Shown here: piece by piece, positions 1 to 32,000 of the stretch
Numbering within the stretch: position 1 is the first letter of the stretch
Layout of the letters: the number at the start of each line of letters is the position of its first letter
NCBI GenBank assembly: GCA_031316235.1
Contig: JALDRA010000001.1
Coordinates: forward strand, 3,690,001 to 3,722,000
Reading direction: 5' to 3'
Length of the DNA stretch: 32,000 nucleotides
DNA from: Candidatus Scalindua sp.
Lineage (GTDB): Bacteria; Planctomycetota; Brocadiia; Brocadiales; Scalinduaceae
Made by a program: the position numbers and the translations under genes
The notes under the pieces: model-generated
What the model saw: only the letters and a program-made list of their open reading frames with translations
What the model was told of the DNA's origin: nothing
Database searches by the model: none

Positions 1-2
1 AA

Positions 3-188
3 AAAGGGGACGTCGTCGTAGATCTTGATGGTGTTCCTATTGAAGATCCGTTTGATCTTGTGTATGAGATGAGAAACAAAACTCCAGGGAAAAATGGGGA
101 GATTGTTATTCTTCGTGACGGAAATGAGATGAGCTTTGATATTATGTATCAAACATTCAAACCGGAAGAGAAGGCACACGCAAAATAG
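3..188 (+). CDS. PDZ-domain protein, C-terminal fragment (probably a HtrA/S2P/Tsp-type protease; 5' end outside window)
   Basis: Frame 3 is open from the window edge to TAG at 186-188. The translation KGDVVVDLDGVPIEDPFDLVYEMRNKTPGKNGEIVILRDGNEMSF has the typical PDZ pattern (GD-h-h-x-h-[DN]-G-x-x-h ... G-x-x-h-x-h-x-h-x-R-x-G). Confidence 0.55.
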   Translation, partial: KGDVVVDLDGVPIEDPFDLVYEMRNKTPGKNGEIVILRDGNEMSFDIMYQTFKPEEKAHAK

Positions 189-250
189 GATACTGTCAGT
201 TTCCTCTTTATGAAGAGCATAGCTACCCAAATTAATGAAGGAGATAGTAT

Positions 251-823
251 ATGGGAAATGATACTAAAGTATTTGGAATGTTTCATCGCATTCTCTTTTT
301 CTGGCTGGCAGGAGCCTTCTTTCTTTCCACAATACTGTTTGGAGATGAGTCTGCGGGTAAAGCTGAAACTGCTGTTGAGAACAAATCAGGTTTTGCTTTG
401 GCAGCAGATGAGGGATTGTTGACTCTTCACGCACAGAATGCATCATTATATGAAATCATTGAGGAGCTGGGCAAATTGATGAAGATTGAAGTGGTTGGTA
501 ATATCCATGAGAAAGAGAAGGTCAGTGCAGACTTTGACAAGGTTTCTTTAAAAGAGGCTTTGGAAAAGCTCAGCATAAACTATGGATATCAGATGGATTC
601 AGATGATGACGGAGACGACAATAACGGTCATTCATCTCTCATAACGAAAATCATTATCCTGCCGAAGGGGAGAGAAAAGGAATTGTCAGAAATCACTTCC
701 AAAGATCAGGATATTCAAGAAAAACAGACAGAGGAGCCGAAACGGCCAGAACCATTTATATTTGAGTTCGATCCCCGTATCTTTATGGAAGAGGAGCAAA
801 ACAGCAATAAAGACAGGCCCTGA
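251..823 (+). CDS. hypothetical membrane-anchored/secreted protein with acidic C-terminal half
   Basis: 190-aa ORF with SD AAGGAGA 7 nt upstream of the ATG at 251. It has an N-terminal hydrophobic helix (FHRILFFWLAGAFFLSTILF) and a D/E-rich tail. No family recognised. Confidence 0.5.
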   Translation: MGNDTKVFGMFHRILFFWLAGAFFLSTILFGDESAGKAETAVENKSGFALAADEGLLTLHAQNASLYEIIEELGKLMKIEVVGNIHEKEKVSADFDKVSLKEALEKLSINYGYQMDSDDDGDDNNGHSSLITKIIILPKGREKELSEITSKDQDIQEKQTEEPKRPEPFIFEFDPRIFMEEEQNSNKDRP

Positions 824-1060
824 TTCACTCATAGTAAAACCATCACACCATAAGAGCTGCTTTTAATGCCGCAATAACGCCGTACCTTCATAGAGCAGCT
901 ACGTGGAGATAAACAGGAGAAGAGAACGGAACTTGCTTTGGAAGGCTATCTGCGGTTGTTTATCGTCCGGGCATAAAACAGGGGGGAAGTAACCGGTGAG
1001 ATGGATAATTGGTACTGAAATAGGAAAATAACGTGTCTATTATCCTGTATCGTCTCTCTA

Positions 1061-2305
1061 TTACGGCACTCCCTCTATCCTTTTTCTTATCATAAAGTAT
1101 TTTTCAATGGATCGTTCGGGGATGATAAATACTCTCTGTCCAGGATTGGCCTTTTGAATCGGTCTCATATCCTGATCTACTATCTCCATCACCGTCTGCC
1201 TAAAATCTTGCTCCATCTGCTTGCCCATTATTTCAATTTCATCACCGATCTCTATCTTGTTTTTTGCCAGGACCTCAGCATATTTCCCTTTTTGGTTATT
1301 TTCAAACAGACCGAGAAATTTATAGGGCTGTGCATAACCATTTCCGGAGTCCACCACCTGACCGTTCCTGCCCGGCTTTCCCAAGAAGAAGCCTGTGCAA
1401 TAATCTCTATGGCTGATTTTCCTCAGCTCTTCCAGCCACTGGGAATGATACTCATAGCCTTCATGATAGTAAAAACTGTCGATTGCTTCACGATAAATTC
1501 TCGTAACGGCAGCGACATAATATTGGCTCTTCATCCTACCTTCAATTTTAAAAGCGCTGATGCCTGCCTGTAGCAACTCGGGAATGTGCTGAATCATACA
1601 CAAATCACGCGAACTCATAACTGACGTAATACCGTTCTCCTCATAAACCTCAAAGTATTCACCTGGCCGTTTCTCTTCAACTATAGCATACTTCCATCGA
1701 CACGACTGAGCACAATCCCCTAAATTTGCACCACGATCCGCCATGTATGAGCTGAGATAACACCTGCCGGAATAAGAGATACACATTGCACCATGAATAA
1801 AGACTTCTGTTTCGCAATCACTATTGGTGTTGATTTGAGATATCTCTTCAAGTGACAGCTCTCTTGCTAAAACAATCCGTTTTACTCCCTGATGGTGCCA
1901 GAAATTGGCGGATTGATAATTAGTACAGTTGGCCTGTGTACTGAGATGAATGGGAACTTCCGGCAAAAGCTCTTTTATCAGAACAATAATTCCAGGATCA
2001 GATACAATCAGGGCATCTACAGGATATTTTGCCAGTGAACGCAAATAGTGCTCTAACTCAGTGAGATGATAATTGTGGGCAAAAATATTCAGAGCAACAT
2101 AAAAATTCTTTCCTCTCTCATGTACATATTCGATTCCTTCCCCAATTTCATCCAGGGTAAAGTTTGCTGAACCGCTTCTGAGATTGAATTCTTTTCCACC
2201 CGCATACACTGCATCAGCACCATAATCGACAGCAATTTTCAATTTGTCGAGATTACCGGCAGGTGCTATAAGTTCAGGTTTTTTTAAATTTCTTGTTATT
2301 TCCAT
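1061..2305 (-). CDS. peptidase U32 family protein
   Basis: 414-aa ORF. The N-terminus ELIAPAGNLDKLKIAVDYGADAVYAGG and the signature EVFIHGAMCISYSGRCYLS (E-x-F-x-x-G-[SA]-h-C-x4-G-x-C-x-h-S) are characteristic of the U32 family. Confidence 0.85.
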   Translation of the reverse strand: MEITRNLKKPELIAPAGNLDKLKIAVDYGADAVYAGGKEFNLRSGSANFTLDEIGEGIEYVHERGKNFYVALNIFAHNYHLTELEHYLRSLAKYPVDALIVSDPGIIVLIKELLPEVPIHLSTQANCTNYQSANFWHHQGVKRIVLARELSLEEISQINTNSDCETEVFIHGAMCISYSGRCYLSSYMADRGANLGDCAQSCRWKYAIVEEKRPGEYFEVYEENGITSVMSSRDLCMIQHIPELLQAGISAFKIEGRMKSQYYVAAVTRIYREAIDSFYYHEGYEYHSQWLEELRKISHRDYCTGFFLGKPGRNGQVVDSGNGYAQPYKFLGLFENNQKGKYAEVLAKNKIEIGDEIEIMGKQMEQDFRQTVMEIVDQDMRPIQKANPGQRVFIIPERSIEKYFMIRKRIEGVP

Positions 2306-2371
2306 TGATATAATCCGTTATATTAAGAGTATCTGTCCGAAAGAGTTGTTTATTTTCGGTTGAATAGCCTC

Positions 2372-3661
2372 TCAGCAGTTTGTAAGTAAGGTTAAAAAAA
2401 GACCAGTTCCCAGAGGGATAGTTAAATTATCAGCTTTAATGGGCAAGGATTCAATTATGCATGACACAAAGGAGGTGACCAATGCTATAGAGAATGGGAA
2501 ATAAAGAGCAGTACAGATGGTTGCGGAGAGAAAAAACGCCAGGCTACCCTCCAGACTTTTTCTCTGATTATAGGGGATTCTGTTTCTTCCGTAGAATCTT
2601 CCTGCCAACGTTGCAATACTGTCAGAGAATGCCACAATCATTATGACTGCATGCGCAGTTGCTTTGGGGAAGAAGATCAGCGAACATATGACACCAGCGG
2701 ATAATGTAACCGGCGATAGAGTAAAACGTCTTTGCTCATTCGTGCGTATACAATATCTTGTAACAGGATTGATTACCGGGAGAGAAATACCATTGAGCCT
2801 TAACCATTCAGAAAAAATGAACAGTAGGGTTATACCTATTAATATATACAATGTTGATGCCTGGTGAATATCTGCAAAAAAAGGAATGAATGCTGTGCAG
2901 ACATGAACACCCTTTCTCCTAAATTCCTGCTTCCATGAATAGGTAAATTCCTTACTTAAACTCTTGCTGAGTTCAACAAAAGACGGACCTTCATCGGTAT
3001 CAATATACGTGAGTACCTTTTTCAAGTCATAACTATCGGTCACATATTTTGTTTTTTTTCGAACTTGATAATTCGAATTATAGCCAATACTGATCTTTGC
3101 ATGGGACATGATATCTAAATTGTTACGATCATCACCAACAGCTATTACGTCATCCCACGTAAACTCCTTCTCCTGTAATAGCTTTTCAACAACTTTTGTC
3201 TTCCCGTCATAAAAGGAAAGTTCTCCGCAAATATCACCAGTAAAAGTACCGTTATTAAACTTGGTATCTATTCCATATCCGCAATCAGCTTCTAATCTTT
3301 CTGCCAGATGTTTCATGAGAAAATCCGGCACACCACTACTTATCAATACTACAGAATGCCCTTTTTCTTTAATAGAATTAATTGTCTCTCTTGCATTATC
3401 AACCAGCTTCATATTGTCGTAAACTTTCCAGAAATCTTCCTTACCGATCCCTTGAAGACTTCCATAGATTGTTTCAAGTAATTTTCTCATGGATAACAAA
3501 TTAATACTGAATAAAAAGCAGAGGAAAAATGCACGCAAATAATGAAAGAAACCTGAATGGTACGAAAGTTGCAATAGATATTGGCTTCTGAAAATTACAC
3601 CATCGGTATCAAATACTATTAATTTTCTCTTAATTTTATTCATACTTTTATCTGCCGTCAC
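2372..3661 (-). CDS. fusion protein: HAD-IB (phosphoserine-phosphatase-like) hydrolase domain + multi-TM CTP-transferase-1 family domain (dolichol/phytol kinase / CdsA-like)
   Basis: 429-aa ORF. HAD motif I is LIVFDTDGV and motif IV is AVGDDRNNLD. The C-terminal ~180 aa are hydrophobic and carry FSDSIATLAGRFYGRNRIPYNQRKSLEGSLAFF, the G-R-x-x-G...K-S-x-E-G-S signature of polyprenol kinase/cytidylyltransferase membrane enzymes. Confidence 0.7.
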   Translation of the reverse strand: MTADKSMNKIKRKLIVFDTDGVIFRSQYLLQLSYHSGFFHYLRAFFLCFLFSINLLSMRKLLETIYGSLQGIGKEDFWKVYDNMKLVDNARETINSIKEKGHSVVLISSGVPDFLMKHLAERLEADCGYGIDTKFNNGTFTGDICGELSFYDGKTKVVEKLLQEKEFTWDDVIAVGDDRNNLDIMSHAKISIGYNSNYQVRKKTKYVTDSYDLKKVLTYIDTDEGPSFVELSKSLSKEFTYSWKQEFRRKGVHVCTAFIPFFADIHQASTLYILIGITLLFIFSEWLRLNGISLPVINPVTRYCIRTNEQRRFTLSPVTLSAGVICSLIFFPKATAHAVIMIVAFSDSIATLAGRFYGRNRIPYNQRKSLEGSLAFFLSATICTALYFPFSIALVTSFVSCIIESLPIKADNLTIPLGTGLFLTLLTNC

Positions 3662-3942
3662 ACTCTTTTCATACGGAAATGTTGTTCCAGCCCGATCGTA
3701 TCACTTGGGATGGACTCGGCTGGAGAGCATGATGCGCGTAACCTGATGCATGAGAATTGTCATTGTAAGCAATTGTAATGCAGGAAGTTAATAGAAACAG
3801 CATCGCTTGATTCGAAACAATTTTAAAAATCAAATAACTATAAATGACCAAAATCATGTTCAGCCATTTTTTCTTCCCCAAACAAAGTTGTTTATAATTT
3901 CGATATTGAGATGTAACTTTAGACAAAAACTTGCTGCGAAGG

Positions 3943-4015
3943 ATCTTGGTTGCAGTCATACTCGCTCAAATTTATCTCGTATTTTATCCGGAAACCATTA
4001 TGAGATGGGTATAGT
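3943..4015. repeat. intergenic repeat family, copy A
   Basis: ATCTTGGT..ATACTCGCTCAAATTTATCTCGTATTTTATCCGGAAACCATTATGAGATGGGTATA. By hand alignment ~50/56 identical to copy B (13072-13143). Confidence 0.65.
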
Positions 4016-4313
4016 ATAATTTTTCCGAGTAGCCGGAATCGTAACTTATACCATACTGAAAGGTTTCTTTTCAATATAATTTGAAAATGGATACCCGTTT
4101 TGGCTTGGCATTCATGTACTTATCCGTTGACATTATTTAAATAAATTGATACTATCAAAGTCTATGTCACCCGCATAGTTCTGAGACTTTATCCTTCTGG
4201 TATTACACCCGTTTTTCAAAAGTTTCCAAGAGAAAATAAGCAGACTTTGCTTGGTTTTTATGCCTAATTTCATAATTTTCAGTTCTAAATGACACAAAAA
4301 TTTTTCTAAGGGG

Positions 4314-4928
4314 ATGGGTATGATTAAATTAGAAGGATCGACTTTCAGACTTTTGCTGTTTATCTTACCTCTGTTATACGGTTGCAGTACACCAGTGACA
4401 AAGCTTCCAGTACAAAGCAAATATGTTGCGCCTGTATCACCTAAACCGGAAATTCTTATCCCAAATGCCATTCAAAGCGAGTTGGAAAGATTTAAACCCA
4501 GGCACTGGAAATACATTGTAATCCATCACAGTGCGTCTGATGCGGGGAATGCCTCTTCAATCGGGAAATATCACCGGGAGGTCAATGGGTGGGAGAATGG
4601 CTTAGGCTACCATTTCTTAATTGGAAATGGAAATGGCGCAGGTGATGGTCAAATAGAAGTTGGCAATAGATGGAACAGCCAGATAGATGGTGCACATGCT
4701 GGAAATGGAGAGTACAATAAATATGGCATCGGTATCTGCCTGGTGGGGAACTTTGAGGATAGATATCCTACAGATCCACAAATTACATCCCTTGTTTACC
4801 TGGTAAATTATCTCCAGAAATGTTGTAATATATCAAAAGAAAATATTGTCATGCATTGTAACGTACGGCAAACCGTATGCCCTGGTAACCATTTTCCGTA
4901 TTATAAGGTTCTGGCCAATCTGAGGTAA
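4314..4928 (+). CDS. N-acetylmuramoyl-L-alanine amidase (amidase_2 / AmpD-PGRP type) lipoprotein
   Basis: Lipobox LLYGCS follows a signal peptide. Motifs present: IVIHHSASD, GYHFLIGNG, GAHAGN..YNKYGIGICLVGNF, CPGNHFP. SD AAGGGG favours the second ATG at 4320 as the true start. Confidence 0.85.
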   Translation: MGMIKLEGSTFRLLLFILPLLYGCSTPVTKLPVQSKYVAPVSPKPEILIPNAIQSELERFKPRHWKYIVIHHSASDAGNASSIGKYHREVNGWENGLGYHFLIGNGNGAGDGQIEVGNRWNSQIDGAHAGNGEYNKYGIGICLVGNFEDRYPTDPQITSLVYLVNYLQKCCNISKENIVMHCNVRQTVCPGNHFPYYKVLANLR

Positions 4929-4963
4929 TTTTTTGAAGGCTATGTCTTCAACAAGTTGCAATA

Positions 4964-5650
4964 ATGCTACCCATACGAGATAAAAATCCATCAAACACCT
5001 TTCCATTCGTAACGATTGTAATTATTGTTGTAAATGTATTTATGTTTCTTGTGGAAATCTCTTTGGAAACAGAACTGGATGGTTTTCTCATGAATTATGG
5101 TGTTGTTCCGCGTAAGATTATGCATCATATTCAGGTAGGTGATTCAACCAATTTTACCTCTGTTTTCCCCTTTTTTTCATCAATGTTTCTGCACGGTGGG
5201 GTGTTTCATCTTGTTGGTAATATGTGGTATTTGTGGATTTTTGGTGACAATATTGAAGATGAATTGGGGCATTTTAAATACCTCTGCTTTTATGTCTTTT
5301 GCGGGATGACTGCATCTCTTGTTCATGTCTTTTTTAATAGTAATTCAGGTACTCCATGCATTGGTGCCAGCGGTGCAATAGCTGGTGTCCTGGGTGCCTA
5401 TACAATTAGATTTCCTTATGCAAGGGTTGTAACAATTATTCCTATCGTGTTTATATGGCCAATCATAGAATTGCCCGCTATGGTTGTTCTGGGATTCTGG
5501 TTTGTTATACAATTTTTTAATGGAGCGGCATCGATTACTGCCTCAGTTTCTGGCGGTGGTGTTGCCTGGTGGGCTCACATTGGAGGTTTTATTTCGGGAA
5601 TATCCACATTTTATGTCCTGCGAAAAGTTTTTGGTGAGAACCAGAGATAA
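4964..5650 (+). CDS. rhomboid family intramembrane serine protease
   Basis: 228-aa polytopic ORF with catalytic GASGAIAGVLGAY (GxSG) and AHIGGFISG (His) motifs, plus HGG..HL..NM in TM2. Confidence 0.85.
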   Translation: MLPIRDKNPSNTFPFVTIVIIVVNVFMFLVEISLETELDGFLMNYGVVPRKIMHHIQVGDSTNFTSVFPFFSSMFLHGGVFHLVGNMWYLWIFGDNIEDELGHFKYLCFYVFCGMTASLVHVFFNSNSGTPCIGASGAIAGVLGAYTIRFPYARVVTIIPIVFIWPIIELPAMVVLGFWFVIQFFNGAASITASVSGGGVAWWAHIGGFISGISTFYVLRKVFGENQR

Positions 5651-5795
5651 TTGAGAGCCTGCTGAGATAAGAGAACCAGATATTTACCGTTAAAATCTGT
5701 AAAATGATGAGCCAGGGCAGAACGTTTCATGTCAACCAGCAATGTTGAGCGGTATTTTTGCCGAACACGTCATGGGATCTGAGAGGCGTTTATTC

Positions 5796-6929
5796 TCATA
5801 CTGTTTCTTCTTGCTTCGTTATAGTCATAATACCCATACCTTCTCTCCACAGTAACATGAAACCTATCAGGGTGACCGGGATAATGGATGTTGCCCATAA
5901 GAGTATTGCATAACTCTGTGCTGAAGACATGCCAATGTCGAACAGAGAGAGAGTTTTTTGTGTGGCAATGTGAAAAACTCCTATATAACCCGGAGCCTGT
6001 GGCAGTGCTACAGCCAGTGACAGGCATACCATAACGAAACAGGCCCCCACAAAAGATAGATTAAGATTAAAGGAATAAGCTAAAATATATATTCCTGCAG
6101 CATTGAGTATCCATATAACGAAGGAAAGTATCCCTGCAGAAAATAGATCTTTTTTGTTGTCAAATATCTGTAATCCTGAGACAAAAGAGTCAATTAGCCC
6201 AATTAGGCTATCTTTCAGACGGTGAGGCAGGAAGAAGATCAACGTTTTAGCAACTGCAGATGCGTGTCGGGGATATGTTGATAAGAGAAAAAGAAAGAGA
6301 ACGGAAACACCTCCGAAGCAAGTGAAGAGCTTCGACCATTTCTTTAATTGCTTGATTGTGGAGATATTAATTTCGTCCTTGTCTGTTGTCTTCAGGGCGT
6401 CTGGATCATTATCTTTCGTTTCTTCGTCTATTATTTCTTGGTGTGCAGCGGAATTTGCATAGTCAGCAATCCCTGTTTGATCTTTCTGTGTGATATTTGC
6501 TGGAAGAAGGAATAACGTTACGGTGGCTAACACTATTAAACTCAGAATATCGAATACTCTTTCTATTATTACAGTAGCAGCAGCAGTAGATAATCTGACA
6601 TTCTCTCTCTTTGCTATCATGACTGGCCTTATTATTTCACCAACCCTTGCTGGCAATACATTGTTTGCCATGAAACCAATGATCGTTACAGAAAACAGAT
6701 TAAGGATAGAGACTTTTTTTACTGGTGCCAATAACCATGCCCATCTGATGGCCCTTATATAATAGCTGACGAAAATAATGAAGATTGTTGGGAGAACATA
6801 GATATATTTTGCTTCTGAAAAGGCCCTGTGTAAACTTGCCCATTCAACCTTTCTGATAAAAAGCCACGAGCAAACCGCGCTTACAAGAATTCCGAACAGA
6901 AAGACTATCTTTTTTTTATCCAGTTTCAA
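5796..6929 (-). CDS. UPF0104 / lysylphosphatidylglycerol-synthase-TM-region-like (flippase-like) membrane protein
   Basis: 377-aa polytopic ORF. The N-terminus (KKKIVFLFGILVS...YYIRAIRWAWLL) and overall layout resemble the LPG_synthase_TM/UPF0104 family. It has a hydrophilic acidic insertion in the middle. Confidence 0.65.
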   Translation of the reverse strand: MKLDKKKIVFLFGILVSAVCSWLFIRKVEWASLHRAFSEAKYIYVLPTIFIIFVSYYIRAIRWAWLLAPVKKVSILNLFSVTIIGFMANNVLPARVGEIIRPVMIAKRENVRLSTAAATVIIERVFDILSLIVLATVTLFLLPANITQKDQTGIADYANSAAHQEIIDEETKDNDPDALKTTDKDEINISTIKQLKKWSKLFTCFGGVSVLFLFLLSTYPRHASAVAKTLIFFLPHRLKDSLIGLIDSFVSGLQIFDNKKDLFSAGILSFVIWILNAAGIYILAYSFNLNLSFVGACFVMVCLSLAVALPQAPGYIGVFHIATQKTLSLFDIGMSSAQSYAILLWATSIIPVTLIGFMLLWREGMGIMTITKQEETV

Positions 6930-7017
6930 AACAGTTTTACCTCTTTATGTGGACATTTCAGGCCCCATAAAGTTATGTGATTACACAGCAAAGGCAAAAG
7001 CGCATCAGATTGAAGAT

Positions 7018-9618
7018 CTAAGAGGTCGTAAGGGCTCTGGTTTTGAATACAACAGCATCTCCTTCAGTGTCTGCTGTTATTTCATCACCGTCGGTAAATT
7101 TTCCCTGAAGAATCTGTAATGATAGAGGATTTTCAATCAGCCTTTGTATTGTTCTCTTTAATGGTCTTGCGCCATAGGTAATATCATATCCTTCTTGAAC
7201 CAGTTTCATCTTTGCTGATTCTGTTACCGACAAGGTTAAATTATGCTCCAGGAGTCTCTTCTTCAGTTCTTTCAGTTGTATTTCCACTACCTTGGCCAAG
7301 TGTTCCCTTGTTAAGCTGTTAAATATCATTATTTCGTCAATCCGATTTAAGAATTCTGGTCTAAATAGCTCCTTTAACGCCACAGTAACTCTCTTTTTCA
7401 GCTCTTCATCCTGCTCATTTCCGGCATATTCCTGAATTATTTGACTCGCTATATTTGATGTCATTACAATGATAGTATTCTTAAAATCTACTGTCCTTCC
7501 ATGCCCGTCCGTTAATCTCCCATCATCAAAAACCTGTAACAAAATGTTGAATACGTCCCGGTGTGCTTTTTCAATTTCGTCAAACAGGATTACCGAATAT
7601 GGTCTCCGTCTAATGGCCTCGGTCAATCTTCCGCCCTCCTCGTATCCTACATAACCCGGAGGAGCGCCGATAAGCCTTGCCACGGAATGTTGCTCCATAA
7701 ATTCTGACATGTCGATCCTGACCATTGCATTTTCGTCATCAAAAAGAAAAGAAGCCAGTGCCTTGCACAATTCTGTTTTTCCCACACCGGTAGGACCGAG
7801 AAATAAGAAAGTTCCAATAGGGCGTCGGGGATCTTGAAGACCTGCACGGGCTCTTCTCACCGAATTAGAAACGGCCACTATTGGCTCATCCTGTCCTATC
7901 ACTCTCTCCCTCAGGCGATTTTCCATTTTAACAAGTTTTTCTTTTTCCCCTTCAAGCATTCTAGATACAGGTATACCCGTCCACTTGGAGACAACATCTG
8001 CAATATCGTCTGAGTCCACCTCTTCTTTGAGCAAACAGCGATCTTTCTGTATACCTAGCAACTCATCGTGTTTTTGTTTCAGTTTTTGCTCATAATTTCT
8101 CAACACGCTGTAGCGAATTTCAGCGACCTTTTCAAGTTCACCATTTCTTTCAGCTTTTTGCTCATCAATACGCGCCTGGTCGATGTTTGTATTCAAGGTC
8201 TGTATTTCCTTGATAATCTTCTTCTCATTTTCCCACTGTACCCTTAATGCCCGGCACTCTTCGTGAAGCTCTGACAGGTGACGTTCCTGCTTTTCCATCC
8301 TTTTTTTAGACTCTGCATCCTTCTCCTTTTTCAAGGCCTCTCTTTCTATTTCCAACTGGGTAATCTTTCGTTCAATCTCATCAAGTTCTGTTGGCATACT
8401 GTCAATTTCCATTCTGAGCCTTGATGCTGCTTCGTCTATCAGGTCAATGGCTTTATCAGGAAGGAATCTGTCGGCGATATATCTCTCTGAAAGTGTTGCT
8501 GCGGCGACTAACGCAGAGTCCTTAATTCTGACACCGTGATGAATATCATAGCGCTCCTTTAATCCTCGAAGGATTGCTATGGTGTCTTCCACCGATGGTT
8601 CGCCCACAAACACAGGCTGAAATCTCCTTTCCAGAGCTGCATCCTTCTCGATGTACTTTCTGTACTCATCCAATGTGGTGGCTCCAATGCATCGAAGTTC
8701 GCCACGTGCCAGGGCGGGTTTCAGGAGATTTGATGCGTCTACCGCACCTTCTGCAGCACCTGCTCCGACAACGGTATGGAGCTCGTCAATAAAGAGGATC
8801 ATCTGCCCTTCAGCAGCATCGATATCCTTTAATACTGCCTTTAACCTGTCCTCAAACTCTCCCCTGAATTTTGCACCTGCTATTAAAGCTCCCATATCTA
8901 AAGAGCGCAGTCCTTTATTTTTTAGTCCTTCAGGTACATCACCATTGACGATACGCAGTGCCAGACCCTCTGCAATGGCAGTCTTTCCCACTCCCGGCTC
9001 TCCAATTAAAACGGGATTGTTTTTTGTCCTGCGGGATAATACCTGAATAACACGCCTTATCTCCTCATCCCTGCCAATAACAGGATCTAATTTTCCTTTT
9101 CTTGCCAGATCGACAAGATCTTTGCTGTAGCGTTCCAGTGCCTGATACTTTTCCTCTGGATTCTGGTCCGTAATCCTCTGGCTCCCCCTTATTTCCTTAA
9201 GAGCTGTAAAAATATCATTTTTGGTAATTCCGGATTCATTTAATATCCTCCCTGCAGCACTCTGTTTTCTGTCTGCCAAGGCAATAAAAAGGTGTTCCAC
9301 GCTGACATACTCATCTTTCAATCTATTTGCTTCAATGAGTGCATTATTAAAAATTTCATTTAACTCGTTACCGATAAATTGGCCCTGGGATCCACTTACT
9401 TGTGGTAGCGAATTGATTGCCTTCTCTGTTTTTGTGAATATTTCTTCTTCATTTGCACCCAACTTTTTTATGATAGGGATTACCACCCCTTGTCGTTGCT
9501 TGAGCAGGGAAAATAATAGATGTAATGGATCCAGCTGCTGGTGGTTCTTGGAGGCAGCGAACTGCTGGGCTTCCTGTATTGCATCCTGTGATTTTATCGT
9601 AAATTTATCATATCTCAT
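7018..9618 (-). CDS. clpB: ATP-dependent chaperone/disaggregase ClpB
   Basis: 866 aa. It has a Clp N-domain, two AAA+ modules ([15 protein letters not shown]; [15 protein letters not shown]), a long coiled-coil M-domain between them, and sensor/RP motifs. Confidence 0.97.
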
Positions 9619-9635
9619 GCTTGTATTTCTTCCTT

Positions 9636-9673
9636 AAAAAAAACAAGCCGGGATGTGCCCGGCTTGTTTTTTT
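9636..9673. terminator. bidirectional rho-independent terminator between dnaK and clpB
   Basis: Perfect 10-bp stem ACAAGCCGGG (9643-9652) / CCCGGCTTGT (9658-9667) with a 5-nt loop. It is flanked by an A8 run upstream and a T7 run downstream, so each strand reads hairpin + U-tract. Confidence 0.75.
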
Positions 9674-9711
9674 CTGTCTGTAATTACAAAAACGGAATTT
9701 TTCCGAACGTT

Positions 9712-11637
9712 TCAATCCTTGACTTCATAATCCGCGTCAATAACATCTGAGTCTTTTTTGTCTTTCTTCGGTTCATCACCTGCAGTCTGGCCGGCGGTTT
9801 GTGCGCCTTCTCCTTGTGGACCGGCTTGCTGTTCCTTAGCGGTCTTCTCATACAATGCTTGCGACAGTTTATGAGAAGCCGTTTGCAACTCCTCGATAGC
9901 CTTTTTGATGCCGGCCGCATCATTGCCGTCTTTGAGTTTTTTCAGTTTTTCAATAGCATCATTGATAGCACTCTTATCGGATTCGCTGATACTGTCACCA
10001 TGCTCTTTCAACGTTTTTTCCGTTGCATAAACCACCTGGTCTGCCTCATTCCGTGCATTGATTAACTCCTTTTTCCCTTTATCTTCTTCTGCATGCTGTT
10101 CAGCATCACTCTGCATCTTTTTGATCTCTGCTTCAGATAATCCGGAAGATGATTGTATTTTGATTGATTGTTCCTTACCGGTCCCGAGATCTTTGGCTGA
10201 TACATGAAGTATTCCATTAGCGTCGATATCAAATGAAACTTCTATTTGCGGTATACCACGCGGAGCTGCTGGGATACCTGCCAATTGAAAACGACCCAAT
10301 GTCCGATTATCAGATGCCATGGAACGTTCTCCCTGAAGCACATGAATATCCACGGCAGTTTGATTGTCAGCTGCAGTTGAAAAGGTCTCTTTTTTGTTTG
10401 TCGGGATAGTTGTGTTACGTGGTATTAAGACGGTACTAACACTACCTAATGTTTCGATACCCAGTGACAACGGGGTAACGTCAAGTAAAAGTACGTCGTG
10501 AACTTCTCCGGCAAGTACGGCACCCTGAATTGCTGCACCAAGTGCAACTACCTCATCAGGGTTGACACTTTTATTCGGCTCCTTTCCAAACAATTCCTTT
10601 ACAAGCTTCTGTACACTCGGCATTCTTGTTGATCCGCCCACAAGTACAACCTCATTAATGTCACCAGGTTTCACCTTTGCATCTTCCATGGCGGTCAAAC
10701 ACGGTTGGCGGCACTTTTCAACAAGATGTTCGGTCAATTGCTCACACTTTGCCCTTGTCATGCTCATGGTAAGGTGTTTCGGGCCCGACTGATCAGCTGT
10801 AATAAATGGCAGATTTATTTCAGTGCTTGTTGAAGTGGAAAGTTCGCATTTTGCTTTTTCTGCAGCTTCTTTAAGACGTTGCAGTGCCATATGGTCCTGT
10901 AAAAGGTCAATACCTTGCTCCTTCTTGAATTCATTCGCTATATAGTTGAGTAACACCTGATCAAAATCATCTCCTCCCAGATGGGTGTTACCATTTGTAG
11001 AGAGCACTTCAAAAACACCTTCACCAACTTCAAGCACTGAGACATCAAATGTACCGCCACCCAGATCAAATACAGCAATCTTCTCATTCTTCTTTTTGTC
11101 GATACCGTATGCCAGTGATGCCGCAGTAGGTTCGTTAATGATACGGACAACATCAAGGCCAGCTATTGTTCCGGCATCTTTTGTGGCCTGCCTCTGACTA
11201 TCATTAAAGTATGCAGGCACGGTTATTACGGCTTTTTTGACTTCGCTGCCCAGGTAATCCTCTGCCGTTTTCTTAAGATTTTGCAGCACCATTGCTGAGA
11301 CCTCTGGAGGAGTTAAACTCTTTCCTTTTATTTTAACCTTTACCAATTCATCCGGACCGCCAACAATCTCATATGGAACAAGCTTTTCTTCTTGCGCAAC
11401 TTCGTTATGTCTTCTCCCCATGAACCGCTTTATCGAAAAAACGGTATTTTTCGGATTAATTACGGCTTGTCTCTTCGCAAGCTGTCCAACCAGACGTTCA
11501 TCTTTGTCTGTAAAGGCGACAACTGAAGGTGTTATCCTGTTTCCTTCAGCATTTGTTATTACGACAGCCTGATCGCCTTCCATTACGGCAACTACGGAGT
11601 TTGTTGTTCCCAAATCAATTCCGATAATTTTTTCCAT
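9712..11637 (-). CDS. dnaK: molecular chaperone DnaK (Hsp70)
   Basis: 641 aa. Signatures present: [18 protein letters not shown] and [10 protein letters not shown]. Confidence 0.98.
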
Positions 11638-11967
11638 TATATTCTCCCTAAAAAATACGTCCTGGAACAGCTAAATAGTTGAAATTAAAGGCCTGTTACT
11701 ATTGTAGTACTATTCTCTCATCCCACTTGCCAAGCAGCAAAGCAAAATATGTACTTCAATTACAATTGTAAAAGCCGATCAATCCAACATGATAGTAATA
11801 AGTAAAACAGATGCAAATCTTTCTGGCATACTGAGTTGTAATGAAATTACTAAACAAGCAAACAACATGCCAAAAGTATGTTAAACTGTATAAGTCTATA
11901 AAACAATGAAGTTTACACAGTATGATTCTTTTTGGTTACTTTTCATAAGCCTTTTTCGTCTGATGAA

Positions 11968-11986
11968 GTATGCCAAGATGGCATAC
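11968..11986. promoter_or_regulatory. perfect palindrome GTATGCCA-AGA-TGGCATAC ~330 nt upstream of dnaK (candidate operator)
   Basis: 8-bp perfect inverted repeat with a 3-nt spacer. Related half-sites are TGGCATAC (11824-11831) and CATGCCAAAAGTATG (11866-11880). Confidence 0.3.
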
Positions 11987-12161
11987 TCGCTGGTGCAATA
12001 GTTAGCGATTATCTGGTGAGATGTTGACGAAGAGATGAACAGTAACAGTAGCTATACTCAAACGATTCGATTTTAGAGGTATCCAAAAACGAAGGCCTGT
12101 TTGCTGGTATCCCCGGACCAGATGCCGAGGACTTTCCCCTGACAAAAAGGGCCGAGGACTT

Positions 12162-12216
12162 TACTCGCTCAGCTTTTTCTCGGATTGCATCCGAAAGCTA
12201 TTATAAGATGAGTATA
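12162..12216. repeat. intergenic repeat family, copy C
   Basis: TACTCGCTCAGCTTTTTCTCGGATTGCATCCGAAAGCTATTATAAGATGAGTATA. By hand alignment ~46/56 identical to copy B. The central hairpin TCGGAT-nnn-ATCCGA is retained with a different loop. Confidence 0.6.
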
Positions 12217-12240
12217 TTTTCAGATCAAGGCAATTTTGGA

Positions 12241-13038
12241 TTAATACAGCTCTTTTAATACCTCTTCCATCCTGTAGTGTCCCGGAGGTTTTCGTGCTAA
12301 AATGGATGCTGCACGGATAGCACCGATGGCGAACGAATCTCGTGTTTGGGCTTTGTGGGTAATTTCAAGCCGTTCTCCGGCATTTCCAAACATCACCGTG
12401 TGTTCTCCAACAATATCACCAGATCTTATCGAATGAATGCATAGCTGATTCTGAGGTCTTTCACCCGTAATACCTTTCCGTCCATAAATGGTGACATCAT
12501 CCATTTTCTGATTTGTTGCACTGCATATTTTTTCGGCTATCTTTAAAGCTGTTCCGCTCGGAGCATCTTTTTTAAAGCGGTGGTGCGCCTCAACAATTTC
12601 AATATCGGAATCCTTACCGATGATCTTCGATACTGTTTCAACGAGACTGAACAGTAAATTTACACCTATACTCATGTTTGGCGAATAAAGGCAGGCAATC
12701 CGTTCAGACGCCTTTACAATGCTCTCCATCTGCTTTACATCCAGGCCTGTTGTACCAATTACCATTGCAATTCCAAGCTCAGTACAGGTCTTTAATCTTT
12801 CTACAGTCGAATCTGGTGAAGAGAAGTCGATGAGGACATCAGGTTTCCCTTGCAGTTCGTGTGATATTATCGTTCCGCAGAGCGCTTTATTTATAATATG
12901 ACCTAAATCTTGTCCAATATTTTCATGTTTCTCATCTTCAAGTGCTGCTACAAGTTCAAGCTCTTTATCCTTGGTAACGAGTTCGGCAATCCTTGTTCCC
13001 ATCCGGCCACATACACCATTAATTGCTATTTTAATCAT
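12241..13038 (-). CDS. dapB: 4-hydroxy-tetrahydrodipicolinate reductase
   Basis: 265 aa. N-terminal Rossmann IKIAINGVCGRMG and the catalytic region EAHHRFKKDAPSGTA are present. Confidence 0.93.
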   Translation of the reverse strand: MIKIAINGVCGRMGTRIAELVTKDKELELVAALEDEKHENIGQDLGHIINKALCGTIISHELQGKPDVLIDFSSPDSTVERLKTCTELGIAMVIGTTGLDVKQMESIVKASERIACLYSPNMSIGVNLLFSLVETVSKIIGKDSDIEIVEAHHRFKKDAPSGTALKIAEKICSATNQKMDDVTIYGRKGITGERPQNQLCIHSIRSGDIVGEHTVMFGNAGERLEITHKAQTRDSFAIGAIRAASILARKPPGHYRMEEVLKELY

Positions 13039-13071
13039 ATGCTCATTACCTTCCTGTTATACTGAAACCAA

Positions 13072-13143
13072 ATCTTGGTGAAGGTATACTCGCTCAATTT
13101 TATCTCGGATTTTATCCGAAATCCAGTATGAGATGAGTATACC
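13072..13143. repeat. intergenic repeat family, copy B
   Basis: ATCTTGGTGAAGGTATACTCGCTCAATTTTATCTCGGATTTTATCCGAAATCCAGTATGAGATGAGTATACC. It has an internal 6-bp hairpin TCGGAT-TTT-ATCCGA and partially complementary outer arms TACTCGCTCA / TGAGATGAGTA. Confidence 0.65.
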
Positions 13144-13188
13144 ATAGTTCTCACGGTAAAAATTTTTCAGAGTATCAATAATTAAAGA

Positions 13189-14076
13189 TTAATCCTTGTC
13201 TTTCATGTTTCTGAAACTTTTGCTGGCATTTTTGAGAAAGGTTTTTTCTTTTTTTGTCAGACTCTTGAAACCTTCCCGATTTACCTTATCCAGCAATTGA
13301 TCAATTTCATCCCTCAGTTCTTCACCTTTCCTGAGAGCTCTCTCATTTTGCTGCTTCTGCCATGACAGTATCAATTCACTGAATTTCGGTTCATAACGAA
13401 CGAAAAGGAATCCGTATACGAGACCTCCAAGGTGTGCAAAATGGGAAACATTTCCTCCGGAGGGTACGAGGCAGTTAAAAACTGTTATACCGGCAAAAAT
13501 CATTACAAGATATTTGGCCTTTATAGGAAACACATAAAAGATTACGGTAACGTTGGGGAAAAACATTGCAAAAGCAATTTCGATGGCAAAGATGGCGCCT
13601 GAAGCGCCAAGGATAGGGTTGTGCGGTGTGAAAATGCAACACATGATCCCTGCAAATATTCCGGCAGTAAAGTACATGGTCAGAAATTTCTTTGTACCTA
13701 AAACCCTTTCCACTTCACCCCCAAACATCCATAAAACCAGCATATTGATAATAAGATGCCAGGGATCATGGATGCTGTGCAGAAACATGTAGCTTACAAA
13801 CTGCCATAACCACAATTTCCCGACAGCATAGGGAGGATAGAGCCAGAACAGACTGGTAAATTGATCTGGCCCCACAATGGGTCGATGGACTATTTGATCA
13901 CCAAAATTTGATTCCGGAAGTATAGGAGATGTCCCCCATTGGGAACTGATTGTTGAAAACAGGAGCTGAATGACAAAGACACCGGCATTGACAATGATGA
14001 GGATCATGATCGCCCTTGTCCACTTACTGCCCAGTGAGACGTTGAAATCAGGTTTATAAAAACGGAAATTTGCCAT
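13189..14076 (-). CDS. rhomboid family intramembrane serine protease (second paralogue) with charged C-terminal tail
   Basis: 295 aa. Motifs present: LHSIHDPWHLIINM, GASGAIFAIE (GxSG) and AHLGGLVYG. Confidence 0.8.
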   Translation of the reverse strand: MANFRFYKPDFNVSLGSKWTRAIMILIIVNAGVFVIQLLFSTISSQWGTSPILPESNFGDQIVHRPIVGPDQFTSLFWLYPPYAVGKLWLWQFVSYMFLHSIHDPWHLIINMLVLWMFGGEVERVLGTKKFLTMYFTAGIFAGIMCCIFTPHNPILGASGAIFAIEIAFAMFFPNVTVIFYVFPIKAKYLVMIFAGITVFNCLVPSGGNVSHFAHLGGLVYGFLFVRYEPKFSELILSWQKQQNERALRKGEELRDEIDQLLDKVNREGFKSLTKKEKTFLKNASKSFRNMKDKD

Positions 14077-14293
14077 CGTTCAGAGTTAAATTCTTTCGTG
14101 GACAGAAGCCTTGGTAACAAGTCTGTCAGAATTTTTAAAGATAATTGAGTTGCTTATGCATGAAAAATAATAAAAGGACAATGGAAATTATTTACTATAA
14201 CTATTTCGTTAAAAAAGTCAAGATCGTTATCGGCATTCCAGCGGTTCAGAGAGGACCAGATTTAGAGTTCAGGGAGCATTGCAGCACTTAAAA

Positions 14294-15919
14294 TTATCTA
14301 TTCAAAATCATTCTGAAAAGTACTATACCGACAGCGAGGTTGAAAATATTTGCTCCCCACAATGAAGGTATAATAGGATACATTGACTCTTCTGCCAATA
14401 TCTGCCCGAGAGCAACTAATGGATAGTAAAATAGCAATACCACGATAAAACTGATACCCAGACTAATGAGCAGATTACTGCTTTTTGTCATGATCCCTAT
14501 GGGAATACCTATCAGAATAAAAGTAATGCATGAAAAAGAGGGTGATAGTCTTTTATGAATATTAACTGACAGCTCCCGCTTCAATTGCTGCTTGTTTGCA
14601 CTCTCAATACGTTCGGTAAGAACGGCGTATTTCTTATCAAGCTTTTCCTTAATCGGCTTAAATTTTTCAATTGTCTTATTAGCTTTATCTCTTCTGTCTA
14701 CCTCATTTTTTATCAATCTTTGGGCGATTACCAGCTTTCTTTTGGAATTTTTGATCCTCATGTTTTCTCTTTTGATTGTCTTTTTAAGGAGAGAGATTTT
14801 CTTTTGGAGCTCATCTTCTTTCTTCTGATCCAAATCATTTAATTTAACGGTCTTTTTATTATCGTCGTTACCCCTTTTTTCCTTTTCTGTAATTTTTCTC
14901 AGGTTATTTTGTGCGATACTCTTATAGTTCTCAAAGTTTTTAATATCAATATTAGTACGTTTCATTATCTTTTCTTGCTTTGAAATATTTTTACGTGCTA
15001 TTTCAATTTCAGACTTGGCTGTTTCAAAGTCCCTTGAAATGTCTTTCCTTTTATTATTTATCAGGGCAATTTCTTCGGTTGTATCGTCGATAGTTTGTTC
15101 TGCATCTTTAAAAAACTCTTTTGCCTCTTTTAACTCTTCACTTACTTTACCCTTTTGTGCAAGGATGTTTGTTAATGTGGTATATTGGAGTGATGTATTT
15201 CGAACTCTCTGCTTGAACGGGATATCAAACGTAGCCTCCTCAAAACTGCCCATACTTGGTACACTCGCATCACCCTCATCACCGGGTTTGATAAATTCAC
15301 CGCGTCTCAAAGTTAATACTGCCAGATTTTCCTCCGAACTGACAGAAATTTCCCCTTCCTCCGCCAATATGATATTGACAATGAAATCCTCTGAATACTC
15401 AAAGACAGCGATATTTTTGTAAATACCGTGCTCGACATTACTGATATAGACTTGATACGGATAAACATTGATCTTTTTTTTAGCTGTTATAAAATGTTTG
15501 GCTAAAACCTGCTTTACCGCCTTATCCTGATAACTTCTTACTTGGAAATATGATTTGGGCAGAACTTCGGCGTTGAGATATAAACTTATCAGGGTGAAGA
15601 AAATACCGGTAATAATTATGGGAACAATTATCTTATACAGATGTACACCGGCGATCTTGAGAGCAGTAATCTCATTATCGGCACTTAATCTTCCGTATGT
15701 CATAACCGTAGCAGTGAGCAGGGAGGTTGGCAGTGCATGAGGCAGGGCGTATAATCCCAGGTAAGGCATTATGTGTAGAAGACTTTTGAAATCAAGGCCC
15801 TTATGAAGCAGTTGTATTGAAAATCCCAGCAGCATCAACAATTCAAAACATAAGAGGGCAGGGAGAAAAGTCCTGAACAGCTCCTTTATCAAATATTTTG
15901 GAAGTATTTTTAATAACAC
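14294..15919 (-). CDS. LptF/LptG (YjgP/YjgQ) family permease with ~190-aa coiled-coil insertion
   Basis: 541 aa. The N-terminus ILPKYLIKELFRTFLPALLCFELLMLL, the TM1-3 block, and C-terminal HKRLSPSFSCITFILIGIPIG followed by further hydrophobic TM segments are typical of the family. Residues ~255-445 are a K/E/N-rich heptad-like insertion. Confidence 0.8.
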   Translation of the reverse strand: MLLKILPKYLIKELFRTFLPALLCFELLMLLGFSIQLLHKGLDFKSLLHIMPYLGLYALPHALPTSLLTATVMTYGRLSADNEITALKIAGVHLYKIIVPIIITGIFFTLISLYLNAEVLPKSYFQVRSYQDKAVKQVLAKHFITAKKKINVYPYQVYISNVEHGIYKNIAVFEYSEDFIVNIILAEEGEISVSSEENLAVLTLRRGEFIKPGDEGDASVPSMGSFEEATFDIPFKQRVRNTSLQYTTLTNILAQKGKVSEELKEAKEFFKDAEQTIDDTTEEIALINNKRKDISRDFETAKSEIEIARKNISKQEKIMKRTNIDIKNFENYKSIAQNNLRKITEKEKRGNDDNKKTVKLNDLDQKKEDELQKKISLLKKTIKRENMRIKNSKRKLVIAQRLIKNEVDRRDKANKTIEKFKPIKEKLDKKYAVLTERIESANKQQLKRELSVNIHKRLSPSFSCITFILIGIPIGIMTKSSNLLISLGISFIVVLLFYYPLVALGQILAEESMYPIIPSLWGANIFNLAVGIVLFRMILNR

Positions 15920-16066
15920 GCAAGAAGCCCGATAAAATGAGTGTAACCGCTTGTCTACAATAGTATTGAATTTTGATTATACCTATCATGTTTCTCGCAG
16001 GTCAATAAGAAATATTATGGTAATGTTGACAAATCGATGTGTCAGGTAAAGCGAAGAAGCTTTTTG

Positions 16067-16094
16067 TTGACAAAATACCTTTGCGTGATAACAT
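16067..16094 (+). promoter_or_regulatory. putative sigma70-type promoter of the ABC exporter gene
   Basis: TTGACA (16067-16072), 16-nt spacer, then TG-A-TAACAT (extended -10-like, 16086-16094), ~55 nt upstream of the ATG at 16151. Confidence 0.35.
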
Positions 16095-16150
16095 CTTCTT
16101 GGAAGTTTTATAAGTCGAGACTTCACCATTATTTAAACAGGTAAATTTCT

Positions 16151-18031
16151 ATGAAAAAAAATACAATGTTTCAAGAATGTGTCAGGTTGTCCGCATATGC
16201 AAGACCTCATTGGCAAATGGCACTGCTTACGCTTACATGCATGGGTATTTTCACCCTTCTCACCGGGGCTCAGCTGGCTTTGGTCAAACCGGTCATTGAC
16301 CGTTTGACACAGGGAGAAACTATGGGTGCTTCAATTGATGAAGATAAGACTGAAAGACATAAAAACTCAAAAACGGCCTTATTAAATCTGGGAGGAGAGA
16401 CCGTAGACAAGATAACGGATGCAGCATTTTTATCGAAATGGAAAAAATTGTCGAAAAAGATGACGAGTTCATTCACCTTTATCGGTATTATTGCTGCCGT
16501 AATAGCACCCTTTATCTTTTTCTTTAACTTTTTACAACAGTATCTGAAGAACCGTGTAATGTGGAGTGTACTCGTTGATATACGTAATCAGCTTTGTGAA
16601 CATCTTCTTCCCCAATCCCTCAGTTATTTTGAGAATAGAAAAAGCGGAGATTTAATCTCTCGGCTCACAAATGATATTTTTGCTACTCAATTTGGTCTTT
16701 CGATGCTCTTCGACAATATTGTTTTTTACCCGATGCGTCTGTTATTAGGATTTGCACTTGCCTGCTATTTCAGCTGGAAACTATCACTCTTAACATTTTT
16801 AGTATTGCCCGTTATTGTAGTACCAGTTTTGATCTTTGGGAGAAAAATAAAAAAACACGGCAGGAGAAGTCTCGAACATCTGGGAGAATTGACCGATGCA
16901 ATGAAAGAGATGTTCACCGGAATAAGGATCGTAAAGGCGTTTAAGATGGAAAAGGAGGAGAGTACGGAATTCAGAAAAATAAACACCAGATACTTTAAAA
17001 AAATGATGCAGACTGTCAAGGCAAAGGCCATGAATTCGAGTACTACCGAATTCATCTATTCGCTCGGACTGGCGGTAATTATCATATTTGGTGGTTACGT
17101 TATAACGACAAAGCAGGTTACACCTGGGGAACTGGGGGGGTTTGTTACCGTTACCGGTTTCATGATTCTGACGTCAATAAAAAAACTCGCTAAATGTTAT
17201 GGTAATCTGCAGGAATCCTTGGCTGGAGCAAGCCGTATATTTGAGCTGCTGGATCAGAAACCCACAATCTCAGATCATCCTGATGCCGTAGAGATTCAGG
17301 AGATAAAAAAAGGGATTGTATTCAAGGGTGTCAACTTTGCCTATGATTGTACGCAGGTTCTTAAGGATATTAATCTTGCCGTCAAAAGAGGGGAGTTAAT
17401 TGCCATTGTGGGCAAGAGCGGGGCGGGAAAATCTACATTACTCGATCTCATTCCCCGCTTTTACGACACGGTAAGCGGAGTCATCGAGATTGATGATATA
17501 GATGTCCGCCGAATCAAACGCGATTCTCTTTTAGATCAAATTGCAATCGTCAATCAGCAATCCTTTCTCTTTAATAGAAGTTTTGCTGATAACATCCTCT
17601 GTGGGCGGAAGGATGCAACTCCTGAGGAGGTAATGAATGCGGCAAAAGCGGCGAATATACACAATTTTATTATGAGTCTTCCCATGGGATATGATACGGT
17701 AGTGGGGGAGCAGGGGGTGAGGCTTTCCGGCGGGCAAAGACAACGGATAACTATTGCAAGGGCGATATTAAAGAATGCTCCTATCCTGATAATGGATGAA
17801 GCCACCTCTTCTCTCGATTCAGAATCCGAGAGACTTGTTCAGGATGCACTTGACAACCTGATGGAAGGAAAGACTACCTTCGTCATTGCTCATCGCCTCT
17901 CAACCATACGCCACGCTGACCGCATCGTTGTATTGAAAAAGGGCTCCATTGTCGAGGTCGGTACACACAGCGAGCTGATTAAACAGGGAGGAGAATATGA
18001 AAGGCTGCATAAGATACAGTTCGGGGAGTAA
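16151..18031 (+). CDS. MsbA-like ABC exporter (fused TMD-NBD, lipid A/lipid flippase type)
   Basis: 626 aa. A six-TM type-I exporter domain is followed by an NBD with Walker A GKSGAGKST, signature LSGGQRQR and Walker B ILIMDEATS. The gene is divergent from the LptF/G-family gene. Confidence 0.8.
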   Translation: MKKNTMFQECVRLSAYARPHWQMALLTLTCMGIFTLLTGAQLALVKPVIDRLTQGETMGASIDEDKTERHKNSKTALLNLGGETVDKITDAAFLSKWKKLSKKMTSSFTFIGIIAAVIAPFIFFFNFLQQYLKNRVMWSVLVDIRNQLCEHLLPQSLSYFENRKSGDLISRLTNDIFATQFGLSMLFDNIVFYPMRLLLGFALACYFSWKLSLLTFLVLPVIVVPVLIFGRKIKKHGRRSLEHLGELTDAMKEMFTGIRIVKAFKMEKEESTEFRKINTRYFKKMMQTVKAKAMNSSTTEFIYSLGLAVIIIFGGYVITTKQVTPGELGGFVTVTGFMILTSIKKLAKCYGNLQESLAGASRIFELLDQKPTISDHPDAVEIQEIKKGIVFKGVNFAYDCTQVLKDINLAVKRGELIAIVGKSGAGKSTLLDLIPRFYDTVSGVIEIDDIDVRRIKRDSLLDQIAIVNQQSFLFNRSFADNILCGRKDATPEEVMNAAKAANIHNFIMSLPMGYDTVVGEQGVRLSGGQRQRITIARAILKNAPILIMDEATSSLDSESERLVQDALDNLMEGKTTFVIAHRLSTIRHADRIVVLKKGSIVEVGTHSELIKQGGEYERLHKIQFGE

Positions 18032-18228
18032 TTGCAGGCCGCCGACAGGTTCAGATTCCGCCGCCCTGGGTTACCCTGCACCTTTGAATCGACAACGGTT
18101 ACCTGTTATCTTCTTTTATAGAGCCAATGAGTCTCTAAAGTTCTCTTGAAACTGGTGTGGTAATCCCTTAAACTAGAATGCAGTTATATCTATTTTTTTC
18201 AGTACATCCCAGGTGAAATTCCAATACA

Positions 18229-21126
18229 TTGAAGAAATCAATAGTAGCCAGAGGCATCCGGGTACACAACCTGAAAAACATTAATGTAGAGATTCCCTTA
18301 CGCCAGCTGGTTGTTATCACGGGTGTAAGCGGATCCGGCAAATCAAGTCTGGCTTTTGATACCTTGTATGCGGAGGGCCAGAGGAGATATGTTGAATCTT
18401 TTTCTGCGTATGCACGTCAATTTCTTGAGAGAATTGATAAACCTGATGTCGACCACATTGAGGGAATACCTCCTGCAATTGCGATAGAACAGAAGAATTC
18501 GGTAAAAAATCGTCGCTCTACGGTAGGAACGGCAACAGAGATAAATGATTATCTGCGGCTTCTCTTCGCCCGGATAGGCAAGACATACTGCGAAGAGTGC
18601 GGTGAAGAGGTTCAAAACGATACCATATCGCAGATCGCAGAGTATGTATTATCACTCCCGGAGGGCATGAGATTCCTTGTCACATTTCCAATCTCGATAA
18701 GCAAAAGGATCTCCGGTAAGATGCAGCTTGCGGCCTTAAGGGAACGGGGCATTATCAGAATCCTTGCGGACAATGCCATAATAGATATCTCTTCTCTGCC
18801 CAAAAGCTTTAATATACACAAATTTACATCTGTTTCAGGCATTGTCGACAGACTGGTAACCGGGAAAAAGATAAAGGGTCGTCTGGTGGACAGCCTCGAT
18901 TCCGCTTACCGGCTGGGTCACGGATATTTACGGATTGTGTTGCAGGAAAAGTCTGGTCAAATGGATCCTGAGACGGGTCATGAGAGAGGGATAAATCAAA
19001 AATCTTTTAAGAGTCTCATTATCGACGATGTCGAGTGGGCGGAATTATCCTTCAGCAGTTATTTCCGCTGCAGTAGTTGCGATAGGGAGTACCCGACACC
19101 AACCCCTCATCTCTTCTCATTTAACAACCCCCTCGGTGCTTGTCAAAGTTGTCAGGGGTTTGGCCATTCCATTGAGATTGACATGGATCTGGTGATACCC
19201 GACAAGACAAAGTCTATCAACGAAGGTGCAATAGCTCCCTGGAACTCATCCGCTTATTCCGGTTTACTGGAGGAGTTACAGGCAGCTGCATCCCAATTCC
19301 ACATTCCCCTTGACACTCCTTTCAGTAAACTGACAAAGGAGCAGACAGAGACGATCATGGAAGGGACAAAAGAGTTTTGGGGCATTAGAGAGTTCTTCGA
19401 TAAACTGGAGAAGAAGAAATACAAGATGCACGTAAGGGTCTTTCTCAGTAAATACAGGGCATATAACGTATGTCCACAATGCAGCGGTTCAAGGCTGAAC
19501 CCATCCGCCCTTCACGTTAAGGTTGACCGGTATACGATAACGGATATCTGCAGGATGTCTATCGATGAGGCATCTGGCTTTTTCCAGAAGCTGAAACTCA
19601 CAAGATTTGAAATGGATGTGGCAAAGCTGATACTCATGGAGATCAAAAAGAGGCTTGGATACATGGTCAAAGTAGGTTTGGGGTATCTGGCCCTGGATCG
19701 CATGACCCGTACGTTATCCGGCGGTGAGTCTCAAAGGGTGAACCTGACTACCTCGTTAGGCGCATCGCTCGTGAATACCCTCTATATTCTGGATGAACCA
19801 AGTATCGGGCTCCATCCCCGTGATACAAAACGTCTCATCATGATTCTCAAAGAGTTACGGGATATTGGAAATACCGTCCTGGTAGTAGAGCATGACAGAG
19901 AAATAATGCAGGCATGCGATTCACTTATTGACCTGGGGCCGGGTGCAGGGAAGGATGGCGGGAATATCATTTACATAGGCAGCGTTAAAGATATGCCCTC
20001 AGGGAACAAATCACTGACAGGTCAATATTTAAGTGGAAAGAGAAAGATTATTTCCCCTGCTGCCCGGAGAGTTACTGATTTTGCGAGTGTTACGATTACA
20101 GGTGCGTCGGAAAACAATCTGAAAAAGGTTGATGTCACTTTTCCTCTCAAGACATTCACGTGTGTAACGGGGGTTTCCGGGTCAGGGAAAAGTACCCTCG
20201 TTCAGGACACTCTGTATGGTGCTATCAAGAGGAAGTTGGGGATCTACCAGGGATTTGTCGGGAAACATGAGGGAATAATTATTAACGGTCATATTGATAC
20301 TGTCATCCTGGTAGATCAATCACCCATTGGCAGAACACCCAGATCGAATCCGGTAACTTATGTGAAGGTCTTTGATGCGATAAGAAAGATATTCTCCTCC
20401 ACAAAAGAGGCACAACGGTATGGTCTTAAGCCGGGCTCTTTCTCTTTTAATGTGAAGGGTGGCAGATGCGATCTCTGTGAAGGGTGTGGTTACATAAAAG
20501 TGGACATGCAGTTTCTTGCCGATATCTATGTGACGTGTGATCAATGCCACGGTACCCGTTTCCGAAACGATATACTGCAGATCAGCTATAAACAGAAAAA
20601 CATATGTGACGTATTGGAAATGACTGTTAACGATGCGATGGAATTTTTCTCCCATAGTCCCAGGCATACCGATACGGAGAAAAGGAAAACGAGTCTCTCT
20701 CGATCGCTGTCAGAGATAACAAAAGGCTTACAGCACCTTGATGATACCGGTCTCGGGTATTTGAAACTTGGACAGGCAGCGACAACACTTTCAGGCGGTG
20801 AGGCGCAGCGTCTGAAATTAGCGACCTATATGGCAAGGGGGAGAGGGGAGGAGATGCTCTTTATCTTTGATGAGCCGACAACTGGTCTTCATTTTGATGA
20901 CATCCGGAAACTGCTCGATTGTTTTCAGAAACTGATCAATAATGGACACTCGGTAATAGTGATTGAGCATAATCTTGATGTGATAAAGAGTGCGGATCAC
21001 ATCATCGACCTTGGCCCGGAAGGTGGTTGTGATGGAGGGTTTGTCGTAGGCTGCGGTACACCGGGAGAAATTGCAGAACTGGAGAATTCACATACGGGGA
21101 AATTTCTTAAGAAAGCTCGTGCATAA
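18229..21126 (+). CDS. uvrA: excinuclease ABC subunit A
   Basis: 965 aa with a TTG start and AGGTGA SD. It has duplicated ABC modules ([14 protein letters not shown]; [11 protein letters not shown]), Zn-finger Cys clusters, and two LSGGE.QR signatures. Confidence 0.97.
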
Positions 21127-21323
21127 CGTGACTTTCGGCCTAATTGAGGTATTGGTTCTATCTCCATTTTATTAGTGAGGTATCTGAGAACAAAGAGTAT
21201 GACTGATACGTGTAAACCCAAAGCTACGGTTTTTACCTTGTAATCTTGATTGGTAAACGAATCCGTATTCCGATATAAAAATGGGGTTAACCTAGAAACG
21301 GTGAACACTGAACCTTTGAACTC

Positions 21324-22232
21324 TTACGAAAGATCTAACATCCGTTGGATTGTCTTCCTCGCCTTTACCGCGATCTCTTCCGTTACGGTAACGACGTATT
21401 GAAGATCTTCTAATGACCACATTACCTTTTCCAGTGTGTTTAATTTCATGTTAGGGCAATCTGACAAAGGTGTAGCAGCGATAAAGATCTTTTCAGGATT
21501 TTCCTGGCGTAAACGATGGAGTATGCCAATTTCCGTTCCAATAATGAACTCCCTGGTATGGTTACTACCCGCATACTTTATGATACCCGTTGTGCTTGCG
21601 ACATGGTCGGCCAGAGCAATCACGTCAGGGGTACACTCAGGATGCACGACTATCTTTGCCTCAGGATGTTCGGATTTCAGTTTTACCAGATGTTCAGCGA
21701 GTATCCGGTGGTGTGAAGGGCAATAGCCATCCCAGTAAATCATTTTACGGTTCAGGCAGGATGAGACGTAAGCACCGAGGCTCTTATCAGGGACAAACAA
21801 GATCTCTCTCTCTTCAGGTATGGATGCTACGATCTTGGTTGCATTTGCGGAAGTACAACAGATATCGCTCTCCGCTTTAACGGCTGCGGAGCTATTAACA
21901 TAACAGACAACCGCAGCATTGGGATAGAGTTTCTTTTTTTCCCTGAGCTCTCGTGCTGTTATCATGGATGCCATAGGGCATCCGGCATTTTCGTCCGGCA
22001 TAATGACCGTTTTGTCAGGACAGAGCATTGCAGCGGTTTCTGCCATGAAGTGCACGCCGCAAAATACTATCAAGTCAGCTTCAGTCTCTGCTGCCTGCTG
22101 AGAAAGCCCCAAAGAGTCTCCGACAAAATCAGCTACATCCTGTATCTCACCACGCTGGTAATTATGTGCTAAAATTATTGCGTTATGTTTTTTTCTCAGC
22201 TCAGAAATCCTCTCAACGATAGGATCTGTCAA
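21324..22232 (-). CDS. nadA: quinolinate synthase A
   Basis: 302 aa with a TTG start preceded by AAAGGAG. Motifs present: ILAHNYQ..EIQDVADFVGDSL, FCGVHFMAET and the conserved Cys ligands. Confidence 0.93.
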   Translation of the reverse strand: MTDPIVERISELRKKHNAIILAHNYQRGEIQDVADFVGDSLGLSQQAAETEADLIVFCGVHFMAETAAMLCPDKTVIMPDENAGCPMASMITARELREKKKLYPNAAVVCYVNSSAAVKAESDICCTSANATKIVASIPEEREILFVPDKSLGAYVSSCLNRKMIYWDGYCPSHHRILAEHLVKLKSEHPEAKIVVHPECTPDVIALADHVASTTGIIKYAGSNHTREFIIGTEIGILHRLRQENPEKIFIAATPLSDCPNMKLNTLEKVMWSLEDLQYVVTVTEEIAVKARKTIQRMLDLS

Positions 22233-22556
22233 TCTCTTACTCCTTTATAAGAACCCAATGTGCCGCAAAAGCGGTGAAGAATTAAATAAGAAGTATTATT
22301 AAGTAAAATTCCTATTATTACAACAGTTTTTTATTTTTGTAGTATACTTGGCTGAAATAGTAAATTAATTACAAAACCTATCTTTGTCCTATTAATATGC
22401 TTAAAGGGAAACCCCGCAGTTTAACCAAAACTGCCAAGTTAGAGGACACGTAATAATTTTGTAACAGGGATTTACTAAAGTACTTGAGGATTGCAGAATT
22501 ATTACAGCAATGCGTTAGATGGATAGTTTTCGATAAATTACTAACTTTGAATTCAC

Positions 22557-22585
22557 TTGACACCTTATGCCGTTTTTGATAATTT
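22557..22585 (+). promoter_or_regulatory. putative promoter of the tRNA gene
   Basis: TTGACA (22557-22562) is followed after 15-17 nt by GATAATTT (22578-22585). The tRNA 5' end lies ~25 nt downstream. Confidence 0.4.
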
Positions 22586-22609
22586 GACCAATTCGTGAAG
22601 GTATATTAG

Positions 22610-22683
22610 GGGCGATTAGCTCAGTTGGCTAGAGCACTTGCTCGACAAGCAAGGGGTCACTGGTTCGAGTCCAGTATCGCCCA
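22610..22683 (+). tRNA. tRNA, anticodon loop TCGACAA = Val(GAC)-like; integration target of the downstream island
   Basis: Cloverleaf by eye: acceptor GGGCGAT/ATCGCCC, D-arm GCTC-AGTTGGCTA-GAGC, anticodon arm CTTGC-TCGACAA-GCAAG, variable loop GGGTC, T-arm ACTGG-TTCGAGT-CCAGT, discriminator A. CCA is not encoded. Confidence 0.8.
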
Positions 22684-22711
22684 TATTGTCTCACAAGGAC
22701 TTATGATAAAT

Positions 22712-23773
22712 TTAGATATGTTTTGAAACCTCTTTTCTCTCCACTGTAGTCAAATTGTAGTCAACTTTTTCCAAAACCTTTACACAACCCCTTAAACTGT
22801 CAGGACAATGGTGTGCATAGCGTTGTGTCATTTTCATGTTTTTGTGACCAAGCAGCTTTGAAATTGAATAGAGATCGACTCCATTCCGGGTTAACCTGGT
22901 TGCAAAAGTATGACGCAGACAGTGAAAAGTAAAATCCCTTATCCCGGCTTTCTCTAAAGCATAAGCAAATGCCCTGATAAGGTTGCGTTTAAAAATCTTT
23001 GTTCCTGCATTACTAGAAAATACTAAATCGTTTTTGATATTTCTTACCTTTTCACCAGACTTCTTTTGAAGAACACCCAACGCAATACTATTTAGGGGCA
23101 AAGTTTTCGGTTTACCATTCTTTGTCTCTTTAATGAGTATAGTTTTACGGAATAAATCCACCCGAGACCATTCAAGAGAAAGTAGTTCATCCTGCCGAAG
23201 TCCTGTATTTAGACCAAAGATGATTATATCCCTAAGCCAAAGGGGGGAAGCATCAAGAAGCCTTCTTTCCTCGTCTTCTGTCAGCCAACGATCGACCTCA
23301 TTGTCCTCTTTCTCTTTTTGCACTTTGGAAACAGGGTTATCTTTTAGCCACTCCCACTCCTTAACCGCTAAATTGAAAGCCTTTGAAAGCATATAAAGTT
23401 CACGGTTAATGGTAGATGGGCTTGCGCCCTTATCTCTCCGATATACTTTATATGGAGCAATTACCTTTGGTGTTATAGAGCTTAAAACCTGGTTACCAAA
23501 GAAACTACCAAGATTTTTTAAATAGTAGGTGTATGCTTTCCGGGTATTAACTGATACTGTTGGGGCATACTCCTTCATAAACTTCTCCATCATATCGTTG
23601 AAAGTTTTCCTGCTGCTAATGGGCTTCTCTAAATACTTATCTTCAACAAGTTCAGTCCTTATTTTTGCCTCTATTGATTGAGCAAGTTTCCTGTCGGTAG
23701 TCTCAAGGCTCTTCTGAATCTTTCTACCATTATGTCTAATACACGTCCACCAAACACCACTTCGTTTAAACAT
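22712..23773 (-). CDS. int: tyrosine-type site-specific integrase
   Basis: Catalytic C-terminus HCLRHTFATRL...LLGHKNMKMTQRYAH (H-x-x-R...Y). A strong SD GGAAGGAGG lies 5 nt upstream of the ATG at 23773. The ORF is also open to 23827, where an ATG would overlap the xis stop as TAATG. Confidence 0.9.
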   Translation of the reverse strand: MFKRSGVWWTCIRHNGRKIQKSLETTDRKLAQSIEAKIRTELVEDKYLEKPISSRKTFNDMMEKFMKEYAPTVSVNTRKAYTYYLKNLGSFFGNQVLSSITPKVIAPYKVYRRDKGASPSTINRELYMLSKAFNLAVKEWEWLKDNPVSKVQKEKEDNEVDRWLTEDEERRLLDASPLWLRDIIIFGLNTGLRQDELLSLEWSRVDLFRKTILIKETKNGKPKTLPLNSIALGVLQKKSGEKVRNIKNDLVFSSNAGTKIFKRNLIRAFAYALEKAGIRDFTFHCLRHTFATRLTRNGVDLYSISKLLGHKNMKMTQRYAHHCPDSLRGCVKVLEKVDYNLTTVERKEVSKHI

Positions 23774-23826
23774 TTGTACCTCCTTCCCCGAAGCCTGATT
23801 GTGTCTGTATGACGCTATCGGAATCA

Positions 23827-24072
23827 TTATATACCATTACCATGAAGGTCTCCAAGGATTTTATTAGCAGTCTTTTCTTGTTGATTGAAAGAACATTTGA
23901 GACTTCCCATAAAGGAATCGATCTCTTTTAAATCAAATAGCCTGCGTCGACCGATCTTGATAGAAGGAATCCTACCCTGACTCGCCCATTCATATAATGA
24001 CTTTACTGGTAAACTTGTGTAGGTAGACAATTCTTTTATGTTTACATAACGTTTAGGCATATTTTTTATCAT
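23827..24072 (-). CDS. xis: excisionase-family (HTH_17/MerR-like) DNA-binding protein
   Basis: 81 aa. YVNIKELSTYTSLPVKSLYEWASQGRIPSIKIGRRRLFDLKEIDSFM matches the excisionase-type helix-turn-helix. The gene lies immediately upstream of int. Confidence 0.75.
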   Translation of the reverse strand: MIKNMPKRYVNIKELSTYTSLPVKSLYEWASQGRIPSIKIGRRRLFDLKEIDSFMGSLKCSFNQQEKTANKILGDLHGNGI

Positions 24073-24127
24073 TAGGTTTTATTTCTGATTTTATTTAATT
24101 CTATTAGTTATTATTATATATATAATA

Positions 24128-24160
24128 ATACTGTACACCCCCTGTACTTTAGTACCTTGT
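24128..24160. repeat. direct repeat DR1 (promoter/operator-like), upstream of xis
   Basis: ATACTGTACACCCCCTGTACTTTAGTACCTTGT next to an alternating-AT tract. It matches DR2 at 28103-28137 (30 identical positions, 3 substitutions, one 2-nt indel, by hand). Confidence 0.7.
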
Positions 24161-24179
24161 TACTTACTGTGACTTATAA

Positions 24180-25025
24180 TTAAGTATAGTTGTCTGTTGT
24201 TATAAGCTCTACATCACGTATTAACTTAGCTAAACAGAATTCATCGGAGTTCTGTAAATTTCCATTTTTTATCCACTTTAGAATCATATACAACCCCATA
24301 ATAAAAGCCCCTCTAAAACATGCTGTTAACGTTTTATTTGATTCATGAATATCTTCCAAAAATATTTGAATTAACAGCTTTATAGGATAGGAAATGCGTG
24401 TTTGTATCCAGCACTTTTCATTGTTATTTCTAGAAATGCTTTTAAAATCAAATATTTCATTCCTATCAATTCTGTAGTCTAACGAATCGCATAAGTCCTT
24501 AATTGTCTTTGGCACATCTAATTGAATTCCATTTGTTTTAATTGGTTTTACATCTATTTCAGCACCAAGCATTAAGTTGAACTTATTACTACCGTATTTG
24601 TTTACTACTTCTTCAAGTTTTTTGATAGCTAATGGATACTGTCGCACTGGAATCACTCCATCAAGCACATTAGAGAATTTTTCTCTAGTATGCTTAGTAC
24701 TCGCATATTTTGAATCCTTCATGATTTTTATAATTTGGCCATCCCTTATATTATGTTTCTTTGCCAAACCTATTGTACCAATACAAATTGCACCTTTTGC
24801 CAAGCTGTACTTCTCCATGTTAAAGACTGGAAGCAGTTTTTCTGCTATAACATAATCCCATTCGGACACACAAAAATTTGTTTTAATTGCTTTATTATTG
24901 CCACCATCCCATCCCACTAAATCAAAGAACATGTCCGGGGATATCTCATTTTCAACGCCTTTGTAGAAACCATGTGGTATATTCTTCATTCCTGTTATCG
25001 TGTTGCTATTTCCTGGCATAGCCAT
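24180..25025 (-). CDS. hypothetical protein (281 aa), no recognisable family
   Basis: Long ORF with SD GGGAGG ~8 nt upstream of the ATG at 25025. It is the most AT-rich gene in the window. No motifs recognised. Confidence 0.6.
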   Translation of the reverse strand: MAMPGNSNTITGMKNIPHGFYKGVENEISPDMFFDLVGWDGGNNKAIKTNFCVSEWDYVIAEKLLPVFNMEKYSLAKGAICIGTIGLAKKHNIRDGQIIKIMKDSKYASTKHTREKFSNVLDGVIPVRQYPLAIKKLEEVVNKYGSNKFNLMLGAEIDVKPIKTNGIQLDVPKTIKDLCDSLDYRIDRNEIFDFKSISRNNNEKCWIQTRISYPIKLLIQIFLEDIHESNKTLTACFRGAFIMGLYMILKWIKNGNLQNSDEFCLAKLIRDVELITTDNYT

Positions 25026-25084
25026 TTCTCAGATACCTCCCATCTAATTTTATGTTATAAATATTAAAGTAAGTACAGTTTGCT

Positions 25085-25300
25085 ATTTAAAGGGGCGCTG
25101 CCCCTCGTCGCTCACTTCGTTCGCTCCTCACCCCGGAGTTTTCTCCACCAGAGGCACCAGTCCCTCTCAACGCATCCTATTTTTTATATCCAGCCAACGG
25201 AGACCGTGCCTCTTGGTGTCGCAGGTTGCTCTCCAGCATTGCCTGCTCTAAGTTTTAGCCTCCGCTGGCTTGTAATTATTGCTTACGCATTTTTATAAAA
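25085..25300 (-). ncRNA. candidate structured non-coding RNA (GC-rich patch between Zn-ribbon gene and 281-aa gene)
   Basis: No credible ORF, and clearly more GC-rich than the flanks. Helices by eye: 25192-25200 with 25262-25270 (9 bp; one position is G.U only on the minus strand); 25146-25157 with 25206-25218 (12 bp + 1 bulge, crossing the first helix); GGAG-TTTT-CTCC (25135-25146); a terminal hairpin AGGGGC-GCT-GCCCCT (25091-25105) followed on the minus strand by TTTAAAT. Confidence 0.3.
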
Positions 25301-25356
25301 TGAACGTAGAAAAGAAAAAAGTTGTGTTTAATGTGGAAATATACAGTCAATTCAAA

Positions 25357-25376
25357 TTGCTCCACTGCTAGAGCAA
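25357..25376 (-). terminator. weak terminator-like hairpin after the Zn-ribbon gene
   Basis: TTGCTC-8 nt-GAGCAA, followed on the minus strand by TTTGAATT. The stem is short and the U-tract poor. Confidence 0.25.
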
Positions 25377-25402
25377 AAAGCCTCGGTAAATTCCGTCATT
25401 TT

Positions 25403-25615
25403 TTATATAAGATTATGGATGTTTCCTTTCCCTCTATGCCCTGGGATCTTACCAAACCTATAAGGATACAAAGGGCAATTCAGACTTTCACATTTCTTTA
25501 CCTCAGATGTTGACCAGTTAAAGCACTCAAGGCATTGATACCTGATAGCCTTAAGTGGTGTTAATAATACTTCTTTTGTCCCACCATCTTTTGATTGTAT
25601 TACGTGTTTAATCAT
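25403..25615 (-). CDS. small Zn-ribbon protein (CxxC...Cx4C, CPLYPYRFGK motif)
   Basis: 70 aa. The QCLEC...KKCESLNCPLYPYRFGK pattern is common in small phage/island proteins. Its start overlaps the upstream HTH gene stop by ATGA. Confidence 0.65.
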   Translation of the reverse strand: MIKHVIQSKDGGTKEVLLTPLKAIRYQCLECFNWSTSEVKKCESLNCPLYPYRFGKIPGHRGKGNIHNLI

Positions 25616-25818
25616 TTTGCTGATACCGCATAAAGAGCCTGTTTAATTTTTTGAATATCACTGTTTCTATAAAGACGCTGCCCATTATCTAAGGTAATAA
25701 AATCCTCTGCTTTTATCTTTCTTGACTCAAACAGATATGTCAACTTGTGACGGGGGATGTCAAGGATCCTCAATGCTTCAGAAACACTAAATAATCTTTC
25801 TTCCGGTTGGTGTGACAT
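25612..25818 (-). CDS. small excisionase/MerR-like HTH DNA-binding protein (AlpA-like regulator candidate)
   Basis: 68 aa. FSVSEALRILDIPRHKLTYLFESRKI is a helix-turn-helix. SD AAGGAGGAAA precedes the ATG. Confidence 0.7.
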   Translation of the reverse strand: MSHQPEERLFSVSEALRILDIPRHKLTYLFESRKIKAEDFITLDNGQRLYRNSDIQKIKQALYAVSAK

Positions 25819-25876
25819 TCCATTTCCTCCTTATAAAGTAATCAAGAATAAAAATTAACCCTTATACTAAACATGC

Positions 25877-25914
25877 GCTACTTTTGAGGTAGCGATCGCT
25901 ACTTTTGGGGTAGC
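25877..25914. promoter_or_regulatory. tandem palindromic operator upstream of the HTH/Zn-ribbon operon
   Basis: GCTAC-TTTTGAG-GTAGC GATC GCTAC-TTTTGGG-GTAGC. The junction GTAGCGATCGCTAC is itself a perfect 14-bp palindrome. The site lies ~60-95 nt upstream of the ATG at 25818, followed on the minus strand by TAGTAT/TATAAG -10-like boxes. Confidence 0.55.
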
Positions 25915-26021
25915 AAATAAAAAAAGTTTAAAATAAATGGGAAATTTCTACTTTGAATATTGAAGGAAAGGTTCTACAGAAATGTTATATTTGTGGTAGT
26001 ACAATGAATTGAGGTTGGAGT

Positions 26022-27155
26022 TTAGAGTTTCCAGAGTATAGGCTTCTCTGGTTTATAAGAACAATAGGTTCCTATAGTGAGATTGGAAGTGAAGTGTTTC
26101 CAAAGAGAGGGATGATCATTCCTGATTTTATTAAGACTGGTATTGACAGCCTTAGAGACTGCTTTTCGTGCTTTTTCAGCGTCACCTGGAAAATCCCTTG
26201 GACGCCCATTGTTATCTGTTCCGGCACTAAGTGCTTTCTTGATTTGTTCCATTTTATTTACAATTTTAGCTATACTTACATCGCTTTTTGGGATTTCATC
26301 ATCTTCGAGTTCAGCATTGAGGTCATCGTATCTTTTTCGGATGCTTGTAATATATTCTGTGTCCACCATTGCGTCTCTTCTTTCTATCTCTGTTAATGAA
26401 ACCCTATTTTTGATTAAATCTGTTAACTTAAGAACGTGGAATTCTTGTCCAGGAGTTTTCAATAGGAAATATATATATTCCAAACCTTTCATATGTTTAA
26501 GCTGGATGGGTTTATTATCATAAACGATATCCCAGTAATCACCACCACTCTTCCTCCTAAATACATTACCTTTTAGCAATTTCTCATCTGCATACGATGC
26601 CTTTGGTTGCAAGTGTTTGATTTTCTCACTTTGGGCCAGGGACAATAAAGCAGTTGCATCATGTACTTCGTTATTTAGGCTAGGGTCTCTTGATGACTCT
26701 CTGTCAATTATCATTCTTTTAAGTGCATCATGTGCTCCCATGATTGCAAGAATTGCCAAGATGTGATAGTCTTCGATTTGTTTGCCTAGTGTTGGTTTGG
26801 CATTATCCTTAACTAAGCTTATAGCTCTTTCATATCCGTCACGAAGAGTGCTTTCTGGATAACCTTGGTCATAATCTACAAGACTGTTTATTACTTCAGG
26901 ATATGTATCAGCGATAGATCGTGCAGACGCTAATTTTTGTTGCAAGTCTTCATTGTCTCCTGTTGGATAGAAGTTTGATGAAACACCTGAATGGCTACAA
27001 GTATATTTAATGTCCCATATTTCTCTTGCATCCGTTATAACATTCCAACAACTGTATATTGGATGACCCACACATGCTCCTCCGCTAAATAAGAATCCCA
27101 ATAACGGGCACCAATCACTTGCGATAAACTTTTTATATAACTCTTCACTTACCAC
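26022..27155 (-). CDS. hypothetical protein (377 aa): unknown N-terminal domain + C-terminal winged-helix-like domain of an uncharacterised widespread family
   Basis: GTG start with SD GAGGGA. The C-terminal half carries FRRKSGGDYWDIVYDNKPIQLKHMKGLEYIYFLLKTPGQEFHVLKL ... AEKARKAVSKAVNTSLNKIRNDHPSLWKHF..IGTYCSYKP. I recall this pattern from many unannotated bacterial proteins. Confidence 0.7.
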   Translation of the reverse strand: MVSEELYKKFIASDWCPLLGFLFSGGACVGHPIYSCWNVITDAREIWDIKYTCSHSGVSSNFYPTGDNEDLQQKLASARSIADTYPEVINSLVDYDQGYPESTLRDGYERAISLVKDNAKPTLGKQIEDYHILAILAIMGAHDALKRMIIDRESSRDPSLNNEVHDATALLSLAQSEKIKHLQPKASYADEKLLKGNVFRRKSGGDYWDIVYDNKPIQLKHMKGLEYIYFLLKTPGQEFHVLKLTDLIKNRVSLTEIERRDAMVDTEYITSIRKRYDDLNAELEDDEIPKSDVSIAKIVNKMEQIKKALSAGTDNNGRPRDFPGDAEKARKAVSKAVNTSLNKIRNDHPSLWKHFTSNLTIGTYCSYKPEKPILWKL

Positions 27156-27195
27156 TTATCATCCCTCTAAAATGACAACCCTCTATAAATAAAAT

Positions 27196-27236
27196 GGTGG
27201 GCAGGCTGTAGAGGACAGCTTTTCGGGGAGCTCACC
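27196..27236 (-). promoter_or_regulatory. structured 5' leader hairpin (terminator/attenuator-like) just upstream of the 377-aa gene
   Basis: Outer stem GGTGGGC/GCTCACC encloses the inner hairpin GCTGT-AGAGG-ACAGC. On the minus strand it is followed by ATTTTATTTAT and then the RBS. On the plus strand the inner hairpin is followed by TTTT. Confidence 0.3.
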
Positions 27237-27253
27237 CTAGCCCAGATGTACTT

Positions 27254-27282
27254 ATGATATAATTGTGCTTTTAATATGTCTA
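27254..27282 (-). promoter_or_regulatory. putative sigma70-type promoter of the 377-aa gene
   Basis: The minus strand reads TAGACA, a 17-nt spacer, then TATCAT (5/6 and 5/6 matches to consensus). This implies a ~90-nt leader. Confidence 0.4.
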
Positions 27283-27465
27283 GTTTTATTAAAGCAGTTA
27301 GATGCAGAATGCCTCTCAGGTATAACTCAAGCCCATTCTAACCATTCAAATCAGGCATGAATACCTCTGCCTATAAAAACGACAAACATGCCTGTATGGC
27401 CTAATCTGGTCTGTTCTATGCTCTCGCACTCCATATATCATGAGCAATTCATTATAATTTATAAC

Positions 27466-27513
27466 GAAATTTGTCTGAATGGTCCGGCTGTATGGACGAA
27501 TCAGACAAATTTC
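27466..27513. repeat. perfect 13-bp inverted repeat (long stem-loop)
   Basis: GAAATTTGTCTGA (27466-27478) / TCAGACAAATTTC (27501-27513) with a 22-nt loop. The loop can extend the helix through GTCC (27482-27485) / GGAC (27494-27497). Confidence 0.7.
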
Positions 27514-28102
27514 ATGATGAGTTTTTACATGATATTGTAGGAGCCATGAGTAGGTAAGTTACTAGCTATAAGATAATAGCATATTGTGTCGTGTGATACC
27601 TGGGAAGGGTTAGCATAGAAACAGAATTAAAATAAGCTAACTTTTGTAAAACTTGTACGAGATCTATACTTGTTCATGAAAAGGAATGTCTAGTCAGGGA
27701 AATTATAAACTTTTGGTATATAGGCTTATTAGCTTTAGAGATACTATTAGGAAGGTTTATTACTGATCTAATAAAGGGTGTAGACAAAATAACTACATTC
27801 ATATCTACACAAGGAAGAAGATACAGGTAATCAGACAAAACAATATAACCATCATAGATAAGCAACATAATACGTATCAAGAACTATCAGCCTTACATTT
27901 ACACATTTATATAACCTAGACGGGGGGAGTTTCCGGAATGGCGAATTCTTCAGGGAAAATTTTACACGTACGGAATACGGTAGGGGGTGGGGATGAGAAT
28001 AATACGTAGAGTAATACTCTCCCATGACAGACTGGTACCATCTTGAATTATACGTGAATAGGGAGTCCTAAGATTTAGTATATTAATATATATTATATTA
28101 AT

Positions 28103-28137
28103 ATACTGTATACACCCCCTGTACCTGAGTACCTTTT
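28103..28137. repeat. direct repeat DR2 (promoter/operator-like), copy of DR1
   Basis: ATACTGTATACACCCCCTGTACCTGAGTACCTTTT preceded by an alternating-AT tract containing TATAAT-like boxes on the minus strand. Confidence 0.7.
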
Positions 28138-28420
28138 GTATTCTCAATTGATGGTACACCTATACCTTTATTAGATAGTCTATGAGACCAAAGGAATACC
28201 TTGGTTTGATTGTGTGGGTATCTATTGAGGCTATACGTGTGACAGACATATGCCTGTTTTCTGAGGCAGGGGATACCTTTTGATTTGATGAAGTGGTATC
28301 TTGCTTAATCGTGTACTCTTCCGGATGATATAGAAGCCAGCAAACCAGATGTTGCCTATTTTACGTATTAGCATTCTGTTCTAATTTTTTTATTTTTAGG
28401 TGTTGATTTGATCGTTTGAA

Positions 28421-29383
28421 CTATTCCCAATCAGCAAAATCAAGAATATTTTCCAATTGTATTAGATTTAAATGTTCATTGCTTAGTAAATTTTTCCAAA
28501 AAATGTCCCGTTCCTTTTTTTCTCCAGTTCTTTGCCATTCAACGATAAACAATTTTTTTTCATTTCTGCGTTGGATTAGGTTGTTCAAGTGCCGATCTAA
28601 ACCTGAGTATCCAAATAGGATTATCTTGTCAGATTCATCAAAAGCTAACGCTAAATGACGCCAATATGCGCTCAAAATCTTAGAAGACTCGATGATGAGT
28701 GGTTTGTGTTCAAAGTGAGCCAAGACAATATGGCTATCTTTTTCTGGTTTAAGAGAGGCACGGGCATCTCTCATGGTTTTTTCATTGCCCACATACAACG
28801 GCGATCCATGCAAGTGCAGATACCAACCATGTTTATTTACTTTGCGCCTATCTAAGTTTTCTTCGTTAAAACCAGAGCTCGACCAGAAACCATCTATTAA
28901 TGGTCCATTGTAGCCGTCAAGCACGTGATTCTTTGTGAACGCATCATAGAGGAGGTTATCGTAATTTAGTGTCGCTACATGTGATTTGCTTTCATGTATA
29001 AATTTAGCTAATGGAATAATAAAGGAATCAGGAAGCTTGAGATCAGATCGGTGGAAATACAAAGCCACCTCATGAATGAATTTTTTAAATGCAGAAGGTA
29101 ATTGTTTAGCGTCATCGGAAACCCAAGATACACCATGTATTTCAAACTCACAAAGAAATTCTATTGCAACAATTGCATACTGAAGCTTGTCTAGTTCCTG
29201 TTCTGAGCTTGGTGGACGCTTTTCAGATGTTCCTGCGATAGCGCTTTGAATAAGCGCTTTATGTTCCATGCTCAAATAGTCTGTATTGCTCCAGACGCTC
29301 TCTAATCCATTTTGCAACGCAAAATAGTCAGGGTTCATGGCCATACCCAAACCGTTACCCACTATCAACATGGAACGCTTCAC
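28421..29383 (-). CDS. stand-alone SIR2-like domain protein (SIR2_2 / DUF4917 / AbiH-like), putative NAD-consuming defence effector
   Basis: 320 aa with a GTG start and AAGGAAA SD. Motifs in SIR2-like order: LIVGNGLGMA (Rossmann GxG), ATLNYDNLLY (T-x-N-Y-D), YLHLHGSPLYV (catalytic His region), ILFGYSGLDRHL. Confidence 0.65.
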   Translation of the reverse strand: MKRSMLIVGNGLGMAMNPDYFALQNGLESVWSNTDYLSMEHKALIQSAIAGTSEKRPPSSEQELDKLQYAIVAIEFLCEFEIHGVSWVSDDAKQLPSAFKKFIHEVALYFHRSDLKLPDSFIIPLAKFIHESKSHVATLNYDNLLYDAFTKNHVLDGYNGPLIDGFWSSSGFNEENLDRRKVNKHGWYLHLHGSPLYVGNEKTMRDARASLKPEKDSHIVLAHFEHKPLIIESSKILSAYWRHLALAFDESDKIILFGYSGLDRHLNNLIQRRNEKKLFIVEWQRTGEKKERDIFWKNLLSNEHLNLIQLENILDFADWE

Positions 29384-29724
29384 TGCTTTTCCTTTGTATT
29401 AAGTTCTAACAGTTAAATATGAGGACACTATAACAAATGTTTGAAAAATTCCTGAATAACTAAAAAAACCTTCTCTACTATTTTCCACTTCTTTAATTCT
29501 GGCCATGATATTTTTAATAGAGTGGCCTTGGGATGAAGAGCTGAATACTCACCCTTACCCGATTAAACATCATCGTACAAACGAGGTAGACTTAAGCTCA
29601 TACGTTCAATGTATTTTGCCATCCATGTCTTCTTTTGCTTAAACGCTTTGATCGGATTAGAGATCGAAGGGAAAAGATCATGGGGCGTGCCGTGAACGGC
29701 ACTGGCAAATTTACGTTATCCAAG

Positions 29725-30441
29725 TTAGTAACCCCAGTTCGCATGACTCACAGGCAATTTATTTAACTCGGTCTTTAATTGCTTCCAATTCGGCAAATAG
29801 GTATCCATGTAATAAAGGAACCTTTCATTATGGTGCCGCTCTAAAAAATGAGCCATCTCATGCACAATGATATATTCCAGGCAATTAATGGGTTTCTTTG
29901 CCAATTCAAGGTTTAGCCAAATTCTTTTCTTCTCGATGTTGCAGGAACCCCATTTGATTTTCATGAGTTTTACTTGCCAATCACTGACCTTTAAATTCAT
30001 TCGTTTTTCCCAGTTTTCAATAAGTTCGGGAATTATTTCTTTAAGTTCCTCACGATACCACTCTTTCATTATTTCATGCCGTTTGATTATCGGTGTTCCG
30101 GGCCTTACATAAAGGTCTATATAGGTTTTGTTTTTCAATACTACTTTAGGCGGGGCATCTGCTTCAATGATGTTCAGCAAACATCTTCTGCCCTGGAAGT
30201 AATGACTTTCTCTGTCCTTGTATTCTCTTGGTGATACTCTCTCTTGGCCTTCAAATTTACGTTGGTGCCGTTTTATCCACCCTAATTTTGCTATGGTAAA
30301 TAAGCGGATTGCATCTTCATTTACTCCTAACGGTGCAGCAATGCGGACCCTTCCTGTAGGGGGGTAAACAGCAAGGTGTATATTCTTAATGTCTTTACGA
30401 ACAACATCGATTTTAATGTTGCTGATGGTGATTTGCTCCAT
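29725..30441 (-). CDS. DUF45/YgjP-like (COG1451, M48-related) zinc metallohydrolase
   Basis: 238 aa. KWGSCNIEKKRIWLNLELAKKP..LEYIIVHEMAHFLERHH gives the WGSC...HExxH layout. Its ATG overlaps the hsdR stop (TAATG). Confidence 0.85.
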   Translation of the reverse strand: MEQITISNIKIDVVRKDIKNIHLAVYPPTGRVRIAAPLGVNEDAIRLFTIAKLGWIKRHQRKFEGQERVSPREYKDRESHYFQGRRCLLNIIEADAPPKVVLKNKTYIDLYVRPGTPIIKRHEIMKEWYREELKEIIPELIENWEKRMNLKVSDWQVKLMKIKWGSCNIEKKRIWLNLELAKKPINCLEYIIVHEMAHFLERHHNERFLYYMDTYLPNWKQLKTELNKLPVSHANWGY

Positions 30442-32000
30442 TAATAATCTCTTTGATTTTTTACCAGGTCAAAAATTTTGTGGACTTCACTTTCTTCTGT
30501 AATACCGTATTTTTCTAACACTTCCGCAATTGCAAAGCGAACCTCTTTGCTTTTAATTTTATGGTCTCTCCAGCCATCTTTTTTGGTTATAAGGATTGTA
30601 TGGTCTAGTTCGATTGGCAAATCCTCATTTTTGCCAAGGTTGTCATACAAAGCCCTCTTTGCATTTGTATTGAGAGAAGCAGGATATTCGGCTGTTGTGT
30701 CTGGTTTTTTAATCTTTGCTGCAAGCTCAATGATATTCTGCAAGTATTTTTTGTATTCCGAAGCCGCTTCTTTTCTCAGTTTGATTAACTCGTCCAAAAG
30801 CACGCTCATTTTTTCGTAATACATCGGGTTGGTAGGGCTTTCCTCAATGATTACTTTCCTTAGATTATTTTCGATGGTTTCTGCCATTGCATCTTTGTTG
30901 CCTTTGATTCTTTGAGGCAAATCATTGATAATATCCTCTCCTCTTTCAATCAACAATTCTACTAAACTTAAATCATCAAAGTTGGCCAACATTTGACTCT
31001 CTTCTGCTCCGATGTAGCTGTCAATCAAATGACGCATGGCAGGTTCGTACTGTTTTAAATCAACATAGTCACCACTGGCGAGCTGTATTTCCTTACGCAG
31101 ATTTTCAAAGTGTTTGATGTCATTCTTGATTTGCCCGGTTTCCTTTTCGGTGTAACCTGCTTCTTTCATTTCATCGGCTATGCTGGCATAAGCCCGAATG
31201 AGTGCAATAGTGAGCTTATACAAGGCAACCCGTTTTGGTTCGGTGTCTTTTAGTTCGTCAGGATTTTCGGTGTTCCCGCCACAGAAGTAACGAATATAAG
31301 TCAGGGTATCTTTGGGCGGCTCTACCGGTTCGCACAACGCCTTAACGGCTTCCAATGCTTCGTCCAATCGTTCTTTGCCTTTCTTCAAACGGTCTTTGAG
31401 CAAACCTTCCACATCCGCTTTTTCATAAGCATCAAATGCACCAGAAGTGTAATCCACGAATGCGCTTTCAAGACTCTTAAACAAGTCCATGTAGTCGATG
31501 ATATAACCGTAGTCTTTATCATCACCATCTAAACGGTTTACCCTGCAAACCGCCTGAAACAATCCGTGGTCTTGCATATTCTTGTCAATGTATAGATATG
31601 TGGCGGAAGGAGCATCGAAACCGGTGAGCAGTTTGTTTACCACTATCAGTAATTTCATCTGAGCCGGCTCTTCTACGAATTTTGTCTTTACCTCTTTTTC
31701 AAATTGCTCTACCTTGTTAATGGCGGTATCGGGGTCTTCATTAAAATAATCTGCCAGCATTTCCCGGTAAATCTCAAAACGCTGCAATTTCTCGGTATAT
31801 CCTTCGCCTGATTCTTCGCCTTTAATGTCGGCATGGGTGGGGACAAATGATGTGATGATGGCGCAATTCTTCAGACCTGCATTTTGAAATAGTTCATAGT
31901 AACGGCAGGCATTGTAAATACTATCAGAAATCAACATGGCATTGCCTCTGCCATTTTGCAGGCGTTCTTTTTTCTCCATGTCGAGTGTGATGTCCATTAC
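30441..32000 (-). CDS. hsdR: type I restriction enzyme R subunit, C-terminal ~520 aa (5' part outside window)
   Basis: The ORF is open to the window edge. SF2 helicase motifs V-VI are present (LLIVVNKLLTGFDAPSATYLYIDK...LFQAVCRVNRL), followed by the long helical C-terminal domain typical of HsdR. Confidence 0.9.
   Translation of the reverse strand, partial: VMDITLDMEKKERLQNGRGNAMLISDSIYNACRYYELFQNAGLKNCAIITSFVPTHADIKGEESGEGYTEKLQRFEIYREMLADYFNEDPDTAINKVEQFEKEVKTKFVEEPAQMKLLIVVNKLLTGFDAPSATYLYIDKNMQDHGLFQAVCRVNRLDGDDKDYGYIIDYMDLFKSLESAFVDYTSGAFDAYEKADVEGLLKDRLKKGKERLDEALEAVKALCEPVEPPKDTLTYIRYFCGGNTENPDELKDTEPKRVALYKLTIALIRAYASIADEMKEAGYTEKETGQIKNDIKHFENLRKEIQLASGDYVDLKQYEPAMRHLIDSYIGAEESQMLANFDDLSLVELLIERGEDIINDLPQRIKGNKDAMAETIENNLRKVIIEESPTNPMYYEKMSVLLDELIKLRKEAASEYKKYLQNIIELAAKIKKPDTTAEYPASLNTNAKRALYDNLGKNEDLPIELDHTILITKKDGWRDHKIKSKEVRFAIAEVLEKYGITEESEVHKIFDLVKNQRDY

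Follow-up and report, generated by a model that had tools for sequence, protein, structure and literature searches.

A 32,000-nt stretch of Candidatus Scalindua DNA (the window) likely carries, at a tRNA-Val gene, the backbone for control and probably replication of an integrative, satellite-like element, with the neighbouring SIR2 and type I restriction genes as its cargo. As judged by sequence comparison, two proteins of this core, of 281 and 377 aa, are members of undescribed families. The left flank consists of the tRNA-Val (GAC) gene (22610..22683, + strand; ARAGORN, Rfam tRNA 68 bits), a tyrosine integrase gene (int, 371 aa, 22712..23827, – strand; Pfam Phage_integrase E = 2e-37 plus SAM-like N-terminal domains) that starts 29 nt from it, and a gene for an 81-aa excisionase-type HTH_17 protein (xis, 23827..24072, – strand; Pfam HTH_17 40.4 bits, cut-off 27; NCBIfam 'excise' 32.3 bits, cut-off 28.8). 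The right flank holds SIR2_2, a YgjP-like protein and HsdR, and both flanks are as a sequence-only reading of the same DNA had described them. The tRNA-Val is the probable integration target and would mark the attL side of the element; as no second copy of its 3′ end was found within the 32,000-nt window, attR should lie beyond position 32000. The element may be classed as satellite-like or as a plain integrative element: no capsid-redirection or packaging genes were seen in it, and no attR or helper phage is known.

Read along the minus strand, the core begins with an int-alpA RNA leader and continues through the 377-aa gene (26022-27155, GTG start), tandem GCTAC-N7-GTAGC sites, a 68-aa HTH gene (25612..25818), a 70-aa Cys-rich gene (25403..25615), a GC-rich structured block, the 281-aa gene (24180..25025) and a promoter-like box to xis and int. 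The four co-oriented ORFs lie where the sequence-only reading had placed them, as does the 4-nt ATGA overlap of the 68-aa and 70-aa genes (25612-25615), from which we infer translational coupling, and the 281-aa region is indeed the most AT-rich (24001-25000, G+C 0.313, the window minimum). The 68-aa protein is MerR/excisionase-like and takes the position of an AlpA regulator, with sub-threshold matches to MerR_1 (E = 7e-4; 20.0 bits, short of the 21.6-bit cut-off) and HTH_17 (E = 3e-3, below cut-off). The 70-aa protein (CxxC ... Cx4C) showed no significant family in Pfam, PHROGs, PADLOC or NCBIfam, with weak zinc-finger noise only, and a consensus scan alone places a terminator-like hairpin (25357..25376, – strand) 27 nt past its stop codon. 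The earlier description of the proteins as unplaceable remains valid, as far as families go, for those of 281 and 377 aa, as neither has a match in Pfam, PHROGs, PADLOC or NCBIfam; for the 281-aa protein the PDB gave no match either and no motif was found.

In seven related loci compared with the window the backbone is conserved and the four-gene set is not fixed. The consensus runs from variable, often defence-like cargo through the int-alpA RNA leader (RF02996), a 377-type protein, an invariant GCTAC-N7-GTAGC site (usually tandem), a 66-68-aa MerR/excisionase-like HTH protein and a replication slot to xis and a recombinase. L001 has 377-like, HTH and 281-like genes and then xis and int, as in the window; L004 keeps the window order with the HTH gene missing; and the L002, L014, L015, P0017 and P0021 loci have a 377-type gene, a small HTH gene, a replication-type gene, xis and a recombinase. 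The window integrase is 61-66% identical to those of L001 and L004, and xis is 66% identical to its L004 and 59% to its L014 counterpart. The 377-type proteins are 41-48% identical, the intergenic DNA with the sites 75-84%, and the best-conserved protein of the control block is the 68-aa HTH protein (61-78% identity over the aligned stretch to the same-position proteins of L001, L002, first 50 aa only, and L014). The one feature universal across the loci is a 377-type gene paired with the palindromic site. The recurrence in other Scalindua contigs of 377-type gene, leader, site and HTH gene beside xis and a recombinase bears out the earlier suggestion of a regulatory-replication core of a satellite-like element. 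The 70-aa gene has no homologue in any related locus with DNA; as positional analogues, the P0017 locus has a 71-aa gene and L014 a Cys-rich one of 127 aa. This gene and the GC-rich block, both unique to the window element among the loci compared, appear to be lineage-specific additions.

The 281-aa protein belongs to a rare family (31 clusters among 1.84 billion representatives) and has syntenic homologues in L004 (47% identity) and L001 (32%), where 377-like and 281-like genes occur together, as the sequence-only reading had proposed to check. Its gene is, by synteny, one of several alternatives for its slot, which is filled by the 281-aa family in the window and two relatives and by replication-type genes in five others: across L002, L014, L015, P0017 and P0021 these are D5_N/Pox_D5/DUF5906 (the D5-type gene being a primase-helicase), Zn_ribbon_DnaG+DUF3987, DnaB_C plus a DnaG zinc ribbon, AAA_25 and DUF3854. 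Primase/helicase genes in the same slot of sister elements support a satellite-like core, and a role of the 281-aa family in replication is probable from position only. Distant members of the family lie in phage-like DNA-metabolism blocks, beside an ERCC4 nuclease, ThyX and DinG-type helicases.

If the four genes instead formed a new anti-phage defence or anti-defence system, in which the 377-aa protein combined sensor and effector roles and had the 281-aa protein for a partner, this would fit their position beside the SIR2 gene and those for type I restriction, the missing annotation of all four core proteins and the occurrence in Streptomyces of the 377 module after a STAND NTPase and TPR repeats, an architecture frequent in immune sensors. 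We regard this as highly improbable, since PADLOC returned zero matches to the four core proteins and the block is linked to xis and int, not to any given defence gene. The control block stays while the upstream cargo changes from SIR2 and type I restriction-modification in the window to SLFN_AlbA_2, TIR_2, KAP_NTPase or HATPase_c_3 elsewhere. Furthermore, the 281-aa position is interchangeable with primase/helicase genes, the Zn-ribbon gene is not conserved, and the 377 module follows TPR domains, a position that LuxR-type output domains have in MalT-type regulators, and is also fused to receiver domains, which is typical for transcription factors. The earlier notions of a defence module and of a single four-gene system thus find no support.

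Under the satellite-like reading the 377-aa protein becomes the central component. It consists of an N-terminal ~190-aa helical domain (26589..27155, – strand) that varies between elements and a C-terminal ~190-aa module (26025..26588, – strand) delimited by protein alignments. The latter is, at the sequence level, a conserved, widespread and unannotated output domain, carried by at least 1479 clusters either alone or as a C-terminal fusion to REC, FHA, PadR, TPR or STAND(+MalT-TPR) domains, and profile searches assign it to neither LuxR, OmpR nor another Pfam family. Its AlphaFold2 model (pLDDT 89.7) contains a helical-hairpin insert of ~70 aa. The sequence-only reading had called this half winged-helix-like, and the model topology agrees, as do non-significant Foldseek matches (AdeR, E = 0.88; also ToxR and RegX3), suggesting a wHTH fold; however, the module sequences did not match Trans_reg_C after removal of the insert, PDB profile searches found nothing, hhalign against PhoB/ArlR gave a probability of 0.3%, and the model had no significant PDB or BFVD match. 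Going by the model, the module may be a DNA binder. The window-type N-terminal domain, a putative sensor with a low-confidence model, is common only to P0002-P0005, other family members having unrelated N-termini.

The sites that this module might bind are two copies of GCTACCyCAAAAGTAGC (25877-25893 and 25898-25914; 25877..25914 overall, strand not assigned), 17 nt each and 21 bp apart, which a repeat search found against a chance expectation of 0.02, in line with the tandem palindromic operator DNA that had been noted before. Exact GCTAC-N7-GTAGC sites occur 9 times in 104 kb (0.06 expected), always directly after a 377-type gene and 55-80 nt upstream of the next gene; with two further copies that have one arm mismatch, 11 are listed, and the loop is conserved in all. 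The proximal copy is invariant across four aligned loci. From this pattern we interpret the tandem as a conserved putative operator, or possibly an RNA hairpin pair, whose binder could be the 377 module, the 68-aa HTH protein or xis.

It is conceivable, though unlikely, that the backbone is correct and the 68-aa HTH protein (or xis) binds the tandem head-to-tail and regulates itself, leaving the 377-aa protein as an accessory signalling or interference protein. Head-to-tail tandem sites suit Xis- or BldC-like small winged-helix proteins, and the sites here are such a 21-bp tandem with a conserved asymmetric spacer, directly upstream of the gene for the best-conserved protein of the block; the negative profile, PDB and hhalign tests of the 377 module, with non-significant Foldseek matches, point the same way. 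However, L004 and L015 retain the site without an HTH68 homologue, the site in L004 directly precedes the 281-like gene, and the only protein gene beside the site in all six site-bearing loci is of the 377 type, its module being the sole protein feature present in 6/6. This argues for the 377-aa protein as the binder.

The structured leader proposed earlier upstream of the 377-aa gene was identified as an int-alpA RNA motif (27180..27247, – strand; RF02996, 39.7 bits, above the gathering score of 35.8) with three stems and a U-rich tail. The motif likewise precedes the 377-type gene of L001 (46.2 bits), that of L002/L003 (41.2 bits) and, by alignment, those of L004 and L014, with compensatory changes at 10/17 pairs; it was not detected in L015, and its single-sequence stability is unremarkable (z = +0.97). 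Because it always sits ~25 nt upstream of one gene family in the Scalindua elements and is followed by a putative hairpin presenting the Shine-Dalgarno (SD) sequence, we interpret it as a cis-acting leader. In the window this hairpin (27156..27178, – strand) would have the SD in its loop directly 5′ of the GTG start, and its stem changes from TTGTCAT/ATGATAA in the window to TTATCAT/ATGATAA in L001 and L004, TTATC/GATAA in L014 and GTTAC/GTAAC in L002. A promoter-like site, TAGACA-17-TATCAT (27254..27282, – strand; consensus scan only, 10/12 positions), with 7 nt between the end of its -10 element and the motif, is inferred to be the start point of the RNA.

Both RNA and sites could also be elongation signals, the tandem GCUAC-CYCAAAA-GUAGC and int-alpA serving, for example, boxB/nut-like or put-like antitermination, so that elongation and not initiation of transcription would be the controlled step. 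Because the 7-nt spacer is also conserved, the sites could act as RNA hairpins: each can fold into a stem of 5-6 bp capped by a 7-nt loop (unchanged in 11/11 listed copies), a terminator scan detects one, a U-run follows the closing stem of int-alpA, and terminator-like hairpins are found after the Zn-ribbon gene and at the end of the GC-rich block. Nevertheless we consider this very unlikely, as the invariant stems show no covariation, 21 bp corresponds to two helical turns as is typical of DNA operators, and no N- or Q-like antiterminator is recognisable.

In the mechanism we propose, the 377-aa protein would be the master regulator of the element, its C-terminal module binding the tandem sites just 3′ of its own gene and its swappable N-terminal domain receiving the inducing signal. 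It would gate the AlpA-position HTH gene and, whether via the HTH protein or by itself, also the replication-slot gene and xis-int. The int-alpA RNA, in which a U-run comes after the closing stem and whose 5′ edge adjoins a promoter-like site, would act as a cis-acting leader of the terminator/attenuator type that sets the amount of 377-aa protein. The 281-aa protein might serve as a replication-initiation or organiser factor, as the primase-helicases do in sister elements.

Such a regulator would have a functional likeness to the SaPI Stl-type master repressors, in which a conserved DNA-binding part is joined to a divergent part that could sense different inducers and the gene lies beside the operator of the excision-replication operon. 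By analogy, the 377-aa putative binder has a conserved and a divergent part and a gene beside a presumed operator, although there is no sequence or fold relationship and the domain order is reversed, the variable part being N-terminal. The module also takes the output position of MalT/LAL-type and response-regulator factors, after STAND NTPase+MalT-like TPR, TPR, REC or FHA domains, but differs from their outputs in family, in size (~190 aa) and in its insert. The window RNA agrees with the Rfam motif (RF02996; Weinberg and colleagues, 2017; PMC5737381) in that it scores above the gathering threshold, keeps the three stems with compensatory changes and belongs to an element that has an integrase and AlpA-like HTH proteins. 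The int-alpA motif was reportedly described from Proteobacteria and classed as a possible sRNA, while here it is found in Planctomycetota.

Gram-negative PICI/P4-like satellites (SatelliteFinder, PMC10085698) share with the window element an integrase with an excisionase-type HTH, a small AlpA-position HTH, an int-alpA RNA heading the regulatory operon, a replication-gene slot and defence-gene cargo. In four of four sampled E. coli islands int-alpA comes after int and ahead of the first gene of an operon continuing with alpA (order: int, RNA, a 280-317-aa hypothetical protein, a 68-72-aa HTH protein), and 3/4 of the fetched stretches reach a primase-type gene (TOPRIM/DUF927 or DUF5906) further downstream. 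In contrast, the window element has a planctomycete host, no capsid-redirection or packaging genes seen and no recognisable primase, its first operon gene is unrelated to theirs, and int is at the far operon end instead of before the RNA. An element with only int, regulator and replicase is an ambiguous 'Type C' by published criteria (PMC10085698). Marine VEIMEs (PMC9618062) and PICMIs (PMC10803314) share the host setting and a tyrosine/serine recombinase with the window element, and excisionase/AlpA regulators, primase-helicase modules and defence-type cargo with the Scalindua elements; however, the Scalindua element is not known to be associated with virions, its regulator and replication-slot proteins differ, and IMG/VR yielded no relative of the 377 family. 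Tycheposons are tRNA-targeting marine elements with a similar feature set.

The remaining non-coding features are largely private to the window. The GC-rich block (25085..25300, – strand; GC-rich at ~25090-25290; fold z-score -3.9, 0/200 shuffles folding as well) ends 3′ in the hairpin GGGGCAGCGCCCC followed by UUUAAAU and may be an orphan leader or ncRNA upstream of the 281-aa gene; it has no Rfam match and no counterpart in related loci, and metagenome matches were at chance level only. Of the previously proposed DR promoter module there remains a weak 15-nt repeat in two copies (27392-27406 and 27488-27502, 87% identity) next to a promoter-like site, but the repeat is not conserved in other loci. 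Box 1 (24104..24160, – strand), AAGGTACTaAaGTACAGGGGGTGTA plus an AT-rich palindrome upstream of xis-int, overlaps a promoter-like site (24137..24110), and related loci lack it. Box 1 aligns with box 2 (28075..28135, – strand; repeat search, consensus scan), 3977 bp away, where a copy of the motif is likewise accompanied by an AT-rich palindrome and by a promoter-like site. The GTACAGGGGGTGTA core has exactly two occurrences in the window, where 0.09 would be expected.

The four minus-strand ORFs of the cassette are present where the sequence-only reading had placed them (281 aa, 24180-25025; 70 aa, 25403-25615; 68 aa, 25612-25818; 377 aa, 26022-27155, with a GTG start codon), the 68-aa and 70-aa genes share the described ATGA overlap, and the G+C minimum of the window (0.313) falls in the 24-25 kb interval. 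The flanks likewise agree with that description of int/xis on one side and SIR2 plus restriction genes on the other: a tRNA-Val (22610-22683), an adjoining tyrosine integrase (Phage_integrase, E = 2e-37) and an excisionase that passes the HTH_17 profile lie on one flank, and a SIR2_2 protein, a YgjP-like peptidase and an HsdR fragment on the other. The source is a metagenome-assembled genome of Candidatus Scalindua, an anammox planctomycete, and a second copy of the tRNA 3′ end repeat (attR) was sought across the window and not found. The 281-aa and 377-aa proteins have no match in Pfam, PHROGs, PADLOC or NCBIfam, the 70-aa Zn-ribbon protein gives only weak zinc-finger noise in the same collections, and the 68-aa HTH protein reaches only sub-threshold scores for MerR_1 (20.0 bits, cut-off 21.6), HTH_17 (18.2 bits, cut-off 27) and an excisionase PHROG. 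As far as these curated families go, the proteins were thus rightly called unplaceable.

Where a homologue of the 377-aa gene was found on other contigs, the layout is the same. Two Scalindua loci, L001 and L004, carry a 377-like gene (41-42% identity), the integrase (61-66%) and a 281-like gene (32% in L001, 47% in L004), together with a 66-aa HTH gene in L001 (61%) and xis in L004 (66%). Of the 377-aa protein, more distant members keep only the last ∼190 aa, referred to here as the module, with unrelated N-termini attached, and are ordered as variable cargo, 377-type gene, 66-68-aa gene, with or without a second small gene, replication gene, xis and a recombinase of the tyrosine or large serine type. 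Replication-type genes occupy the position of the 281-aa gene in five sister loci: AAA_25 in L014, D5_N/Pox_D5/DUF5906 in the P0017 locus, Zn_ribbon_DnaG and DUF3987 in the P0021 locus, DUF3854 with a 604-aa protein of unknown type in L015, and in L002 65-aa and 260-aa genes of no known family followed by DnaB_C and a DnaG zinc ribbon. Co-occurrence of the 377-aa and 281-aa homologues, proposed as a check on the cassette, is seen in L001 and L004, but the slot is otherwise held by these replication-type genes.

This variable slot argues against the four genes being one fixed system, as does the 70-aa Zn-ribbon gene which, like the 377-bp spacer with its GC-rich block, has no counterpart among the related loci for which DNA is available. 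In L001 the 281-like gene follows the HTH gene after 58 bp; in L014 and the P0017 locus a second small gene overlaps the HTH gene, and that of L014 is Cys-rich yet shows no sequence similarity to the 70-aa gene. The GC-rich block itself (25085-25300, minus strand) stands in AT-rich surroundings, folds with a z-score of –3.9 and has a terminator-like hairpin at its 3′ end. Rfam in permissive mode returned only noise for it, the related loci no match, and a metagenome anchor scan 16 loci that were all chance matches.

The cargo upstream of the 377-type gene is SIR2 with type I R-M in the window, and SLFN_AlbA_2, TIR_2, KAP_NTPase and HATPase_c_3 elsewhere. Since the cargo varies from locus to locus whereas the block stays with the recombination genes, the block is the backbone of the element, tied to recombination genes and to no particular defence gene. 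The cassette as a defence system finds no support in PADLOC, where the 281-, 70- and 377-aa proteins are unmatched and the 68-aa protein matches only mad1 (E = 0.0096). Of the two roles considered at the outset, a defence/anti-defence module is thus disfavoured by the missing PADLOC matches and by the tie to recombination genes, and the regulatory-replication core of a phage-satellite-like element is favoured by a backbone that recurs with xis and recombinase and carries replication genes in the 281-aa slot. The element works like the control core of a satellite or of an integrative element, one in which uncharacterised proteins hold the regulator and replication positions. For genome annotators this means counting the block as part of the island backbone and keeping it out of lists of candidate defence systems.

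The 281-aa protein belongs to a rare family, with 31 clusters among 1.84 billion representatives, about 265-310 aa long and matching over their full length; 28 members gave no match in Pfam, PHROGs or PDB sequences. Three phage-like contigs place a member in a block with a DinG-type helicase, joined by an ERCC4 nuclease in two of them, and ThyX is also among the neighbours of distant members. The slot that the gene occupies and these phage-like contexts point to DNA replication; the family is unannotated, rare and associated with replication modules. In one of the phage-like contigs (L011) the helicase gene downstream of the family member (3837-6476) contains intein-type domains (Hom_end_hint, LAGLIDADG_3). 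Separately, positions 137-227 of the family profile are matched in 11 distinct stretches of a 1374-aa protein, P0040, and a segment of the family seems to exist elsewhere as a tandem repeat.

The head of the operon carries a known RNA motif. Rfam places an int-alpA RNA (RF02996) at 27180-27247 on the minus strand, about 25 nt 5′ of the GTG start, scoring 39.7 bits against a gathering score of 35.8. The motif is found at the same place in L001 (46.2 bits) and L002/L003 (41.2 bits), is recognised by alignment only in L004 and L014, and was sought in L015 and not found. RNAalifold on the five leaders gave compensatory two-sided changes in 10 of the 17 predicted pairs, a count that comes from few sequences, and the single-sequence stability of the motif is ordinary. 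In the window the motif shares its element with int, xis (HTH_17) and the 68-aa MerR/HTH_17-like gene. A promoter-like site lies 5′ of the motif, its end 7 nt away, and the motif closes with a stem and then a U-run; this arrangement suggests a short RNA that would either terminate or read through into the 377-aa gene. We also observed a short hairpin with the Shine-Dalgarno sequence in its loop just 5′ of the 377-type start codon (27156-27178, minus strand), and at the same place in L001, L002, L004 and L014, where the stem sequence varies and the pairing is kept.

The same address is used in four sampled E. coli chromosomal islands, in which int-alpA lies between the integrase and a hypothetical gene of 280-317 aa that is followed by a 68-72-aa HTH regulator, matching Pfam HTH_17 and Phage_AlpA in the island L007. 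Three of the four islands have a TOPRIM/DUF927 or DUF5906 gene further downstream. All four islands (L007, L024, L025 and L026) sit at one chromosomal site adjoining yicC with the common layout int, int-alpA, hypothetical gene, AlpA-type HTH; a primase-type gene is present in L007, L024 and L026. Their first-gene proteins, each unannotated, are divergent, with 24-26% identity among themselves. We compared them with the 377 and 281 families by hhalign, which gave a probability of at most 0.2% against both, as did the comparison of the two Scalindua families with each other; BLASTP of the 68-aa HTH protein against the AlpA-family HTH protein of L007 found no similarity. As no relationship between the E. 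coli first genes and the Scalindua families could be detected, int-alpA goes with the operon type and not with one protein family. The motif thereby gains a consistent address, at the head of a regulatory operon before its first gene, in E. coli satellites and Scalindua elements, and an orphan ‘sRNA’ motif becomes a testable cis-acting leader.

Among known systems, the int-alpA-primase satellites (PICI and P4-like) come closest. The integrase is common to these and the Scalindua element. Unlike them, the window genes between 22.7 and 28.4 kb match no primase, helicase or Rep profile, although the sister loci have such genes, and no packaging or capsid-redirection gene (terS, sid/psu/delta, ppi and the like) is found among the genes scanned from the tRNA-Val to 32000, with the element extending beyond the window. 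Integrase, regulator and replicase alone are ambiguous by satellite criteria (PMC10085698), and membership is not established for the window element because it has neither a recognisable primase nor a packaging gene. What the comparison points to is a family of integrative, satellite-like elements with defence cargo in anammox Planctomycetota. We know of no satellites described so far from this group.

The sequence GCTACCyCAAAAGTAGC is present in two copies 21 bp apart in the window (25877-25914), and lies directly 3′ of the 377-type gene in every locus for which DNA is available; in five of the six loci it is paired in tandem. Nine exact copies occur in 104 kb, against 0.06 expected, always upstream of the next start codon at a distance of 55-80 nt, and the intergenic DNA around the site is 75-84% identical, as compared to 41-48% for the neighbouring 377-type proteins. 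L004 and L015 keep the site, but neither encodes a homologue of the 68-aa HTH protein. No protein feature other than the 377-type module accompanies the site in every locus, and from this we infer that the module is the likely binder. The conserved asymmetric spacer is also compatible with a head-to-tail site for a small protein or with an RNA hairpin, both of which are possible; binding by the module is the reading that follows the distribution of the site. The operator 18-mer hit two unrelated sites in viral contigs, neither accompanied by related proteins.

The module extends well beyond these elements, being present in at least 1479 clusters (E < 1e-5). It can stand alone, as a protein of about 190-230 aa, or be fused C-terminally to a receiver, FHA, PadR or TPR domain, and it also follows a STAND NTPase with a MalT-like TPR region (Streptomyces) or TPR repeats (a Bacteroidota plasmid); no Pfam family covers it. 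The C-terminal half of the 377-aa protein had been described as winged-helix-like. A confident AlphaFold2 model of the module (52 sequences; pLDDT 89.7, pTM 0.69) runs through three strands, helix, strand, helix, long helical hairpin, long helix, short helix and terminal beta-hairpin, an order that matches the OmpR/PhoB winged helix once the hairpin (residues ∼65-122) is counted as an insert. Three sequence-level tests failed: there was no Trans_reg_C match with the helical insert or after its removal in silico, PDB profile searches were negative, and hhalign against PhoB/ArlR gave a probability of 0.3%. Foldseek listed the AdeR DNA-binding domain as best match (E = 0.88) along with ToxR and RegX3, none of them significant with E-values near 1, and the model had no significant match in PDB or BFVD. 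An OmpR-like winged helix is therefore a topology-level idea only and, given these E-values and the failed sequence tests, we call the module an output domain, which may bind DNA, and not a member of the OmpR family. It is an unannotated output domain, common in response regulators and in FHA, PadR and STAND proteins.

The N-terminal half of the 377-aa protein is helical, poorly modelled and swapped between elements, which suits a role as a putative sensor. The full-length protein gave a poor model (pTM 0.43) and no Foldseek matches, and the 377 family is absent from IMG/VR. A more speculative proposal, which we hold to be possible and rather unlikely as a whole, is that the module is an undescribed, widespread signal-output domain that recognises the invariant tandem site in Scalindua elements and forms with the int-alpA leader a new satellite master switch, that the exchangeable N-termini would tune the inducer, and that replication initiators of a new class, the 281-aa family, would replace primase-helicases.

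A 24-nt core, AAGGTACTnAnGTACAGGGGGTGTA, with an AT-rich palindrome after it, is found upstream of xis (24104-24160) and again at 28075-28135. The two boxes, 3977 bp apart, bracket the whole cassette, and each overlaps a promoter-like site in the same register. The motif is particular to this element, being absent from the related loci. The boxes may stem from a duplication or may act as promoters that are regulated together, and we favour, as a guess, two promoters answering to a single regulator. The second box lies in a 1.2-kb ORF-poor stretch that separates the int-alpA motif from the SIR2 stop codon (27250-28420). This stretch also contains a 30-nt inverted repeat (27456-27485 and 27494-27523), along with a promoter-like site whose TATAAT is perfect (27479..27451). 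It shows no conservation in L001 or L004, and the small ORFs of 27.25-28.42 kb carry no family signal. Finally, L002, a Candidatus Scalindua rubra contig, encodes a c4-2 RNA (RF02944) at 424-498 on the plus strand, scoring 46.5 bits (gathering score 41) and adjoining a tRNA fragment and a second integrase; c4-2 belongs to the P1/P7/P4 kind of antisense-immunity RNA motifs and is found here in a planctomycete element.

Follow-up and report, generated by a model that had tools for sequence, protein, structure and literature searches.

Pseudoknotted riboswitch aptamers, for example the H-type pseudoknot riboswitches, and the autogenous leaders of ribosomal proteins are the classes of comparison for the RNA motif described here. 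Riboswitches, ribozymes and sites of specific protein binding have often emerged from motifs that combine pseudoknots with invariant joiners. Intercistronic sites in mobile elements are typical of twister, pistol, hatchet and HDV-like ribozymes, and the HDV-like ribozymes have the topology P1-P2-[P3 hairpin]-P1'-[P4]-P2'.

We analysed a stretch of 32,000 nucleotides from Candidatus Scalindua sp. (hereafter the window), in which a 377-nt gap (25026-25402) is flanked by the open reading frame of an uncharacterised 281-aa protein and by that of a 70-aa Zn-ribbon protein, both on the minus strand. A first-pass annotation, made from the letters of the sequence, had described a structured, non-coding patch in this gap and had likened it to retron ncRNAs, type III antitoxins and guide RNAs. 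We found no defining feature of any of these. With the type III toxin-antitoxin systems (ToxI-ToxN) the locus has in common the order RNA, hairpin, protein gene and the setting in a defence-rich mobile island, but the motif is devoid of tandem direct repeats (about 30-40 nt in ToxI-type RNAs), its hairpin has no conserved U-tract, and the 281-aa protein, homologues of which exist without the RNA, is not ToxN-, CptN-, AbiF- or AbiQ-like. A structured ncRNA, flanking complementary segments and a defence island are also found with retron msr-msd RNAs; however, no RT gene is present nearby among the island ORFs scanned, helix P1 of the motif (Table 1) surrounds nothing but P2 and a single P3 strand instead of an msr/msd pair, and Rfam gave no match. 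As for the omega RNAs, which overlap the 3' end of an adjacent TnpB or IscB gene or the end of the transposon, neither gene was seen near the patch, and the patch has no match in Rfam, which includes HEARO. The scan of the island ORFs agrees with the earlier remark that a partner of the RT, ToxN or TnpB type is missing.

The int-alpA RNA, like the motif, is a short conserved structured intergenic RNA of integrase-bearing islands that was found by covariation and has an unknown function. The motif differs from it in being larger, pseudoknotted and tied to one downstream gene family, and the two do not match in sequence or structure; we would class the motif with the orphan structured RNAs of mobile elements, as a new one. 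What it shares with riboswitches and protein-binding leaders is the 5' leader position, the location on the gene strand, the conserved junctions, the variable peripheral loop and the pseudoknot. In contrast to them, it has no identifiable ligand, expression platform, terminator or helix sequestering the ribosome-binding site, and the gene that follows it does not point to a ligand. The complexity of the motif is aptamer-like, and its position is that of a leader.

Locus and composition of the patch

The island lies at tRNA-Val(GAC) (22610-22683), and its genes are listed with the elements of the motif in Table 1. The 377-aa gene is followed in the island by genes of the SIR2-like and YgjP-like types and by one for a type I restriction subunit. 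An int-alpA RNA (RF02996, 39.7 bits in Rfam) is present in the same island, 2 kb from the patch. A tRNA or att remnant was considered for the patch and rejected, its T-arm likeness to tRNA-Val being weak and a second att copy being absent from the window.

Table 1. Coordinates of the island genes and of the elements of the RNA motif in the window.
Feature	Position	Strand	Remarks
Integrase gene	22712-23827		First in the gene order of the island
HTH_17 excisionase-like gene	23827-24072		Between the integrase gene and the 281-aa gene
281-aa gene	24180-25025	-	Uncharacterised family; always immediately 3' of the motif where the motif occurs
Shine-Dalgarno sequence GGGAGG of the 281-aa gene	25036-25041	-	51 nt downstream of P6
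Whole motif, about 180 nt	25091-25270	-	5' to 3' from 25270 down to 25091; homologous to L031 ~2783-2966 and L040 ~2711-2975
P1 5' strand (AGCCAGCGGAGGC)	25258-25270	-	Partner is 25192-25204
J1/2 joiner, single-stranded (UAAAACUUAGA)	25247-25257	-	Sequence kept: UAAAACUUAUA in L031, UAAAUUAGAU in L040
P2 hairpin GCAGG-CAA-UGCU-GGAG-AGCA-A-CCUGC	25221-25246	-	Asymmetric internal loop CAA/A; purine tetraloop GGAG
P3 5' strand CACCA[A]GAGGCAC	25206-25218	-	Partner is 25146-25157; 12 pairs and a bulged A
P1 3' strand (GGUCUCCGUUGGCU)	25192-25204	-	Within the P3 loop
Variable region within P3	25158-25191	-	34 nt in the window, 40 nt in L031, 131 nt in L040
P3 3' strand (GUGCCUCUGGUG)	25146-25157	-	Pairs with 25206-25218
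A-rich linker and CUCC	25135-25145	-	AAAACUCCGGGGU is the same in L031
Purine-rich 3' domain (GGGGUGAGGAGCGAACGAAGUGAGCGACGA)	25105-25134	-	GGGUGAGGAG and CGACGAGGG common to L040; GGGGU and AGGGGCAG common to L031
P6, terminal GC hairpin GGGGC-AGC-GCCCC	25092-25104	-	Kept in L031 (GGGGCAGAGCCCC) and L040 (GGGCUAGCCC)
Post-Zn-ribbon element (GGAAUUUACCGAGG...)	25350-25397	-	Just past the Zn-ribbon stop codon; conserved in L005 and L007, both without the motif
Zn-ribbon gene, 70 aa	25403-25615	-	Upstream of the patch
MerR/excisionase-like HTH gene, 68 aa	25612-25818	-	Upstream of the Zn-ribbon gene
377-aa gene			Beyond the MerR-like gene; preceded by the int-alpA RNA (27180-27247)

The GC content of positions 25091-25270 is 55%, as compared to 40% for the whole 32 kb, and segments of 100 nt across ~25100-25250 contain 54-56% GC (window average 0.40). 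The 191-nt stretch that begins at 25082 is the GC maximum of the 32 kb, only 0.06% of such stretches matching the value of the patch; the description of a GC-rich patch amid AT-rich DNA is therefore accurate, this being the GC-richest stretch of the window. The patch folds better than its dinucleotide shuffles, with z = -3.66 on the minus strand and z = -3.40 on the plus strand. No other of the 264 tiles of 240 nt folds as well relative to its shuffles as the minus-strand patch (z = -3.95), but three tiles internal to ORFs are nearly as low (z between -3.7 and -3.9), so that folding energy alone is not decisive.

A search of Rfam 15, which the first-pass annotation had recommended, gave no match in the patch. 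At gathering thresholds the whole window yielded only tRNA-Val and int-alpA, both outside the patch, and region 24900-25500 at E<=10 gave chance-level scores far below threshold; the patch matches none of 4227 Rfam families, and its L031 version (see below) has no Rfam match either. Blastn with the patch of the window and with its counterparts in L031 and L040 gave no hit in collections of phages and plasmids. Pattern scans of genomes and metagenomes with the two P3 arms (CCAAGAGGCAC...GTGCCTCTGG) returned 13 loci, all chance matches; this pattern was poorly chosen, because the P3 sequence covaries. Scans of viral contigs with four patterns derived from the patch gave isolated P2-like hairpins and no full motif. 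As regards repeats at the patch, TRF found no array at score >=30, a repeat search found only one 9-nt pair, and there were no iterons. A CsrA sponge was also considered and discarded, since by our own estimate the count of GGA motifs is not above the expectation from base composition.

Loci with and without the motif

An exhaustive HMMER search with the 281-aa protein gave about 25 distant full-length relatives and led to the loci that we designate L031 and L040. In L031, L032 and L033 (P0028 locus, 37% protein identity), a GC-rich patch is located immediately 5' of the gene and on the gene strand, and the DNA of L031 is alignable with that of the window across the entire patch. In L040 (P0031 locus, 25% identity), a stretch with 53-58% GC occupies the same position, and the gene is followed by HTH_17 and integrase genes. 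The sequence of L030 (P0027, 47% identity) begins 60 nt before the start codon with ...GAAGCCCCT, which matches the 3' hairpin of the motif. The motif is thus on the same strand as the 281-family gene and directly upstream of it in 4/4 occurrences, L030 contributing only the 3' hairpin, at protein identities of 25-47%. A MerR-like gene is found further upstream in the window, in L031 and in L040, and in L031 the motif begins about 10 nt past the stop codon of this gene.

In line with the partnership that had been postulated, the patch is seen again 5' of homologues of the 281-aa gene in L031/L032/L033 and L040. Four other loci of the family (L003, L004, L036 and L039) do not contain the motif, which means that the 281-aa protein does not strictly need it. 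L003 (61%) and L004 (56%) carry the closest homologues of the 281-aa gene, and these patchless close homologues had suggested a lineage-specific insertion, an explanation that was dropped after the L031 and L040 matches. In L003 and L039 the 281-family gene overlaps a small upstream gene, and in L003 an RHH gene spans the start codon; this arrangement fits a motif that is an optional regulatory insert. No patch was found in the Zn-ribbon loci L005-L012 and L026-L029. Among the loci examined, the comparison indicates that the motif is specific to the 281 gene family yet optional within it.

The sequence of the 281-aa protein is that of a hypothetical protein from a Candidatus Scalindua MAG; it has no match in Pfam, NCBIfam, PADLOC, PHROGs or PDB sequences. 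Its AlphaFold (AF2) model is mostly helical and reached a pLDDT of 88.8 when an alignment of 25 sequences was supplied, as compared to only 33 with an alignment of three. A Foldseek search of the model against PDB and BFVD returned nothing below E = 0.1. The protein was also considered as a replication initiator, and this was rejected, as it shows neither similarity to Rep_O nor a fold match.

Covariation, strand and architecture of the motif

A search for covariation in the intergenic regions that adjoin 281-aa homologues had also been suggested in the first-pass annotation, and its result was positive. A covariance model was built from the window sequence alone (P1 and P2) and was searched against the 184,564 bases of the fetched loci. 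It found L031 with 69.4 bits (E = 8e-15) and L040 with 37.9 bits (E = 9e-7), and no other full-length match in these 184,564 bases; matches to P2 only occurred in L034 and L035. In the model alignment all P1 pairs of L040 are canonical despite a wholly different sequence. In alignments that were fitted to the structure model, 96.6% of the cells of P1 and P2 are paired and 15 of the 22 pairs have changed on both sides (12/13 in P1 and 3/9 in P2), as compared to 33-54% of paired cells with slid partners, and none of 500 shuffles was as good; these counts come from three independent lineages and one partial locus (L030), and the statistics are accordingly thin. An unbiased MAFFT alignment analysed with RNAalifold recovered P2 completely and P1 in part.

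When the window is compared with L031 in an alignment likewise fitted to the structure, 100% of the P3 cells are paired and 8 of the 12 pairs have changed on both sides. The alignment to the structural model missed P3 of L040 across an insertion of 131 nt, and the helix was therefore checked by hand: AAGGGAC/GUCCCUU forms 7/7 pairs at a position anchored by conserved segments on either side, a quality of pairing that only 5 of the 5411 words of this length in the locus reach. The insertions and deletions follow the helices as well, given that the 1-nt insertions of L031 match between the two strands of P1 and its 1-nt deletions match between the two strands of P3. Taken together, these comparisons indicate that the patch is a real structured RNA motif, previously uncatalogued, which is shared by no fewer than three mobile islands of distant relationship.

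P1 consists of 13 pairs in the window, two of which are G.U pairs possible only on the minus strand, and it includes the 9-bp helix 25192-25200/25262-25270 drawn in the first-pass annotation; the corresponding strands are CCAGCGGGAGCC/GGCUCCCGUUGG in L031 and CAUGG[G]CUUAACUCUC/GAGGGUUAAGCCAUG in L040. G.U pairs are present in P1 in all three lineages, and the plus strand would have A.C mismatches in their place, from which it follows that the minus strand is the sense strand of the RNA, as had been proposed on the same grounds. The second helix that had been drawn by eye is exactly P3, with its bulged A; in L031 this helix reads CGCUU[A]GGGCACG/CGUGCCCAAGCG and retains the bulge. Since the 3' strand of P1 is inside the loop of P3, the two helices cross and form an H-type pseudoknot, and both are kept through compensatory changes, so that the crossing noticed earlier is a genuine pseudoknot. 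The core of P2 is the same in L031, where the outer pair has changed from G-C to A-U; in L040 one inner pair has changed from G-C to A-U and the loop is GAGG. A 4-bp contact between CUCC and the GGAG of the P2 loop may form in the window and in L031, and GAGG:CCUU may replace it in L040; we propose this contact tentatively, on one covarying event.

Two smaller hairpins had been described on the 3' side. The GGAG-TTTT-CTCC hairpin is present in the window (25135-25146) and is absent from L031 (GGUAAAAAACUCC) and L040. The GC hairpin at 25091-25105 is real and is conserved in L031 and L040 (P6), and the first letters of L030, ...GAAGCCCC, resemble it; its distance from the start codon is 29-65 nt across the loci, and 29-51 nt in L031, L040 and L030. 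A reading of this hairpin as a terminator did not hold. An intrinsic terminator at 25092-25104 was not called by the terminator scan, and the tails that follow P6 are UUUAAAU in the window, UGAAUUAC in L031, UGGAAAGG in L040 and UAAACAAC in L030, the U-tract being absent from the last three. The CUCC/CCUU segment could pair with the ribosome-binding site in the window and in L040 and not in L031; neither a conserved pairing of the motif with this site nor a conserved terminator was found.

Proposed leader function of the motif

We give an even chance to the reading that the patch is a cis-acting leader RNA governing the expression of the 281-aa gene. It would be a minus-strand RNA of about 180 nt within the 5' leader or the intercistronic region of the 281-family mRNA. 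Its core is the H-type pseudoknot, with P1 enclosing P2 and the 5' strand of P3, and P3 enclosing the 3' strand of P1 and the variable loop; the A-rich linker, the purine-rich domain and the terminal GC hairpin follow on the 3' side. Upon transcription of the island regulatory operon, presumed to consist of the MerR-like gene and optionally the Zn-ribbon gene, the folded leader would bind a factor and set the level of the 281-aa protein. The factor might be a small ligand or a protein of the island, the 281-aa protein itself included.

We favour this reading because the position and the strand of the motif are constant, because it has no terminator of its own, because in L031 it starts after the upstream cistron, and because it is dispensable where the gene is translationally coupled to an upstream gene. 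The missing U-tract after the terminal hairpin of L031, L040 and L030, the closeness to the start codon and the start of the L031 motif just past the MerR-like stop codon make co-transcription with the upstream genes the simplest assumption. The absence of a U-tract behind the 3' hairpin outside the window also makes a leader that forms part of the mRNA likelier than a free-standing ncRNA gene. The single-stranded joiners are strongly conserved in sequence, which a trans-acting RNP RNA or a ribozyme would explain just as well.

Alternative explanations

The RNA may act in trans or be processed, and serve the 281-aa protein as an antitoxin-like inhibitor, a scaffold or a cofactor. This would agree with the strict adjacency of motif and gene family, with the order RNA, hairpin, protein gene, with the high sequence conservation of joiners and loops, with a family of mildly basic proteins (pI 8.2-9.5) that have no known fold, and with the RHH gene of L003, which overlaps the start of the homologue as in the type II antitoxin arrangement. 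We consider it unlikely, as the four homologue loci without the motif are at odds with an obligatory role as guide or scaffold, the motif has neither tandem repeats nor a conserved terminator or processing signal, and the 281-aa protein matches neither ToxN, nor Abi, nor any PADLOC family. The pseudoknotted core with its invariant unpaired nucleotides, the intercistronic position within a mobile element and the absence of a competing Rfam assignment would also suit a new self-cleaving ribozyme or a processing element that cuts the 281-aa cistron off from those of the regulators. The motif indeed resembles the HDV-like nested double-pseudoknot ribozymes in its two crossing helices, in the hairpins within its loops and in a variable peripheral stem. 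However, judging from the drawn topology, P1-[P2 hairpin]-P3-P1'-[loop]-P3', the order of strands and hairpins is not the HDV-like one; moreover, no ribozyme family of Rfam 15 matched, no cleavage site can be proposed, and a length of 180 nt exceeds that of the small ribozyme classes. A ribozyme is hence a quite improbable explanation.

An element acting at the DNA level, that is a folded ssDNA serving as a single-strand origin or priming site with the 281-aa protein in a replication slot, is suggested by the replication genes that related islands carry after the Zn-ribbon gene (Phage_rep_O; PriCT_2 and AAA_25) and by a structure that is strand-specific, as single-strand origins are. It has little probability in our view: the model of the 281-aa protein matches no initiator fold and the protein has no detectable similarity to Rep_O, no Rep, relaxase or HUH gene was seen, iterons are lacking, and G.U-rich helices with a pseudoknot are rather typical of RNA. 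The least credible explanation, already largely refuted by the covariation, is that the patch is GC-rich by chance, is what a decayed gene has left behind, or is a small coding gene. A 72-aa plus-strand ORF, the only ORF across the patch, and the 76-aa ORF that a gene caller annotated over the homologous region of L031, whose translation includes a GNAGEQP also found in a minus-strand frame of the window, could be taken in its favour. Yet the 72-aa ORF has no relative among 5.8 billion proteins, in accordance with the earlier statement that the patch has no believable ORF, and all minus-strand frames of the window are interrupted by stop codons across the patch. In tblastn, six-frame translations of the patch gave only chance hits, both in the whole set of fetched loci and elsewhere in the window. 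The differences between the homologous patches are 1-nt indels and, within the stems, paired substitutions, which are not codon-like changes, and this also answers the objection, raised with the original proposal, that the patch may be what is left of a gene.

Significance of the motif

The motif adds to the structured RNAs supported by covariation one that is absent from Rfam, and this RNA accompanies a protein family that has a confident structural model and no known fold or domain, in mobile islands that carry SIR2-like and type I restriction-modification genes. It is possible, although we hold it to be doubtful, that the pseudoknotted RNA and the new-fold protein make up a new two-part module, the RNA being a new class of riboswitch or ribozyme or an RNA that directly binds and controls the 281-aa protein. 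If so, such a module would govern the life cycle, or the defence or toxicity, of small tyrosine-integrase islands in marine bacteria. The motif offers an experimental handle on an opaque gene family and on the regulation of the islands, and, even in uncultured anammox bacteria, a raised GC content between the genes of AT-rich DNA can be a productive signal for discovery.

Element downstream of the Zn-ribbon gene

The islands with Zn-ribbon homologues have in common only an element of about 45 nt after the stop codon of the Zn-ribbon gene (GGAATTTACCGAGG...). Past this element they hold other genes, namely Phage_rep_O (L026 and L029), PriCT_2 and AAA_25 (P0009 locus) or unknown genes. In the window, the corresponding element contains a terminator-like hairpin (25357-25376) and parts the upstream regulator genes from the motif.

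P2 hairpin in other contigs and additional features of the motif

The core of P2, a hairpin of the GC-rich structured RNA motif lying upstream of the 281-aa gene, was also found in three unrelated IMG/VR contigs (see table): L034 and L035 have an exact match, and L041 has one with a GAGG loop. Such matches could be at chance level. P2 may be a module for binding protein or RNA that is used in more than one setting. In both L034 and L035 the core is followed downstream by a terminator-like hairpin, a succession that gives each unit the look of an sRNA some 90 nt long.

In L040, one of the loci with a homologous motif upstream of a 281-aa homologue, helix P3 carries a 131-nt insertion (about 2786-2916) holding a second copy similar to the purine-rich 3' domain (GGAGCGAA...ACGAGCGGGCAGCG), which looks like an internal module duplication. 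The GC-rich motif is flanked on both sides by an imperfect inverted repeat of AT-rich sequence (window 25043-25064 and 25289-25310; 22 nt, 77% complementary), which was not seen in L031, a second locus with the motif. It could be a chance occurrence in AT-rich DNA or could form an outer helix. As to gene calling in L031, the MerR-like ORF (about 2567-2770) is absent from the gene caller's output, and a spurious 76-aa ORF was called over the RNA motif instead.

Locations of the P2 core, conserved elements and defence cargo
Feature	Location	Strand	Remarks
P2 hairpin core, GGCAAUGCUG(GA/AG)GAGCAACC	L034 688-707	-	IMG/VR contig
P2 hairpin core	L035 8655-8674	+	IMG/VR contig
P2 hairpin core	L041 10733-10752	+	IMG/VR contig
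~45-nt conserved element, GGAATTTACCGAGG(C/T)TTTT...	window 25350-25397	-	directly after Zn-ribbon stop codon
~45-nt conserved element	L005 2695-2740		as above
~45-nt conserved element	L007 4220-4265		as above
int-alpA RNA (RF02996)	window 27180-27247	-	Rfam, 39.7 bits vs gathering score 35.8
SIR2_2/Aga_SIR2-like protein	window 28421-29383		defence cargo, same island
YgjP-like metallopeptidase	window 29725-30441		defence cargo, same island
Type I restriction R subunit	window 30441 onward		defence cargo, same island

Conserved elements and candidate regulator sites

The conserved element after the Zn-ribbon gene, whose window copy contains a terminator-like hairpin (25357-25376), is common to islands with differing downstream genes. 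Because it is kept despite these differences, it may be a terminator, an attenuator or a protein-binding site of a regulatory operon.

Upstream of the MerR-like gene, two tandem GCTAC-N7-GTAGC hairpins spaced by 21 nt (window 25876-25914) look like an operator; L004 has a similar pair (about 85-125), some 100 nt ahead of its 281-aa homologue. Another short motif, AAGGTAC..GTACAGGGGGTGTAC, includes the palindrome GTACA/TGTAC and is present in two island copies 3977 nt apart (window 24134-24158 and 28111-28135), one of them between the 281-aa and HTH_17 genes, and also occurs after the 281-aa homologue of L003 (about 965-990). This motif probably binds a regulator. In L031 (2340-2530) the palindrome GTGGAATTCCAC occurs twice, ahead of the MerR-like gene that lies upstream of the structured RNA; the two copies are probably an operator.

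Island cargo and extent

The int-alpA RNA match sits just upstream of the 377-aa ORF (26022-27155), within about 1.26 kb of non-coding DNA (27156-28420). Within the window, defence cargo occupies positions 28421-32000. The 3' end of tRNA-Val was not found a second time within the 32-kb window, and the far end of the island therefore lies beyond position 32000. The chromosomal part of the window contains a 71-nt intergenic repeat in three copies (3951-4021, 12154-12224 and 13079-13149; 66-83% identity), which bears no relation to the island.

Follow-up and report, generated by a model that had tools for sequence, protein, structure and literature searches.

Why should a mobile element contain more than a kilobase of DNA without any gene? 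This question is raised by a 1.26-kb gap within an integrase-carrying island, which is integrated at a tRNA-Val gene in a MAG of the anammox bacterium Candidatus Scalindua. To our knowledge, almost nothing is known about the regulation of mobile elements in the planctomycete phylum. A preliminary description of the stretch of DNA analysed here (32,000 nucleotides, hereafter the window) had proposed two explanations for the gap: a long non-coding RNA driven from a promoter-like module termed DR2, or an iteron-type replication origin or regulatory hub. Our analysis points to the hub; the gap is probably a composite control region, situated where the cargo of the mobile element meets its core.

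The gap separates variable defence cargo from a conserved core operon

On one side of the gap lies variable defence cargo, comprising a type I restriction-modification system, YgjP and SIR2; HsdR was also found. On the other side is the core operon, which encodes a 377-aa protein, a 68-aa HTH protein, a 70-aa Zn-finger-like product, a 281-aa protein, Xis and the integrase. The 377-aa protein is recorded under the name Candidatus Scalindua sp. The module 377aa-(66aa)-264/281aa-HTH_17-integrase is kept in the related loci L002 to L005, and the gap is the exact boundary at which the cargo of related islands differs. The 68-aa ORF shows weak similarity to MerR/HTH_17 proteins, and the 70-aa ORF has a CxxC pattern. 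For the 377-aa and 281-aa proteins, the AlphaFold models (pLDDT 51 and 33, respectively) are too poor for structural searches, and searches of PDB sequences with both proteins returned nothing. The core proteins have no match in PHROGs, NCBIfam or PADLOC, and no relative of the 377-aa protein was found in IMG/VR.

The arm-type integrase sites within the 3' end of the integrase gene (Table 1) also occur in L002 (11699-11722) and L003 (6673-6693), and in L002 the partner arm consists of five copies at 3990-4046. Neither a partner array nor a second copy of the tRNA-Val 3' end was found in the 32-kb window or in the independent contig L001. As the partner arm is missing from both, the gap is internal to the island, and we rejected the idea that it represents an att region or an island end.

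The gap is truly non-coding. It is the longest ORF-free stretch of the window, followed by one of ~0.6 kb at 11638-12240. No ORF on the plus strand reaches 60 aa, and two on the minus strand do, at 27674-27880 (68 aa, starting at TTG) and 27962-28159 (65 aa, starting at GTG), the former being the longest in the gap. A six-frame Pfam scan (E ≤ 1) and a search of the concatenated six-frame translation against 5.8 billion proteins (E ≤ 1) were both empty, gene callers predicted no gene in the equivalent interval of L001, and blastn detected nothing similar in E. coli genomes, plasmids or phages. The tblastx matches against 96 related loci are confined to the 5' leader of the core operon. Thus, the absence of credible coding capacity noted in the preliminary description is borne out, and a decayed gene was rejected, as no frame has similarity to Pfam or protein-database entries. 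The length of the gap had also been called unusual for a compact island; it is indeed the longest in the window, but both relatives with enough upstream sequence have long non-coding stretches as well, of 1.65 kb in L003 and of 0.86 and 1.0 kb in L002. Towards the SIR2-like gene, a scan of its 3' flank (28280-28420) revealed no terminator-like site.

Table 1. Positions of the gap, its elements and the associated sites in the window
Feature	Position	Strand	Remarks
Gap	27156-28420		1.26 kb, within the island
tRNA-Val	22610-22683		Adjoins 3' end of integrase gene
Tandem arm-type integrase sites TGACTACAATnTGACTACAGT	22743-22763	-	Inside 3' end of integrase gene
DR2 copy B (outside the gap)	24104-24158	-	32-86 nt upstream of HTH_17/excisionase start (24072)
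Ribosome-binding region of 377-aa gene	27156-27179	-	GTG start at 27155; read from the sequence
int-alpA-class RNA leader	27176-27250	-	Three-helix junction; conserved CUAG, CGAAAAGC and GCCUG, then U-rich tail and UAGAGG
Candidate sigma-70-like promoter	27254-27282	-	TAGACA-17-TATCAT; consensus scan, 10/12 matches
Rod-like imperfect palindrome	27410-27625		~215 nt; outer arms 27414-27440/27594-27620; inner hairpin 27465-27513
Third copy of hairpin-arm word, TTTGTCTGATT	27829-27839	-	Could pair with 3' arm of hairpin
Conserved block	27950-28046	-	Core 28030-27967
DR2 copy A	28075-28135	-	AAGGTACTCAGGTACAGGGGGTGTA, then 31-nt all-A+T perfect palindrome (28077-28107)
Four same-strand AAGGTAY repeats	28129-28135, 28162-28168, 28196-28202, 28273-28279	-	Spacings 33, 34 and 77 nt
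3' flank of SIR2-like gene	28280-28420	-	Stop codon 28421-28423; no conserved feature except the word TACGTA (28362-28367)

An int-alpA-class RNA leader precedes the core operon

The end of the gap proximal to the core operon carries an RNA leader of the int-alpA class (Rfam RF02996), with a match at 27180-27247 on the minus strand whose 39.7 bits exceed the gathering score (35.8; E = 5.2e-5 for the 32-kb window). The copy in L002 scores 46.2 bits, and the canonical E. coli copy 64.2 bits. Both the window copy and that of L002 have the conserved junction nucleotides of RF02996 and the U-rich tail ending in AGG. A location next to integrase or alpA-type genes is expected of the family; here the motif lies in an integrase island, at the head of an operon that holds the 68-aa MerR/HTH_17-like gene, xis and int, and its immediate neighbour is the 377-aa gene, to which no family could be assigned. 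In six further loci, the same leader stands ahead of a homologue of the 377-aa gene; its 3' end is 20 nt from the start codon in the window, and 19-22 nt across the copies. This leader, which is the best-supported element of the gap, was missing from the preliminary description. A permissive Rfam scan (E ≤ 5), of the kind suggested there, yielded the int-alpA match and chance miRNA matches, but no group II intron, riboswitch or large ncRNA.

A covariance model built from three Scalindua-type copies retrieved new copies in L020, L007, L018 and L006, and it also detects the canonical E. coli int-alpA copy. In the alignment of eight sequences and 13 pairs, which was fitted to the model and whose pair counts should be read with this in mind, 96% of the cells are paired and 10 of the 13 pairs show compensatory changes. 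None of 500 shuffles reached this level, and slid controls gave 0-3 such pairs. Four of the seven Scalindua-type copies go unreported at Rfam thresholds, indicating that they form a divergent subgroup. The int-alpA family is known from proteobacteria; a covarying, divergent subgroup in anammox planctomycetes widens both its host range and its gene associations. We know of no function assigned to the motif since its description in 2017, E. coli included.

Upstream of the leader, the candidate promoter (Table 1) would make transcription begin at the leader's 5' edge. Within the gap, promoter-like sites are not in excess over chance (6, compared to 7.2 in shuffles). A promoter close to the leader is to be expected, because the intergenic space upstream of it is only 130-280 nt in L007, L018 and L006; for the same reason, the leader does not need the distal parts of the gap. 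Downstream of the leader, a short hairpin pairs TGTCAT (27177-27172) with ATGATA (27162-27157), and its loop holds a GAGGG Shine-Dalgarno sequence (27167-27163). In the alignment, the last 30 bases before the start codon are near-invariant across L002, L003, L004 and L005. A match of 10-22 nt between 22692-22713 and 27243-27264 was judged to be a chance similarity.

A conserved 60-nt block lies in a poorly conserved surrounding

The distal part of the gap could be compared with only three or four related islands. Besides the leader, the element kept among these islands is a block on the minus strand, the core of which starts with CTGTCATGxGAGAxTATTACxCTA, continues for ~30 nt and ends in the invariant 13-mer CGTATTCCGTACG (27979-27967). 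The distance from CATGNGNNNNTATTAC to GTATTCCGTACG spans exactly 60 nt in three diverged islands, those of the window and L001, of L002 and of L003. With the block model R2, the copies of these three score 88.7-101.6 bits, and a truncated copy was detected where L004 ends; R2 has no match in the remaining loci searched, and a scan of IMG/VR for the block found none. The consensus fold consists solely of a small 6-bp hairpin with one covarying outer pair. The 13-mer itself forms a hairpin of 5-6 bp with a T-run after it. In L003 this hairpin (6 pairs and T6) is flagged by the terminator scan, whereas in the window the stem is of 5 pairs, with T4 following after 7 nt, and the scan flags no terminator in the gap.

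Two further ideas about the block were dropped. An anti-Shine-Dalgarno stretch (UCAUCCC) in the window copy is not kept in L002 and L003. A 12-nt inverted pair (27766-27777/28165-28176) flanking DR2 and the block might have suggested an invertible switch; it is of borderline chance, and no equivalent surrounds the block in L002 or L003.

The comparison with related islands proposed in the preliminary description thus gave a divided answer: the leader and the 60-nt block are kept, but the bulk of 27283-27960 is not. The corresponding stretch of L002 holds two genes on the opposite strand, one for a resolvase and one for a 54-aa protein. In L004, the counterpart of ~0.9 kb is missing, leader helices included, with no obvious loss among its genes. 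In view of this deletion and of the poor conservation of 27283-27960, much of the gap may be dispensable spacer.

The gap contains a large palindrome and clustered repeats

Strong structure within the gap is limited to the palindrome of ~215 nt at 27410-27625. Its minimum free energy is -74.8 kcal/mol on the plus strand (z = -5.5) and -64.1 kcal/mol on the minus strand (z = -7.6), whereas sliding-window z-scores elsewhere in the gap range from -2.8 to +1.8. Its inner hairpin is the perfect 13-bp stem-loop reported earlier (27465-27477/27501-27513), which folds far better than shuffles on the two strands (z = -5.9 and -6.1) and is followed, on the plus strand only, by U5 nine nt after the stem. 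In the equivalent interval of L003, positions 2401-2630 form a palindrome that is comparable in size and nesting (z = -9.4 and -6.4) but has no sequence similarity to that of the window. For both palindromes, the counts of G.U pairs speak for the strand that is antisense to the core operon (7 vs 2 in the window and 10 vs 2 in L003). The termini of the window palindrome are inverted repeats of 13-14 nt (TCTGTTCTATGCT/AGCATAGAAACAGA); no target-site duplication is visible at its flanks, and no further copy was found in the window or in 98 related loci (668 kb). The word AATCAGACAAA occurs at 27499-27509 and again at 27829-27839, and a near-copy in inverted orientation lies at 27470-27480; for an 11-mer, a repeat within 1.26 kb is barely beyond chance.

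DR2 is present twice in the window, and its copies share 84% identity over 61 nt (E = 4e-9), one in the gap and the other upstream of xis-int. The arms of the A+T palindrome in copy A are 14 nt long and 100% complementary. The four AAGGTAY repeats lie within 150 nt on one strand; the window has 15 matches to this word, against an expectation of 7.8. The 8-mer AAGGTACT, which forms the core of DR2, occurs nine times in five subfamily loci and eight times in the other ~570 kb of loci, a roughly tenfold enrichment in the subfamily, and its positions in relatives are mostly intergenic and in either orientation. The array as such is not kept: upstream of the block, the word occurs once in L003 and not at all in L002.

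The words, stems and tracts for which the region had been called not featureless were all located. ATAATACGTA is found at 27867-27876 and 27999-28008, and nine of the 40 TACGT matches in the window fall within 27871-28367, in line with the several cores described before. The stem GTGTAGA/TCTACAC is present at 27778-27784 and 27804-27810, its end lying one position beyond the 27809 given earlier; neither this stem nor the G tracts (27921-27929 and 27981-27993) are individually significant. In addition, TTTGTCTGA and TAATACGTA are confined to the gap within the 32-kb window, with three occurrences each. A tandem-repeat finder reported the A+T palindrome and a minor 13-nt repeat at 27845-27869 (score 36). 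DnaA-box-like words are not enriched, with a single one-mismatch site in the gap.

A putative composite control region

We propose that the gap combines several small control modules. The proximal ~130 nt (27156-27282) would comprise the promoter and the 5' leader of the core operon. The leader most likely acts in cis on the first gene, since in every copy only 19-22 nt separate its end from the start codon of one protein family; it might either control translation initiation or cause premature termination, and the small hairpin after it would display the Shine-Dalgarno sequence. At the distal side, the four AAGGTAY repeats and DR2 would form an operator/promoter module, whose recognition word is common to the promoter region of xis-int. 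This operator is probably bound by a small protein of the island, for which the 68-aa MerR-like HTH protein, Xis and the 70-aa Zn-finger-like product are candidates, and binding to the shared word would coordinate both ends of the core module. The 60-nt block could serve to bind a protein, or else represent the 3' part of a small transcript from DR2. The palindrome, in turn, might insulate cargo and core from each other's transcription, act as a terminator or function as a single-strand DNA site.

Alternatively, one transcript might start at DR2 copy A (~28075) and run for ~0.9 kb on the minus strand into the 377-aa gene, so that the block, the palindrome and the int-alpA motif would be parts of one long regulatory 5' UTR or of a processed ncRNA. 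This resembles the left operon of satellite phage P4, in which a long untranslated leader gives rise to the CI immunity RNA. DR2 does point into the gap and its twin fronts xis, the scan found no canonical terminator on the sense strand, and the hairpin-arm word recurs 330 nt upstream, making an alternative pairing possible; moreover, the canonical int-alpA islands of E. coli are P4-like and carry the C4/isrK immunity RNAs. However, folding energies outside the palindrome are ordinary, the Rfam scan detected neither C4 or isrK nor any large RNA, and within this stretch the block alone is conserved, its terminator-like hairpin and T-run being expected to stop such a transcript. In addition, L002 has opposite-strand genes in this place, L004 has deleted it, and leader-bearing relatives have merely 130-280 nt upstream. 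We therefore consider a long leader improbable, and the ordinary folding, the poor conservation, the antisense genes of L002 and the loss in L004 also speak against the ~0.8-kb ncRNA from DR2 put forward previously. A different role for RNA, with a logic like that of P4 immunity, would make the gap an RNA-based control centre of the island. A small transcript from DR2 and the block, the ~215-nt palindrome RNA, or both, would then act on the int-alpA leader or its mRNA and set the expression of the integration/excision operon. This would provide a mechanism for the int-alpA motif, but we give it little credence.

The origin part of the earlier proposal fared worse than the hub, which the duplication of DR2 upstream of xis-int fits best. 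In iteron-type origins, direct repeats of ~17-22 bp occur at least three times at a regular phase; here, AAGGTAY iterons would be bound by the 377-aa or 281-aa protein as an initiator, and the A+T palindrome would unwind, allowing the excised island to replicate. As in the origins of pSC101, R6K and P1, phased direct repeats (spaced by 33/34 nt) adjoin an A+T-rich segment, in this case a pure A+T palindrome, two core proteins have no assignable function, and in L098 a mosaic relative of the 377-aa gene stands beside a DNA_pol_A gene. Yet the repeat core is only 7-9 nt (AAGGTAY and 1-2 flanking bases) compared to 17-22, the spacing is 33 nt compared to ~22, and the word also occurs at non-origin positions, including upstream of xis. 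Moreover, DnaA boxes are not enriched, no Rep, primase or helicase domain was detected in the island proteins, and the array is not conserved in L002 and L003, all of which makes an origin very improbable. Another explanation is that, apart from the leader and perhaps the block, the gap is mostly junk or a recombination scar left by cargo turnover, with the palindrome as a MITE-like insertion or a fortuitous inverted duplication. The position of the gap exactly where the cargo of related islands differs, the lack of detectable similarity over most of its length and the missing ~0.9 kb of L004 are consistent with this. The palindrome, with its ~200 nt, terminal inverted repeats and rod-like fold, also resembles MITEs and other palindromic repeat elements; however, it is single-copy in the loci searched, as is the L003 palindrome, shows no visible target-site duplication and has a positional counterpart of unrelated sequence in a diverged island. 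Gene remnants are absent in every frame, the enrichments of words and repeats are well beyond chance, and long non-coding stretches recur in the window, L002 and L003, leaving a mere scar unlikely. Compared to these alternatives, we favour a composite control region.

Comparison with known systems

On this reading, the gap supplies concrete candidates for cis elements in a family of Scalindua integrative islands with defence cargo, namely AAGGTACT, the invariant CGTATTCCGTACG and the large palindrome. Their practical value is modest, lying in a better annotation of such islands. They also advise caution, as a long ORF-free stretch here appears to be a mosaic of small control modules and spacer rather than one large RNA gene.

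The distal module invites comparison with the repeated operators that early and int-xis promoters have in common in integrative elements and temperate phages. They share a short word repeated in phase and duplicated before xis-int, as well as small HTH proteins encoded in the same module. However, the candidate operator is not accompanied by a repressor gene of a known family, and the gap is about ten times the typical length.

The proximal module finds its counterpart in the int-alpA motif of enterobacterial P4-like integrase islands. The host here is a planctomycete rather than a proteobacterium, the downstream proteins of E. coli are unrelated to those of Scalindua, and the C4/isrK immunity RNAs were not found in the window. 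The position also differs, since the motif follows the integrase gene in E. coli, whereas the Scalindua operon has its integrase gene at the opposite end. Nevertheless, the leader passes the gathering score and has the same three-helix junction and conserved nucleotides. In both systems, moreover, an integrase-bearing island contains a multi-gene operon with the motif immediately in front of its first gene, which encodes a hypothetical protein (317-377 aa across both) and is followed by the gene for a 68-aa HTH protein.

The gap is non-coding and internal to the island

The gap, a 1.26-kb interval between the 377-aa gene and the SIR2-like gene, is non-coding, and this status held in all tests that were run. 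ORF scan of 27156–28420 revealed, in agreement with the preliminary description, no plus-strand ORF of at least 60 aa and two minus-strand ORFs, of 68 aa (TTG start) and 65 aa (GTG start). Six-frame comparisons of the gap with Pfam and with 5.8 billion proteins gave no match, blastn against three annotated collections yielded no evidence of coding, and tblastx against 96 related loci upheld the non-coding status; no gene remnant was found in the gap. The words, stems and tracts described earlier lie where they were placed, with the sole correction that TCTACAC ends at 27810 rather than 27809. The 13-bp hairpin (z about -6), the words TTTGTCTGA and TAATACGTA (each with three copies in the gap and none elsewhere in the window) and the clustering of TACGT (9 of 40 window matches in a 500-nt part of the gap) are all beyond chance.

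Coordinates of the gap, its elements and neighbouring features in the window
Feature	Position	Strand	Remark
tRNA-Val gene	22610–22683		adjoins island genes
DR2 copy B	24104–24158		32–86 nt upstream of xis
Two small ORFs (68 and 70 aa)	25403–25818	minus
Tandem palindromic units	25876–25914		between 377-aa stop and 68-aa start
377-aa gene	26022–27155	minus	GTG start borders gap
Gap	27156–28420
int-alpA RNA (RF02996)	27180–27247	minus	above gathering score (Rfam)
Sigma-70-like candidate promoter, TAGACA-17-TATCAT	27282–27254	minus	just upstream of leader
Large palindrome	27410–27625
Conserved block core	28030–27967	minus
Four AAGGTAY repeats	28129–28279	same strand for all	spacings 33, 34 and 77 nt
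SIR2_2-domain gene	28421–29383	minus	stop borders gap

From the tRNA-Val gene, the island reads, all on the minus strand, tyrosine integrase, HTH_17/excisionase, 281-aa protein, 70-aa Zn-finger-like ORF, 68-aa MerR/HTH_17-like protein, 377-aa protein, gap and SIR2-like gene, the last of these forming the minus-strand cargo together with a YgjP peptidase and type I restriction genes. The core module also occurs, at ~42% protein identity and with differing cargo, in four metagenomic/MAG loci (L002–L005). In the window, L002 and L003 alike, the integrase gene carries its arm-type sites, tandem TGACTACART, within its 3' end. L002 contains a related island of ~8 kb whose two ends can both be located (3818–4046 and 11699–11819): attL/attR is a 44-nt duplication of the cpsB 5' end, and five tandem arm sites TGACTACGTTT at one end face a pair at the opposite end that falls inside the integrase 3' end. 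Since the partner arm and the tRNA repeat are both absent from the window and the longer contig L001, the gap is internal, at the junction of conserved core and variable cargo. Relatives with enough upstream sequence also have long ORF-free stretches (1.65 kb in L003; 0.86 and 1.0 kb in L002).

L001, an independent Logan contig with the island, breaks within the tRNA-Val gene at window-equivalent 22660, which fits a fork in the assembly at the attachment site, as when only part of the population carries the island. The SIR2_2-domain protein is a lone protein of 320 aa with weak PADLOC matches to Aga_SIR2 and the candidate system PDC-S21; its gene lies beside those for YgjP and type I restriction in the island's cargo, and no partner gene was recognised.

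Genes of the core module

A hypothetical protein encoded on a 4.15 Mb contig of a Candidatus Scalindua sp. MAG has the same sequence as the 377-aa protein. Neither family scans nor PDB searches gave a match for the 377-aa or the 281-aa protein, and the structure models were unusable. A second apparent gap (25026–26021) is not empty: it carries the 68-aa MerR/HTH_17-like gene, conserved across many related loci, and the overlapping 70-aa CxxC Zn-finger-like ORF, which the gene caller missed on L001. The two tandem 18-nt palindromic units upstream of the 68-aa gene, CGCTACTTTTGAGGTAGC and CGCTACTTTTGGGGTAGC, look like a putative operator pair. In another locus, L098, positions 1987–2830 match window 25604–26450 with 81% nucleotide identity over 849 nt, spanning the 3' half of the 377-aa gene and the 68-aa gene. 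The L098 element is otherwise different, with a DNA_pol_A gene, which points to a probable mosaic exchange of this segment.

An int-alpA-class leader precedes the 377-aa gene

The proximal 130 nt of the gap hold an int-alpA RNA, which occurs in the same place in L002 and as a variant in L003. When these three copies were used to build a covariance model, it detected further ones in L020, L007, L018 and L006, each ending 19–22 nt before the start codon of a gene homologous to the 377-aa one, as well as the canonical E. coli copy. Base pairing holds in 96% of cells across the eight sequences, and compensatory changes occur in 10 of 13 pairs, figures somewhat favoured by the fitting of the alignment to the model; none of the shuffles and slid controls came near them. 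The leader is followed by a near-invariant stretch, with TGTCAT and ATGATA on either side of a GAGGG Shine-Dalgarno. As the upstream intergenic space in L006, L007 and L018 is only 130–280 nt in total, a proximal promoter is the natural reading, for which the sigma-70-like motif is the candidate.

Distal elements and spacer

The last AAGGTAY repeat begins copy A of DR2, a 61-nt module in two copies, and copy A runs on into a 31-nt perfect palindrome made entirely of A+T. The two copies share 84% identity over 61 nt, which is beyond chance. The word AAGGTACT is enriched about tenfold in the subfamily relative to other loci, and in L003–L005 it is mostly intergenic, in either orientation; it looks like a putative operator word common to two control regions.

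Evidence on the distal part of the gap comes from no more than three or four islands. Within the conserved block, the pattern running from CATGNGNNNNTATTAC to GTATTCCGTACG is exactly 60 nt long in all of the window, L002 and L003, and a model of the block detects no copies beyond these three and a truncated one at the L004 end. Its invariant 13-mer forms a 5–6 bp hairpin followed by a T-run, with one covarying outer pair; no larger consensus structure was found in the block.

The large palindrome folds as a rod around the 13-bp hairpin. A palindrome comparable in size and nesting lies in the equivalent interval of L003; it has no sequence similarity to that of the window, and neither palindrome has a second copy in 668 kb of loci. 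In each, G.U pairs are more numerous when the fold is taken on the strand antisense to the core operon, which may be a simple base-composition effect.

A probable composite control region

The preliminary description offered two readings of the gap, a long ncRNA driven from DR2 and an iteron-type origin or regulatory hub; its observation is confirmed and its interpretation partly supported. Outside the elements described, the gap has ordinary folding energy and is not conserved, and in L002 a resolvase gene and a 54-aa gene lie on the opposite strand between block and leader. A long ncRNA and an iteron-type origin are both less likely readings, each of which conflicts with several observations.

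The gap is best read as a composite control region. We propose that a proximal promoter and a cis-acting int-alpA-class leader would serve the core operon, and that a distal operator/promoter module would have a recognition word in common with the xis-int promoter region. The small conserved block may serve as a binding site or yield a small transcript, the large palindrome would be a separate part, and spacer would fill the space between modules. Outside the leader, such a regulatory mosaic is plausible but unproven.

The islands L003 and L004 are ~88% identical, and an indel of ~0.9 kb (L003 2001–2970 versus L004 259–321) sets them apart. L004 is missing the palindrome and the int-alpA helices and retains both the conserved block and the ribosome-binding region, making it in effect a natural deletion mutant.

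Comparison with the int-alpA RNA of E. coli

The canonical int-alpA of E. coli NZ_CP027586.1 (L099, 3993–6273) lies in a P4-like island with two C4 antisense RNAs and an isrK RNA, so RNA-based immunity elements co-occur with int-alpA in E. coli. The leaders described here are well supported as a new covarying planctomycete subgroup of the known int-alpA motif, with a new gene partner. As in the E. coli island, int-alpA heads an operon whose first genes encode a hypothetical protein and a 68-aa HTH protein; the proteins here are unrelated to those of E. coli.
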